IMG/VR virus record: IMGVR_UViG_2802429221_000013
Length of the DNA stretch: 31,751 nucleotides
Strand: one strand, 5' to 3'
Source: a virus
Lineage: Duplodnaviria > Heunggongvirae > Uroviricota > Caudoviricetes
Part shown: piece after piece, positions 1 to 31,751 of the stretch
Layout of the letters: the number at the start of each line of letters is the position of its first letter
How positions within the stretch are numbered: the first letter of the stretch is position 1
Notes under the pieces: model-generated
The model's input: only the letters and a program-made list of their open reading frames with translations
What the model was told of the DNA's origin: nothing
The model's database searches: none
Position numbers and translations under genes: made by a program

Positions 1-798
1 TTAGAACATCACTTTATGACCATACTGCTCAAGAATGCCTTTCACGCGCTCCATGGTCTCTTTCTTCGGTGGTTTCACGCCATCGAGTTTGTACTCTTCG
101 CCCATCGCCACCCATTTGTGTTTGCCCAGCTCATGGTAGGGGAGGAGTTCGATTTTTTCGACGTTACCCATATCACGGGTAAATTCACCAAGACGGTGGG
201 CGGAATCGTCGTCGTCAGACCAGCCAGGTACTACGACATAACGGATCCAGACTTTCACATTTTTGTTCGCCAGATATTTGGCAAACTCCAGCGTTCGGTG
301 GTTGGAAACGCCTACCAGATTTTGGTGGATCTCGTCGTTCATTTGTTTGAGATCAAGCATTACCAGGTCGGTTACTTCCAGCAGTTCATCAATCACCGGA
401 TCGTAACGACGAACAAAACCGTTGGTGTCCAGACAGGTATGAATGCCTTCTTTTTTGCAGGCGCGGAACCAGTCACGAACAAACTCAGCTTGCAGAATTG
501 CTTCGCCGCCAGATGCGGTAACGCCGCCACCTGAAGCGTTCATAAAGTGGCGATAGGTCACCACCTCTTTCATTAAATCTTCAACGGTAACTTCTTTACC
601 GCCATGCGTGTCCCAGGTGTCGCGGTTATGACAATACAGGCAGCGCATCAGGCAGCCTTGGAAAAAGGTGATAAAGCGAATACCCGGGCCGTCTACGGTT
701 CCACAGGATTCAAAGGAGTGAATGCGACCAATAACTGACTTGGTAGCCCCCGCCGCAGCGGTATTTTCTGTTGTATTACAATTAGTTAAATTACTCAT
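1..798 (-). CDS. pflA: Pyruvate formate-lyase 1 activating enzyme (radical SAM); host gene flanking the prophage
   Basis: Translation contains the radical-SAM CxxxCxxC motif ([12 protein letters not shown]) and matches PflA along its length from [22 protein letters not shown] onward. The open frame extends 19 codons upstream of the canonical MSVIG start, and the codon at 739-741 reads AAG (Lys), not ATG, so the true start is uncertain. Confidence 0.9.
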
Positions 799-829
799 AT
801 CGCTTCAATTGGCTCTAGTTAACTCTGGT

Positions 830-1825
830 TTATGGACGCATTATGGACATTCCTGACACCGGGTTAAGAGTCACAGCATCTTGTAAGAAATCCGGTGCAA
901 AGTGTGCGTAGGTCATAGTTTGCTGAATGTTAGAATGACCCAGGATGCGCTGCAATGTGATTATGTTACCTCCATTCATTATAAAATGTGTGGCAAATGT
1001 ATGCCTCAAAACATGCACTGCCTGTCCGTCAGGTAAATCGGGTTTTACTTCCCTGAGAGCGTTGCGCACTTTGTAGTAACTGGCATTAAAAAGCCTGCCA
1101 GAATTTTTGGTTTTGATCCGTTTAATCAAGTCCTGCGAAACGGGAATTGTCCTGCGCTTTCCGTTTTTGGTTTTCATAAACGTAACCATTTGGTTAATGA
1201 TGTGTTCAGCTTTTAAATTAGACACTTCACTCCAGCGTCCACCAGTAGAAAGGCAGACCAGAGTCGCATTTAATTCATCACCATCAAGCATGGATAGCAG
1301 CCGCGTAATCTCTTCACTGGACAAAAAAGCCATTTCCGTAACAGCTTCACGTAACCGCTTCACCTCACGGAACGGGTTGTGAGAGTGATATTCACCGGCG
1401 TCAATTAACTTGGTGAACATCCCGCTCATTATTGCCAGATGCCGATTTACGCTGGCTGGTTTTAGACCGTCGTTCATCATTACAACGCGATAATCAGTTA
1501 TCGTTTTCTTTGTTAGCTGGTCCGCCCTGGACACTCCCATCTCAGCAAATTTGGCAATTATTGTCGTCAAACGCCCCCGTTCAATATCTCCACGCTCATG
1601 TGATTTTCCGTGATATATCCACCATCTGCCTAACAACTCTGTAAGAGTTCGGCGGTCGGCCGGCTTCTCCAACCACTCTTTGTTGTGGTAGTTAACCAGG
1701 ACATGACGCTCGAATGCCTGGGCTTCACCTTTAGTTTTAAATTTCCGCCTGATACGTTTTCCATCTGCACCCTGCGGCCTGACGTCCACTTCATAACGAC
1801 CATCATCGAGCTTTTTAATAGACAT
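830..1825 (-). CDS. int: Phage integrase, tyrosine recombinase (P2 Int-like)
   Basis: 331-aa ORF with a C-terminal tyrosine-recombinase catalytic region (HVLRHTFATH, LGHSNIQQTMTYAH). Sits at the prophage edge next to C/cox as in P2. Stop codon is only 31 bp from the pflA ORF start. Confidence 0.9.
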   Translation of the reverse strand: MSIKKLDDGRYEVDVRPQGADGKRIRRKFKTKGEAQAFERHVLVNYHNKEWLEKPADRRTLTELLGRWWIYHGKSHERGDIERGRLTTIIAKFAEMGVSRADQLTKKTITDYRVVMMNDGLKPASVNRHLAIMSGMFTKLIDAGEYHSHNPFREVKRLREAVTEMAFLSSEEITRLLSMLDGDELNATLVCLSTGGRWSEVSNLKAEHIINQMVTFMKTKNGKRRTIPVSQDLIKRIKTKNSGRLFNASYYKVRNALREVKPDLPDGQAVHVLRHTFATHFIMNGGNIITLQRILGHSNIQQTMTYAHFAPDFLQDAVTLNPVSGMSIMRP

Positions 1826-1918
1826 AAAGCCCTCCGATGACGCTGTTTACTTCTACTACTTGAAAATTAATGCAATTTTCTTTCGTACATTTACTGCACA
1901 CATATGCTGAATAAATCG

Positions 1919-2218
1919 TCAGCCAGTCTTTTGGTCTGAGTGGTGCAAGGTTGTTGAGTCTTGCCCAATGTGTGCGAGCGCCGGGGCTATTTGTCCGGCA
2001 GCGGGATCTGTCTCATCAAACATGAACCAGTCACGGTATTTTCTGAACCTTTCTACTTTAAAAAACTTCTTAGCATTTTCTAGGGACATCATAGCCTTAC
2101 CTGATTCATAACCTGCATATGTGGTGTAGTTGATGCCAGCTAGTTCAGCTACCTCCTTCATTTTCAGACGTTCAGACTCACGGATAAGCTTCAAACGTTC
2201 GCTAGTGTCAGTTGACAT
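1919..2218 (-). CDS. C: Immunity repressor C (P2 C-like, 99 aa)
   Basis: Using the internal ATG at 2216-2218 gives 99 aa, the P2 C length. C-terminus (GQIAPALAHIGQ...SDQKTG) resembles P2 C as I recall it. Divergent from cox. The longer ORF-track start at 2269 is probably an over-extension. Confidence 0.8.
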   Translation of the reverse strand: MSTDTSERLKLIRESERLKMKEVAELAGINYTTYAGYESGKAMMSLENAKKFFKVERFRKYRDWFMFDETDPAAGQIAPALAHIGQDSTTLHHSDQKTG

Positions 2219-2278
2219 AAATTCTCTAACCTCGTATTCTTTTGCATAGTTGATATGATTTATCAGCATCTAACGACT

Positions 2279-2298
2279 CTAAATCGCTCTAGATCGCT
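2279..2298. promoter_or_regulatory. Tandem 10-bp direct repeat CTA(A/G)ATCGCT x2 in the C/cox intergenic region; candidate repressor operator in the lysis-lysogeny switch
   Basis: ctaaatcgct (2279-2288) immediately followed by ctagatcgct (2289-2298), about 25-45 bp upstream of the cox ATG. P2-family C repressors bind direct repeats flanking the early promoter. Confidence 0.4.
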
Positions 2299-2321
2299 GA
2301 CATCAATGTGAGGATAGCAAA

Positions 2322-2678
2322 ATGAATGTCGGATCTGAAATTTGTGACGAGAAAAGACAAGAAGTTTCTGCTCTTAAAAAAAACAAGCGTGATTCCATTA
2401 AGTTGGCTGCGGATCCGTCAGATTTACTGTCGAAAGAGGGTTTTGCTCTTTACATCGGTAAGACTCCTCGTGCGGTGGCTGAAATGGCACGAGCTGGAAA
2501 GCTGCCAGCATTCTATATGACAGACCCGTTAAAGCCGGGCGGTCACGCTGAGTTATGGATTAATCGTCGTGAGTGGGACAAATATGCAGCTCAACTAGTC
2601 GATGAAGCTCCGACAGAATGGCATGACTGGAAGAACCGCATAAGTTACAGCAAATCCAGACATGGCCACGCGGCCTAA
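2322..2678 (+). CDS. cox: Cox-like excisionase / early-operon regulator
   Basis: First gene of the rightward early operon, divergent from C. Contains a GKLP...MTDP motif similar to P2 Cox. GAGGA ribosome-binding site upstream. At 118 aa it is longer than P2 Cox (91 aa), so the N-terminus is uncertain. Confidence 0.7.
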   Translation: MNVGSEICDEKRQEVSALKKNKRDSIKLAADPSDLLSKEGFALYIGKTPRAVAEMARAGKLPAFYMTDPLKPGGHAELWINRREWDKYAAQLVDEAPTEWHDWKNRISYSKSRHGHAA

Positions 2679-2687
2679 GGAGGAGCC

Positions 2688-3152
2688 ATGAGGCAAGATT
2701 TAAATAAAACATCGGTGACTATCATCAGAGGAAACCTTGAAGATGCATCACCATCTAACAGCCTGACTATTACGTATAGTGAGTTTGCTAATAGTACGAA
2801 AGAATATAAATCAGCCGATGAATTGAGAAAACAAAATATCATTTTGGATAATGATGAACTTGTTTTTATTAGTTCAGATGGTGATGAAGAAATTCTACGG
2901 CTGAATTTGAAATCTTTATTTCATGACTCTTTTTTGCGCATTAAATATGAATGCGTTGGTATGACCGTTCAAGAGCGCATGGAACTCGCTAAGGCTCTTC
3001 GTGAAACGATAATTTCTAAATCAGGCGATATAAATAGTATTAAATGGTCAATAGGGCTTGATGACTGGAAAAGTATTTTTGACATGATGACGCATCCGTA
3101 TAAACAGCATACGGATGCAAGATGCTATTTTAAAAATGATTTATATCAATAA
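2688..3152 (+). CDS. Hypothetical protein, AT-rich cargo ORF in the early operon
   Basis: 154-aa ORF with a strong ribosome-binding site (AAGGAGG, 4-5 nt before the ATG), starting 10 bp after the cox stop. AT-rich compared with flanking phage genes. No motif I recognise. Confidence 0.6.
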   Translation: MRQDLNKTSVTIIRGNLEDASPSNSLTITYSEFANSTKEYKSADELRKQNIILDNDELVFISSDGDEEILRLNLKSLFHDSFLRIKYECVGMTVQERMELAKALRETIISKSGDINSIKWSIGLDDWKSIFDMMTHPYKQHTDARCYFKNDLYQ

Positions 3153-3324
3153 AGCCTTTGAGTTGGACTGGCTTTTTAGGGTGAATGATCTCTCTTAATT
3201 GAATAGTTAATTCATCCACTTTTTTAGCGTCCTCAAAATCTCCCATTGGAGTTGGTAGGGTATTTGCTAATGCAACCGCTTTTTCGAGAGTGGTTATAAG
3301 TTCGTCAATATTTTGATTATTCAT
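3130..3324 (-). CDS. Hypothetical small protein, convergent with and overlapping the 3' end of the 154-aa ORF
   Basis: 64-aa ORF with a GAGGT ribosome-binding site 5 nt upstream of its ATG (minus strand). AT-rich. Its last 23 nt overlap the 3' end of the plus-strand ORF. Confidence 0.45.
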   Translation of the reverse strand: MNNQNIDELITTLEKAVALANTLPTPMGDFEDAKKVDELTIQLREIIHPKKPVQLKGFIDINHF

Positions 3325-3424
3325 TTATTACCTCGCTTGTGGTTGGTTGTTTTTGGCGATTCGATCTTACCACAAGACCATGTGCCGGACATGGCTAAAA
3401 ACCGGCTCTGTTTCAGGAGGAGTT

Positions 3425-3595
3425 ATGCAGGAACCTCGTTGTATTGCTCAGTTATTGCGTAACGAAAGCCCTAGGGCGATTGACTTCACCATCACCCACG
3501 GGAAAGGACGCAAGGGAATCATTATCCGCACCAAAAAACAGAGTTCGTTAAAGAAGGCTCTGACCTTTCTGAAAAGCCGGAGGGTCTGGAAATGA
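3425..3595 (+). CDS. Small early protein, hypothetical
   Basis: The internal ATG at 3425 is preceded by AGGAGG, giving 56 aa. Basic protein. Its stop overlaps the B start (ATGA). Confidence 0.5.
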   Translation: MQEPRCIAQLLRNESPRAIDFTITHGKGRKGIIIRTKKQSSLKKALTFLKSRRVWK

Positions 3596-4092
3596 CAGTG
3601 ATGACGCTTAATCTCGTTGAAAAACAGCCAGCAGCTATGCGCCGGATAATTGGTAAGCATCTGGCCGTCCCTCGCTGGCAGGATACATGTGATTATTATA
3701 ATCAGATGATGGAACGCGAACGGCTAACGGTTTGCTTTCATGCGCAGTTAAAACAGCGTCACGCAACGATGCGTTTTGAAGAAATGAACGACGTCGAACG
3801 TGAACGGCTGGTTTGTGCAATTGATGAATTGCGCGGGGCATTCTCAAAACGCCGTCAGGTTGGCGCAAGTGAGTATGCATATATTAGTTTTTTAACAGTC
3901 AGTCAGCGTCGCACTTTATTTATGCACGCACGGCTGACAGAAAAAGAATTTAACCAGCCATACTGGCGAATTAATGAAGAGTCATGTTACTGGCGTGATG
4001 CTTTATTCCGTGCATTACGTGAATTATTCAGTCTGTTTGAGTATGCACCGACAATTCTGACGTCGGTAAAACCAGAGCAATATCTGCATTAA
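3592..4092 (+). CDS. B: Replication protein B (helicase-loader-like, P2 gpB)
   Basis: 166 aa, the same length as P2 gpB, in the same position between cox and A. Confidence 0.8.
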   Translation: MTVMTLNLVEKQPAAMRRIIGKHLAVPRWQDTCDYYNQMMERERLTVCFHAQLKQRHATMRFEEMNDVERERLVCAIDELRGAFSKRRQVGASEYAYISFLTVSQRRTLFMHARLTEKEFNQPYWRINEESCYWRDALFRALRELFSLFEYAPTILTSVKPEQYLH

Positions 4093-4155
4093 GTAATTAA
4101 CCAAAGTTTTTAACGCACTTAATCGTGCGGGGCTTCTTTTTGCCTGGAGAAAGTC

Positions 4156-4368
4156 ATGCATACAGTTTCTGAAAATCAGTGCGGTAAATACGCATTAATG
4201 CTGCAACAGGCCAGAACCGAAGCACAGGCTGACGCAGCAACGCGCTTCTCTTCTCATCTTGACGCCATGATTCGCCACATCACAAAGGCGGAGTTATCCC
4301 GCGTGGAGATAGTCGAGTTGCTCAGTCAGGAGTCTGCCAAATTCCATAATCTAGGACTCAATAAATAA
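4156..4368 (+). CDS. Hypothetical early protein
   Basis: 70-aa ORF in the B-to-A interval, where P2 carries its small unnamed early ORFs. Confidence 0.5.
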
Positions 4369-4376
4369 CAGGAAAG

Positions 4377-4628
4377 TTGGAAATGACAAATACAAAATGG
4401 TTCAGGAAACGCTTAACAGATTATCAACTTTCATTACTTAAAAAATTAGATGACAAGACTCCACTACATCCTTCAAGCGATGTCTTCCGCTCCTGGCCTA
4501 GCCGTGTGGAAAAAACATTTATAGCAATGGGGAAATGGGGACTTGTGACCAAATCAAGAGAAGGTTTCTGTATTACCGATAATGGCCGGGAAATGATTGA
4601 TTCTGCGGAGAGGGCATACAGCGAATGA
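4377..4628 (+). CDS. Hypothetical early protein
   Basis: 83-aa ORF, closely spaced with neighbours in the early operon. Confidence 0.5.
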   Translation: MEMTNTKWFRKRLTDYQLSLLKKLDDKTPLHPSSDVFRSWPSRVEKTFIAMGKWGLVTKSREGFCITDNGREMIDSAERAYSE

Positions 4629-4915
4629 AAAATATATTGCTTAATAACTGGCTGAAGATTTCAGTTATGAAAAACGGTGATTTGTCGCTAGCTGATATTA
4701 AACGCGATAAAAACACTGGGGATATGGTGGAATCAACTATAGCCATTTATGCGGATAAATTAAACCTCCTGTCTGATGTGGTCAATTTACTTGTTAAACG
4801 CGCTGTATTCCACAAGCAAATTTCCTCCGTGGATGAACTGACGAAATTAACGACAGAAATCACCAGCTATTGCGCTGATGAATTTAAAAACCTTAACGAC
4901 AAAAGGAACTGGTAA
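4625..4915 (+). CDS. Hypothetical early protein
   Basis: 96-aa ORF whose start overlaps the upstream stop (ATGA) and whose stop overlaps the next start; AT-rich relative to the backbone. Confidence 0.5.
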   Translation: MKNILLNNWLKISVMKNGDLSLADIKRDKNTGDMVESTIAIYADKLNLLSDVVNLLVKRAVFHKQISSVDELTKLTTEITSYCADEFKNLNDKRNW

Positions 4916-5139
4916 TGCCGGACAACGTAGATTTTATTCAGGAACAACAGGCTGAATTACTGGAGCGCCAGATTAACGCGGCAAGGGTAAAACATTGCGG
5001 TGCTTCTGCGCTGGTTTGCGAAGAGTGTGATGCACCAATACCTGCTGCCCGTCGTGCGGCTTATCCGTCAGCCACGCGTTGTGTTTCCTGTCAGTCAGTC
5101 TTTGAAGCAAAAAACAAACATTACCGGAGAACGGCATGA
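4915..5139 (+). CDS. TraR/DksA-family C4 zinc-finger protein
   Basis: 74 aa with CEEC-x17-CVSC spacing typical of the TraR/DksA zinc finger. P2 has an equivalent small zinc-finger ORF in the early operon. Confidence 0.7.
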   Translation: MPDNVDFIQEQQAELLERQINAARVKHCGASALVCEECDAPIPAARRAAYPSATRCVSCQSVFEAKNKHYRRTA

Positions 5140-5411
5140 GTATTCGTATTGAAATTGGCGAACGTTATGTCGTTACCAGTGACAGCTTTCAGTTTATTCT
5201 CCACGAGAAAAAGAGAGCGGAAAGCGGTAAAAACGCCGGTCAGGAATGGCTGGCGGTGGTTGGTTATTACCCGAAATTAAGCCAGCTCGTTTCCGGCCTG
5301 ATGCATCACGATATTCTGACCGGAAGCGCAAAGTCTTTTGCCGATTTAAACGCGCAGGTTGAGCAACTCAGCAGGCGTTGTTCAGAGGCTTTTGGCTCAT
5401 ATGGCCGTTAA
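5136..5411 (+). CDS. Hypothetical early protein
   Basis: 91-aa ORF translationally coupled to its neighbours; its 3' end overlaps the A start. Confidence 0.5.
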   Translation: MSIRIEIGERYVVTSDSFQFILHEKKRAESGKNAGQEWLAVVGYYPKLSQLVSGLMHHDILTGSAKSFADLNAQVEQLSRRCSEAFGSYGR

Positions 5412-7674
5412 AGCCTCCGGGCGTTTTGTCCCTCCGTCAGCATTTGCTGCAGGCACCGGTAAGGCGTTTACCGGTGCTTATGCATGGAACGCGCCACGCG
5501 AGGCTGTCGGGCGCGAAAGACCCCTTACACGTGACGAGATGCGTCAGGTGCAAGGTGTTTTATCCACGATTAACCGTCTGCCTTACTTTTTGCGCTCGCT
5601 GTTTACTTCACGTTATGACTACATCCGGCGCAATAAAAGCCCGGTGCACGGGTTTTATTTCCTCACATCCACTTTTCAGCGTCGTTTATGGCCGCGCATT
5701 GAGCGCGTGAATCAGCGCCATGAAATGAACACCGACGCGTCGTTGCTGTTTCTGGCAGAGCGTGACCATTATGCGCGCCTGCCTGGAATGAATGACAAGG
5801 AGCTGAAAAAGTTTGCCGCCCGTATCTCATCGCAGCTTTTCATGATGTATGAGGAACTCAGCGATGCCTGGGTGGATGCGCATGGCGAAAAAGAATCGCT
5901 GTTTACGGATGAGGCGCAGGCTCACCTGTATGGTCATGTTGCTGGCGCTGCACGTGCTTTCAATATTTCCCCGCTCTACTGGAAAAAATACCGTAAAGGA
6001 CAGATGACCACGAGGCAGGCATATTCTGCCATTGCCCGCCTGTTTAACGATGAGTGGTGGACTCATCAGCTTAAAGGCCAGCGTATGCGCTGGCATGAGG
6101 CGTTACTGATTGCTGTAGGGGAGGTCAATAAAGACCGTTCTCCTTATGCCAGTAAACACGCCATTCGTGATGTGCGTGCACGCCGCCAGGCAAATCTGGA
6201 ATTTCTTAAATCGTGTGACCTCGAAAACAGGGAAACCGGCGAGCGCATCGACCTTATCAGTAAGGTGATGGGCAGTATTTCTAATCCTGAAATTCGTCGG
6301 ATGGAGTTGATGAACACCATTGCCGGTATTGAGCGTTACGCCGCCGCAGAGGGCGATGTGGGGATGTTTATCACGCTGACCGCGCCGTCAAAGTATCACC
6401 CGACACGTCAGGTCGGAAAAGGCGAAAGTAAAACCGTCCAGCTAAATCACGGCTGGAACGATGAGGCATTTAATCCAAAGGATGCGCAGCGTTATCTCTG
6501 CCATATCTGGAGCCTGATGCGCACGGCATTCAAAGATAATGATTTACAGGTCTACGGTTTGCGTGTCGTCGAGCCACACCACGACGGAACGCCGCACTGG
6601 CATATGATGCTTTTTTGTCATCCACGCCAGCGTAACCAGATTATCGAAATCATGCGTCGCTATGCGCTCAAAGAGGATGGCGACGAAAGAGGAGCCGCGC
6701 GAAACCGTTTTCAGGCAAAACACCTTAACCGGGGCGGTGCTGCGGGATATATCGCGAAATACATTTCAAAAAACATCGACGGCTATGCACTGGATGGTCA
6801 GCTCGATAACGATACCGGCAGGCCGCTGAAAGACACTGCCGCGGCTGTTACCGCATGGGCGTCAACGTGGCGTATTCCGCAATTTAAAACTGTTGGCCTG
6901 CCGACAATGGGGGCTTACCGTGAACTACGCAAATTACCTCGCGGCGTCAGCATTGCTGATGAGTTTGACGAACGCGTCGAGGCTGCACGCGCTGCCGCAG
7001 ACAGTGGCGATTTTGCGCTGTATATCAGCGCGCAGGGTGGGGCAAATGTCCCGCGCGATTGTCAGACTGTCAGGGTCGCCCGTAGTCCGTCGGATGACGT
7101 TAACGAGTACGAGGAAGAAGTCGAGAGAGTGGTCGGCATTTACGCGCCGCATCTCGGCGCGCGTCATATTCATATCACCAGAACCACGGACTGGCGCATT
7201 GTGCCGAAAGTTCCTGTCGTTGAGCCTTTGACTTTAAAAAGCGGCATCGCCGCGCCTCGGAGTCCTGTCAATAACTGTGGAAAGCTCAACGGTGGTGATA
7301 CTTCGTTACCGGCTCCCACACCTTCTGAGCACGCCGCAGCAGTGCTAAATCTGGTTGATGACGGTGTTATCGAATGGAATGACCCGGAGGTCGTGAGGGC
7401 GCTCAGGGGCGCATTAAAACACGGTCTGAAAACACCAAATCGTCAGCAAAGAAACGGAAGTCCGTTAAAAACACATGAAATTGCATCGTCGGCCAGACTG
7501 ACCCGGTCGGAACGAATGCAAATCACCCGTATCCGCGTTGACCTTGCTCAGAACGGTATCAGGCCTCAGCGATGGGAGCTTGAGGCGCTGGCGCGTGGGG
7601 CTGCGGTGATTTACGGTAACAAAAAGTTCATTTATGCGACCGATAAGGGATGGCCAGGGTTTTCTGAGGGGTAA
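5401..7674 (+). CDS. A: Replication initiation endonuclease A (rolling-circle initiator, P2 gpA)
   Basis: From the ATG at 5401 the product is 757 aa (P2 gpA is about 761) and begins MAVKASGRFVPPSAFAAGTGK as I recall P2 gpA does. Contains the rolling-circle initiator HxH motif (PHWHMMLF) and a candidate catalytic tyrosine region (YIAKYISK). Confidence 0.9.
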   Translation: MAVKASGRFVPPSAFAAGTGKAFTGAYAWNAPREAVGRERPLTRDEMRQVQGVLSTINRLPYFLRSLFTSRYDYIRRNKSPVHGFYFLTSTFQRRLWPRIERVNQRHEMNTDASLLFLAERDHYARLPGMNDKELKKFAARISSQLFMMYEELSDAWVDAHGEKESLFTDEAQAHLYGHVAGAARAFNISPLYWKKYRKGQMTTRQAYSAIARLFNDEWWTHQLKGQRMRWHEALLIAVGEVNKDRSPYASKHAIRDVRARRQANLEFLKSCDLENRETGERIDLISKVMGSISNPEIRRMELMNTIAGIERYAAAEGDVGMFITLTAPSKYHPTRQVGKGESKTVQLNHGWNDEAFNPKDAQRYLCHIWSLMRTAFKDNDLQVYGLRVVEPHHDGTPHWHMMLFCHPRQRNQIIEIMRRYALKEDGDERGAARNRFQAKHLNRGGAAGYIAKYISKNIDGYALDGQLDNDTGRPLKDTAAAVTAWASTWRIPQFKTVGLPTMGAYRELRKLPRGVSIADEFDERVEAARAAADSGDFALYISAQGGANVPRDCQTVRVARSPSDDVNEYEEEVERVVGIYAPHLGARHIHITRTTDWRIVPKVPVVEPLTLKSGIAAPRSPVNNCGKLNGGDTSLPAPTPSEHAAAVLNLVDDGVIEWNDPEVVRALRGALKHGLKTPNRQQRNGSPLKTHEIASSARLTRSERMQITRIRVDLAQNGIRPQRWELEALARGAAVIYGNKKFIYATDKGWPGFSEG

Positions 7675-7722
7675 CCGGTTTTATTGCTAAATATTAAACA
7701 GCAAATCATGTCAAGATAAGAG

Positions 7723-7751
7723 TTGTGTTTATTTGATTTCGGAAATAATAT
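7723..7751 (+). promoter_or_regulatory. Candidate sigma70 promoter for the cargo operon (-35 TTGTGT, 17-bp spacer, -10 TAATAT)
   Basis: TTGTGT at 7723-7728 and TAATAT at 7746-7751 with a 17-bp spacer, in the AT-rich gap between the A stop and the 300-aa ORF start at 7792. Confidence 0.4.
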
Positions 7752-7791
7752 CATCAGTAATATCATCTAGATAATAATTGGGTATGAATGA

Positions 7792-8694
7792 ATGCGTGAG
7801 GCTGTTTCAATCGCTTGGTGGAATACGGGGATATCTCCTGCGGTTAAAAGAGAACGTTCTACTCCTGAAGAGTTGAAAGTAGCATTTGCTTTTATAGCAA
7901 ATATTTTGGTGAGTCATAATGTTGATATCCTATGTCTTGGAGAAATATCACCATCAGATATTAAGGTTTTAGAGGAAATGTTCTCAGAGGAAGGATTCAT
8001 AATATATGATGGGACTTTCACTGAAGGAAGCATAAAACATGATATGTGCATTCTTATAAAGCTAGCTACTTTCACTTACATTGATAGTAAAAGCATTGTT
8101 GAACAGTCACTGTTAGGAGCGGTAAGAGCCGGGCAAGAAGTTCAGCTCATGCATAATAACAGTGGGGATCATTTTTTTTTCTACATATCGCATTGGCCTA
8201 TGAGAGGTAATGATTCTAATGAAGAAATGCCAAAACGATATGAATTAGGAAAAGCTTTGCGAGGAGCAATCAGTAGATGTATAGAGGAAAAGTCAGGAAA
8301 GTATTTTATTCTTTTAGGTGATTACAATGACGATCCCTTTAATAAATCTCTTACACATGCTTTAGGTGCAACAAGGGATAGAGACTTAGTTGTCAAAAAA
8401 GATACTTTTTTATACAACCCTTTTTGGAATTTCATGGGGGCTTCAATTAGTTTTCCATCAGAAGATCATCATTTGAGTACCTACGGGACATATTATTACA
8501 GGGGCGGTGCTGTAACCCGTTGGCATACATTTGATCAAATTATTTTCTCCTCTTCATTCATTTCTGGTGGAGATTGGAATCTTTTGGAGGATGAGGTTAA
8601 AATCATTAACGATAAAGCCTTTAAAGAATTGGTGACAAGTCCCAAAACTAACTTTGATCATTTACCTGTTATCGCTGTAATTACGAGAGGTTAA
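7792..8694 (+). CDS. EEP-superfamily (endonuclease/exonuclease/phosphatase) protein; candidate defence effector
   Basis: 300-aa ORF, AT-rich. Motifs matching EEP catalytic signatures: WWN (N11), DILCLGE (E51), LLGDYNDDP (D177, N179), WHTFDQIIFS (D248), NFDHLPV (D289, H290). Sits in the A-to-cos slot where P2 has tin/old. Confidence 0.65.
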   Translation: MREAVSIAWWNTGISPAVKRERSTPEELKVAFAFIANILVSHNVDILCLGEISPSDIKVLEEMFSEEGFIIYDGTFTEGSIKHDMCILIKLATFTYIDSKSIVEQSLLGAVRAGQEVQLMHNNSGDHFFFYISHWPMRGNDSNEEMPKRYELGKALRGAISRCIEEKSGKYFILLGDYNDDPFNKSLTHALGATRDRDLVVKKDTFLYNPFWNFMGASISFPSEDHHLSTYGTYYYRGGAVTRWHTFDQIIFSSSFISGGDWNLLEDEVKIINDKAFKELVTSPKTNFDHLPVIAVITRG

Positions 8695-8698
8695 CAAA

Positions 8699-9151
8699 AT
8701 GGATTTCAAAAATTCATTAGCTGTGGGGATAGAGGCAGCAAAAAAAGCAAGATCAAATAAAGAAGAAATATTTAGTATTATCAGTGATTTAAGTGATAGT
8801 ATAAAGGAGTATAGTCAAGGGCGAGTGTTTTTGAAAATTACGAGTGAAAAAAAACTTGCATCTAATCAGACAGCGCTTACTGCCGTTGTGAGTTCGTTTA
8901 CAAACATCAACCCTTACATCGATTACGAAGCTCTATCGTTCGTAACTAAGAGAGAGCAAACAGAAGTTAAAGAGAACATTGCTGTTTGGAAGATAAATGA
9001 ATCAGATGGTTATCCATGTGTGATTTCTTATAACAAACGGGATGTTAGGTGCAAAGATAAAGAAACGTTAATCAAAGCGTTAAATGATCTAATGTCTGAT
9101 GCTAGCACCGGAGAAATTCTTTTAAGACTTATGAATACAGAGGAAGCATAA
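8699..9151 (+). CDS. Hypothetical protein, partner of the EEP protein
   Basis: 150-aa ORF starting 5 bp after the EEP stop, same AT-rich composition. No motif I recognise. Confidence 0.55.
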   Translation: MDFKNSLAVGIEAAKKARSNKEEIFSIISDLSDSIKEYSQGRVFLKITSEKKLASNQTALTAVVSSFTNINPYIDYEALSFVTKREQTEVKENIAVWKINESDGYPCVISYNKRDVRCKDKETLIKALNDLMSDASTGEILLRLMNTEEA

Positions 9152-9353
9152 TGATTTGTGAGGAGGACATTTTTTGAGTTGTTAGTGTATGCTTATAATT
9201 TACTTTGGCAGTTTTTTAACGTATCGACATAATCCTCTTCCTTGCATGAAAATGCATGCGTTTTGGACATCGTGATTGTTTGGGCGTTGCTAGCTTTTGT
9301 TCAGTCTGAGAGAGCTCATGCACCTGCATCAAAATCGCCCCATGAAGCGCGCA

Positions 9354-9372
9354 GGCGAGGCGGGGAAAGCAC
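9354..9372. other. cos cohesive-end site (19 nt, GGCGAGGCGGGGAAAGCAC)
   Basis: Matches the P2 19-nt cohesive-end sequence as I recall it, at the expected map position just beyond the Q gene, between Q and the cargo slot. Confidence 0.7.
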
Positions 9373-9512
9373 TGCGCGCTGGCGGTGGTGCTGATTTTAT
9401 TTTTTCAGCGTCTGAGCGCGTCGTGATGGCGTTTAGATTGTGTGCCGGGGCGTTGGTTTGTCTGCGGGCTGTTTTGCGTGGAGGTGAGCGTGTGAGGGCG
9501 TGATGACGGGGT

Positions 9513-9536
9513 GTAAAAAAGCCGCCCGCAGGCGGC
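9513..9536 (-). terminator. Rho-independent terminator downstream of Q (minus strand)
   Basis: On the minus strand: GCCGCC-TGCG-GGCGGC hairpin followed by TTTTTT, immediately 3' of the Q stop. Confidence 0.6.
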
Positions 9537-9541
9537 GATGT

Positions 9542-10576
9542 TCAGCCGTTGTCAGTGTCCAGTGAGTAGTTTTTAAAGCGGATGACCTCCTGACCGAGCC
9601 AGTCGTTTATTTCCCGAATCCTGTCCTGTAACGGGATAAGCTCATTGCGGACAAAGACCTTTGCCACTTTCTCAATATCACCCAGCGATCCGACGTTCTC
9701 CGGCTTGCCGCCCATCAACTGAAAGGGGATACGGTGCGCGTCCAGCAGGTCAGCGGCGCTGGCTTTTTTGATATTAAAAAAATCGTCCTTCGTTGCCACT
9801 TCACTGAGCGGGATAATTTTAATGCCGTCAGCTTTCCCCTGCGGGGCATAGAGAAACAGGTTTTTAAAGTTGTTGCGGCCTTTCGACTTCACCATGTTTT
9901 CGCGAAGCATTTCGATATCGTTGCGATCCTGCACGGCATCGGTGACGTACATGATGTATCCGGCATGTGCGCCGTTTTCGTAATACTTGCGGCGGAACAG
10001 CGTGGCCGACTCATTCAGCCAGGCAGAGTTAAGGGCGCTGAGATATTCCGGCAGACCGTACAGCTCCTGATTAATATCCGGCTCCAGCAGGTGAAACACG
10101 GAGCCGGGTGCGAAGGCTGTCGGCTCGTTGAAGGACGGCACCCACCAGTAAATATCCTCTTCCACACCACGGCGGGTATATTTTGCCGGTGAGGTTTCCA
10201 GCCTGATAACTTTACCGGTGGTGCTGTAACGCTTTTCCAGAAACGCATTACCGAACACCAGAAAATCCAGCACAAAGCGGTTGAAATCCTGCTGGGAAAG
10301 CCACGGATGCGGGATAAATGTCGAGGCCAGAATATTGCGTTTGACGTAAATCGGTGAGCTGTGATGCACGGCAGCACGCAGGCTTTTTGCCAGACCGGTA
10401 AAGCTGACCGGTGGCTCATACCATCTGCCGTTACTGATGCATTCGACGTAATCCAGAATGTCACGGCGGTCGAGTACCGGCACCGGCTCGCCAAAGGTGA
10501 ATGCCTCCATTTTCGGGGCGCTGGCGGTCATTGTTTTTGCCGCAGGTTGCGGTGTTTTCCCTTTTTTCTTGCTCAT
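9542..10576 (-). CDS. Q: Portal protein (P2 gpQ)
   Basis: 344 aa, the P2 gpQ length; N-terminus MSKKKGKTPQPAAKTMTAS and overall sequence match my recollection of P2 gpQ. Leftward orientation next to cos as in P2. Confidence 0.9.
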   Translation of the reverse strand: MSKKKGKTPQPAAKTMTASAPKMEAFTFGEPVPVLDRRDILDYVECISNGRWYEPPVSFTGLAKSLRAAVHHSSPIYVKRNILASTFIPHPWLSQQDFNRFVLDFLVFGNAFLEKRYSTTGKVIRLETSPAKYTRRGVEEDIYWWVPSFNEPTAFAPGSVFHLLEPDINQELYGLPEYLSALNSAWLNESATLFRRKYYENGAHAGYIMYVTDAVQDRNDIEMLRENMVKSKGRNNFKNLFLYAPQGKADGIKIIPLSEVATKDDFFNIKKASAADLLDAHRIPFQLMGGKPENVGSLGDIEKVAKVFVRNELIPLQDRIREINDWLGQEVIRFKNYSLDTDNG

Positions 10577-12348
10577 CAGTAAAACTCCAGAATGGTGGAT
10601 GTCAGCGGGGTGCTGATACCGGCGGTGAGTGGCTCATTTAACAGGGCGTGCATGGTCGCCCAGGCGAGGTCGGCGTGGCTGGCTTCCTCGCTGCGGCTGG
10701 CCTCATAGGTGGCGCTGCGTCCGCTGCTGGTCATGGTCTTGCGGATAGCCATAAACGAGCTGGTGATGTCAGTGGCGCTGACGTCATATTCCAGACAGCC
10801 ACGGCGGATAACGTCTTTTGCCTTGAGCACCATTGCGGTTTTCATTTCCGGCGTGTAGCGGATGTCGCGCGCGGCGGGATAGAACGAGCGCACGAGCTGG
10901 AACACGCCGACACCGAGGCCGGTGGCATCAATACCGATGTATTCGACGTTGTATTTCTCGGTGAGTTTGCGGATGGATTCCGCCTGGGTGGCAAAGTCCA
11001 TGCCTTTCCACTGATGGCGCTCAAGTATCCTGAATTTGCCACCGGCCACCACCGGCGGTGCCAGCACCACGCATCCGGCACTGTCGCCACGGTGTGACGG
11101 GTCGTAACCAATCCATACCGGGCGGGAGCCGAACGGATTCGCGGCAAACGGCGCATAGTCTTCCCATTCTTCCAGCGTGTCGACCATGCAGCGTTGCAGC
11201 TCCTCGAACGGGAACACCGACGCCTTGTCGTCAACAAATTCACACATGAACAGGTTTTTAAAATCGTCGGCGCTGTTTTCGCGTTTAAGCTGCTCAATGT
11301 CGAACAGCGTGCAGCCACCTTTCAGGGCGTCCTCAATGGTGACAATCTGCCGCCACTGGCCGTCCGCACAGAGAAGCCCACCGGCAAGGGCGTTATGACT
11401 GACGTCGATTTCCACGCGTTCAGCGGCGCTGGCGCGTCCCCGGTTAAACAGTTCCCCCGACCAGAACGGGTAGGCGTCGTGCGCCAGCGTGGATGGGGTG
11501 GAGAAATAGGTCGAGCGCAGGTGACTCTGTGAGGCCATACCGGATGCCACCTTACGCAGCACCTGAAAATTCGGGATCCAGAAAATCTCGTCGACGTACA
11601 GGTCGCCGTTATGGCTCTGTGCGGTGTTGGAGTTGGTGCCGAGAAAAATCAGTTTTGCGCCGTTATTGCCCAGGACAATCGGGTCACCGGTCAGGTCAAC
11701 GTCAACCAGACGGGCAAAGGCGATGATGTATTCACGGAACACATACGCCTGCGTTTTACTGGCCGACAGAAAAATCTGGTTATGACCGGTTTTCAGGGCA
11801 CGCAGCAGCGCCTCGCGGGAAAAATAAAACGTTGCGCCAATCTGGCGGGATTTCAGGATATCGCGGATGCGGTGCTCAAGCCCGGCGCGATACCAGTGCA
11901 ACTGATAGTCGAAAGACTGCTCAAAGAAAATCTGTTCCAGCTTTTCGATGGCCTCGTCACTGAAAAAATTCTTTTTCGGTTTGCGCCGTCCGCCTTTGTT
12001 GCGGTTAGCGACGTTCGGATTAAGGTCTGCCTCGTTGCCGGTCTGACTGTAACGGTTTACCCGTGCCAGTCGTTCAATCTGGCGTCCCAGCAGGTCAATT
12101 TCCTTGAAGTCACCGCCGGTTTTCTGCGGTTTGATGATGAGCTGGGTCAGCCGCGCTTCCAGACTCATTTCGACACGGCTGATGGGGGCAACGCTGTCCC
12201 AGCCGTCGCGCTGTTTCCAGCTCTGCACCGTCGGGCGTTTCATCTGCAACATGGCGGCAATCTGCGGCACGGAAAACCCCTGCCAGTACAGCAGCGCCGC
12301 CTGACGACGCGGGTCGTGTAAAAGAGTGGTGTCTGTGGTGATGGTCAT
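10576..12348 (-). CDS. P: Terminase large subunit / ATPase (P2 gpP)
   Basis: From the ATG at 12348 (minus strand) the product is 590 aa starting MTITTDTTLLHDPRRQ, as P2 gpP. Overlaps the Q start by 1 nt. Confidence 0.9.
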   Translation of the reverse strand: MTITTDTTLLHDPRRQAALLYWQGFSVPQIAAMLQMKRPTVQSWKQRDGWDSVAPISRVEMSLEARLTQLIIKPQKTGGDFKEIDLLGRQIERLARVNRYSQTGNEADLNPNVANRNKGGRRKPKKNFFSDEAIEKLEQIFFEQSFDYQLHWYRAGLEHRIRDILKSRQIGATFYFSREALLRALKTGHNQIFLSASKTQAYVFREYIIAFARLVDVDLTGDPIVLGNNGAKLIFLGTNSNTAQSHNGDLYVDEIFWIPNFQVLRKVASGMASQSHLRSTYFSTPSTLAHDAYPFWSGELFNRGRASAAERVEIDVSHNALAGGLLCADGQWRQIVTIEDALKGGCTLFDIEQLKRENSADDFKNLFMCEFVDDKASVFPFEELQRCMVDTLEEWEDYAPFAANPFGSRPVWIGYDPSHRGDSAGCVVLAPPVVAGGKFRILERHQWKGMDFATQAESIRKLTEKYNVEYIGIDATGLGVGVFQLVRSFYPAARDIRYTPEMKTAMVLKAKDVIRRGCLEYDVSATDITSSFMAIRKTMTSSGRSATYEASRSEEASHADLAWATMHALLNEPLTAGISTPLTSTILEFY

Positions 12349-12521
12349 GAATACCTCGCCGTGATGAATACACGGCAAGGCTACTGAGTCGCGCCCCGCG
12401 ATTCGCTAAGGTGCTGTTGTGTCAGTGATAAGCCATCCGGGACTGATGGCGGAGGATGCGCATCGTCGGGAAACTGATGCCGACATGTGACTCCTCTAAT
12501 CACTATTCAGGACTCCTGACA

Positions 12522-13376
12522 ATGGCAAAAAAAGTCTCAAAATTCTTTCGTATCGGCGTTGAGGGTGACACCTGTGACGGGCGTGTCATCAGTGCGCAGG
12601 ATATTCAGGAAATGGCCGAAACCTTTGACCCGCGAGTCTATGGTTGCCGCATTAACCTGGAACATCTGCGCGGCATCCTGCCTGACGGTATTTTTAAGCG
12701 TTATGGCGATGTGGTCGAACTGAAGGCTGAAAAGATTGACGATGATTCGGCGCTGAAAGGCAAATGGGCGCTGTTTGCGAAAATCACCCCGACCGATGAC
12801 CTTATCGCGATGAACAAGGCCGCGCAGAAGGTCTACACCTCAATGGAAATTCAGCCGAATTTTGCCAACACCGGCAAATGTTATCTGGTGGGGCTGGCCG
12901 TCACCGATGACCCGGCAAGCCTCGGCACGGAATACCTGGAATTCTGCCGCACGGCAAAACACAACCCCCTGAACCGCTTCAAATTAAGCCCTGAAAACCT
13001 GATTTCAGTGGCAACGCCAGTTGAGCTGGAATTTGAAGACCTGCCTGAAACCGTGTTCACCGCCCTGACCGAAAAGGTGAAATCCATTTTTGGCCGCAAA
13101 CAGGCCAGCGATGACGCCCGTCTGAATGACGTGCATGAAGCGGTGACCGCTGTTGCTGAACATGTGCAGGAAAAACTGAGCGCCACTGAGCAGCGCCTCG
13201 CTGAGATGGAAACCGCCTTTTCCGCACTTAAGCAGGAGGTGACTGACAGGGCGGATGAAACCAGCCAGGCATTCAGCCGCCTGAAAAACAGTCTCGACCA
13301 CACCGAAAGTCTGACCCAGCAGCGCCGCAGCAAGGCCACCGGCGGTGGCGGTGACGCCCTGATGACGAACTGCTGA
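12522..13376 (+). CDS. O: Capsid scaffolding protein (P2 gpO)
   Basis: The internal ATG at 12522 gives 284 aa, the P2 gpO length, starting MAKKVSKFFRIGVEGD. Divergent from P. Confidence 0.85.
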   Translation: MAKKVSKFFRIGVEGDTCDGRVISAQDIQEMAETFDPRVYGCRINLEHLRGILPDGIFKRYGDVVELKAEKIDDDSALKGKWALFAKITPTDDLIAMNKAAQKVYTSMEIQPNFANTGKCYLVGLAVTDDPASLGTEYLEFCRTAKHNPLNRFKLSPENLISVATPVELEFEDLPETVFTALTEKVKSIFGRKQASDDARLNDVHEAVTAVAEHVQEKLSATEQRLAEMETAFSALKQEVTDRADETSQAFSRLKNSLDHTESLTQQRRSKATGGGGDALMTNC

Positions 13377-13434
13377 CCGGCGTCAGTCAGTCCGGGAAAA
13401 CCTTCACGATTAACCCTTAATTTCAGGAAAAACT

Positions 13435-14508
13435 ATGCGCCAGGAAACCCGCTTTAAATTTAATGCCTACCTGTCCCGTGTTGCCGAACTGAACGGCATC
13501 GACGCCGGTGATGTGTCGAAAAAATTCACCGTTGAACCGTCGGTCACCCAGACCCTGATGAACACCATGCAGGAGTCCTCTGACTTTCTGACCCGCATCA
13601 ACATTGTGCCGGTCAGCGAAATGAAAGGGGAAAAAATTGGTATTGGTGTCACCGGCTCCATCGCCAGCACCACCGACACCGCCGGTGGCACCGAGCGTCA
13701 GCCGAAGGACTTCTCGAAGCTGGCGTCAAACAAGTACGAATGCGACCAGATTAACTTCGATTTTTATATCCGCTACAAAACGCTTGACCTGTGGGCGCGT
13801 TATCAGGATTTCCAGCTCCGTATCCGTAACGCCATTATCAAACGCCAGTCCCTTGATTTCATCATGGCCGGTTTTAACGGCGTGAAGCGTGCCGAAACCT
13901 CTGACCGCAGCAGCAATCCGATGCTGCAGGATGTGGCGGTCGGCTGGCTGCAGAAATACCGCAATGAAGCCCCGGCGCGCGTGATGAGCAAGGTTACTGA
14001 CGAGGAAGGTCACACGACCTCTGAGGTCATCCGCGTGGGCAAGGGCGGTGATTATGCCAGCCTCGATGCACTGGTGATGGATGCGACCAACAACCTGATT
14101 GAGCCGTGGTATCAGGAAGACCCTGACCTTGTGGTGATTGTGGGACGTCAGCTACTGGCGGACAAGTATTTCCCCATCGTTAACAAGGAGCAGGATAACA
14201 GCGAAATGCTGGCCGCTGACGTCATTATCAGCCAGAAACGCATCGGTAACCTGCCGGCGGTACGCGTCCCGTACTTCCCGGCGGATGCGATGCTCATCAC
14301 GAAGCTGGAAAACCTGTCCATCTACTACATGGATGACAGCCATCGCCGCGTGATTGTGGAAAACCCGAAACTCGACCGCGTGGAGAACTACGAGTCAATG
14401 AACATTGATTACGTGGTGGAAGACTACGCCGCCGGTTGTCTGGTGGAAAAAATTAAGGTCGGTGATTTCTCCACACCGGCTAAGGCGACCGCAGAGCCGG
14501 GAGCGTAA
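13435..14508 (+). CDS. N: Major capsid protein (P2 gpN)
   Basis: 357 aa, the P2 gpN length, in the O-N-M order. Confidence 0.9.
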   Translation: MRQETRFKFNAYLSRVAELNGIDAGDVSKKFTVEPSVTQTLMNTMQESSDFLTRINIVPVSEMKGEKIGIGVTGSIASTTDTAGGTERQPKDFSKLASNKYECDQINFDFYIRYKTLDLWARYQDFQLRIRNAIIKRQSLDFIMAGFNGVKRAETSDRSSNPMLQDVAVGWLQKYRNEAPARVMSKVTDEEGHTTSEVIRVGKGGDYASLDALVMDATNNLIEPWYQEDPDLVVIVGRQLLADKYFPIVNKEQDNSEMLAADVIISQKRIGNLPAVRVPYFPADAMLITKLENLSIYYMDDSHRRVIVENPKLDRVENYESMNIDYVVEDYAAGCLVEKIKVGDFSTPAKATAEPGA

Positions 14509-14511
14509 CCG

Positions 14512-15255
14512 ATGACGAGTCCCGCACAGCGCCACATGATGCGGGTCTCGGCAGCGATGACCGCGCAGCGGGAAGCCGCCCCGCTGCGACATGCAACTGT
14601 CTATGAGCAGATGCTGGTCAAGCTGGCCGCAGACCAGCGCACACTGAAAGCGATTTATTCAAAAGAGCTGAAGGCCGCGAAAAAGCGCGAACTGCTGCCG
14701 TTCTGGTTGCCGTGGGTGAACGGCGTGCTGGAGCAGGGCAAAGGCGCACAGGATGACATTCTGATGACGGTCATGCTGTGGCGTCTGGATACCGGCGATA
14801 TTGCCGGTGCGCTGGAGATTGCCCGTTATGCCCTGAAGTACGGTCTGACCATGCCGGGTAAACACCGCCGTACCCCGCCGTACATGTTCACCGAGGAGGT
14901 GGCGCTTGCGGCCATGCGCGCTCACGCTGCCGGTGAATCCGTGGATACCCGCCTGCTGACGGAGACCCTTGAACTGACCGCCACGGCTGACATGCCTGAT
15001 GAAGTGCGCGCAAAGCTGCACAAAATCACCGGTCTGTTTCTGCGTGACGCTGGTGATGCTGCAGGTGCGCTGGCGCACCTGCAACGTGCGACACAGCTCG
15101 ACTGTCAGGCAGGCGTCAAAAAAGAGATTGAACGACTGGAGCGGGAGCTGAAACCGAAGCCGGAGCCGCAGCCCAAAGCGGCCACCCGTGCCCCGCGTAA
15201 GATCCGGAGCGTGACACCGGCAAAACGTGGACGCCCGAAAAAGAAAGCCAGTTAA
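14512..15255 (+). CDS. M: Terminase small subunit / endonuclease subunit (P2 gpM)
   Basis: 247 aa, the P2 gpM length, with a basic C-terminal tail. Confidence 0.85.
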   Translation: MTSPAQRHMMRVSAAMTAQREAAPLRHATVYEQMLVKLAADQRTLKAIYSKELKAAKKRELLPFWLPWVNGVLEQGKGAQDDILMTVMLWRLDTGDIAGALEIARYALKYGLTMPGKHRRTPPYMFTEEVALAAMRAHAAGESVDTRLLTETLELTATADMPDEVRAKLHKITGLFLRDAGDAAGALAHLQRATQLDCQAGVKKEIERLERELKPKPEPQPKAATRAPRKIRSVTPAKRGRPKKKAS

Positions 15256-15354
15256 CAACCGAATGCGCCCCGCGCCAGGGCGGCACGCCGGTCAGTGAGG
15301 GTGAATCACCTGACACTGCACCGGCGTCCACCGCCCGACTTTTCAGAGGTAGTC

Positions 15355-15864
15355 ATGATGACGCTGATTATTCCGCGAAAGGAGGCTCCCGTGTCCGGTG
15401 AGGGTACGGTGGTCATCCCGCAACCGGCAGGCGACGAGCCGGTGATTAAAAACACGTTCTTTTTTCCCGATATCGACCCGAAGCGCGTCCGGGAACGTAT
15501 GCGCCTTGAGCAGACCGTCGCCCCCGCCCGTCTGCGTGAGGCCATCAAGTCAGGCATGGCGGAAACAAATGCGGAGCTGTACGAGTACCGCGAACAGAAA
15601 ATTGCCGCCGGTTTTACGCGTCTGGCGGACGTTCCGGCGGACGACATCGACGGTGAAAGTATCAAAGTTTTTTACTACGAGCGCGCCGTGTGTGCGATGG
15701 CGACCGCGTCGCTTTATGAGCGTTATCGCGGCGTGGATGCCAGTGCGAAAGGCGACAAGAAGGCCGACAGCATTGACAGCACCATTGATGAGCTGTGGCG
15801 GGATATGCGCTGGGCGGTGGCGCGCATCCAGGACAAGCCGCGCTGCATCGTGAGTCAAATCTGA
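15355..15864 (+). CDS. L: Head completion/stabilisation protein (P2 gpL)
   Basis: The ATG at 15355 follows a GAGG ribosome-binding site and gives 169 aa, the P2 gpL length. Stop overlaps the X start (ATGA). Confidence 0.85.
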   Translation: MMTLIIPRKEAPVSGEGTVVIPQPAGDEPVIKNTFFFPDIDPKRVRERMRLEQTVAPARLREAIKSGMAETNAELYEYREQKIAAGFTRLADVPADDIDGESIKVFYYERAVCAMATASLYERYRGVDASAKGDKKADSIDSTIDELWRDMRWAVARIQDKPRCIVSQI

Positions 15865-16067
15865 TGAAGACCTTTGCGCTACAGGGCGACACGCTCGACG
15901 CCATCTGTGTCCGGTATTACGGGCGCACTGAGGGCGTGGTCGAAGCCGTGCTCGCCGCAAATCCGGGACTGGCTGAACTGGGCGCGGTGCTGCCGCACGG
16001 CACCGCCGTCGAACTGCCCGACGTTCAGACCGCGCCCGTGGCTGAAACTGTCAATCTGTGGGAGTAA
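15864..16067 (+). CDS. X: Tail protein X (P2 gpX)
   Basis: 67 aa starting MKTFALQGDTLDAICVRYYGRTEGVVE, as P2 gpX; the ORF-track start at 15795 is an over-extension. Confidence 0.85.
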   Translation: MKTFALQGDTLDAICVRYYGRTEGVVEAVLAANPGLAELGAVLPHGTAVELPDVQTAPVAETVNLWE

Positions 16068-16070
16068 CGC

Positions 16071-16352
16071 ATGACAGCAGAAGAAAAAAGCGTCCTGTCG
16101 CTTTTCATGATTGGGGTGCTGATTGTTGTCGGCAAGGTGCTTGCCGGTAGTGAACCCATCACCCCGCGTCTGTTTATCGGGCGCATGTTGCTCGGTGGTT
16201 TTGTCTCGATGGTTGCCGGTGTTGTTCTGGTGCAGTTTCCTGACCTGTCACTGCCTGCGGTGTGCGGCATCGGCTCCATGCTGGGTATCGCCGGTTATCA
16301 GGTGATTGAGATTGCCATTCAGCGCCGTTTTAAGGGCAGGGGGAAACAGTAA
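16071..16352 (+). CDS. Y: Holin (P2 gpY)
   Basis: 93 aa with hydrophobic transmembrane segments and a charged C-terminus, first gene of the lysis cassette. Confidence 0.85.
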   Translation: MTAEEKSVLSLFMIGVLIVVGKVLAGSEPITPRLFIGRMLLGGFVSMVAGVVLVQFPDLSLPAVCGIGSMLGIAGYQVIEIAIQRRFKGRGKQ

Positions 16353-16849
16353 TGCCGGTAATTAACACGCATCAGAATATCGCCGCCTTTCTCGACATGC
16401 TGGCCGTGTCCGAAGGGACGGCGAATCATCCGCTGACGAAAAACCGGGGCTATGACGTGATAGTCACCGGACTGGACGGGAAGCCGGAAATCTTCACCGA
16501 CTACAGTGACCACCCGTTCGCACATGGCCGACCGGCGAAGGTGTTTAACCGTCGCGGTGAAAAATCCACGGCCTCCGGTCGCTATCAGCAGCTTTACCTG
16601 TTCTGGCCGCACTACCGCAAACAGCTTGCCCTGCCGGATTTCAGTCCGTTGTCACAGGACAGGCTCGCCATTCAGTTGATCCGCGAACGCGGTGCACTGG
16701 ATGACATCCGGGCGGGACGCATTGAGCGCGCCATTTCACGCTGTCGCAATATCTGGGCGTCCCTGCCGGGTGCCGGTTACGGTCAGCGTGAGCATTCACT
16801 GGAAAAACTGGTCACCGTCTGGCGTACCGCTGGCGGCGTACCGGCTTAA
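16352..16849 (+). CDS. K: Endolysin / lysozyme (P2 gpK)
   Basis: 165 aa, the P2 gpK length, directly after the holin. Confidence 0.85.
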   Translation: MPVINTHQNIAAFLDMLAVSEGTANHPLTKNRGYDVIVTGLDGKPEIFTDYSDHPFAHGRPAKVFNRRGEKSTASGRYQQLYLFWPHYRKQLALPDFSPLSQDRLAIQLIRERGALDDIRAGRIERAISRCRNIWASLPGAGYGQREHSLEKLVTVWRTAGGVPA

Positions 16850-16863
16850 ACGGAGTAAACACC

Positions 16864-17289
16864 ATGAAGAAATTATCCCTTTCACTGATGCTGAACGTGT
16901 CGCTGGCGCTGATGCTGGCACTGTCCCTGATTTACCCGCAGAGCGTGGCCGTCAATTTTGTCGCCACATGGGCGATTCTGGCGACGGTTATCTGTGTGGT
17001 TGCCGGTGGTGTCGGCGTGTATGCCACTGAGTATGTGCTGGAACGCTACGGACGGGAGCTGCCGCCGGAATCGCTGGCCGTGAAGATTGTCACGTCGCTG
17101 TTTTTGCAGCCGGTGCCGTGGCGCAGACGGGCGGCGGCTCTGGTAGTGATGGTGGCGACGTTTATCTCGCTGGTCGCTGCCGGGTGGATTTTTACCGCGC
17201 TGATTTATCTTGTGGCATCGGTGTTCTTCCGGCTGATACGTACGGCCTGCCGTCAGCGTTTTGAGGGGCGGGAACCATGTCAAAGCTGA
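16864..17289 (+). CDS. lysA: Lysis accessory membrane protein LysA
   Basis: 141 aa, predominantly hydrophobic, in the P2 LysA position. Confidence 0.8.
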   Translation: MKKLSLSLMLNVSLALMLALSLIYPQSVAVNFVATWAILATVICVVAGGVGVYATEYVLERYGRELPPESLAVKIVTSLFLQPVPWRRRAAALVVMVATFISLVAAGWIFTALIYLVASVFFRLIRTACRQRFEGREPCQS

Positions 17290-17702
17290 TGATTGTGCTG
17301 GTTGTGTTGTTATCACTGGCGGTGGCCGGTCTGTTTCTGGTGAAACACAAAAATGCCAGCCTGCGCGCCTCGCTGGACAGGGCGAACAACGTCGCCAGTG
17401 AACAGCAGACGACCATCACCATGCTGAAAAACCAGCTTCATGTTGCCCTTACCAGGGCAGACAAAAACGAGCTGGCGCAGGTGGCACTGCGTCAGGAACT
17501 GGAGAACGCCGCGAAACGTGAAGCACAGCGCGAGAAAACCATCACGAGGTTACTCAATGAAAACGAAGATTTTCGCCGCTGGTACGGTGCTGACCTGCCT
17601 GATGCTGTGCGCCGGTTGCACCAGCGCCCCGCCTGCACCGACGCCAGTGATTGTCCACAACGCCTGCCCGAAAGTGAGTCTTTGCCCGATGCCGGGCAGT
17701 GA
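17277..17702 (+). CDS. lysB: Spanin, inner-membrane subunit (Rz-like LysB)
   Basis: 141 aa with an N-terminal transmembrane segment followed by a charged helical region, in the P2 LysB position. Confidence 0.8.
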   Translation: MSKLMIVLVVLLSLAVAGLFLVKHKNASLRASLDRANNVASEQQTTITMLKNQLHVALTRADKNELAQVALRQELENAAKREAQREKTITRLLNENEDFRRWYGADLPDAVRRLHQRPACTDASDCPQRLPESESLPDAGQ

Positions 17703-17847
17703 CCCGGAGACGAACGGCGATTTAAGTGCCGATATCCGGCAGCTTGAGAACGCGCTGGCACGCTGTGCCAGCCAGGTAAAAATGATTAAACACTGTCAGG
17801 ACGAAAACGATGCTCAAACCCGACAGCCTGCGCAGGGCGCTGACTGA
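17557..17847 (+). CDS. lysC: Spanin, outer-membrane lipoprotein subunit (Rz1-like LysC), overlapping lysB in another frame
   Basis: The ATG at 17557 follows a GAGG ribosome-binding site; 96-aa product with signal peptide and lipobox (LCAGC). It starts inside lysB and runs past the lysB stop into the start of R. Confidence 0.75.
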   Translation: MKTKIFAAGTVLTCLMLCAGCTSAPPAPTPVIVHNACPKVSLCPMPGSDPETNGDLSADIRQLENALARCASQVKMIKHCQDENDAQTRQPAQGAD

Positions 17848-18277
17848 TGCCGTCACGGTGCTGAAAACCAGTCCAGAGATGCTTCGGATATTCGTGGATA
17901 ACGGGAGTATTGCCTCCACGCTGGCGGCGTCGTTGTCATTCGAAAAGCGTTACACGCTCAATGTCATTGTGACCGACTTTACCGGTGATTTTGACCTGCT
18001 CATCGTGCCGGTGCTGGCGTGGCTGCGGGAAAATCAGCCCGACATCATGACCACCGACGAAGGCCAGAAAAAAGGTTTCACGTTTTATGCAGACATCAAC
18101 AATGACAGCAGCTTTGATATCAGCATCAGCCTGATGCTGACCGAGCGCACGCTGGTCAGTGAGGTGGACGGCGCGCTGCATGTGAAGAATATCCCGGAAC
18201 CCCCGCCGCCGGAGCCGGTCACCCGCCCGATGGAGCTTTATATCAATGGCGAACTGGTGAGCAAGTGGGATGAATGA
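17810..18277 (+). CDS. R: Tail completion protein R (P2 gpR)
   Basis: 155 aa, the P2 gpR length, in order. Confidence 0.8.
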   Translation: MLKPDSLRRALTDAVTVLKTSPEMLRIFVDNGSIASTLAASLSFEKRYTLNVIVTDFTGDFDLLIVPVLAWLRENQPDIMTTDEGQKKGFTFYADINNDSSFDISISLMLTERTLVSEVDGALHVKNIPEPPPPEPVTRPMELYINGELVSKWDE

Positions 18278-18722
18278 GTTTAAGCGTTTTGAAGACCGGC
18301 TGACCGGACTGACTGAATCGCTGTCACCGTCAGGGCGTCGGCGACTGAGTGCCGAACTGGCGAAACGTCTGCGGCAGAGTCAGCAGCGTCGGGTGATGGC
18401 ACAGAAAGCCCCGGACGGCACACCCTACGCGCCACGCCAGCAGCAGAGCGCCAGAAAAAAGACCGGTCGCGTTAAGCGAAAAATGTTTGCGAAACTTATC
18501 ACCAGTCGTTTTTTGCATATCCGCGCCAGCCCGGAACAGGCATCAATGGAATTTTGCGGCGGGAAGTCGCCGAAAATCGCCAGCGTGCATCAGTTCGGTC
18601 TGTCGGAAGAAAACCGGAAAGACGGTAAGAAAATTGATTATCCGGCGCGTCCTCTGCTCGGCTTTACCGGTGAGGATGTGCAGATGATTGAAGAGATTAT
18701 TCTGGCGCACCTCGACCGTTAG
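18270..18722 (+). CDS. S: Tail completion protein S (P2 gpS)
   Basis: 150 aa, the P2 gpS length, in order. Confidence 0.8.
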   Translation: MNEFKRFEDRLTGLTESLSPSGRRRLSAELAKRLRQSQQRRVMAQKAPDGTPYAPRQQQSARKKTGRVKRKMFAKLITSRFLHIRASPEQASMEFCGGKSPKIASVHQFGLSEENRKDGKKIDYPARPLLGFTGEDVQMIEEIILAHLDR

Positions 18723-18788
18723 TTGTGCCATTCCCGACACCTCATCGTCACATTGCCGCCGGTATGACCCGGCGGCATCCTTCCCGTT

Positions 18789-19424
18789 ATGAACACTCTC
18801 GCAAATATTCAGGAACTCGCGCGCGCACTGCGCAACATGATCCGCACCGGCATTATCGTCGAAACCGACCTTAACGCCGGTCGCTGCCGTGTGCAGACCG
18901 GCGGCATGTGCACTGACTGGCTTCAGTGGCTGACCCATCGCGCCGGACGTTCGCGCACATGGTGGGCACCTTCCGTGGGGGAACAGGTGCTGATTCTGTC
19001 CGTGGGCGGCGAACTCGACACGGCGTTTGTTCTGCCGGGGATTTATTCCGGCGATAACCCTGCGCCGTCTGCGTCGGCGGATGCCCTGCATATCCGTTTC
19101 CCTGACGGGGCGGTGATTGAGTATGAACCCGAAACCAGTGCACTCACGGTAAGCGGAATTAAAACGGCCAGCGTGACGGCTTCTGATTCTGTTACTGCCA
19201 CGGTGCCGGTGGTCATGGTGAAAGCATCAACCCGCGTCACCCTGGACACACCGGAGGTGGTCTGCACCAACAGGCTGATTACCGGCACGCTGGAAGTGCA
19301 GAAGGGCGGAACGATGCGCGGCAACATTGAACATACCGGTGGTGAACTCTCATCAAACGGTAAGGTACTGCATACCCATAAACACCCCGGCGACAGCGGC
19401 GGCACAACAGGGGGACCTCTATGA
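18789..19424 (+). CDS. V: Baseplate central spike protein (P2 gpV)
   Basis: 211 aa, the P2 gpV length, heading the baseplate cluster. Confidence 0.85.
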   Translation: MNTLANIQELARALRNMIRTGIIVETDLNAGRCRVQTGGMCTDWLQWLTHRAGRSRTWWAPSVGEQVLILSVGGELDTAFVLPGIYSGDNPAPSASADALHIRFPDGAVIEYEPETSALTVSGIKTASVTASDSVTATVPVVMVKASTRVTLDTPEVVCTNRLITGTLEVQKGGTMRGNIEHTGGELSSNGKVLHTHKHPGDSGGTTGGPL

Positions 19425-19768
19425 CTGCGCGTTATCTCGGAATGAATCGCAGTGATGGCCTGACTGTCACTGACCTTGAGCATATCAGCCAGAGTATCGG
19501 CGATATCCTGCGCACACCGGTCGGCTCACGGGTGATGCGTCGTGATTACGGCTCGTTGCTGGCGTCAATGATTGACCAGCCGCAGACCCCGGCGCTTGAG
19601 TTGCAGATTAAGGTCGCCTGTTACATGGCCGTGCTGAAATGGGAACCCCGCGTCACCCTGTCATCCGTCACCACTGAGCGCAGTTTTGACGGGCGAATGA
19701 CGGTCACGTTAACCGGCCAGCACAACGACACCGGCCAGCCACTTTCGTTAACCATCCCTGTGAGTTGA
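19421..19768 (+). CDS. W: Baseplate wedge protein (gp25-like, P2 gpW)
   Basis: 115 aa, the P2 gpW length, in order. Confidence 0.85.
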   Translation: MTARYLGMNRSDGLTVTDLEHISQSIGDILRTPVGSRVMRRDYGSLLASMIDQPQTPALELQIKVACYMAVLKWEPRVTLSSVTTERSFDGRMTVTLTGQHNDTGQPLSLTIPVS

Positions 19769-19772
19769 AACC

Positions 19773-20681
19773 ATGCCGATTATCGACCTGAACCAGCTAC
19801 CCGCACCGGATGTGGTCGAGGAGCTGGACTTTGAAACCATTCTCGCCGAACGCAAGGCGACACTGATTTCCCTTTACCCGGAAGACCAGCAGGAGGCGGT
19901 CGCCCGTACCCTGACGCTGGAATCTGAGCCTCTCGTCAAACTGCTGGAGGAAAATGCTTATCGTGAGCTTATCTGGCGTCAGCGTGTGAATGAGGCCGCA
20001 CGGGCGGTGATGCTGGCCTGTGCTGCCGGTAATGACCTTGATGTGATTGGTGCCAATTACAACACCACGCGCCTGACTATCACCCCGGCAGATGATTCGA
20101 CCATCCCGCCGACACCGGCAGTGATGGAGTCTGACACCGATTATCGTCTGCGTATTCAGCAGGCGTTTGAAGGTTTAAGCGTCGCCGGGTCGGTGGGTGC
20201 CTATCAGTATCATGGCCGCAGTGCCGACGGGCGTGTCGCGGATATCTCTGTCACCAGTCCGTCTCCGGCCTGCGTCACTATCTCTGTGCTGTCACGTGAA
20301 AATAACGGCGTCGCATCCGAAGACCTGCTGGCCGTGGTGCGTAACGCCCTTAATGGCGAGGACGTCAGGCCGGTGGCCGACCGCGTGACCGTGCAGTCTG
20401 CCGCCATCGTTGAATACCAGATAAACGCCACGCTGTATCTTTACCCTGGTCCCGAAAGCGAACCCATCCGCGCTGCCGCCGTGAAAAAACTGGAAGCGTA
20501 TATCACGGCACAGCACCGGCTGGGGCGCGACATCCGTCTGTCTGCCATTTATGCCGCTTTGCATGTGGAAGGCGTGCAGCGTGTCGAACTGGCTGCACCA
20601 CTGGCCGACATCGTGCTCAACAGTACGCAGGCGTCTTTCTGTACCGAATACAGCGTCGTGACCGGAGGCTCGGATGAATGA
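19773..20681 (+). CDS. J: Baseplate wedge protein (P2 gpJ)
   Basis: 302 aa, the P2 gpJ length, in order. Confidence 0.85.
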   Translation: MPIIDLNQLPAPDVVEELDFETILAERKATLISLYPEDQQEAVARTLTLESEPLVKLLEENAYRELIWRQRVNEAARAVMLACAAGNDLDVIGANYNTTRLTITPADDSTIPPTPAVMESDTDYRLRIQQAFEGLSVAGSVGAYQYHGRSADGRVADISVTSPSPACVTISVLSRENNGVASEDLLAVVRNALNGEDVRPVADRVTVQSAAIVEYQINATLYLYPGPESEPIRAAAVKKLEAYITAQHRLGRDIRLSAIYAALHVEGVQRVELAAPLADIVLNSTQASFCTEYSVVTGGSDE

Positions 20682-21204
20682 TTCGCGACTGCTGCCGACC
20701 GGCTCATCACCGCTTGAAGTCGCTGCCGCAAAAGCCTGTGCGGAAATTGAAAAAACGCCGGTCAGTATTCGTGAGCTGTGGAACCCGGACACCTGTCCGG
20801 CAAATCTGCTGCCGTGGCTGGCGTGGGCGTTTTCGGTCGACAGGTGGGATGAAAAGTGGCCGGAAGCGACAAAACGCGCCGTTATCCGCGATGCGTATTT
20901 CATTCACTGCCATAAGGGCACTATTGGTGCGATTCGCCGTGTGGTGGAGCCGCTCGGCTACCTCATCAACGTGACGGAGTGGTGGGAAAACAGCGACCCG
21001 CCCGGCACCTTCCGCCTTGATATCGGCGTACTGGAAAGCGGCATCACGGAGGAGATGTATCGGGAAATGGAACGGCTGATTGCCGATGCCAAACCTGCAA
21101 GCCGTCACCTTATTGGTCTGAATATTACCCAGGACATTCCCGGCTACCTGTTTGCCGGTGGTGTGGCTTATGACGGCGATGTAATTACGGTTTACCCCGG
21201 ATAA
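20674..21204 (+). CDS. I: Baseplate protein (P2 gpI)
   Basis: 176 aa, the P2 gpI length, in order. Confidence 0.85.
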   Translation: MNDSRLLPTGSSPLEVAAAKACAEIEKTPVSIRELWNPDTCPANLLPWLAWAFSVDRWDEKWPEATKRAVIRDAYFIHCHKGTIGAIRRVVEPLGYLINVTEWWENSDPPGTFRLDIGVLESGITEEMYREMERLIADAKPASRHLIGLNITQDIPGYLFAGGVAYDGDVITVYPG

Positions 21205-21214
21205 GTGAGGAACA

Positions 21215-23038
21215 ATGAGCACAAAATTTAAAACCGTTATCACTACTGCCGGAGCCGCAAAGCTGGCAGCGGCAACCGCACCGGGAGGGCGGAAGGTCAA
21301 CATTACCACGATGGCCGTCGGGGATGGCGGTGGTAAATTGCCTGTCCCGGATGCCGGACAGACCGGGCTTATCCACGAAGTCTGGCGACATGCGCTGAAC
21401 AAAATCAGTCAGGACAAACGAAACAGTAATTATATTATCGCAGAGCTGGTTATTCCGCCGGAGGTGGGCGGTTTCTGGATGCGTGAGCTTGGCCTGTACG
21501 ATGATGCGGGAACGTTAATTGCCGTGGCGAACATGGCCGAAAGTTATAAACCTGCCCTTGCCGAAGGCTCAGGGCGTTCGCAGACCTGCCGCATGGTCAT
21601 CATCGTCAGCAGTGTGGCCTCAGTGGAGCTGACCATTGACACCACAACGGTGATGGCGACGCAGGATTACGTTGATGACAAAATTGCAGAGCATGAACAG
21701 TCACGACGTCACCCGGACGCCTCGCTGACCGCAAAAGGTTTTACTCAGTTAAGCAGTGCGACCAACAGCACGTCTGAAACACTGGCCGCAACGCCGAAAG
21801 CAGTAAAGACCGCCTATGACCTTGCTAACGGGAAATATACTGCGCAGGATGCCACCACAGCGCGAAAAGGCCTTGTTCAACTCAGTAGCGCCATCAACAG
21901 CGATTCTGAAACGCTTGCGGCAACGCCAAAGGCGGTTAAGACAGCGTATGACCTTGCTAACGGGAAATACACTGCGCAGGACGCTACTACAGCGCGAAAA
22001 GGGCTTGTTCAGCTCAGTAATGACACCAACAGCGATTCTGAAACATTTGCCGCGACTCCGAAAGCGGTGAAAGCTGCCAATGATAATGCAAACAGACGCG
22101 TTCCTGACGGGCGTAAGGTCAATGGCAAACCACTGACCAATGATGTCAATGTTACATCGCAGGATATTTTTAACAGTCAGAGTATTGAGATTGGTGCAAA
22201 CCAGAATCTGGATAATTACAAAACGCCGGGACTGTACCATCAGCCACTGAATGCGAATACAAGCGCATCGCTGAAATACCCGGAGAATCTTGCAGGTACT
22301 CTGGTTGTGCTTAAAAATGCCGGAATAACACAAATTTACTATGTCTATAACACATCAAGAAGCTATACCCGCAGCCAGTATTCAACGGGGGGCTGGACAT
22401 CATGGACACCGCAGGATTCATTTCCGGTAGGTGCTCCAATCCCGTGGCCTTCTGATTCAGTACCTACAGGCTATGCCCTGATGCTGGGGCAGACTTTTGA
22501 TAAAGCAGCCTATCCCCTGCTTGCAGCAGCTTATCCGTCAGGGGTGATTCCAGATATGCGCGGCTGGACAATCAAGGGCAAACCCGCCAGTGGTCGCGCC
22601 GTATTATCACAGGAACAGGACGGCATTAAATCGCATACTCACAGCGCTAGTGCGTCAAATACGGATTTGGGAACGAAAACAACCAGTTCGTTTGATTACG
22701 GAACAAAAACGGTCAGCACATTTAACCATGGGACGAAATCTACTAATAGCACGGGGAATCATGCTCACTCATTTACAGTATTAAATGAAGAGCAGAAAGA
22801 CGGGCCAAACGCCGCGGGGGCGACGGGGAAATCAGTAGGAACAGTAACGACCTCCTCAGCCGGTAACCATGCCCATACTGTCGATATTGGTCAGCATAAC
22901 CACACCGTAGGTATTGGTGCCCATGCACATACTGTGGCATTGGGGGCGCACGGACACACCATCACGGTCAATGCTACGGGGAATTCAGAGAACACCGTAA
23001 AAAATATTGCATATAACTATATTGTGAGGCTTGCATAA
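21215..23038 (+). CDS. H: Tail fibre protein (P2 gpH-like)
   Basis: 607 aa. The N-terminal region resembles P2 gpH; the middle has three tandem repeats and the C-terminus has histidine-rich HxH repeats. Shorter than P2 gpH (about 669 aa). Confidence 0.85.
21737..22093 (+). repeat. In-frame tandem repeat inside H: 132-bp (44-aa) unit, about 2.7 copies
   Basis: The peptide unit [44 protein letters not shown] recurs; nucleotide copies differ by a few substitutions (e.g. cttgctaacgggaaatatactgcgcaggatgcc vs cttgctaacgggaaatacactgcgcaggacgct). Confidence 0.8.
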
Positions 23039-23616
23039 TGGCTTTCAGAATGAGTGCAGAAGCACAAACTATCCGCGTTTTCAATTTACTTAATGGAACC
23101 AATGAGTTTATTGGCGAAAGTGATGCATATATTCCGCCGTATACTGGCCTGCCTGCAAACAGTACAGATATTGCACCACCTGATATTCCTGCTGGTTATG
23201 CAGCCGTTTTCAATGCAGATGAAATGAAATGGGAACTGATGGAAGACCATCGCGGAAAGACTGTCTACGAAACGAAAACGGGAGCAGCCATTTATATTTC
23301 TGAACTTGGCGCATTACCTCCAGACGTGACAGCCATTTCCCCGGATGGGGATTATCAGAAATGGAACGGAAATGCGTGGGTGAATGATGAGAATGCAGAG
23401 CGTGATGCGCTTGTCAGAGCGGCTGACTCTCAGAAGAAAGAGCTGATTGCATATGCAGGTGAAATTATTGCCACGCTGCAGGATGCTGTCGATTTAGATA
23501 TGGCTACCGAGGAAGAAAAGTTAAGCCTGACACACTGGAAAAAATACCGTGTGCTACTGAATCGCGTTCAGCCGGAAAATGCTCCAGATATAGAATGGCC
23601 AGAAATGCCGCAATAA
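23038..23616 (+). CDS. G: Tail fibre assembly chaperone (P2 gpG-like)
   Basis: 192-aa ORF immediately after H with ATGA-type overlap; P2 gpG is about 175 aa. Confidence 0.75.
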
Positions 23617-23872
23617 ATCGTATTAGATCTGGTGTGAGATTACTCATCTATGGCACAGAGTAAAAACTAATCTGACAGTCCGCTCTGTGCTAGGAGCGGA
23701 CATTACCAAGTAACATGCCTTAATCAAAAGGAAATGGTTAATATATGCCATCATTGTTTGAAAAATACGCAGTCATATATTGCTATGAACATTGTTGGTG
23801 CATTAATTTGCTTAAGAAACTACAATTAAGCATCATAAAACACTCTTATGACTTTTAAGGCTCTACCGTATC

Positions 23873-24280
23873 ATGGCTAAGCGGATTCCTGGTGTTAGTA
23901 AAGAATGGTCTAACTATCTCCTTTGTTTATTATTACATATGTCTTTACCTCTCTTACCTTTGGGGTTCGAGACACTTGTGCGTTCCGATCACTTGCCATC
24001 AATACAAACATTAAATATTACAGCGGCGTTTTATGCGATCTCGATAGGGCTTTCTTCTAAGAACGTTGCTATGTTTGGTTTGGGTATATTCGTGAGCATT
24101 TGTTTCTCTGTTGTATTTGGGATTGTTTCTTCAAATCCTAATTCTGATCCTAATCTTAATTTTAATGATAACTTGTATTTTTATTCTCCAATTGCGTGTA
24201 TTGTTGCTATATTTGTTATACATGCATGTGAACGATATAACAGGCATGTTGCTGATTGTACACCATTTTTTGAGTTTTAA
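23873..24280 (+). CDS. Small polytopic membrane protein, cargo in the G-to-FI slot
   Basis: 135-aa ORF, very AT-rich. Three or four hydrophobic segments (LLCLLLHMSLPLLPLGF, AAFYAISIGL, MFGLGIFVSICFSVVFGIVS, IACIVAIFVIHAC). Weak ribosome-binding site, so the start is uncertain. Confidence 0.5.
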   Translation: MAKRIPGVSKEWSNYLLCLLLHMSLPLLPLGFETLVRSDHLPSIQTLNITAAFYAISIGLSSKNVAMFGLGIFVSICFSVVFGIVSSNPNSDPNLNFNDNLYFYSPIACIVAIFVIHACERYNRHVADCTPFFEF

Positions 24281-24289
24281 GGGGGTGCT

Positions 24290-24781
24290 ATGATTGATAC
24301 AATTATCCCAGTAATACTATCAATTCTCCCGGCAATACTATCTATATTTAGCTTAGTAGCTGTTTTTATAGGTGCATTAGTATCTATCAGGTCTGTTAAA
24401 AAAAGACGTGAAATAGAAGTTCAGCTTTTTAATGAGATAATAAATCAACAAATTAAACAAACTAAAAGCAACCGTAAAAAGGATCTTGAAAATAGTGTTA
24501 ATGAAATAGAAAATGAACTCAAGAGAAGAGTTGATATTTTGAATAAAATGCAAAAAGATCTAGAAGCAGTTTCAGAGAACAAATACTATTTTGATAAAGC
24601 AAAATATCTTCGAAATGTCAAGTATGGAGAGTATTTATTAGAGATAAATGAAGCTGTGAATAATATTGATAATAAAAACAAACACTTACTAAATAACGCT
24701 CTTAATCAAAGCTCTGAGATTGGAAAAGTAAGATATCTTGGAAGAATAACAAAGGAAGCACTGGAAAAAACAGTAGGCTGA
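24290..24781 (+). CDS. Membrane-anchored coiled-coil protein, cargo in the G-to-FI slot
   Basis: 163-aa ORF with a GGGGG ribosome-binding site, 9 bp after the upstream ORF. N-terminal transmembrane helix (IIPVILSILPAILSIFSLVAVFIGALVSI) followed by a highly charged K/E/N-rich helical region. AT-rich. Confidence 0.6.
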   Translation: MIDTIIPVILSILPAILSIFSLVAVFIGALVSIRSVKKRREIEVQLFNEIINQQIKQTKSNRKKDLENSVNEIENELKRRVDILNKMQKDLEAVSENKYYFDKAKYLRNVKYGEYLLEINEAVNNIDNKNKHLLNNALNQSSEIGKVRYLGRITKEALEKTVG

Positions 24782-25025
24782 TCATTTTTTCCGCTCGTAA
24801 TAGATAAACTCAAAGGTTCTTTTTGAGAGCCTTTGAGTTTCAATCTTACCAATATTACTCACCATTTCTTTAGCAGCAATTTGGGGACTATAACTTCTAC
24901 TTCTTGCTGTGAGTTCAACCGATGGATACAACACATTGGCTAAAACGCCCTGTGGGTGATTCATAGTCTAGCGTTTGGACTCCGTAAATTCACAGTTGGA
25001 AACTGAGCGAGTACAAATCAAGGCC

Positions 25026-25052
25026 GGCGGGCTGATTGCCCGCCTTTTCTTT
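25026..25052 (+). terminator. Rho-independent terminator between the cargo slot and FI
   Basis: GGCGGGC-TGATT-GCCCGCC hairpin followed by TTTTCTTT, about 100 bp upstream of the FI ATG. Confidence 0.6.
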
Positions 25053-25148
25053 ATCTGTTGTTTCATCCCCTGACCAGCCAGGTCAAATAGCGTCTCATGC
25101 ACTGCCCAACAGAAAATAGTTGCACCCATTAACCACGGAGTTAAACGG

Positions 25149-26339
25149 ATGAGTGACTATCATCACGGCGTGCAGGTGCTGGAGATTAACGACGGCACCC
25201 GCGTCATTTCCACCGTATCCACTGCCATTGTCGGCATGGTCTGCACGGCCAGCGATGCGGATGCGGAAACCTTCCCCCTCAATAAACCGGTGCTGATTAC
25301 CAATGTGCAGAGCGCAATTGCAAAGGCCGGTAAAAAAGGCACGCTGGCGGCATCGTTACAGGCCATCGCTGACCAGTCAAAACCGGTCACCGTTGTCGTG
25401 CGTGTGGAAGACGGAACCGGCGACGACGAAGAAACGAAACTCGCGCAGACCGTTTCCAATATCATCGGCACCACCGACGAAAACGGCCAGTACACCGGAC
25501 TGAAAGCCCTGCTGGCGGCGGAGTCGGTAACCGGTGTTAAACCGCGTATTCTCGGTGTGCCGGGGCTGGATACCAAAGAGGTGGCTGTTGCACTGGCATC
25601 AGTCTGTCAGAAGTTGCGCGCTTTCGGGTATATCAGCGCATGGGGCTGTAAAACCATTTCCGAGGTGAAAGCCTACCGCCAGAATTTCAGCCAGCGTGAG
25701 CTGATGGTCATCTGGCCGGATTTCCTCGCATGGGATACGGTCACCAGTACCACCGCCACCGCGTATGCCACCGCCCGTGCGCTGGGTCTGCGCGCTAAAA
25801 TCGACCAGGAGCAGGGCTGGCATAAAACGCTGTCCAATGTCGGGGTGAACGGTGTTACCGGCATCAGCGCCTCTGTATTCTGGGATTTGCAGGAGTCCGG
25901 CACCGATGCTGACCTGCTTAACGAGTCAGGCGTTACTACGCTGATTCGCCGCGACGGTTTCCGCTTCTGGGGTAACCGTACCTGCTCTGATGACCCGCTG
26001 TTCCTCTTTGAAAACTACACCCGCACCGCGCAGGTGCTGGCCGACACGATGGCTGAGGCGCACATGTGGGCGGTGGACAAGCCCATCACCGCAACGCTGA
26101 TTCGCGACATCGTTGACGGCATCAATGCCAAATTCCGTGAGCTGAAAACAAACGGCTATATCGTGGATGCGACCTGCTGGTTCAGCGAAGAATCCAACGA
26201 TGCGGAAACCCTCAAGGCCGGAAAACTGTATATCGACTACGACTATACCCCGGTGCCTCCTCTTGAAAACCTGACCCTGCGCCAGCGTATTACTGATAAA
26301 TACCTGGCAAATCTGGTCACCTCGGTTAACAGCAATTAA
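25149..26339 (+). CDS. FI: Tail sheath protein (P2 gpFI)
   Basis: 396 aa, the P2 gpFI length, in order. Confidence 0.9.
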   Translation: MSDYHHGVQVLEINDGTRVISTVSTAIVGMVCTASDADAETFPLNKPVLITNVQSAIAKAGKKGTLAASLQAIADQSKPVTVVVRVEDGTGDDEETKLAQTVSNIIGTTDENGQYTGLKALLAAESVTGVKPRILGVPGLDTKEVAVALASVCQKLRAFGYISAWGCKTISEVKAYRQNFSQRELMVIWPDFLAWDTVTSTTATAYATARALGLRAKIDQEQGWHKTLSNVGVNGVTGISASVFWDLQESGTDADLLNESGVTTLIRRDGFRFWGNRTCSDDPLFLFENYTRTAQVLADTMAEAHMWAVDKPITATLIRDIVDGINAKFRELKTNGYIVDATCWFSEESNDAETLKAGKLYIDYDYTPVPPLENLTLRQRITDKYLANLVTSVNSN

Positions 26340-26351
26340 GGAGCCTGACCG

Positions 26352-26870
26352 ATGGCAATGCCGCGCAAACTCAAATACATGAATGTCTTTCTGAACGGCT
26401 ACAGCTATCAGGGCGTTGCAAACTCCGTCACGCTGCCAAAACTGACCCGTAAGCTCGAAAACTATCGCGGTGCGGGGATGAACGGCAGCGCACCGGTAGA
26501 CCTCGGCCTTGATGATGATGCTCTGTCAATGGAGTGGTCGCTCGGTGGATTCCCGGATTCGGTTATCTGGGAGCTTTACGCTGCAACCAGTGCTGATGCC
26601 GTACCGATTCGTTTTGCTGGTTCTTACCAGCGCGACGATACCGGCGAAACGGTGGCCGTCGAAGTGGTCATGCGTGGGCGTCAGAAAGAAGTCGATACCG
26701 GAGAGGGTAAACAGGGAGAGGATACCGAATCGAAACTCCCGGTGATTTGTACTTATTTCAAGTTGACGATGGACGGTAAGGAGCTGGTCGAAATCGACAC
26801 CATCAACATGATTGAGAAGGTGAACGGCGTCGACCGGCTGGAGCAACACCGCCGTAATATCGGCCTGTGA
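26352..26870 (+). CDS. FII: Tail tube protein (P2 gpFII)
   Basis: 172 aa, the P2 gpFII length, in order. Confidence 0.9.
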   Translation: MAMPRKLKYMNVFLNGYSYQGVANSVTLPKLTRKLENYRGAGMNGSAPVDLGLDDDALSMEWSLGGFPDSVIWELYAATSADAVPIRFAGSYQRDDTGETVAVEVVMRGRQKEVDTGEGKQGEDTESKLPVICTYFKLTMDGKELVEIDTINMIEKVNGVDRLEQHRRNIGL

Positions 26871-26926
26871 TTTTCATACGGTCAGCCAGGCTGACCGGTT
26901 AACCCTGATTCAGAAGTGAGAAAACC

Positions 26927-27202
26927 ATGAACAAAGAAAATGTCATTACCCTGGAAAATCCGGTCAAACGTGGTGAGCAGGTTATCGAACAGGTCACGCT
27001 GATGAAACCCAATGCCGGGACGCTGCGCGGTGTCAGTCTGGCTGCGGTTGCAAACTCCGAAGTCGATGCACTGATTAAGGTGCTGCCGCGCATGACGGCA
27101 CCGATGCTGACCGAGCAGGAAGTCGCCGCGCTGGAACTGCCTGACCTTGTGGCGCTGGCCGGTAAGGTGGTCGGTTTTTTGTCGCCGAACTCGGTGCAGT
27201 GA
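26927..27202 (+). CDS. E: Tail assembly chaperone E (P2 gpE)
   Basis: 91 aa, the P2 gpE length; contains a slippery site near its 3' end. Confidence 0.85.
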   Translation: MNKENVITLENPVKRGEQVIEQVTLMKPNAGTLRGVSLAAVANSEVDALIKVLPRMTAPMLTEQEVAALELPDLVALAGKVVGFLSPNSVQ

Positions 27203-27354
27203 CGTTTCCAAAAAATCTCTCGGTCGATGACCTGATGGCGGATGTGGCAGTGATATTTCACTGGCCGCCATCAGAACTGTATCCCATGAGCCTGACCGAA
27301 CTCATCACATGGCGCGAAAAGGCGCTCCGGCGAAGCGGAAACACGAATGAGTAA
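26927..27354 (+). CDS. E': Tail assembly chaperone E+E' made by programmed -1 ribosomal frameshift at 27175-27181
   Basis: The slippery heptamer T TTT TTG is in the zero frame (GGT TTT TTG). The -1 frame stays open from 27181 to a TAA at 27352-27354, giving 85 + 57 = 142 aa, the P2 E+E' length. The extension overlaps the T start. Confidence 0.75.
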
Positions 27355-29794
27355 CAATGTAAAATTACAGGTATTGCTCAGGGCTGTTGACCAGGCATCC
27401 CGCCCGTTTAAATCCATCCGCACAGCGAGTAAGTCGCTGTCGGGGGATATCCGGGAAACACAAAAATCACTGCGCGAGCTGAACGGTCACGCATCCCGTA
27501 TTGAGGGATTCCGCAAGACCAGTGCACAGCTCGCTGTGACTGGTCATGCACTTGAAAAGGCTCGGCAGGAAGCCGAAGCCCTTGCCACACAGTTTAAAAA
27601 CACCGAACGTCCGACCCGTGCTCAGGCGAGAGTGCTGGAATCCGCAAAGCGTGCGGCGGAGGACTTACAGGCGAAATATAACCGCCTGACGGATTCCGTT
27701 AAACGCCAGCAGCGGGAACTGGCCGCTGTGGGAATTAATACCCGCAATCTTGCACATGATGAGCAGGGACTGAAAAACCGTATCAGTGAAACCACCGCAC
27801 AGCTTAACCGACAGCGTGACGCGCTGGCGCGTGTCAGTGCACAACAGGCAAAACTTAATGCAGTAAAACAGCGTTATCAGGCCGGAAAGGAACTGGCCGG
27901 AAATATGGCCTCGGTAGGCGCTGCCGGTGTGGGGATTGCGGCGGCGGGAACGATGGCCGGAGTTAAGCTGCTGATGCCCGGTTATGAGTTTGCGCAGAAA
28001 AACTCAGAATTGCAGGCTGTGCTGGGAGTGGCAAAAGACTCCGCCGAAATGACCGCACTCCGCAAGCAGGCGCGCCAGCTCGGCGACAATACCGCAGCCT
28101 CGGCAGATGATGCAGCCGGTGCACAGATTATCATTGCGAAAGCGGGTGGAGATGCTGCGGCTATTCAGGCGGCAACGCCGGTCACGCTGAATATGGCACT
28201 GGCGAATCAGCGGTCGATGGAAGAAAACGCGCAATTGTTGCTGGGGACTAAGGCATCCTTTCAACTGTCAAATGATGATGTCAGCCATGTGGGCGACGTG
28301 TTGTCGGCAACGATGAATAAGTCGGCGGCTGATTTTCAGGGACTCAGTGATGCACTGACTTACCTCGGCCCGGTTGCGAGGACGGCAGGTGTAAGTCTTG
28401 AGCAGGCAGCGGCCATGACCGGTGTGCTGCATGACAATAACATCAGGGGGTCAATGGCGGGTACGGGTAGCAGTGCCGTTGTCACCCGATTACAGGCACC
28501 GACTGGAAAAGCATGGGATGCACTCAAAGAGCTTGGCGTTAAAACCTCGGACAAAAAGGGAAATATGCGTCCGTTGTTCACCATTCTGAAAGAGATTCAG
28601 GCCAGCTTTGATAAGCATAAGCTGGGAACGTCTCAGAAGGGGGAATACCTTAAAACCATTTTTGGTGAGGAAGCCCTGAAATCAGCGAACGTTTTACTGG
28701 CAGCGGCAGCAAGCGGAAAACTGGATACGCTGACCGCCACGCTGAAAGCCTCGGACGGTAAAACGGAAGAGCTGGTTAAAATCATGCAGGATAACCTCGG
28801 CGGTGACTTTAAGGAGTTTCAGTCCGCTTATGAAGCGGTGGGGACTGACCTGTTTGACCAGCAGGAAGGCGCACTGCGTAATCTCACGCAGATGGCCACA
28901 AAGTATGTGTTAAAACTCGACGGCTGGATCCAGAAAAACAAATCACTGGCGTCAACCATCGGCCTCATTGTCGGTGGTGCACTGGCGCTGACTGGTGTCA
29001 TCGGTGCCATTGGCCTCGTAGCCTGGCCGGTTATCACCGGCATCAATGCCATCATCGCGGCAGCAGGCGCAATGGGGGCAATCTTCACGACGGTTGGTAG
29101 TGCCGTTATGACGGCCATCGGGGCGATTAGCTGGCCGGTTGTGGCCGTGGTGGCTGCCATTGTCGCCGGGGCGTTGCTTATCCGTAAATACTGGGAGCCT
29201 GTCAGCGCATTCTTTGGCGGTGTGGTGGAAGGGCTGAAAGCGGCATTTGCGCCGGTGGGGGAACTGTTCACGCCACTTAAGCCGGTGTTTGACTGGCTGG
29301 GTGAAAAGTTACAGGCCGCGTGGCAGTGGTTTAAAAACCTGATTGCCCCGGTCAAAGCCACCCAGGACACCCTGAACCGTTGCCGTGACACGGGCGTCAT
29401 GTTCGGGCAGGCACTGGCTGACGCGTTGATGCTGCCGCTTAATGCGTTCAACAAACTGCGCAGTGGTATTGACTGGGTACTGGAAAAACTCGGTGTTATC
29501 AACAAAGAGTCAGACACACTTGACCAGACCGCCGCAAGGACTCATGCCGCCACGTATGGCACCGGTGGTTATATTCCGGCGACCAGCTCTTATGCAGGCT
29601 ATCAGGCTTATCAGCCGGTCACGGCACCGGCTGGCCGCTCTTATGTAGACCAGAGTAAAAACGAATATCACATCAGCCTGACGGGTGGTACTGCGCCGGG
29701 GACACAGCTTGACCGCCAGTTACAGGATGCGCTCGAAAAATACGAGCGGGATAAACGTGCGCGCGCCCGTGCCAGCATGATGCATGACGGTTAA
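27347..29794 (+). CDS. T: Tail tape measure protein (P2 gpT)
   Basis: 815 aa, the P2 gpT length, with extended helical regions and C-terminal hydrophobic segments typical of tape-measure proteins. Confidence 0.9.
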   Translation: MSNNVKLQVLLRAVDQASRPFKSIRTASKSLSGDIRETQKSLRELNGHASRIEGFRKTSAQLAVTGHALEKARQEAEALATQFKNTERPTRAQARVLESAKRAAEDLQAKYNRLTDSVKRQQRELAAVGINTRNLAHDEQGLKNRISETTAQLNRQRDALARVSAQQAKLNAVKQRYQAGKELAGNMASVGAAGVGIAAAGTMAGVKLLMPGYEFAQKNSELQAVLGVAKDSAEMTALRKQARQLGDNTAASADDAAGAQIIIAKAGGDAAAIQAATPVTLNMALANQRSMEENAQLLLGTKASFQLSNDDVSHVGDVLSATMNKSAADFQGLSDALTYLGPVARTAGVSLEQAAAMTGVLHDNNIRGSMAGTGSSAVVTRLQAPTGKAWDALKELGVKTSDKKGNMRPLFTILKEIQASFDKHKLGTSQKGEYLKTIFGEEALKSANVLLAAAASGKLDTLTATLKASDGKTEELVKIMQDNLGGDFKEFQSAYEAVGTDLFDQQEGALRNLTQMATKYVLKLDGWIQKNKSLASTIGLIVGGALALTGVIGAIGLVAWPVITGINAIIAAAGAMGAIFTTVGSAVMTAIGAISWPVVAVVAAIVAGALLIRKYWEPVSAFFGGVVEGLKAAFAPVGELFTPLKPVFDWLGEKLQAAWQWFKNLIAPVKATQDTLNRCRDTGVMFGQALADALMLPLNAFNKLRSGIDWVLEKLGVINKESDTLDQTAARTHAATYGTGGYIPATSSYAGYQAYQPVTAPAGRSYVDQSKNEYHISLTGGTAPGTQLDRQLQDALEKYERDKRARARASMMHDG

Positions 29795-29808
29795 GGAGGT
29801 GACGAAAA

Positions 29809-30288
29809 ATGATGCTCGCGTTAGGTATGTTTGTTTTTATGCGCCAGACGCTGCCACACCAGACCATGCAGCGTGAATCAGATTATCGCTGGCCGTCAAA
29901 TTCCCGTATCGGTAAACGGGATGCCTACCAGTTTCTCGGTGTTGGCGAGGAAAACATGACGCTTGCCGGTGTGCTTTATCCCGAACTGACCGGCGGAAAG
30001 CTGACGATGACCACGCTCAGGCTGATGGCAGATGAAGGCCGGGCGTGGCCGTTGCTGGATGGCACCGGCATGATTTACGGCATGTATGTCATCAGCAAGG
30101 TGAGTGAAACAGGGAGTATTTTCTTTGCAGACGGCACACCCCGGAAAATTGATTTTACGCTGTCGCTCACCCGCGTTGATGAATCACTGGCCGCGCTTTA
30201 TGGCGATATCGGTAAACAGGCGGAATCGCTCATCGGTAAGGCTGGCAGTATGGCGACCAGATTCACGGGTATGACGGGGGCGGGATAA
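29809..30288 (+). CDS. U: Tail protein U (P2 gpU)
   Basis: 159 aa, the P2 gpU length, in order. Confidence 0.85.
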   Translation: MMLALGMFVFMRQTLPHQTMQRESDYRWPSNSRIGKRDAYQFLGVGEENMTLAGVLYPELTGGKLTMTTLRLMADEGRAWPLLDGTGMIYGMYVISKVSETGSIFFADGTPRKIDFTLSLTRVDESLAALYGDIGKQAESLIGKAGSMATRFTGMTGAG

Positions 30289-31451
30289 TGCTGGATGCGC
30301 TGACATTTGATGCAGGCAGTACGCTGACGCCGGATTACATGCTGATGCTCGACAGCAGGGATATTACCGGCAATATCAGCGACCGTCTGATGAGCATGAC
30401 CCTGACGGATAACCGGGGCTTTGAGGCTGACCAGCTTGATATTGAACTGAACGATGCCGACGGGCAGGTCGGGCTGCCGGTTCGTGGCGCTGTCCTGACG
30501 GTGTATATCGGCTGGAAAGGTTTTGCCCTGGTATGCAAAGGGAAATTTACCGTTGATGAGGTTGAACACCGGGGCGCGCCGGATGTGGTTACCATCCGCG
30601 CCCGGAGTGCAGATTTTCGCGGGACGCTCAATTCCCGCCGTGAAGGCTCATGGCATGACACCACGCTCGGTGCGATTGTTGAGGCGATAGCCTCCCGTAA
30701 CAGGCTGGAAGCCAGTGTCGCTCCGTCACTGGCCGGAATTAAAATCCTGCACATCGACCAGTCGCAGGAGTCTGATGCGAAATTTCTGACCCGTCTTGCA
30801 GAACGCAACGGCGGTGAGGTGTCGGTAAAAATGGGAAAACTGCTGTTTCTCAAAGCGGGGCAGGGGGTGACGGCCAGCGGTAAAAAAATCCCGCAGATTA
30901 CCATCACCCGCAGCGATGGTGACCGTCACCATTTTGCGATTGCTGACCGTGGAGCCTACACCGGCGTAACGGCAAAGTGGCTACACACCAAAGACCCGAA
31001 GCCGCAAAAGCAGAAGGTAAAACTGAAACGCAAAAAGAAAGAGAAACACCTGCGCGCACTGGAGCACCCGAAAGCGAAACCGGTCACGCAGAAGAAAGCG
31101 CCAAAAGTACCGGAAGCGCGCGAAGGTGAATACATGGCCGGTGAGGCTGACAATGTTTTTGCCCTGACCACGGTATATGCCACAAAAGCGCAGGCCATGC
31201 GCGCCGCTCAGGCGAAGTGGGATAAACTGCAACGGGGTGTGGCGGAGTTCTCCATCAGCCTGGCTACCGGTCGGGCAGATATTTACACGGAAACACCGGT
31301 TAAAGTGTCAGGCTTTAAGCGCGTCATAGACGAGCAGGACTGGACAATCACTAAGGTGACACATTTTCTGAATAATAGCGGCTTCACGACGTCCTTAGAG
31401 CTTGAGGTCAGGCTTTCTGATGTGGAGTACGAAACAGAAGATGATGAGTGA
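30288..31451 (+). CDS. D: Tail protein D (P2 gpD)
   Basis: 387 aa, the P2 gpD length, in order; contains a lysine-rich internal linker. Confidence 0.85.
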   Translation: MLDALTFDAGSTLTPDYMLMLDSRDITGNISDRLMSMTLTDNRGFEADQLDIELNDADGQVGLPVRGAVLTVYIGWKGFALVCKGKFTVDEVEHRGAPDVVTIRARSADFRGTLNSRREGSWHDTTLGAIVEAIASRNRLEASVAPSLAGIKILHIDQSQESDAKFLTRLAERNGGEVSVKMGKLLFLKAGQGVTASGKKIPQITITRSDGDRHHFAIADRGAYTGVTAKWLHTKDPKPQKQKVKLKRKKKEKHLRALEHPKAKPVTQKKAPKVPEAREGEYMAGEADNVFALTTVYATKAQAMRAAQAKWDKLQRGVAEFSISLATGRADIYTETPVKVSGFKRVIDEQDWTITKVTHFLNNSGFTTSLELEVRLSDVEYETEDDE

Positions 31452-31532
31452 TGTATTTTATTTATCTGTTTGTTTTATAAGGATAAATTAACTAAAATGG
31501 CACCATCAACAAAACCGGAAGAGGTGCTCGCG

Positions 31533-31751
31533 ATGTTTCATTGTCCTTTATGCCAGCATGCCGCACATGCGCGTACAAGTCGCTATATCACTGACACGAC
31601 AAAAGAGCGTTATCACCAGTGTCAGAACGTGAATTGCAGCGCCACGTTCATCACTTATGAGTCGGTACAGCGATACATCGTGAAGCCGGGAGAAGTCCAC
31701 GCCGTAAGGCCGCACCCATTGCCGTCAGGGCAGCAAATTATGTGGATGTAA
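31533..31751 (+). CDS. ogr: Late-gene transcription activator Ogr (zinc finger)
   Basis: The internal ATG at 31533 follows a GAGGT ribosome-binding site and gives 72 aa starting MFHCPLCQHAAHARTSRYITDTTKERYHQCQNVNCSATF, with CxxC...CxxxxC zinc-finger cysteines as in P2 Ogr. Last gene before the expected right attachment site. Confidence 0.9.
   Translation: MFHCPLCQHAAHARTSRYITDTTKERYHQCQNVNCSATFITYESVQRYIVKPGEVHAVRPHPLPSGQQIMWM

Follow-up and report, generated by a model that had tools for sequence, protein, structure and literature searches.

The left end of the window, by which we mean the whole 31,751-nucleotide stretch of DNA that was analysed, is the attL site of a P2-like (Peduovirus) prophage that has integrated at an attB site spanning the start codon of pflA. 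PflA activates pyruvate formate-lyase (PFL), the central mixed-acid fermentation enzyme of enterobacteria. Integration at this site was found to separate pflA from its native start, while the phage arm yields a complete pflA open reading frame of 265 amino acids which begins at a phage ATG. We consider it probable that this phage-supplied ATG, together with the leader that follows it, keeps PflA being made in lysogens. The features on which the analysis is based are as follows.

1-798, minus strand: chimeric pflA ORF of 265 aa (from the ORF list), with its ATG at 796-798, 20 phage-derived codons and native pflA codons 2-246
727-739, no strand assigned: common core of the attachment site (GTCAGTTATTGGT on the minus strand), comprising the G of the former start codon and codons 2-5 (S V I G)
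739-741, minus strand: AAG where the native gene has its ATG start; ATG in K-12 and attR, AAG in attL and attP
742-798, minus strand: phage-arm leader, the ATG (796-798) and 18 more codons in the pflA frame; part of attP in free phages
799-829, minus strand: 31-nt spacer from the int stop to the leader ATG, with a weak Shine-Dalgarno-like GAAG (803-806) and without a terminator
830-848, minus strand: two direct repeats GTCCATAA (830-837 and 841-848; 11 bp apart), candidate P-arm arm-type Int sites from a motif search, presumably bound by Int
830-1825, minus strand: tyrosine integrase of 331 aa, stop TAA at 830-832 (ORF list), co-oriented with pflA and directly upstream of it
1919-2218, minus strand: C-type immunity repressor of 99 aa (Pfam HTH_3, 6.6e-08); 300 nt in the E. 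coli lysogen annotation
2212-2678, plus strand: P2-type lysis/lysogeny switch, an early-promoter-like site and cox (promoter scan; Pfam)
31533-31751, plus strand: ogr, the late activator and last prophage gene (from its translation)

Attachment sites around the pflA start codon

Alignment to the unoccupied K-12 locus showed that homology breaks off inside the pflA start codon. The 13-bp core GTCAGTTATTGGT is the only block that is identical across attL, attR, attB (K-12) and the attP of three free phages (S164, P24A7b and vB_YpM_46). Its K-12 copy is located at NC_000913.3 951066-951078, which places attB within the pflA coding sequence. The initial annotation had argued that the core must overlap or abut the pflA 5' end, and the position of this block agrees with it. 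The coordinates that it gave (integrase stop at 830, pflA ORF start at 798, AAG at 739-741 and an extension of 20 residues) were all recovered when the sequence and ORF list were read again.

A repeat of the core had also been expected beyond ogr and outside the window. The last three letters of the window are the ogr stop codon, which puts attR just outside it; the repeat was indeed found in an E. coli lysogen whose int and left arm are 99.6% identical to those of the window. About 110 nt past ogr, this lysogen has the attR core, followed by native pflA upstream DNA and then pflB. The native pflA promoter, the Shine-Dalgarno sequence and the 'AT' of the start codon are all located at attR, beside ogr and 31.75 kb from the gene that they once preceded. 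The native start there heads a stub of eight codons (MSVIGDIF*), and a hairpin resembling a terminator separates this stub from ogr.

In the phage genomes, attP sits between int and ogr, and the 20-residue extension of PflA was observed inside the attP of all three free phages. This bears out the suggestion that integration had swapped the native 5' end and promoter of pflA for phage sequence. The first GTCCATAA copy (830-837) includes the int stop codon, and the P' arm of attP carries related TCCACA repeats in the same orientation as the GTCCATAA repeats of the P arm. A scan of attP for the IHF consensus gave no matches at 12 or more of the 13 positions, and the conserved 'TTGTA' of the leader was accordingly dropped as a demonstrable IHF site. 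A role for the AAG codon in an ACCAA...TTGGT dyad at the Int core was also rejected, since this dyad fits the E. coli-type arm but fails in the Scandinavium, Citrobacter and Salmonella arms.

Proposed expression of the chimeric pflA gene

Residues 21-265 of the window PflA are 100% identical to the crystallised E. coli PflA (PDB 3C8F). The radical-SAM domain is present at full length behind the in-frame ATG and free of stops; insertional disruption, in the sense that no full-length product is possible, was therefore not what we found. Leader residues 1-18 are predicted to be disordered (pLDDT < 50), and the extended enzyme is presumably active. An identical 265-aa pflA is annotated by RefSeq/PGAP in one E. 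coli lysogen, and the exact window protein was found on at least 1000 contigs with zero amino-acid changes.

The initial annotation had proposed that pflA expression now depends on phage-arm sequence. On the side of translation this holds, because the only canonical start is phage-derived. The same dependence is likely for transcription and is suggested by the layout of the prophage genes. The order of genes in the annotated 31.75-kb E. coli prophage is that of P2 (int, C, cox, replication, portal/terminase, capsid, lysis, tail, D and ogr), and the ORF map, cox, C and ogr of the window are consistent with it. Phages matching at 97-98% identity belong to Peduovirus by classification. The integrase is annotated as a tyrosine-type recombinase in the 99.6%-identical E. 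coli prophage and its homologues carry Pfam PF00589 and PF24624. The C repressor gene is presumed to be the first gene of a lysogenic Pc-C-int transcript. On the opposite strand, the switch region holds an early-promoter-like site at 2212-2240 (TTGACA-17-TATTCT) and cox at 2322-2678 (Pfam Phage_Cox, 8.6e-29). A PADLOC run on the cargo ORFs gave no matches.

No terminator was found on the minus strand in window positions 1-2500 and thus none between C and pflA. The 31-nt spacing between the int stop and the leader ATG is the same in the Citrobacter, Klebsiella and L107 lysogens. RNA at the pflA start region was found to be no more structured than shuffled sequences (z = +1.23). A sigma-70 promoter scan of the window, Salmonella and the other lineages gave only weak and non-conserved matches upstream of pflA, and a search of Rfam gave nothing relevant. 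One promoter-like match, CATAAT at 840-845, was set aside since it coincides with a candidate Int arm site.

Int recombination within GTCAGTTATTGGT leaves the native promoter, the Shine-Dalgarno sequence and the 'AT' of the ATG at the opposite prophage end. We propose that the P arm then gives the replacement start at attL, an in-frame ATG exactly 60 nt upstream in a stop-free frame, and that the PflA product carries a 20-residue and probably disordered N-terminal leader. Transcription of pflA would come from phage DNA. Most probably the lysogenic Pc-C-int transcript reads through into pflA, a notion derived from P2 biology: the three genes C, int and pflA point the same way, the search for a terminator between them was negative and the gap from int to the ATG is just 31 nt. 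The 3' end of int may also contribute a weak promoter. The leader could thus be regarded as a gene-rescue cassette within attP, with which a site in an important anaerobic gene might be used without inactivating that gene, and the native ATG would be regained upon precise excision.

Conservation of the leader and competing explanations

Among 5,426 complete E. coli genomes, the phage-type junction was observed in 405 (about 7.5%) and the native junction in the other 5,021, with a clean split between the two. Integrases of 76-100% identity were found directly upstream of pflA across Escherichia, Klebsiella, Citrobacter, Scandinavium, Pseudescherichia and Rahnella. The carriers comprise E. albertii, E. 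coli, K. pneumoniae, Citrobacter portucalensis, three Scandinavium species, Pseudescherichia vulneris and Rahnella, each with an ATG-started leader of 20 codons. A junction scan of IMG/VR recovered few junctions, as the majority of its prophage contigs are truncated at the end of int. A query with the short N-terminal protein sequence returned mostly fragments together with two additional leader variants.

All twelve leaders compared have 20 codons, an ATG start and no in-frame stop, whereas every other frame contains one to five stops. A leader that preserves the frame is thus conserved across a clade of P2-like phages that target pflA, which the initial annotation had not anticipated, and neither had it anticipated that the leader outlasts prophage decay. 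In a neutral simulation of 169 substitutions on a minimum spanning tree, the probability of the frame remaining stop-free everywhere was 0.007, and 2e-7 if survival of the ATG was also required; both values are rough because the lineages are related. Pairwise differences between leaders were distributed over the three codon positions as 82/121/126, and the absence of a third-position bias indicates that the frame is conserved and the peptide is not. In intact phages, the geometry of attP instead of a coding role may account for the fixed length of 60 nt and for some of the sequence conservation. In four remnants whose int has decayed, pflA nevertheless remains joined to an open leader with its ATG, and attP function no longer constrains the DNA in these.

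Two Salmonella genomes were examined, and all statements on Salmonella refer to these two, as an exact-sequence look-up of their proteins found rare alleles only. Both contain the same decayed remnant beside the effector gene sopD2 and keep the phage-derived pflA start. The sopD2 gene lies between pflB and a decayed integrase remnant of the pflA type, and the int 3' remnant, the P arm and the leader are all that survives of the prophage. Between the two genomes, dN/dS was 0.017 for the pflA core (at dS = 0.51) and 0.32 for the leader. The former value shows that strong purifying selection on pflA was maintained while it depended on a phage-derived start. A block of 210 nt upstream of the leader ATG is also conserved. 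Taken together, the conserved ATG leaders, the remnants and the Salmonella dN/dS indicate that the leader is most likely a built-in gene-rescue start.

The other explanation offered in the initial annotation was a naturally longer PflA, in which the extension and the AAG are native and the core is wholly intergenic. It has next to no probability. PGAP treats the 265-aa form as an ordinary pflA, and Providencia does have a longer native PflA, with an unrelated 17-residue N-terminal extension and located directly after pflB, from which N-terminal extensions appear to be tolerated. However, the empty sites of K-12 and of the 5,021 complete E. coli genomes show ATG and unrelated upstream DNA, and this comparison already refutes a native extension; the extension belongs instead to the attP of free phages, and the native promoter, Shine-Dalgarno sequence, ATG and core are present at attR. 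It is unlikely, in turn, that integration inactivates pflA and that the open 20-codon frame is a by-product of attP constraints, with lysogens having little or no PflA. The ATG and frame are intact in all twelve leaders, including remnants free of those constraints, and the same undamaged protein recurs on the contigs mentioned above. Salmonella pflA has only the phage-derived start and is under the selection described; Salmonella produces formate by PFL, for which PflA is needed. On the other side, integration takes the native promoter, ribosome-binding site and start away from the gene, the new Shine-Dalgarno sequence (GAAG) is weak, a promoter is not evident, and it is not unusual for a single sequence to have, by chance, an in-frame ATG ahead of any stop (P(open) 0.12-0.35). 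A damaged pflA was also seen in L094, a Serratia-like, AT-rich contig with a frameshift, and in L107, a low-coverage metagenome lysogen with a 20-aa in-frame internal deletion, where either real decay or an assembly error may be responsible. Furthermore, the P2-like prophage ECA29 is called pflA-disrupting in the available text of a review (PMC13492144).

The remaining alternative accepts that PflA is made but places its start at or near the native position, by way of a G-rich Shine-Dalgarno-like run about 7 nt upstream of the AAG, ATG or GTG found there, the upstream ORF being incidental or serving for coupling. We judge this to be very unlikely. In several arms, GGGG or GAGG does occur 6-9 nt before the codon at the native position, which is ATG in Rahnella-type arms and GTG in one Rouxiella-like remnant, where it is the RefSeq start (246 aa). 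However, the G-run is absent from the Citrobacter arm and the Salmonella arm L108, and the codon is AAG, a very poor initiator, in the window as well as in its E. coli, Klebsiella, Citrobacter, Scandinavium and Salmonella counterparts. There is also no further in-frame ATG, GTG or TTG between position 798 and Met51 of the ORF. Initiation at the leader ATG is therefore the start that we favour.

If a phage-supplied ATG and leader do keep PflA made, carriers (about 7.5% of complete E. coli, lysogens of Klebsiella, Citrobacter, E. albertii and others, and the two Salmonella genomes) would make a PflA with a phage-derived start, an altered N-terminus and altered upstream control. The anaerobic physiology of lysogens would then rest on an upstream control of pflA unlike that of non-lysogens, and curing or deleting the prophage would alter pflA. 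For the phage, the arrangement would be a way to insert at the 5' end of a gene at no cost to fitness. In annotation, calls of 265 aa, 258 aa and 246 aa are inconsistent for what is one locus. A more far-reaching possibility, which we put forward tentatively and think somewhat less likely than its opposite, is that the attP P arm evolved as a portable pflA 5' end with promoter input, start codon and disordered leader, that PFL activation was rewired to lysogenic transcription and that such arms were domesticated repeatedly once their prophages had decayed. The sopD2 islet would then be the wreck of a prophage with sopD2 as its cargo, and Salmonella PflA would be made from a phage start and a conserved regulatory block in a dead integrase gene. 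Such an arrival of sopD2 as phage cargo would offer a concrete and testable origin for the islet in Salmonella evolution.

Comparison with known integration systems

A full-text literature search gave no description of a junction at the pflA start, and the only related item was a line on ECA29 in the review texts available; papers on BL21, NCTC 86 and sopD2 that came up had no bearing on it. There, ECA29, a P2-like prophage of Pectobacterium atrosepticum SCRI1043, is said to have 'disrupted' pflA (reviews PMC13492144 and PMC13566846, citing Evans et al. 2010). It resembles the present case as a P2-like prophage at pflA and is the only published pflA-associated P2-like integration found in that search. 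It differs in being called a gene disruption, and a replacement start, a conserved leader and an att core are not mentioned in the available portions of the reviews.

P2 itself integrates at locI and at secondary sites, and is not known to use protein-coding starts. The present prophage shares with P2 the int-C-cox...D-ogr order, an attP between int and ogr, direct repeats in both arms and a short core which is only partly matched outside the identity block. The present site, in contrast, consists of the opening codons of a protein gene, and the P arm has a second role as coding sequence.

Substitute gene ends within attP are known from e14 and phage 21 in icd and from the many phages that integrate in tRNA or tmRNA genes. 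As in all of these phages, the attP studied here bears a substitute gene end, by which the target reading frame is left intact after integration. In those systems, however, the substitute is a near-copy of the 3' end, whereas in the present case unrelated sequence takes the place of the 5' end and comprises a new start codon, a 20-residue leader and the upstream control, and as a result both the product and the regulation of pflA are altered.

[quoted passage not shown] Both prophages are inserted upstream of or at the start of a gene of anaerobic metabolism and separate it from its native promoter. As far as that text describes HK022, only the promoter is exchanged there, whereas the start codon and N-terminus are exchanged here as well, with transcription that would be phage-driven.

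SopE-phi is a P2-family phage that carries the type III effector gene sopE in Salmonella. It offers a precedent for the delivery of a type III effector by a P2-like phage, with which sopD2 beside the int remnant may be compared. SopE-phi is, however, an intact phage at another site, whereas the sopD2 locus retains the int 3' remnant, the P arm and the leader only.

The pflA start in the window

The features around the start of the pflA frame are as follows.

1-798, minus strand: pflA-frame ORF of 265 amino acids in the ORF list, with its ATG at 796-798
739-741, minus strand: AAG codon at the position of the native start, seen in the sequence
803-806, minus strand: weak Shine-Dalgarno sequence, GAAG, before the leader ATG, seen in the sequence
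830-1825, minus strand: integrase ORF of 331 amino acids, ending 31 nt upstream of the pflA-ORF ATG
1919-2218, minus strand: immunity repressor gene C, with the orientation of int and pflA

The coordinates of the initial annotation for the 265-aa ORF, the integrase end and the AAG codon were all correct. From residue 21 to 265 the protein matches crystallised E. coli PflA exactly, and the DNA of the gene is 93.8% identical to K-12 pflA with no amino-acid changes; the window, 98.8% identical to E. albertii NBRC 107761 across 4.8 kb, probably comes from that species. Homology to the unoccupied K-12 locus was observed to end within the start codon, where K-12 reads ...CACCGCA ATG TCA GTT ATT GGT CGC and the window ...GCTACC AAG TCA GTT ATT GGT CGC, with a different sequence upstream. 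Two possibilities had been raised, a naturally longer PflA or integration that replaced the native 5' end and promoter. It is the second that holds, as the homology stops in the start codon and the native upstream DNA is found at attR, the far junction.

At attL, the junction at pflA, the leader ATG 60 nt upstream is the sole canonical in-frame start codon. RNA structure around it does not exceed that of shuffled controls (z = +1.23), and residues 1-18 of the leader are modelled by AlphaFold without secondary structure at pLDDT below 50 (medium-quality model, mean pLDDT 69). N-terminal extensions appear compatible with the enzyme because Providencia (L096:3361-3560) has a native PflA of 262 aa that carries an unrelated, threonine-rich extension of 17 residues. 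Its gene lies directly downstream of pflB with a good Shine-Dalgarno sequence (GGAG), and no integrase remnant was seen there. The exact 265-aa protein of the window occurs on at least 1000 contigs.

Attachment sites and the conserved leader

In the E. coli lysogen NZ_CP082824 (L003), whose int and left-arm DNA is 99.6% identical to that of the window, pflB and pflA are separated by a 31.75-kb P2-like prophage. At the right end of this prophage, next to ogr, the sequence is native-upstream...ATG TCA GTT ATT GGT GAC ATT TTT TGA. The native promoter region, the Shine-Dalgarno sequence (GGAG) and the 'AT' of the ATG have moved to attR, where the promoter region (L003:6840-6960) heads an eight-codon stub, MSVIGDIF*, that runs into a terminator-like hairpin (L003:6932-6955) just before the convergent ogr. 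Since attR retains the ATG, precise excision would restore it under the Campbell model. In three sequenced free phages (Escherichia phage S164, Peduovirus P24A7b and Yersinia phage vB_YpM_46) attP lies between ogr and int in the order int-stop, 31 nt, ATG, 18 codons, AAG, GTCAGTTATTGGT, GACATTTTTTGA. The block GTCAGTTATTGGT (window 727-739) is the only one common to attL, attR, attB and attP, with partial matches on either side, and the layout of the four sites is a textbook Campbell arrangement. The core repeat anticipated beyond ogr is thus present at attR of this lysogen; the window itself ends exactly at the ogr stop, which places attR just outside it. Among 5,426 complete E. coli genomes the junction is phage-type in 405 and native in 5,021, with no remainder.

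Integrases 76-100% identical to that of the window were compared where they lie directly upstream of pflA, which they do in E. coli, K. pneumoniae, Citrobacter portucalensis, Pseudescherichia vulneris, Rahnella, three Scandinavium species and several metagenomic contigs. Every such arm has an ATG exactly 20 codons ahead of pflA codon 2 and no in-frame stop, with 1-5 stops in each of the remaining two frames, while the leaders diverge at up to about half of positions (for example MSNLTDCISTESTTESGGHM). In a single sequence the open frame is not compelling as a departure from chance, being kept in 12-35% of dinucleotide shuffles, but the comparative evidence is much stronger. When the 169 observed substitutions were placed randomly on a minimum spanning tree of 12 leader sequences, all frames stayed open in 0.7% of trials and stayed open with the ATG intact in about 2e-7, figures that are rough because the lineages are related. 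A third-position excess of substitutions is absent, and the conserved property is translatability and not the peptide.

Most attP arms keep AAG, not ATG, at the native start position (window 739-760, minus strand, and comparison loci L008, L010, L094, L105 and L107), and several carry, 6-9 nt ahead of this position, a run of G (GGGG or GAGG) that resembles a Shine-Dalgarno sequence. The position is ATG in Rahnella-type arms and GTG in the Rouxiella-like remnant. The edge of the pflA-specific clade is marked by an IMG/VR contig (L090, 2494-2800), in which an integrase about 70% identical to that of the window, with a similar GTCCATA arm repeat, is followed by pyrE instead of pflA. Integration specificity seems to have switched here inside the integrase family.

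Decayed prophages at pflA

The prophage has been lost and the arm kept at four loci (L099, L102, L094 and Salmonella enterica). In the Rouxiella aceris-like locus (L099, 3069-3560, metagenome SRR23300977) pflB is followed by 431 bp and then leader-pflA; int is recognisable for its last ~60 codons only, with a stop, and the native start position is GTG, with the phage-derived ATG and open leader both still there. The PflA core is 100% identical to R. aceris WP_169402947.1, a RefSeq entry of 246 aa that starts at the GTG. At L102, with gntP upstream, the int remnant is barely recognisable and the leader ATG has a better Shine-Dalgarno sequence, AAGGA. The AT-rich, Serratia-like contig L094 has an int remnant and a possibly frameshifted pflA, which could be decay or assembly error. 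In a metagenomic lysogen (L107, 1501-2238, ERZ1309832, 7.7x coverage) PflA has a 20-residue in-frame deletion that presumably includes the GGE SAM-binding region and could be inactivation in that lysogen or an assembly artefact.

In two Salmonella enterica genomes the order is pflB, terminator, sopD2, decayed int 3' end, the int-side P arm, ATG, 20-codon leader, AAG, pflA. The effector gene sopD2 was identified by its match to PDB 5CQ9 (E = 2.6e-194; region L105:1970-3500, L108:2436-3979). What is left of int corresponds to residues 254-331 (37% identity, with stops), its DNA being plainly alignable to the phage. Given that sopD2 has the pflB terminator on one side and, on the other, a decayed pflA-type int followed by P arm and leader, the islet resembles the remains of a prophage once integrated at the pflA start codon. 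Both genomes have the same remnant and diverge deeply. The pflA core shows dS = 0.51 and dN/dS = 0.017, and the leader dN/dS = 0.32, 14 of its 60 nt being different. Strong purifying selection has therefore acted on pflA over a time when its only start codon was phage-derived. In the 210 nt that precede the leader ATG, inside the dead int (L105:3291-3500 against L108:3771-3979), 7% of sites differ, compared with 25% of third codon positions of pflA and 30-50% farther upstream (binomial 2e-11). This suggests that the block may be a functional promoter, 5' UTR or conserved regulatory block; a scan of it for a consensus sigma-70 promoter found none conserved.

Transcription, cargo and comparison with known systems

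A phage-borne start that rescues pflA is the best explanation, and we consider it probable. With the phage 5' end, the start, the N-terminus and the upstream control of the gene would all be new. The possible pflA damage at L094 and L107, and the published description of ECA29 cited below, call for caution. In P2, C and int are transcribed together from Pc. Since C, int and pflA are co-oriented and a search of the minus strand of the C-int-pflA stretch found no terminator-like site, read-through from the C-int (Pc) transcript would be the simplest source of pflA transcription. The weakest step of the explanation is this supply of transcript from the lysogenic operon.

Further ORFs were observed in the window as follows.

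2688-3152, plus strand: 154-aa ORF past cox
7792-9151, plus strand: cargo flanked by replication gene A and the portal gene (P2 'old/tin'-type hotspot)
23873-24781, plus strand: two ORFs, 135 and 163 aa, past the tail-fibre assembly gene

The hotspot encodes a protein of 300 aa from the Endonuclease/Exonuclease/Phosphatase family (PF19580, 1.2e-16) and a partner of 150 aa with just a weak BsuPI-like match; PADLOC matched neither, and the two may form a toxin/immunity or defence pair. The 135-, 163- and 154-aa ORFs gave no Pfam match above the curated cutoff (a weak one for the 163-aa ORF) and no PADLOC match, and are likely phage cargo.

Our literature search returned no description of the junction or the conserved leader, and none that traces the Salmonella pflA start and the surroundings of sopD2 to a phage; absence from the library searched is not proof of novelty. 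In its integrase, the place of attP, the order of its genes and its Campbell junctions, this element is an ordinary P2-like phage. Direct repeats that may be arm-type Int sites occur in both arms of attP, and a search of attP for the IHF consensus gave no match at 12 or more of 13 positions. Phages e14 and 21 at icd, like the phages of tRNA genes, bring a near-copy of the 3' end of their target, whereas in this element it is the 5' end that is exchanged, for unrelated sequence. The P2-like prophage ECA29 of Pectobacterium atrosepticum, also at pflA, is said in a recent review to have 'disrupted the pflA gene' (PMC13492144), and is compared here through that description, which mentions no leader. 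The nearest functional analogue is the replacement of the torS promoter by HK022, which that review also describes (PMC13492144).

Follow-up and report, generated by a model that had tools for sequence, protein, structure and literature searches.

[quoted passage not shown] Interference between convergent promoters has reportedly been described for the Pe/Pc switch of P2 and the pR/pL switch of phage 186, in work by Callen, Shearwin and Egan and by Saha and Haggard-Ljungquist. Convergent transcripts that overlap at their 3′ ends are also known from type I toxin-antitoxin (TA) loci, of which txpA/RatA and bsrG/SR4 are examples. Variable cargo of P2 has been described from hotspots in the gpA-portal interval (old/tin), at Z/fun in the tail region, and in the tail-to-CI interval (PMC9122126; bioRxiv 10.1101/2024.10.15.618418). 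Recognisable systems were found at the classical sites in about half of P2 elements (PMC13586616).

The locus discussed here is an insert between cox and orf78 of a P2-like prophage. It carries two small convergent genes, termed cargo genes A and B (or simply A and B) to keep them apart from replication genes A and B of the phage. Like the P2 hotspots and other morons, it shows presence, absence and replacement in collinear phages, low GC content and conserved core flanks. Unlike them, it is part of the essential early operon, its layout is fixed, with two slots that meet tail-to-tail and a single conserved element that serves unrelated cargo, and its cargo is wholly unrecognised. In its patchy occurrence and base composition, the segment behaves as a moron or as hotspot cargo, and it lacks the hallmarks looked for of type I TA, type II TA and known defence systems. 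Taken more broadly, the analysis points to a conserved putative promoter/RNA element as the mark of a tail-to-tail cargo site whose two slots are filled with unrecognised small genes. On balance, we favour the reading that the segment is a horizontally exchanged moron-type cassette at a two-slot cargo site of the early operon, with reciprocal expression of its two genes.

The window, that is, the whole stretch of 31,751 nucleotides that was analysed, contains the whole of a P2-like prophage, inserted next to pflA (1-798, minus strand). Prophages of E. coli DAX4, EA2 and A3024 share 99.9% identity with the region, and RefSeq lists both cassette ORFs there as hypothetical proteins; cox is annotated in the RefSeq record of an identical prophage as “Cox family DNA-binding protein”. 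Both flanks of the insert are phage backbone. A total of 527 relatives of orf78 are present in IMG/VR, and orthologues of replication gene B match PF26815 (Phage_RepB). Replication gene B belongs to the early operon as well and lies beyond the cassette; it is followed by small early genes, by replication gene A and, beyond it, by the portal, terminase, head and tail genes. The coordinates of the features are summarized in Table 1.

Table 1. Coordinates of the cassette between cox and orf78, its component features and the neighbouring phage genes in the window.
Feature	Position	Strand	Evidence or remark
Integrase	830-1825	-	
C-type repressor	1919-2269	-	
cox, left flank	2322-2678	+	Pfam PF10743 (Phage_Cox) E 8.6e-29; phrog_1831 E 1e-60
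AT-rich insert (cargo gene A, cargo gene B, putative promoter/structured element)	2679-3414		Missing from P2-like phages of the same cox type
Cargo gene A, 154 aa	2688-3152	+	ORF; SD AAGGAGG; begins 9 nt past the cox stop
Perfect 10-bp inverted repeat (GCATCCGTAT N7 ATACGGATGC)	3092-3118		Repeat search
Overlap of 3′ coding ends, 23 nt	3130-3152		ORF coordinates
Cargo gene B, 64 aa	3130-3324	-	ORF; SD GAGGT (ACCTC at 3330-3334, plus strand)
Outer stem CTTGTGGT / ACCACAAG	3336-3376 (3336-3343 with 3369-3376)		Repeat search
Putative extended -10 promoter of cargo gene B, TGTGGTAAGAT	3364-3374	-	Conservation of TRTGnTAnnnT
Palindrome CCATGTGCCGGACATGG (CCATG-N7-CATGG)	3378-3394		About -37 to -21 relative to the putative B promoter
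Hairpin GCCGG-(ACATGGCTAAAAA)-CCGGC, overlapping the palindrome	3384-3406	+	Stem conservation
orf78, right flank, backbone	3425-3595	+	phrog_273 E 6e-40
Replication gene B, backbone	3592-4092	+	phrog_235 E 3e-104
Replication gene A	5359-7674	+	

An earlier, sequence-only reading of this stretch had described an AT-rich convergent pair of ORFs, one of 154 aa on the plus strand and one of 64 aa on the minus strand, and had proposed a cargo site in the early operon as one possible explanation. The coordinates, the Shine-Dalgarno (SD) sequences, the 23-nt overlap and the base composition were all confirmed. The GC content is 0.33-0.365 across 2701-3300 versus ~0.49-0.51 in cox and in orf78/B, a composition unlike that of the backbone, as is found for morons and hotspot cargo. 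In a P2-like phage of the same cox type, 12 nt separate the cox stop codon from the ATG of orf78. In the window, cargo gene A occupies the usual place of orf78, which resumes ~737 bases later, and the junctions of the insert are situated exactly at the cox stop and at the SD sequence of orf78. The cox stop occupies 2676-2678 and the AAGGAGG sequence, a strong SD, 2677-2683, 4 nt ahead of the ATG of cargo gene A.

The insert is rare. The genes cox and orf78 abut in 76 of the 88 sampled loci with orf78. Among 5426 complete E. coli genomes, 1670 possess the P2-like flank and four possess this cassette, while a 59-nt right-hand junction sequence common to all cassette types is found in 60; the site is filled in ~3.6% of the E. 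coli genomes having the flank. Since cox and orf78 are joined in most loci and both the cassette and the shared element are rare, the interval is variable cargo rather than conserved backbone. The cargo-site proposal is thereby upheld, and conserved backbone, which the sequence-only reading had named as the finding that would overturn it, is not what is observed among related phages. Presence, absence and replacement between core genes of collinear phages is also the pattern by which morons and hotspot cargo are recognised.

Other cassettes occupy the site in other prophages and phages. E. coli Trh52 and the Yersinia phages vB_YpM_115 and vB_YpM_117 are examples of carriers of the type II cassette, which consists of a 62-aa rightward and a 58-aa leftward gene; the type III cassette, with a 198-aa rightward and a 68-aa leftward gene, is found, for example, in E. 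coli 90-3040. Both pairs were seen in relatives integrated at the same attachment site. To the right of the leftward gene, all cassette types have sequence in common. A scan for the core of this shared element, CCATGYGYCGRNCATGGNTAAAA, in a metagenome collection and in genomes, one for each species, located it in prophages of the P2-like and 186-like kinds in Pectobacterium, Serratia, Xenorhabdus, Pantoea, Erwinia, Brenneria, Kosakonia, Hafnia, Yersinia, Sodalis and others. Of the 128 pattern matches that were examined, 108 have the start of a leftward gene 40-170 nt to the left of the element. The element is usually situated between cox and orf78, or between cII and orf78 in 186-like phages; a cassette placed between Pe and cox is seen instead in the Salmonella phages SEN4 and SEN5 as well as in Kosakonia and Trabulsiella prophages. 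Two matches of the motif in “Desulfobacteraceae” MAG sequence (L109, L118) are internal to an unrelated gene and were discarded as chance.

In a census of genomes, viral contigs and metagenomes, the leftward genes encode 49 distinct proteins, which fall into 16 families, and their 56 rightward partners fall into 14 clusters. The element is carried together with other cargo by cultured, viable phages, namely vB_YpM_115/117, SEN4/5 and vB_YenM_42.18. None of 24 representative cargo proteins matched Pfam at E ≤ 0.001, and comparison of the type II and type III pairs and six other leftward proteins with PADLOC gave no credible match to a defence family. A 158-aa cargo protein with two transmembrane segments was at first taken to be SLATT-like, an impression that was not confirmed.

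Both A and B are real genes, as the proteins are conserved across genera and are under purifying selection. The Nei-Gojobori dN/dS ratio is 0.08-0.49 for A and 0.07-0.28 for B, and the comparisons with dS below ~1.1 give ~0.2 and ~0.1, respectively; B is the better conserved of the two. The chance that the 64-aa ORF is devoid of coding conservation, which had been raised as a second objection to the pair, is dispelled by these ratios. One could still suppose that either or both ORFs are non-functional, being chance ORFs or decaying remnants in AT-rich junk, in line with the lack of database families and the low-confidence structure models described below. This is hardly credible: the reading frames are intact, the starts and SD sequences are conserved in more than ten diverged lineages, and dN/dS is well below 1, by which the supposition is effectively refuted.

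Neither protein is recognised, in agreement with the sequence-only reading. A and B have no matches in Pfam, PHROGs, PADLOC or NCBIfam, and the PADLOC 2.0 component models have none to A, B, the alternative cassettes or their relatives. Searches of PDB sequences with the single sequences and with the A profile returned noise only, A and B had no tblastn match among 50,697 phage records or 72,556 plasmids, and no literature was found on the RefSeq accessions, on these proteins, on a cox-to-B cassette site or on the shared element. Word-indexed searches with the cassette proteins retrieved near-identical copies only. An exhaustive HMMER scan of 1.84 billion representatives detected two true relatives of A, with 44% and 34% identity, and a profile search extended the A family to ~20 clusters (32-44% identity), restricted to P2-like prophages of E. 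coli, Citrobacter, Kluyvera, Salmonella and Yersinia ruckeri. Two other hits of the exhaustive search were rejected. The C-terminal half of A resembled a helicase-associated (HA, PF03457) repeat protein with an E-value of 4.6e-7, for which the hhalign probability is only 4.9%, and a further apparent relative (P0005) was spurious, as it represents a low-complexity repeat.

The A protein is computed to be soluble and mildly acidic, and is predicted to have a β-rich N-terminal half and a helical C-terminal half. AlphaFold2 modelled it with a pLDDT of 39 from the single sequence and of 50 from an alignment of 20 sequences, and the Foldseek comparison of the low-confidence model with the PDB was uninformative (best E-value 0.65). 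The B protein (pI 5.1, GRAVY -0.28) is likewise soluble and mildly acidic; two helices and a conserved C-terminal FIDIN tail are predicted. Citrobacter, Salmonella, Yersinia and Kluyvera are among the hosts whose P2-like prophages have homologues of A and B, in each case in the interval from cox to orf78.

The ten unfused A clusters for which the context was read are all located between cox and orf78/B of a P2-like prophage, in contexts that differ in integrase, cox type and attachment site. Each of these ten genes meets a 62-64-aa leftward gene tail-to-tail, the product of which aligns full length to B with 47-68% identity. That B is convergent to every unfused A that was read, across cox types, integrases and host genera, and that the two genes meet in a tight CTAG overlap, speaks for a cognate module in which one protein counteracts the other; the two would then be a toxin-antitoxin-like pair, or a defence effector of the prophage together with its self-immunity. 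In such a module, B would be active in the lysogen and would be turned off by A as the first of the two to be made from Pe, or vice versa, and the convergent transcription would reinforce the effect. A was seen without B only in the fusion variant (P0017, P0020/L135), in which a member of the A family carries an extra C-terminal domain similar to the C-terminus of the type III rightward protein. With its C-terminal domain swapped in this way, P0020/L135 has the type III small gene and not B; the small gene follows the 3′ domain of the rightward gene, which could mean functional pairing.

Against these observations stands a whole lineage, comprising 16 IMG/VR loci and Huaxiibacter, in which the B family lies opposite an unrelated 79-aa rightward gene; the hhalign probability of a relationship between the 79-aa partner and A is 0.2%. 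Exchange of partners extends to other leftward families and, conversely, to rightward genes: the type II leftward family is found opposite four or more different rightward genes, and type III-like rightward genes are found opposite three different leftward ones. The rightward and leftward slots, judged from these combinations, recombine independently. Because the slots are filled independently, A and B are most likely separate cargo and not an obligate protein pair, and their persistent association can be explained by adjacency, as linkage alone makes adjacent genes co-inherit. The evidence for a cognate pair is mixed and leans against it, and we regard such a module as unlikely, though worth keeping in view.

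The comparison with TA systems points in the same direction. The two genes do not form a co-directional operon as in type II TA systems but are convergent in all relatives; no known fold or DNA-binding antitoxin domain was detected in Pfam, NCBIfam, PADLOC, PHROGs or PDB sequences; and co-occurrence is not strict, since B is also found with the 79-aa partner. The cassette genes are therefore unlike type II TA genes in that they are not co-transcribed, lack a DNA-binding antitoxin domain and have exchangeable partners. With type I TA loci they share small size, a convergent 3′ overlap and the organisation as a two-gene unit on a prophage. This is in contrast to the nature of the products: type I loci combine a hydrophobic peptide with a non-coding antisense RNA, whereas both partners in the cassette are conserved soluble proteins, as indicated by the GRAVY value of B, by conserved proteins encoded on both strands and by the lack of an Rfam family. 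The toxin-antitoxin interpretation put forward in the sequence-only reading is thus not supported: no homology to TA or defence families was found, the genes are convergent rather than in an operon, and the partners are exchangeable.

The shared element spans ~80 nt, lies to the right of the leftward gene in all cassettes, and has the minus-strand consensus GCCGGGTTTTAGCCATGCCCGGCGCATGG-TNT-TGTGGTAnnnT. It is inferred to contain a leftward promoter for the cargo gene, since the conservation follows the pattern expected of an extended -10 promoter of the sigma-70 type. The sequence TRTGnTAnnnT recurs in 32 of the 33 distinct versions; its hexamer takes 12 different forms, each of which fits TAnnnT, and only the positions contacted by sigma-70 are conserved within the motif. 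The motif begins 5 nt after the palindrome in 29 of these versions and 4-7 nt after it in the others. Transcription of B is predicted to start near 3357, which would leave a 5′ untranslated region (UTR) of ~33 nt. No recognisable -35 sequence accompanies the putative B promoter, and a generic -35/-10 scan did not call it; the -35 position is taken by the palindrome, which is centred about -29. Across 26 aligned elements, drawn from many genera, the CCATG/CATGG core of the palindrome does not vary, though the search pattern itself had fixed this part. A sigma-54 reading of TGGC-N8-GGCA was rejected, as the spacing varies with the length of the hairpin loop, and so was a rightward promoter within the element, which would lack an acceptable -35/-10 pair and lie too near the start of orf78.

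The element also bears the marks of a conserved structure. The 5-bp stem of the hairpin that overlaps the palindrome is paired in all 24 distinct versions, with two independent compensatory double changes (GCCGA/TCGGC and GTCGG/CCGAC) and two intermediates that form G·U pairs on the plus strand only. The outer stem, which encloses the 5′ UTR of B and the -10 region, is kept in most of the 33 versions, while the sequences inside it vary by lineage and usually form a hairpin of their own. The summed folding energy of the 33 versions is -604 kcal/mol for the plus strand versus -521 kcal/mol for the minus strand. From these patterns we conclude that the element probably has a second function, as a plus-strand RNA structure or as a protein-binding site. 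The element may even be mainly a plus-strand RNA or a binding site, instead of or besides a promoter. A search of Rfam with the element returned nothing near the gathering scores.

The putative leftward promoter of the element resembles λ PRE and 186 pE in its location downstream of a cro/apl/cox-type gene, to which it is antisense, in its poor -35 region and in the conserved sequence around -30 to -40. In contrast to PRE and pE, the putative B promoter is directly followed by a conserved cargo gene, and the element is optional in the phage family. To our knowledge, P2-like phages have no CII-type activator. The resemblance raises the alternative that the leftward promoter/RNA element, and not the proteins, is the functional unit, acting as an establishment or insulator promoter. 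Its RNA, antisense to A and cox and perhaps reaching into C/int, would bias the phage towards lysogeny or damp leaky expression of the replication genes from Pe. In keeping with this alternative, the element always points towards the C/int side, be it after cox, after cII or before cox, and it is far more conserved across genera than the neighbouring coding sequence; a promoter that lacks a -35 but has an invariant palindrome at about -29 resembles one controlled by an activator or a repressor; and a scan for minus-strand terminator-like sites between the stop of cargo gene B and C predicted none. The leftward cargo ORFs are nevertheless under purifying selection, which indicates that the proteins matter, and P2 and most of its relatives lysogenise without the element. 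Rho would probably end an untranslated antisense RNA past the B stop. An element that acts by itself is accordingly improbable in our estimation, more so than the cognate module. We also note that the element is located before cox in SEN5 and in two further loci (L131 and L132).

Returning to the favoured reading of a two-slot cargo site with reciprocal expression, the geometry of the cassette suggests how the two slots would be used. Cargo gene A has no promoter of its own and is probably co-transcribed with cox from Pe; being placed in the rightward slot directly behind cox, it would be made only when Pe fires, that is, upon infection or derepression. Cargo gene B, in the leftward slot, would be transcribed from its own extended -10 promoter and made in the lysogen, where Pe is under repression by C. 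As the replication genes are located downstream of the cassette and a scan from 2688 to 3425 found no plus-strand terminator-like site, the early transcript would have to cross the whole of cargo gene B and its promoter head-on to reach them. Lytic transcription would thereby switch B off, through promoter occlusion or collision and through pairing with the B mRNA, and the RNA duplex would span the entire B mRNA, well beyond the 23-nt coding overlap. The outcome would be reciprocal, state-specific expression of A and B.

The geometry of convergent interference is present in the window, with Pe upstream of cox, the leftward extended -10 sequence and the essential genes downstream. As in the Pe/Pc and pR/pL switches, a strong lytic promoter would be directed head-on across a weaker leftward one, and exclusive expression would be expected. 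The promoters of the cassette are ~1 kb apart, whereas those of Pe/Pc and pR/pL are face-to-face within 35-62 bp. Moreover, the cassette promoters, the activities of which we infer from the sequence, would drive cargo, while Pe/Pc and pR/pL control repressor genes. The antisense regulation that the sequence-only reading attributed to the overlapping ends is plausible in kind, but the 23-nt overlap is not what is conserved: the coding sequences of A and B overlap by 4 nt (CTAG) in most relatives, by 17 nt in one (L095) and not at all in the fusion variant, and overlap length is a non-conserved feature. The conserved feature is the path of the early transcript across all of B and its promoter.

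What the cargo does can only be guessed from its position, turnover and small size and from the analogy with other P2 cargo sites, which together suggest a role in phage-phage or phage-host conflict. By the same analogy, B might provide exclusion or defence in the lysogen, and A might act early in counter-defence or host takeover. A wider proposal, which we put forward tentatively and hold to be rather doubtful, is that the portable ~80-nt element defines a two-slot site across the P2-like and 186-like phages of Enterobacterales, with leftward factors for conflict or lysogeny control, which would be expressed in the lysogen and turned off whenever Pe transcription runs over them, and rightward early counter-measures, and that its plus-strand RNA would sustain expression of the replication genes despite antisense collision. 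If this is true, the site would serve as a store of small phage proteins that are wholly uncharacterised and whose state-specific control is built in. The carriage of defence and counter-defence cargo by phages has P2-like prophages as one of its models, and interest in them has been focused on two or three hotspots; at the present site, one element serves at least 16 unrelated leftward families, with no known domain in any. If reciprocal expression holds, the cargo would be wired into the lysis-lysogeny decision by the geometry of transcription alone, and the site would offer a set of small proteins to be screened for exclusion, anti-defence and lysogeny control. For the window itself, the analysis leaves two real, uncharacterised genes that are rare in E. 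coli.

A minor feature concerns the end of the leftward transcript. No canonical terminator was found for cargo gene B; instead, the perfect 10-bp inverted repeat is situated just past its stop codon, within the 3′ end of cargo gene A, and lacks a T-run on either strand. The folding z-score of the repeat is -2.4 on the plus strand and -2.3 on the minus strand, and the hairpin may represent the end of the cargo gene B transcript. The repeat is known from this version of the cassette alone.

The rightward slot of the cassette may itself be composite. In two protein clusters of the gene A family (P0017 and P0020), a C-terminal domain of ~75 aa, with the motif ...GDLxFxSGxE...FYGRSYYANGRK.GVVFYGLS..., is fused to the A-type protein, and the rightward proteins of the type III cassette, an alternative convergent pair found at the same site, end in a similar domain. 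In the relative loci L135 and L003, both of which encode the ~75-aa domain, the small leftward gene is that of type III. The occurrence of the domain in both A fusions and type III proteins, together with the type III small gene, suggests that shuffling takes place at the level of domains inside the rightward slot. A type III cassette also lies in a P2-like early region at ~39.4-41.1 kb of the 88-kb record NZ_CP134387.1 (E. coli TUM11352), which is classed as a plasmid; the TUM11352 chromosome has an additional copy of such a region with this cassette.

A conserved element of ~80 nt is situated on the right side of every leftward cargo gene at sites of the cox-orf78 type. The palindrome CCATG-N7-CATGG and an extended -10 are part of it, as are a hairpin that shows covariation and an outer stem that encloses a variable inner hairpin; the element is better conserved than the adjoining coding sequence. 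Its carriers are P2/186-like prophages of many Enterobacterales genera. In the Salmonella phages SEN4 and SEN5, a rightward gene of 158 aa and a leftward gene of 60 aa converge between the Pe/Pc switch and cox, together with the element. The cargo is the first early gene in these phages, and the early transcript crosses the leftward gene before reaching cox.

Directly past the gene B stop, the window contains a perfect inverted repeat, with folding z-scores of -2.4 on the plus strand and -2.3 on the minus strand and no T-run on either strand. The repeat may mark the end of the B transcript or serve as an RNase target.

Coordinates of the cassette-associated features and of other known or candidate variable sites
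Feature	Position	Remarks
Convergent pair and element	L142 (Salmonella phage SEN5) 1255-2050	
~80-nt element	window 3336-3414	also L107-L134, L142, L143, L176-L215
Inverted repeat, perfect, 10 bp, 7-nt loop	window 3092-3118	within gene A 3' end
Proteins with the ~75-aa C-terminal domain	P0017, P0020 (L135 3001-3651); L003 1989-2585	also L129, L133
81-aa early-operon ORF, phrog_11056	window 4383-4628	between DUF2732 and DUF5405 genes
gpA-portal (old/tin) hotspot	window 7792-9151	classical; AT-rich, GC ~0.36
Two ORFs, 135 aa and 163 aa	window 23873-24781	tail-gene region

Elsewhere in the prophage, the phrog_11056 ORF may occupy a further small variable slot, since among close relatives it is present in L001 and L002 and absent from L003 and the P2-like L004. 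The two tail-region ORFs, for which neither a significant Pfam match nor a PADLOC match was obtained, may be cargo at the Z/fun-type site. Of the two genes in the gpA-portal hotspot, neither product was matched by PADLOC; one encodes a 150-aa protein without a significant family match, and the other a 300-aa protein of the endonuclease/exonuclease/phosphatase family (PF19580, E 1e-16).

Follow-up and report, generated by a model that had tools for sequence, protein, structure and literature searches.

A mobile two-gene cassette of an EEP-fold enzyme and a small partner protein in the old/tin slot of a P2-like prophage: a candidate phage-defence or toxin-antitoxin module

The window analysed here is the whole stretch of 31,751 nucleotides of DNA of a tailed virus (Caudoviricetes, IMG/VR record IMGVR_UViG_2802429221_000013). 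It contains two neighbouring open reading frames, present in the ORF listing exactly as an earlier note on this DNA had drawn them, together with the following features:

5359-7674: gene with a Phage_GPA domain (P2 gene A; profile match E 3e-124), left neighbour of the pair
7675-7791, plus strand: AT-rich spacer of 117 nt from the stop codon of gene A to the start codon of the EEP gene, presumed regulatory region
7792-8694, plus strand: gene 1, EEP-fold (endonuclease/exonuclease/phosphatase) enzyme of 300 aa with intact catalytic residues, presumed effector
8172-8180, plus strand: nine consecutive T within codons 127-130 of the EEP gene (DHFFFY)
8685-8698, plus strand: translational coupling region, with a GAGAGG Shine-Dalgarno within the end of the EEP gene, the TAA stop at 8692-8694 and a 4-nt spacer
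8699-9151, plus strand: gene 2, partner protein of 150 aa and of no known family, presumed to regulate the EEP enzyme as an inhibitor or sensor
9354-9372, plus strand: P2-type cos 19-mer GGCGAGGCGGGGAAAGCAC, exact match, right-hand limit of the cargo slot
9542-10576, minus strand: portal gene, right neighbour of the pair

The pair thus occupies the cargo position between gene A and cos that had been proposed for it. The 19-nt query found at 9354-9372 is what we take to be the P2 cos; as it starts at 9354, the interval described in the earlier note, which closed at 9353, ends on the final base ahead of cos. The AT-rich character ascribed to the genes is also real: their GC content is 35-36% against some 52-55% in the flanks, and this composition (35% versus 55%) is foreign. 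The sigma70 promoter proposed at 7723-7751 was not confirmed. It reads TTGTGT-17-TAATAT, agrees with the consensus at 7 of 12 positions by hand count and was not returned by the consensus scan, which found no promoter-like site of 9/12 or better in the 117-nt spacer; the top relaxed matches there reach 8/12 (for example TTGATT-17-AGTAAT at 7733-7761). A promoter belonging to the pair itself is nevertheless plausible within 7675-7791, because a spacer of this length exists. At the gene junction, the GAGG of the Shine-Dalgarno, as read from the sequence, lies 8 nt ahead of the partner ATG. Rfam and tRNA scans of the whole window detected no RNA features.

The first gene product had been assigned to the EEP fold, which is that of DNase I, APE1, CCR4, nocturnin, PDE12 and the sphingomyelinases, and both HMM and fold searches place it there firmly. 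Its best profile matches are Pfam PF19580 (Exo_endo_phos_3, 61.1 bits for a gathering cut-off of 27) and PHROG 24714; PF03372 is matched with 33.6 bits for a cut-off of 24.5, and the fold search recovers the four-layer alpha/beta sandwich. The catalytic residues that had been listed from this single sequence (N11, E51, D177, N179, D248, D289 and H290) are all present and, together with H134 of the EEP catalytic set, invariant across 29 homologs with identities down to 29%. Further invariant residues are W9, W10, W135, W212, W244 and a GTYYY motif. The protein is acidic (pI 5.5), has neither a membrane segment nor a lipid-binding feature, and shows no N-terminal signal-like segment, its catalytic N11 lying in the first strand. 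Its sequence predicts a cytoplasmic, metal-dependent EEP-fold phosphodiesterase with an intact active site. In the structural model, residues 215-245 form a loop of low confidence.

With respect to subfamily the fold search does not discriminate: it matches nucleases, lipid phosphodiesterases and nucleotide phosphatases alike, and none comes ahead. Similarly, nSMase2, DNase1L3, EEPD1, nocturnin, TDP2, CNOT6L and PDE12 share 11-18% identity with the enzyme without any of them standing out, and none of these characterised enzymes has a partner like the 150-aa protein. Their substrates are too varied for any to be transferred to it. The enzyme could act as a defence effector that is not a nuclease, depleting or modifying NADP(H) or a 2'-/3'-phosphorylated or cyclic nucleotide, or hydrolysing a lipid head group, on the model of nocturnin, PDE12, ANGEL2 or sphingomyelinase. 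The only sequence-profile match in the PDB (1.2e-4) is to nocturnin, which acts as an NADP(H) 2'-phosphatase, and the low pI of the enzyme as well as its invariant Trp and Tyr residues, suited to base or ring stacking, are consistent with such a role. However, the nocturnin match covers about 100 residues of a core common to all EEP enzymes, the missing membrane and lipid-binding features argue in the other direction, and the tails of some partners, described below, point to the nucleoid. On balance we consider a non-nucleolytic effector unlikely.

The partner, in which the earlier note had recognised no motif, has its best profile matches in PHROGs 10179 and 24185. These are uncharacterised, as are PF19580 and PHROG 24714, and all four therefore provide a label without a function. 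The predicted structure places an antiparallel sheet with a GYPC hairpin between a long N-terminal helix and two C-terminal helices, and Cys118 is invariant. Gene 2 encodes a small alpha/beta protein of a family not described before. According to an exhaustive profile search, its homologs are almost all stand-alone proteins of 135-170 aa; domain fusions were considered and rejected, the long variants being forms with low-complexity tails, plus one of 563 aa without Pfam match. In at least eight loci or proteins the tails are basic, histone-H1-like Lys/Ala/Pro extensions (AAKPAAKK-type), while other partners bear acidic tails instead. Such Ala/Lys/Pro tails are presumably DNA-binding, and their occurrence on some partners hints at DNA. 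Pairing of an acidic inhibitor with a basic nuclease by charge complementarity was rejected, since both proteins are mildly acidic and neither is basic (median pI 6.0 for the EEP homologs and 5.2 for the partners).

The earlier reading of the two genes as one unit has gained considerably from comparative data. A single-sequence phmmer search found EEP and partner together in 50 of 57 genome loci, and with profiles a partner homolog accompanies 112 of the 119 scoring EEP homologs, directly downstream in all but one. Of the seven unpaired loci, two are contig ends, and the EEPs of the other five belong to another subfamily, of Bacteroidota type. Stop-to-start distances range from -26 to +11 nt across 109 pairs, with modes at -8, +1 and -4, and the divergences of the two proteins are correlated (mirror-tree r = 0.86, Mantel p <= 0.001). 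Because the pairing persists in different phyla and in mobile elements of different kinds, the case for a two-gene system is now much stronger. Sequence comparison portrays EEP and partner as an ancient, obligate and translationally coupled unit, its members almost never apart. A conserved third gene was rejected, the large upstream ORFs being unrelated housekeeping genes (radical SAM, DinG, peptidase M3, T2SS ATPase).

Coupled genes that always occur together are the pattern of type II toxin-antitoxin systems, and EEP and partner display it. A plain addiction module, in which an EEP toxin and its antitoxin would stabilise prophages and islands without protecting against phages, would account for the tight coupling and co-divergence and for the presence of other toxin-antitoxin pairs (HicAB, RelE/MqsA) in the vicinity. 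Decay of the toxin gene ahead of its antitoxin would likewise be expected, and the EEP gene is disrupted beside an intact partner in an Acinetobacter phage (L141), at locus L060 and on 24 E. coli contigs with EEP products of 164 aa that start at M137, just 3' of the nine-T run. These short forms could, however, reflect either real frameshifting or homopolymer sequencing errors, the latter being of no help to an addiction module. Against it also stand the toxin-first order, the rarer arrangement in such systems, and the partner itself, for which domain and fold searches recovered no HTH and no other recognisable DNA-binding autoregulator domain. Moreover, many toxin-antitoxin systems of the P2 hotspot proved to be defence systems, so that the addiction module overlaps with the defence module favoured below and does not exclude it. 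Addiction with no phage protection at all seems to us improbable.

As horizontally mobile cargo, the cassette recurs in accessory slots of P2-like myoviruses and inoviruses, in other prophages and in small islets of bacterial chromosomes. A slot comparison located the pair between A and the portal gene of at least 22 further P2-like prophages, with copies in E. coli, Serratia, Klebsiella and many IMG/VR P2-like contigs and EEP identities of 33-95%. Two filamentous phages, of Vibrio and Marinobacter, carry it as inovirus cargo (in a genome of 9.7 kb), and in an Acinetobacter phage it adjoins the integrase. Many other copies sit in chromosomal islets away from any phage genes, for instance within a nuo operon of Geobacter, next to an IS element. 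Among 5,426 complete E. coli genomes, one contains the DNA of this particular cassette, whereas the partner family comprises about 850 clusters at 50% identity in Pseudomonadota, Planctomycetota, Myxococcota, Desulfobacterota and Deinococcota, and the EEP family occurs widely in environmental Methylococcales, Geobacter, Planctomycetota and Myxococcota.

This distribution bears on whether the enzyme serves the phage, either as a counter-defence against host signalling nucleotides or as a nuclease for superinfection exclusion or host takeover. The carriers are indeed very diverse (P2-like phages, inoviruses and Acinetobacter temperate phages), both proteins belong to PHROGs, and the fold search matches PDE12, an EEP relative that degrades 2'-5' oligoadenylate. 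Many copies nevertheless reside in islets devoid of phage genes, and those of P2-like phages occupy a lysogenic-conversion slot and not an early lytic operon. An obligate small partner would also be atypical: to our knowledge, anti-defence phosphodiesterases typically have none. A phage-serving role is, for these reasons, very unlikely.

The neighbours of the cassette often include genes of defence and toxin-antitoxin type. An OLD-family gene directly adjoins the pair in Serratia; AriA/GajA-like ATPases (AAA_15/AAA_21) stand next to it at some loci and an LmuA-like gene near it; one neighbourhood combines an nSTAND1 NTPase with a RelE/MqsA-like pair, and HicAB, PifA, DitA, restriction-modification parts and MADS are found as well. 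This recurrence is a raw tally, and many of the neighbours on chromosomes have ordinary housekeeping functions. Genes of the repair type are also encountered, namely umuDC-type genes (Peptidase_S24 plus IMS, three loci), SRAP (two to three loci) and DinI. Along with fold matches to TDP2, ExoIII and APE and the DNA-binding-type tails of a subset of partners, they would fit a DNA-repair or damage-tolerance cargo, made of an AP-endonuclease-like or TDP2-like enzyme and an accessory factor. Repair genes are, however, common in prophages anyway, and none of them occurs in the P2 slots in which the EEP pair is the sole cargo. The Xth/ExoIII equivalog models failed widely (TIGR00633, 15.7 bits for a cut-off of 99.05; TIGR00195, 13.2 for 182.55), and a patchy, mobile and AT-rich spread is atypical for repair genes, which leaves repair with a very small share of the probability.

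The cos-proximal slot between gpA and gpQ, the site of old and tin, has been described as a defence hotspot of P2 (Rousset et al. 2022, PMC9122126), in agreement with the status that the earlier note had given it. Its cargo also includes non-defence genes: the same study reports partition systems in about a quarter of P2-like phages and, in about 2%, the cytolethal system CDT with its EEP toxin CdtB in the hotspot. Defence was obtained from just three of the eight previously untested systems cloned by these authors (PMC9122126). The 300-aa protein has both the EEP fold and the prophage slot in common with CdtB (cdtABC), the hotspot's other known EEP gene, and might accordingly be viewed as a virulence toxin. 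Yet CdtB is a secreted protein that acts on eukaryotic DNA and depends on the lectin-like CdtA and CdtC, whereas the enzyme studied here is cytoplasmic by sequence. It has no signal peptide, with N11 placed in the first strand; no CdtA or CdtC genes accompany it, its different partner has no CDtoxinA match, and its family is widespread in free-living environmental bacteria, from Methylococcales and Geobacter to Planctomycetota and Myxococcota. The absence of a signal and of CdtA/CdtC, with the environmental spread, effectively refutes a CdtB-like toxin, to which we give next to no credence.

The claim that the pair corresponds to no named defence system stands against PADLOC-DB 2.0.0, including its PD-T4, PD-T7, PD-Lambda and PDC candidates: neither protein matches any family at E <= 1. 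Pfam and the PDB provide no name for the gene pair either. In the accessible part of the literature on its accessions, PF19580, the PHROG identifier and the combination of EEP with defence or toxin-antitoxin, the pair is not named, and only the ARMADA EEP domain and cdtABC are relevant; the DefensePredictor, metagenomic-selection and P2/P4 hotspot papers, as far as accessible, contain no EEP system in their main texts. The only EEP domain that a literature search found reported in a defence system is that of ArmC of ARMADA type II, a predicted inactive accessory inside a giant YprA helicase; the 300-aa enzyme, by contrast, stands alone and every one of its catalytic residues is invariant. With Old and Tin of P2 the pair shares the position between A and cos/Q and the presumed role of prophage-expressed exclusion genes, but Old is an ABC-ATPase/TOPRIM nuclease, and the pair has no AAA_15, AAA_21, TOPRIM or Tin similarity. 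HicAB, RnlAB and AbiE-type modules resemble it as compact, mobile and coupled combinations of an enzyme and a small cognate protein, and HicAB and RelE-type pairs share slots with it; the folds differ, however, the EEP enzyme comes first and is much larger, and there is no HTH antitoxin.

Taking these elements together, we see about an even chance that the locus is a self-contained, mobile two-gene lysogenic-conversion cassette in the P2 old/tin slot, dedicated to anti-phage defence of the abortive-infection or toxin-antitoxin type. The defence role is a candidate one, which we infer from guilt by association. The EEP enzyme would be the effector, most likely nicking or degrading DNA and less probably acting on RNA or a nucleotide; the preference for DNA comes solely from the H1-like Ala/Lys/Pro tails on a subset of partners. 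The partner would bind the enzyme one-to-one and hold it inactive or target it, and an infection cue would free the enzyme. More tentatively, and at somewhat less than even chances, the cassette may be the first representative of a widespread defence family that combines an active stand-alone EEP effector with a small regulator whose fold family is new. In a more unusual version of this reading, EEP would act as nocturnin or PDE12 do, on a nucleotide cofactor or signalling molecule and not on DNA.

The cassette is a well-supported candidate for a new phage-defence or toxin-antitoxin module. With 1.4 kb, two genes and carriers ranging from P2-like myoviruses to 9.7-kb inoviruses, it is easy to test. 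It also illustrates that a rare cargo can belong to a large and ancient family missed by defence-annotation models (PADLOC 2.0). Even if not defensive, it would still represent an uncharacterised pair of enzyme and partner, strictly conserved and posing a clear biochemical question. If confirmed, it would add to the bacterial immune effectors an active EEP-fold enzyme, a fold not reported so far as an active effector in bacterial immunity, along with a new family of small regulators. The cassette is a good case for understanding what keeps a generic phosphodiesterase silent until infection releases it.

The gene for the endonuclease/exonuclease/phosphatase (EEP) protein and its small partner gene form an obligate and ancient unit, which is the main new result of this analysis. 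Relatives of the EEP protein were gathered in 80 genome loci and 52 viral-contig loci. With a single-sequence phmmer search, the gene directly 3' of the EEP gene proved to be a homologue of the window partner in 50 of 57 genome loci. When both families were searched by profile, 119 loci scored at least 100 bits for EEP; 112 of them have a partner on the same strand, which in every case but one follows the EEP gene directly. The seven partnerless loci are two contig ends and five EEPs of Bacteroidota type (342-366 aa, about 100-110 bits), clearly a different subfamily. The order differs at a single locus (L038, Mitsuaria), where a partner-like ORF (7497-7946, 67 bits) precedes the EEP gene (7959-8954). 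The 145-aa ORF downstream gives no match to the partner profile, and the cassette may have been rearranged or have diverged.

In 109 pairs the partner gene begins between -26 and +11 nt from the EEP stop, with modes at -8, +1 and -4, and the two genes are translationally coupled throughout. In the window, a 4-nt spacer separates the EEP stop from the partner ATG, and a GAGG Shine-Dalgarno motif stands 8 nt ahead of that ATG. Pairwise identities of the two proteins are strongly correlated (r = 0.86, Mantel p <= 0.001, 94 pairs), also where EEP identity falls below 50% (r = 0.75). These sequence comparisons thus indicate that the genes are inherited as a unit, within which they probably co-evolve. 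No third gene is conserved across the loci, the large upstream ORFs being unrelated housekeeping genes. The hosts include Enterobacterales, Pseudomonas, Burkholderiales, Methylococcales, Halomonas, Marinobacter and Rhizobiales, as well as Geobacter, Desulfobacterota, Myxococcota, Planctomycetota and Trueperaceae. This conservation across phyla considerably strengthens the proposal of the earlier note, which is supported, that the pair is a candidate EEP-based two-gene system in the P2 hotspot.

The window itself is a P2-like prophage, with an HTH repressor and cox, terminase, capsid and tail genes in addition to the following features:
830-1825, minus strand, integrase
5359-7674, replication gene A (Phage_GPA domain, E 3e-124)
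7792-8694, plus strand, EEP gene, 300 aa
8699-9151, plus strand, partner gene, 150 aa
9542-10576, minus strand, portal gene Q

Between the A stop and the portal gene the GC content drops to 35-36%, against about 52-55% in the flanks, and this stretch holds exactly two ORFs, the EEP and partner genes, both on the plus strand. Positions 9354-9372 match exactly the 19-nt cos sequence of P2, so that the cargo slot extends from A to cos. What the earlier note observed is borne out in full apart from its sigma70 promoter at 7723-7751, which is weak: TTGTGT-17-TAATAT reaches 7/12 by hand count and is absent from the scan output, and no promoter-like match in the 117-nt spacer ahead of the EEP gene scores above 8/12. 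The best sigma70-like match of the region (9205-9233, plus strand, TTGGCA-17-CATAAT, 10/12) lies 3' of the partner gene and faces cos, and no ORF follows it; chance in AT-rich DNA or a remnant of former cargo could explain it.

A second AT-rich island (23500-25000, GC 32-39%) is found within the tail-gene region, where P2 has its Z/fun-type hotspot. Only 2 of 5,426 complete E. coli genomes contain its full DNA, and the annotation there calls both of its genes hypothetical proteins. A lower-GC stretch between cox and A holds two further ORFs, and no Pfam or PADLOC match was found for any of the four:
2688-3152, plus strand, early-region ORF, 154 aa
3592-4092, plus strand, early-region ORF, 166 aa
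23873-24280, plus strand, tail-island ORF, 135 aa
24290-24781, plus strand, adjacent tail-island ORF, 163 aa
The tail-island ORFs are a candidate for another unnamed two-gene cargo.

The cos-proximal region from gpA to gpQ is a P2 defence hotspot, which in P2 itself holds old and tin (Rousset et al. 2022, PMC9122126). Excluding the window, at least 22 distinct P2-like loci carry the pair. Among 5,426 complete E. coli genomes, one has this DNA, with the pair again between A and the portal gene. The A-to-portal slot also holds the pair in Serratia (57% identity, followed directly by an OLD-family ATPase/TOPRIM gene), in Klebsiella (53%) and in another Serratia strain (39%, with HicAB ahead). Further P2-like genome and viral contigs have the pair there or immediately adjoining a P2-type portal gene, among them P2-like phages of Pseudomonas, Burkholderia and Leclercia type at 33-40% identity. 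It is the sole cargo in about half of 17 closely examined P2-like loci, and elsewhere the slot also contains an AAA_15/AAA_21 ATPase, Dam methylases, HicB or DinI. In the IMG/VR P2-like contigs L120-L122, about 7.5 kb separate the pair from the portal gene; it lies towards the capsid and late genes, in a slot other than the A-to-cos hotspot.

Beyond P2-like phages too, accessory, defence or toxin-antitoxin (TA) slots carry the cassette as mobile cargo. In a 9.7-kb Vibrio inovirus (L140, PQ189352, 1162-3082), a small putative regulator gene precedes the EEP gene, whose annotation is 'DNase_I-like', and a partner of 132 aa. The pair abuts a Zot-encoding filamentous prophage in Marinobacter (L144, 7001-8330), follows the integrase of an Acinetobacter temperate phage and stands at a prophage end in Pseudomonas. 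In Geobacter pickeringii (L143, CP009788, about 5678-10693), an islet of IS element, pair, nSTAND1 NTPase and RelE/MqsA-like TA genes is inserted between nuo-type NADH dehydrogenase genes of the respiratory chain. In Burkholderia multivorans the pair shares an integrase-bearing islet with a HigA-like gene, and in Pseudoduganella the gene upstream matches the Lamassu LmuA model (1e-138). Among the two nearest genes per side at 81 loci that are not P2-like, raw counts, uncorrected for background, gave 10 integrases and three AriA/GajA-class ATPases, together with PifA, DitA, restriction-modification parts, MADS, SLATT and PDC candidates, and many ordinary genes. DNA-repair cargo would agree with umuDC, SRAP and DinI neighbours, but prophages often carry such genes in any case and the Xth models give no match; a repair role is very improbable. 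An enzyme that benefits the phage or counters host defence is hardly more probable.

Neither protein matches PADLOC-DB 2.0, in which the Vassallo PD systems and PDC candidates are represented. The exact proteins, which occur in Escherichia marmotae and other Escherichia, are annotated at source only as 'endonuclease/exonuclease/phosphatase family protein' and 'hypothetical protein', and 234 contigs carry a close E. coli variant. Full-text literature searches on the protein accessions, PF19580 (the Pfam family of the EEP protein), the PHROG id, or EEP in defence or toxin-antitoxin contexts returned nothing relevant. The main texts of two P2/P4 hotspot papers, the DefensePredictor paper, a metagenomic selection paper and the iLund4u hotspot preprint contain no EEP-based system, and peptide fragments of the window proteins were not found in the supplements searched. 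The one EEP domain that this literature reports from a defence system belongs to ARMADA II ArmC and is predicted to be inactive. Among the entries listed in the P2-hotspot table of Rousset et al., cdtABC is the only one with an EEP (PMC9122126). A CdtB-like virulence toxin can effectively be dismissed: the signal peptide is missing, CdtA and CdtC are absent, and the proteins are distributed among environmental bacteria. The two-gene system of the earlier note has no name in PADLOC-DB 2.0 or this literature, and its unnamed status is well supported, though short of proof.

Judged from its sequence, the EEP protein is an intact cytoplasmic phosphodiesterase. Its partner is an always present, translationally coupled and co-diverging small protein, and the slots of the cassette are rich in defence and TA genes. 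We propose that the pair would act in abortive infection or as a toxin-antitoxin-type defence, with the EEP enzyme as effector and the partner binding it stoichiometrically, holding it inactive or directing it until infection. Several loci have a disrupted EEP gene beside an intact partner (L141, L060 and 164-aa forms in E. coli), the kind of decay that would be expected were the enzyme the harmful partner of the two. On 24 E. coli contigs the 164-aa product begins at M137, immediately behind a nine-T run in the EEP gene (8172-8180), and in a 227-aa form the frame changes at a second, T6 run (near 8407-8412). Either the enzyme is repeatedly inactivated or phase-variable, or these forms are sequencing errors at homopolymers, as the E. 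coli truncations could be. That the pair is only an addiction module, lacking any phage phenotype, is unlikely.

At least eight partners (L023, L047, L108, L113, L115, L117, L135 and P0248) join a normal partner domain to a long AAKPAAKK-type C-terminal repeat. Such Ala/Lys/Pro tails are of the DNA-binding kind known from histone H1, AlgP and HupB. By this analogy, they suggest that the complex may act on the nucleoid with DNA as its substrate. This is a weak clue, since the tails of other partners are acidic (P0269, P0274, P0299, P0306, L015 and L028) and neither the EEP nor the partner protein is basic. The defence effector might instead target a nucleotide cofactor, signalling molecule or lipid and not nucleic acid; this alternative would fit the nocturnin profile match and the flat fold ranking, and we consider it unlikely. 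One Kofleriaceae partner homologue (L042, 1152-2843) reaches 563 aa through an extension of ~400 residues with no Pfam match or repeat character, which may be an extra fused domain.

With an abortive-infection or toxin-antitoxin-type defence as the preferred reading, the pair resembles the two-gene effector-regulator modules of prophage hotspots, and would be a candidate for one built on EEP, a fold not previously seen as an active effector.

What the first reader, a model, noticed from the sequence alone, without database searches (positions are those of the whole stretch)
23617..25148. Second cargo island in the Z/fun slot: two-gene membrane module
P2 carries Z/fun between G and FI, and this slot is the second variable cargo position of P2-like phages. 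Here it contains a very AT-rich two-gene unit: a 135-aa polytopic membrane protein (23873-24280) and, 9 bp later, a 163-aa protein with one N-terminal transmembrane helix and a long charged coiled-coil-like tail (24290-24781). The unit is followed by hairpins and a terminator that insulate it from the FI late operon. Small membrane-protein pairs in this position are plausible superinfection-exclusion or abortive-infection effectors. I recognise neither protein.
Basis: partly seen in the sequence, partly recalled or inferred. Interest (0 to 1): 0.75.

Follow-up and report, generated by a model that had tools for sequence, protein, structure and literature searches.

The report
Mobile two-gene membrane defence candidate
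The AT-rich insert between the tail-fibre and tail-sheath genes of this P2-like phage carries two real, co-translated membrane-protein genes. The same pair occurs in prophages, integron cassettes and defence islands of many bacterial phyla, which makes it a strong but untested candidate for a new anti-phage system.

Summary
A ~1.27-kb low-GC cargo (about 23702-24968) lies between tail-fibre assembly gene G and sheath gene FI. It encodes a 135-aa four-helix membrane protein (A, 23873-24280) and, 9 nt later, a 163-aa protein (B, 24290-24781) with one N-terminal membrane helix and a helical cytoplasmic tail. A hairpin and a canonical terminator follow.

Neither protein matches Pfam, NCBIfam, PADLOC v2, PDB or lambda RexAB. 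New here: the pair is an ancient, tightly linked module. A has 667 cluster representatives. In 44 of 46 genome/viral loci and 43 of 53 metagenome loci, a B-family gene lies directly downstream. Both genes are under purifying selection.

The pair moves as a unit. It is a moron in three unrelated prophage types, a single integron cassette in Vibrio and Luteimonas, and sits in an E. coli island beside Qat and CBASS-like genes. Distant B relatives carry variable C-terminal add-ons, and one Bacteroidota partner carries an effector-associated domain (EAD11).

Best reading: a minimal membrane-based phage-exclusion system of the abortive-infection type, with A as effector and B as tethered sensor or adaptor. 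Function and mechanism are inferred, not shown.

The parts
23593..23705 (.). Left junction: the 3' end of gene G, then a hairpin-rich segment (GTCCGCTC-N8-GAGCGGAC). It matches the 'left inverted repeat' annotated in the P2-EC67 Z-region.
   Evidence: BLAST to Wphi, P2-EC67 and THO-015 stops at about 23700-23704. Annotation of AJ512685. Fold dG -19.6, z -3.3. The same element lies upstream of the pair in an E. coli chromosomal island and, diverged, in a Morganella lambdoid prophage.
23702..24968 (+). Cargo proper (~1.27 kb, GC about 0.33): leader, gene A, gene B and the 3' hairpin.
   Evidence: Boundaries from BLAST against P2-like phages with other cargo. GC profile. The whole unit is 97% identical in Peduovirus P24A7b, E. 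coli AR_0081 and E. ruysiae.
23706..23872 (+). AT-rich leader, presumed to hold the unit's own promoter (not mapped).
   Evidence: The upstream alignment that contains it (window 23640-23890) has 88% mean column identity across the P2-like, Morganella lambdoid and E. coli island contexts, so it travels with the genes. The strict sigma-70 scan found no site here.
23873..24280 (+). Gene A: a 135-aa four-helix inner-membrane protein, N-in/C-in. Invariant H22, P26, P29, E33, Y54, S62, G83 and a cytoplasmic-face motif H117-x-x-E-R-Y-N-[RK]-H125.
   Evidence: phrog_22626 E=4e-68, unknown function. No Pfam, NCBIfam, PADLOC or PDB match. 667 cluster representatives, all 97-223 aa.
24290..24781 (+). 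Gene B: 163 aa, with a strong Shine-Dalgarno sequence (AAGGGGG). It has a single N-terminal membrane helix (N-out/C-in), a helical cytoplasmic region and the conserved C-terminal motif L-x-Q-x-S-x-x-G-[RK]-x-x-Y-x-x-[KR]-[IL].
   Evidence: A B-family ORF lies directly downstream of A in 44/46 and 43/53 loci.
24797..24849 (+). Long AT-rich hairpin immediately after gene B, with no T-run.
   Evidence: Inverted repeat I3. dG -23.9 kcal/mol, z -5.8. Conserved in the E. coli island copies but not in Morganella.
25026..25054 (+). Intrinsic terminator (7-bp GC stem plus T-run) in the conserved P2 backbone, ahead of the FI leader.
   Evidence: It lies in sequence shared with Wphi, EC67 and THO-015.

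Best explanation
The island is a self-contained, horizontally mobile two-gene operon. It encodes a small inner-membrane complex that the prophage most likely carries as a phage-exclusion system of the abortive-infection type.

Shown:
- A is a compact four-helix membrane protein with both ends in the cytoplasm. It has a strongly conserved polar cluster at the cytoplasmic face (H22, S61/S62, HxxERYN[RK]H).
- B is tethered to the membrane by one N-terminal helix and exposes a helical domain with a conserved C-terminal motif to the cytoplasm.
- The two genes are almost always adjacent, often overlapping, and under purifying selection. B evolves faster than A.

Inferred:
- A and B form a stoichiometric complex.
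- B, whose C-terminus accepts varied add-on domains in other lineages, acts as sensor or adaptor and detects an infection cue in the cytoplasm.
- B then switches on A, the constant effector. A damages membrane integrity or energisation by oligomerising into a channel, or by an enzymatic activity at the inner leaflet.
- The result stops the superinfecting phage at the cost of the infected cell.
For: 1. Location. The G/FI (fun) slot is a documented defence hotspot of P2-like phages (PMC9519451). 990 of 5426 E. coli genomes share the flanks, but only 2 carry this cargo.
2. Tight, ancient linkage. A B-family ORF lies directly downstream of A in 44/46 genome and viral loci and 43/53 metagenome loci. 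The loci come from Gammaproteobacteria, Gemmatimonadota, Dehalococcoidia, Planctomycetota, Cyanobacteria and others. The genes often overlap.
3. It moves as a unit on vehicles known to carry defence genes:
 - a P2-like prophage (the window);
 - the nin region of a Morganella lambdoid prophage;
 - an Acinetobacter prophage between the Mu-F head gene and Ant/KilAC-type morons;
 - one cassette between attC-type repeats in Luteimonas, V. cholerae and V. anguillarum. Integron cassettes are reported to hold many anti-phage systems (bioRxiv 10.1101/2024.07.02.601686).
4. Neighbours in non-phage contexts. An E. coli variant (92%/83% aa identity) sits directly upstream of KAP-NTPase/QatB/QueC/TatD and SLATT+SMODS genes, or near NERD-UvrD and T5orf172. 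A type III R-M lies directly upstream in a Stahlbacteria MAG, and a TIR/SEFIR protein 1 kb upstream in a Gemmatimonadales MAG.
5. Effector/adaptor logic. In a Saprospiraceae MAG the partner downstream of A is an EAD11 + TM protein (PF19964, E=2e-17). Effector-associated domains couple effectors to conflict systems (PMC7159879). Other B proteins carry C-terminal pentapeptide repeats (E=8e-60) or a DUF1822 segment.
6. Selection and topology. dN/dS is 0.14 for A and 0.25-0.39 for B. Positive-inside counts place both conserved motifs in the cytoplasm.
Against: - No experiment exists and there is no homology to any validated system. The function rests on genomic association only.
- Many chromosomal copies sit among housekeeping genes with no defence neighbour.
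- The invariant H/E/R/Y/N/H cluster looks more like a catalytic or metal- or ligand-binding site than a pore lining, so the 'channel' step is the weakest.
- The B model is low confidence (pLDDT 59).
- No consensus sigma-70 promoter was found upstream, so expression from the prophage is unproven.
- The window's own B has no add-on sensor domain or EAD.
- Systems named in 2024-2026 could not be compared by sequence, so the pair may already carry a name.
Confidence: 0.4

Rival explanations
1. Superinfection exclusion at the inner membrane. The A-B complex blocks genome entry of incoming phages, as T4 Imm/Sp, P22 SieA or HK97 gp15 do, without killing the cell.
For: Both proteins are small inner-membrane proteins made by a prophage in a moron slot. 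P2's own gene at this slot, fun, is an exclusion gene.
Against: Injection blockers usually depend on specific host or phage partners and have narrow distributions. This pair has invariant residues from Proteobacteria to Dehalococcoidia, Planctomycetota and Cyanobacteria. Both conserved motifs face the cytoplasm, not the periplasm where ejection proteins arrive. The EAD11, pentapeptide and DUF1822 partners point to cytoplasmic signalling.
Confidence: 0.15
2. Membrane toxin-antitoxin or addiction module. One protein is a membrane-damaging toxin that the other holds in check. The main role is to stabilise the cassette, prophage or island rather than to stop phages.
For: The module is compact, two-gene and translationally coupled. 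It occurs in sedentary integron arrays, where TA cassettes are common. The Vibrio cassette has a TATAAT box just upstream. Acinetobacter copies lie near YdaS and Phd-like antitoxin genes.
Against: There is no similarity to a known TA family. Both partners are membrane proteins with strongly conserved motifs. B shows sensor-like variable add-ons. TA and abortive infection are not mutually exclusive.
Confidence: 0.12
3. Immunity or protection against membrane-targeting toxins (pore-forming bacteriocins, T6SS effectors), carried as an orphan immunity pair.
For: The E. coli variant lies at the edge of a T6SS cluster next to a TsiV immunity gene. The Shewanella copy is followed by an Imm26 immunity protein. 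Size and topology resemble four-TM colicin immunity proteins (own knowledge).
Against: No toxin gene is linked to the pair in any locus examined. Immunity proteins are normally single genes. The occurrences as prophage morons and next to R-M or Qat genes fit phage defence better.
Confidence: 0.1
4. A membrane enzyme or transport pair that alters the envelope or physiology of the lysogen (lysogenic conversion) and is unrelated to conflict with phages.
For: The invariant His/Glu/Arg/Tyr/Asn cluster at the membrane-cytoplasm interface looks catalytic or metal-binding. The P2-EC67 gene at this slot was annotated as a putative lysogenic conversion protein. Many chromosomal copies have housekeeping neighbours.
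Against: No related enzyme family was found by sequence or fold. The extreme mobility and patchy, rare distribution are typical of accessory conflict genes.
Confidence: 0.08
5. Holin/antiholin-like lysis-timing pair used by the phage itself.
For: Small multi-TM protein plus single-TM partner. Weak, non-significant PHROG hits of B to holin-like families.
Against: The pair is never in a lysis cassette. P2-like, Morganella and Acinetobacter prophages each have their own holin/endolysin genes elsewhere. The pair also occurs in integrons and in chromosomal islets without any phage.
Confidence: 0.03

Closest known systems
Lambda RexAB (and the RexAB-like integron cassette Sucellos of V. cholerae)
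   Same: Prophage- or cassette-borne two-gene exclusion system. A ~140-aa four-TM membrane protein is proposed as the effector and a second protein as the cytoplasmic sensor. Sucellos is likewise a two-gene integron cassette with its own promoter.
   Different: No sequence relationship: hhalign A vs RexB gives probability 0.5% and B vs RexA 0.2%. No Pfam RexA/RexB hit. B is half the size of RexA and is itself membrane-anchored. Gene order is membrane protein first. The Vibrio copies are rare variants on ~1.2-kb contigs. I infer from that rarity, and did not test, that they are not the cassette of strain N16961.
Rst_2TM_1TM_TIR of P2-like phage AC1 (Rousset et al. 2022)
   Same: Carried by a P2-like phage in a cargo hotspot. 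It combines a multi-TM and a single-TM protein thought to act as membrane effectors (PMC9122126).
   Different: That system needs a TIR signalling enzyme and sits in the A-Q hotspot. Here there is no third gene. PADLOC v2, which models the Rst systems, gives no hit.
P2 Z/fun and the PD systems found at the fun locus (Vassallo et al. 2022)
   Same: Same slot between G and FI, and the same status as exchangeable, AT-rich cargo expressed apart from the late operons.
   Different: Unrelated proteins. No PADLOC hit to PD-T4, PD-T7 or PD-lambda models. This cargo is present in only 2 of the 990 E. coli genomes that share the flanks.
EAD-coupled effectors of NTP-dependent conflict systems (Kaur, Burroughs, Iyer, Aravind 2020)
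   Same: In one Bacteroidota lineage the A-family protein is paired with an EAD11-bearing membrane protein. This fits the rule that a constant effector is recruited through an adaptor domain.
   Different: The window's B has no EAD and no NTPase core component is linked. The link is by one lineage only.
T4 Imm/Sp, P22 SieA, HK97 gp15 (superinfection exclusion membrane proteins)
   Same: Small phage-encoded inner-membrane proteins that protect the lysogen or infected cell from other phages (own knowledge).
   Different: Those are single proteins with narrow host and phage ranges. This is an obligate pair conserved across phyla, with its conserved surfaces in the cytoplasm.

Membership tests
Lambda RexAB-type exclusion | Membrane subunit homologous to RexB | tested here: not met
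   hhalign of the A family profile vs lambda RexB: probability 0.5%, 18 columns. No Pfam hit at E<1. No BFVD fold match at E<=0.001.
Lambda RexAB-type exclusion | Soluble ~280-aa RexA-like sensor | tested here: not met
   B is 163 aa with an N-terminal TM helix. hhalign vs RexA gives probability 0.2%.
Lambda RexAB-type exclusion | Infection-triggered loss of membrane potential | not testable with these tools
   Needs infection assays with a membrane-potential dye.
P2-like Z/fun hotspot cargo | Non-backbone, low-GC insert between tail-fibre assembly gene G and sheath gene FI | tested here: met
   Pfam identities of the flanking genes. GC profile. Backbone homology stops at about 23702 and resumes at 24969. 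Alternative cargos occur in Wphi, EC67 and THO-015.
P2-like Z/fun hotspot cargo | Cargo bounded by the ~40-nt imperfect inverted repeats annotated in AJ512685 | tested here: inconclusive
   The left repeat is present (23646-23704). The right repeat core is missing in the window, although its outer flank is there. Both repeats flank the pair in the E. coli chromosomal island.
Known or candidate defence systems in PADLOC-DB v2.0.0 | Significant match to any system model | tested here: not met
   A has no hit. B's best hit is E=0.17. Systems described after 2023 are not covered.
Integron gene cassette | ORFs bounded by attC recombination sites within a cassette array | tested here: met
   Met for homologues, not for the window copy. 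In Luteimonas the pair lies between two of 27 attC-like repeats, 896 nt apart. In V. cholerae and V. anguillarum it lies between VCR-type repeats 1022/1020 nt apart.
EAD-coupled conflict-system effector | Effector-associated domain on the effector or its partner | tested here: inconclusive
   EAD11 (63 bits, cut-off 26) is on the partner of the A homologue in L020 only. It is absent from the window's B.
Holin/antiholin | Position in the lysis cassette next to endolysin and spanins | tested here: not met
   In P24A7b, the 97%-identical relative that carries the same island, the lysis genes lie about 8 kb upstream of it. The Morganella copy is in the nin region, 4 kb from the holin.
MotAB/ExbBD/ZorAB-type stator | Multi-TM subunit with a large cytoplasmic domain, plus a single-TM subunit whose C-terminal domain is periplasmic | tested here: not met
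   A has no cytoplasmic domain. B has 0 K/R before and 2-8 K/R after its TM helix in 24/24 homologues, which places its C-terminal domain in the cytoplasm. The only NCBIfam ZorA hit has E=0.37.

The most novel reading that the evidence does not exclude
The pair founds a previously unrecognised, phylum-spanning minimal membrane immune module. A is a constant four-helix effector with a new cytoplasmic-face active site (HxxERYN[RK]H). It may be a membrane enzyme rather than a simple pore. It is controlled by a tethered partner whose C-terminus can be swapped for different sensors or adaptors (pentapeptide repeats, DUF1822, EAD11). The whole unit is small enough to move as an integron cassette and as an inverted-repeat-bounded cassette between phages and chromosomes.
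Probability: 0.3. Interest if true: 0.75.

Novelty: new variant of a known kind. Interest (0 to 1): 0.57.

Why it matters
If the pair is an anti-phage system, it would be among the smallest multi-gene ones (~0.9 kb of coding sequence). It is built only of membrane proteins with no known domain, yet it is conserved from E. coli to Dehalococcoidia and Cyanobacteria. It would link three reservoirs of defence genes through one concrete cargo: P2 hotspots, integron cassette arrays and chromosomal defence islands. It offers a tractable E. coli model, because a cultured phage (P24A7b) carries it. It also gives a handle on how membrane effectors are coupled to interchangeable sensors. The inverted repeats around the cargo may help explain how cargo is swapped at the Z/fun slot.

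Tried and rejected
- Family searches. Pfam, NCBIfam, PADLOC v2 and PHROGs gave nothing for A or B except phrog_22626 (unknown function) for A.
- PDB sequence profiles found nothing.
- RexAB relationship rejected by hhalign.
- The B model is too poor (pLDDT 59, pTM 0.24) for a fold search or a coiled-coil claim.
- The strict sigma-70 scan found no promoter upstream of A. Inspection by eye found only weak candidates.
- Rfam found no RNA element in the cargo.
- Reverse ORF 24782-24964, annotated as a gene in P24A7b, was rejected. The homologous segment in the E. coli island has 2-nt indels and spans the hairpin.
- Plasmids: no A homologue in 72,556 records.
- Literature searches by protein accession found nothing. 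Brenes & Laub 2025 is not held, so naming in 2024-2026 papers cannot be excluded.
- I considered a PADLOC scan of about 150 neighbouring ORFs and dropped it, because there is no baseline and the output would be limited.
Full report
**1. What is there.**
The window is a P2-like (Peduovirus) genome. Tail-fibre gene H (21215-23038) and tail-fibre assembly gene G (23038-23616; Caudo_TAP, E=1.7e-40) are followed by a low-GC stretch. Next come sheath gene FI (25149-26339; Phage_sheath_1, E=1e-33) and tube gene FII. GC drops from about 0.55 to 0.29-0.37 between 23600 and 25000.

A is 23873-24280 (135 aa) and B is 24290-24781 (163 aa), 9 nt apart. B is preceded by a strong Shine-Dalgarno sequence, AAGGGGG.

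BLAST against P2-like phages that carry other cargo at this slot (Wphi, P2-EC67, E. coli THO-015) shows where backbone homology stops. It ends at about 23702 and resumes at 24969, so the cargo proper is about 1.27 kb.

After B comes a long hairpin at 24797-24849 (dG -23.9 kcal/mol, z -5.8). In the backbone there is a canonical terminator at 25026-25044 with a T-run.

**2. The proteins.**
A folds with high confidence (pLDDT 90, pTM 0.81) into four helices at 10-36, 44-61, 65-87 and 99-127. Across 44 homologues, K+R are enriched in the N-terminus, the 61-65 turn and the C-terminal tail, and depleted in the two other loops. This gives an N-in/C-in topology.

The invariant residues of A are H22, P26, L27, P29, E33, Y54, I58, S62, G83 and the block H117-x-x-E120-R121-Y122-N123-x-H125. 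By topology, most of the polar ones cluster at the cytoplasmic face.

B has one N-terminal hydrophobic helix. It has no K/R before that helix and 2-8 K/R in the 15 residues after it, in all 24 homologues examined. This gives N-out/C-in, with the rest of the protein in the cytoplasm. The B model is all-helical but low confidence (pLDDT 59), so 'coiled coil' remains unverified.

Distant B homologues are shorter, mostly 111-140 aa. They share only the anchor helix and a C-terminal motif, L-x-Q-x-S-x-x-G-[RK]-x-x-Y-x-x-[KR]-[IL]. The long charged helix of the window's B is an insert specific to Enterobacterales.

**3. No known family.**
- Pfam, NCBIfam and PADLOC v2.0.0 give no significant hit for A or B. 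A matches phrog_22626, of unknown function.
- PDB sequence profiles find nothing.
- A direct test against lambda RexB and RexA by profile comparison is negative, with probabilities 0.5% and 0.2%.

**4. A conserved pair.**
A has 58 homologues by word-indexed search. In an exhaustive profile search of 1.84 billion representatives it has 667 at E<=1e-3 and 461 at E<=1e-10. The best 150 that were listed are all small stand-alone proteins of 97-223 aa.

Genome loci carrying A come from Gammaproteobacteria, Gallionellaceae, Gemmatimonadota, Dehalococcoidia, Verrucomicrobiota, Planctomycetota, Bacteroidota, Cyanobacteria and Stahlbacteria.

A B-family ORF lies directly downstream on the same strand, often overlapping the stop codon of A. 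This holds in 44 of 46 genome, viral or assembly loci and in 43 of 53 metagenome loci with enough downstream sequence. Part of the first set was used to build the B profile. Independent loci such as L033, L040, L041 and L053 still score 1e-15 to 1e-23.

Between the window, an E. coli island variant and a Morganella copy, dN/dS is 0.14 for A and 0.25-0.39 for B. Both are therefore real, constrained genes that function together, and B evolves faster.

**5. How it moves.**
At the P2 slot the cargo is rare. 990 of 5426 complete E. coli genomes match the flanks but only 2 carry the cargo. One of 50,697 phage records carries it (Peduovirus P24A7b, 97% identical). It is also present in an E. ruysiae genome and one IMG/VR contig, and there is no plasmid hit.

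The pair also occurs in several other settings:
- In the nin region of a Morganella lambdoid prophage, between Dam and DUF1367/Rus-like/Q genes.
- In Acinetobacter prophages, between the Mu-F-like head gene and Ant/KilAC-type morons.
- As a single integron cassette. In Luteimonas it lies between two of at least 27 attC-like repeats, 896 nt apart. In V. cholerae and V. anguillarum it sits on ~1.2-kb contigs bounded by VCR-type repeats 1022/1020 nt apart.
- As small islets between housekeeping genes in Pseudoalteromonas, Photobacterium and others.

About 230 nt upstream of A are conserved (88% mean column identity) between the P2-like, lambdoid and E. coli chromosomal contexts. The unit therefore carries its own leader.

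**6. Company it keeps.**
An E. coli variant of the pair (92%/83% aa identity) lies in a variable island at the edge of a T6SS cluster. There it sits directly upstream of KAP-NTPase/QatB/QueC-like/TatD genes, which form the Qat system by my own knowledge of Gao et al. 2020. A SLATT+SMODS pair follows. In other strains it lies near NERD-UvrD, T5orf172 and a PLD-helicase.

In a Stahlbacteria MAG a type III R-M (N6_N4 methylase + ResIII) is directly upstream on the same strand. In a Gemmatimonadales MAG a TIR/SEFIR protein lies 1 kb upstream. A Shewanella copy is followed by an Imm26 immunity protein.

The literature identifies the fun locus as a second defence hotspot of P2-like phages (PMC9519451). 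It also reports integron cassettes as stores of small anti-phage systems.

**7. Hints to mechanism.**
In a Saprospiraceae MAG the gene downstream of the A homologue is not a canonical B. It encodes a membrane protein with an N-terminal EAD11 domain (63 bits, cut-off 26). Effector-associated domains are proposed adaptors that couple effectors to the core of conflict systems (PMC7159879).

Other B-family proteins keep the anchor and motif but add C-terminal domains: pentapeptide repeats (E=8e-60), a DUF1822 segment (E=1e-14), or extra repeats and TM helices.

The pattern is a constant A, and a B that evolves faster and has a variable C-terminus. This is what one expects of an effector plus a sensor or adaptor. 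I therefore favour a membrane-based abortive-infection system in which B senses a cytoplasmic cue and activates A.

Whether A acts as a channel or as an enzyme at the inner leaflet is open. The invariant His/Glu/Arg/Tyr/Asn cluster argues for the latter as much as for the former. All of this is inference.

**8. Rivals.**
The rival readings are:
- superinfection exclusion by blocking DNA entry;
- a membrane toxin-antitoxin or addiction module;
- immunity to membrane-targeting toxins;
- an envelope-modifying or physiological function;
- a holin/antiholin pair.

None is excluded by experiment. The last is unlikely given the positions outside lysis cassettes and outside phages. The wide phyletic spread and cytoplasm-facing conserved surfaces argue against a receptor-specific injection block.

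**9. Novelty and score.**
The slot and the general idea (membrane proteins as prophage-borne exclusion effectors) are known. The protein families, their obligate pairing, their breadth and their multi-vehicle mobility are, as far as these tools show, undescribed.

PADLOC v2 dates from 2023, and I could not compare sequences with systems named in 2024-2026. There is therefore a residual chance that the pair already has a name.

I rate it a new variant of a known kind, with interest 0.57.

Noticed in passing
window 23646-23704; L043 1527-1571 and 2720-2748; L044 42-104 and 1277-1287; L046 6395-6432 and 7616-7627; L029 about 7765-7845: The ~40-nt imperfect inverted repeats (core AATCTGACAGTCYGCTYTGWGC.AGRAGCRGA, itself a hairpin) flank different Z/fun cargos in P2-like phages and are annotated in AJ512685. 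They also flank the A-B pair in an E. coli chromosomal island with no P2 genes nearby. The left copy is recognisable upstream of the pair in a Morganella lambdoid prophage. The window has lost the right copy. This looks like a cassette boundary or recombination site that travels with the cargo.
   Followed up: partly
window 24782-24964 (- strand); L002 17100-17282: A 60-aa reverse ORF, annotated as a hypothetical protein in Peduovirus P24A7b, spans the post-B hairpin. It is disrupted by 2-nt indels in the homologous E. coli island sequence, so it is probably not a gene.
   Followed up: yes
L002 16389-16598 versus 16191-16595: In the P24A7b GenBank record gene A is annotated only as a 69-aa C-terminal fragment. 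tblastn shows the full 135-aa ORF, 100% identical to the window's A.
   Followed up: yes
window 21215-23038 versus L001 795-3419 and L003 2542-5166: The closest relatives with the same cargo have an 874-aa tail-fibre protein H, while the window's H is 607 aa. It has two to three tandem ~43-aa repeats and a His-rich C-terminus. The fibre has been swapped while G and the cargo stayed.
   Followed up: no
window 7792-9151: The other P2 cargo slot (between A and Q) is also low in GC (0.36). It encodes a 300-aa endonuclease/exonuclease/phosphatase-family protein (PF19580, E=1e-16) plus a 150-aa protein with no family. Neither matches PADLOC v2.
   Followed up: partly
window 23403-23579 (+): Sub-threshold Rfam match to IS009 (42 bits against a gathering score of 117, E=8e-8) inside the 3' part of gene G. 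It probably reflects homology among tail-fibre assembly genes rather than an RNA gene.
   Followed up: no
L102 455-1807; L094 4420-5196; L074 1494-2432; L020 6492-7232: B-family partners with extra modules: C-terminal pentapeptide repeats, a DUF1822 segment, or W/G-rich repeats with two more TM helices. In L020 a non-B partner with an N-terminal EAD11 domain takes B's place.
   Followed up: partly
L033 1-16405 (Luteimonas sp. MC1572, CP067112 46913-63317): A dense integron cassette array with at least 27 attC-like repeats in 16 kb. Almost all cassettes encode small proteins without a Pfam family. A 413-nt cassette is repeated several times.
   Followed up: no
L047 7738-14471; L048 1-3059: The E. 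coli island at the end of the T6SS cluster (vasL side) holds Qat-like genes, SLATT+SMODS, NERD-UvrD and T5orf172 in different strains. It is an apparent chromosomal defence hotspot.
   Followed up: no
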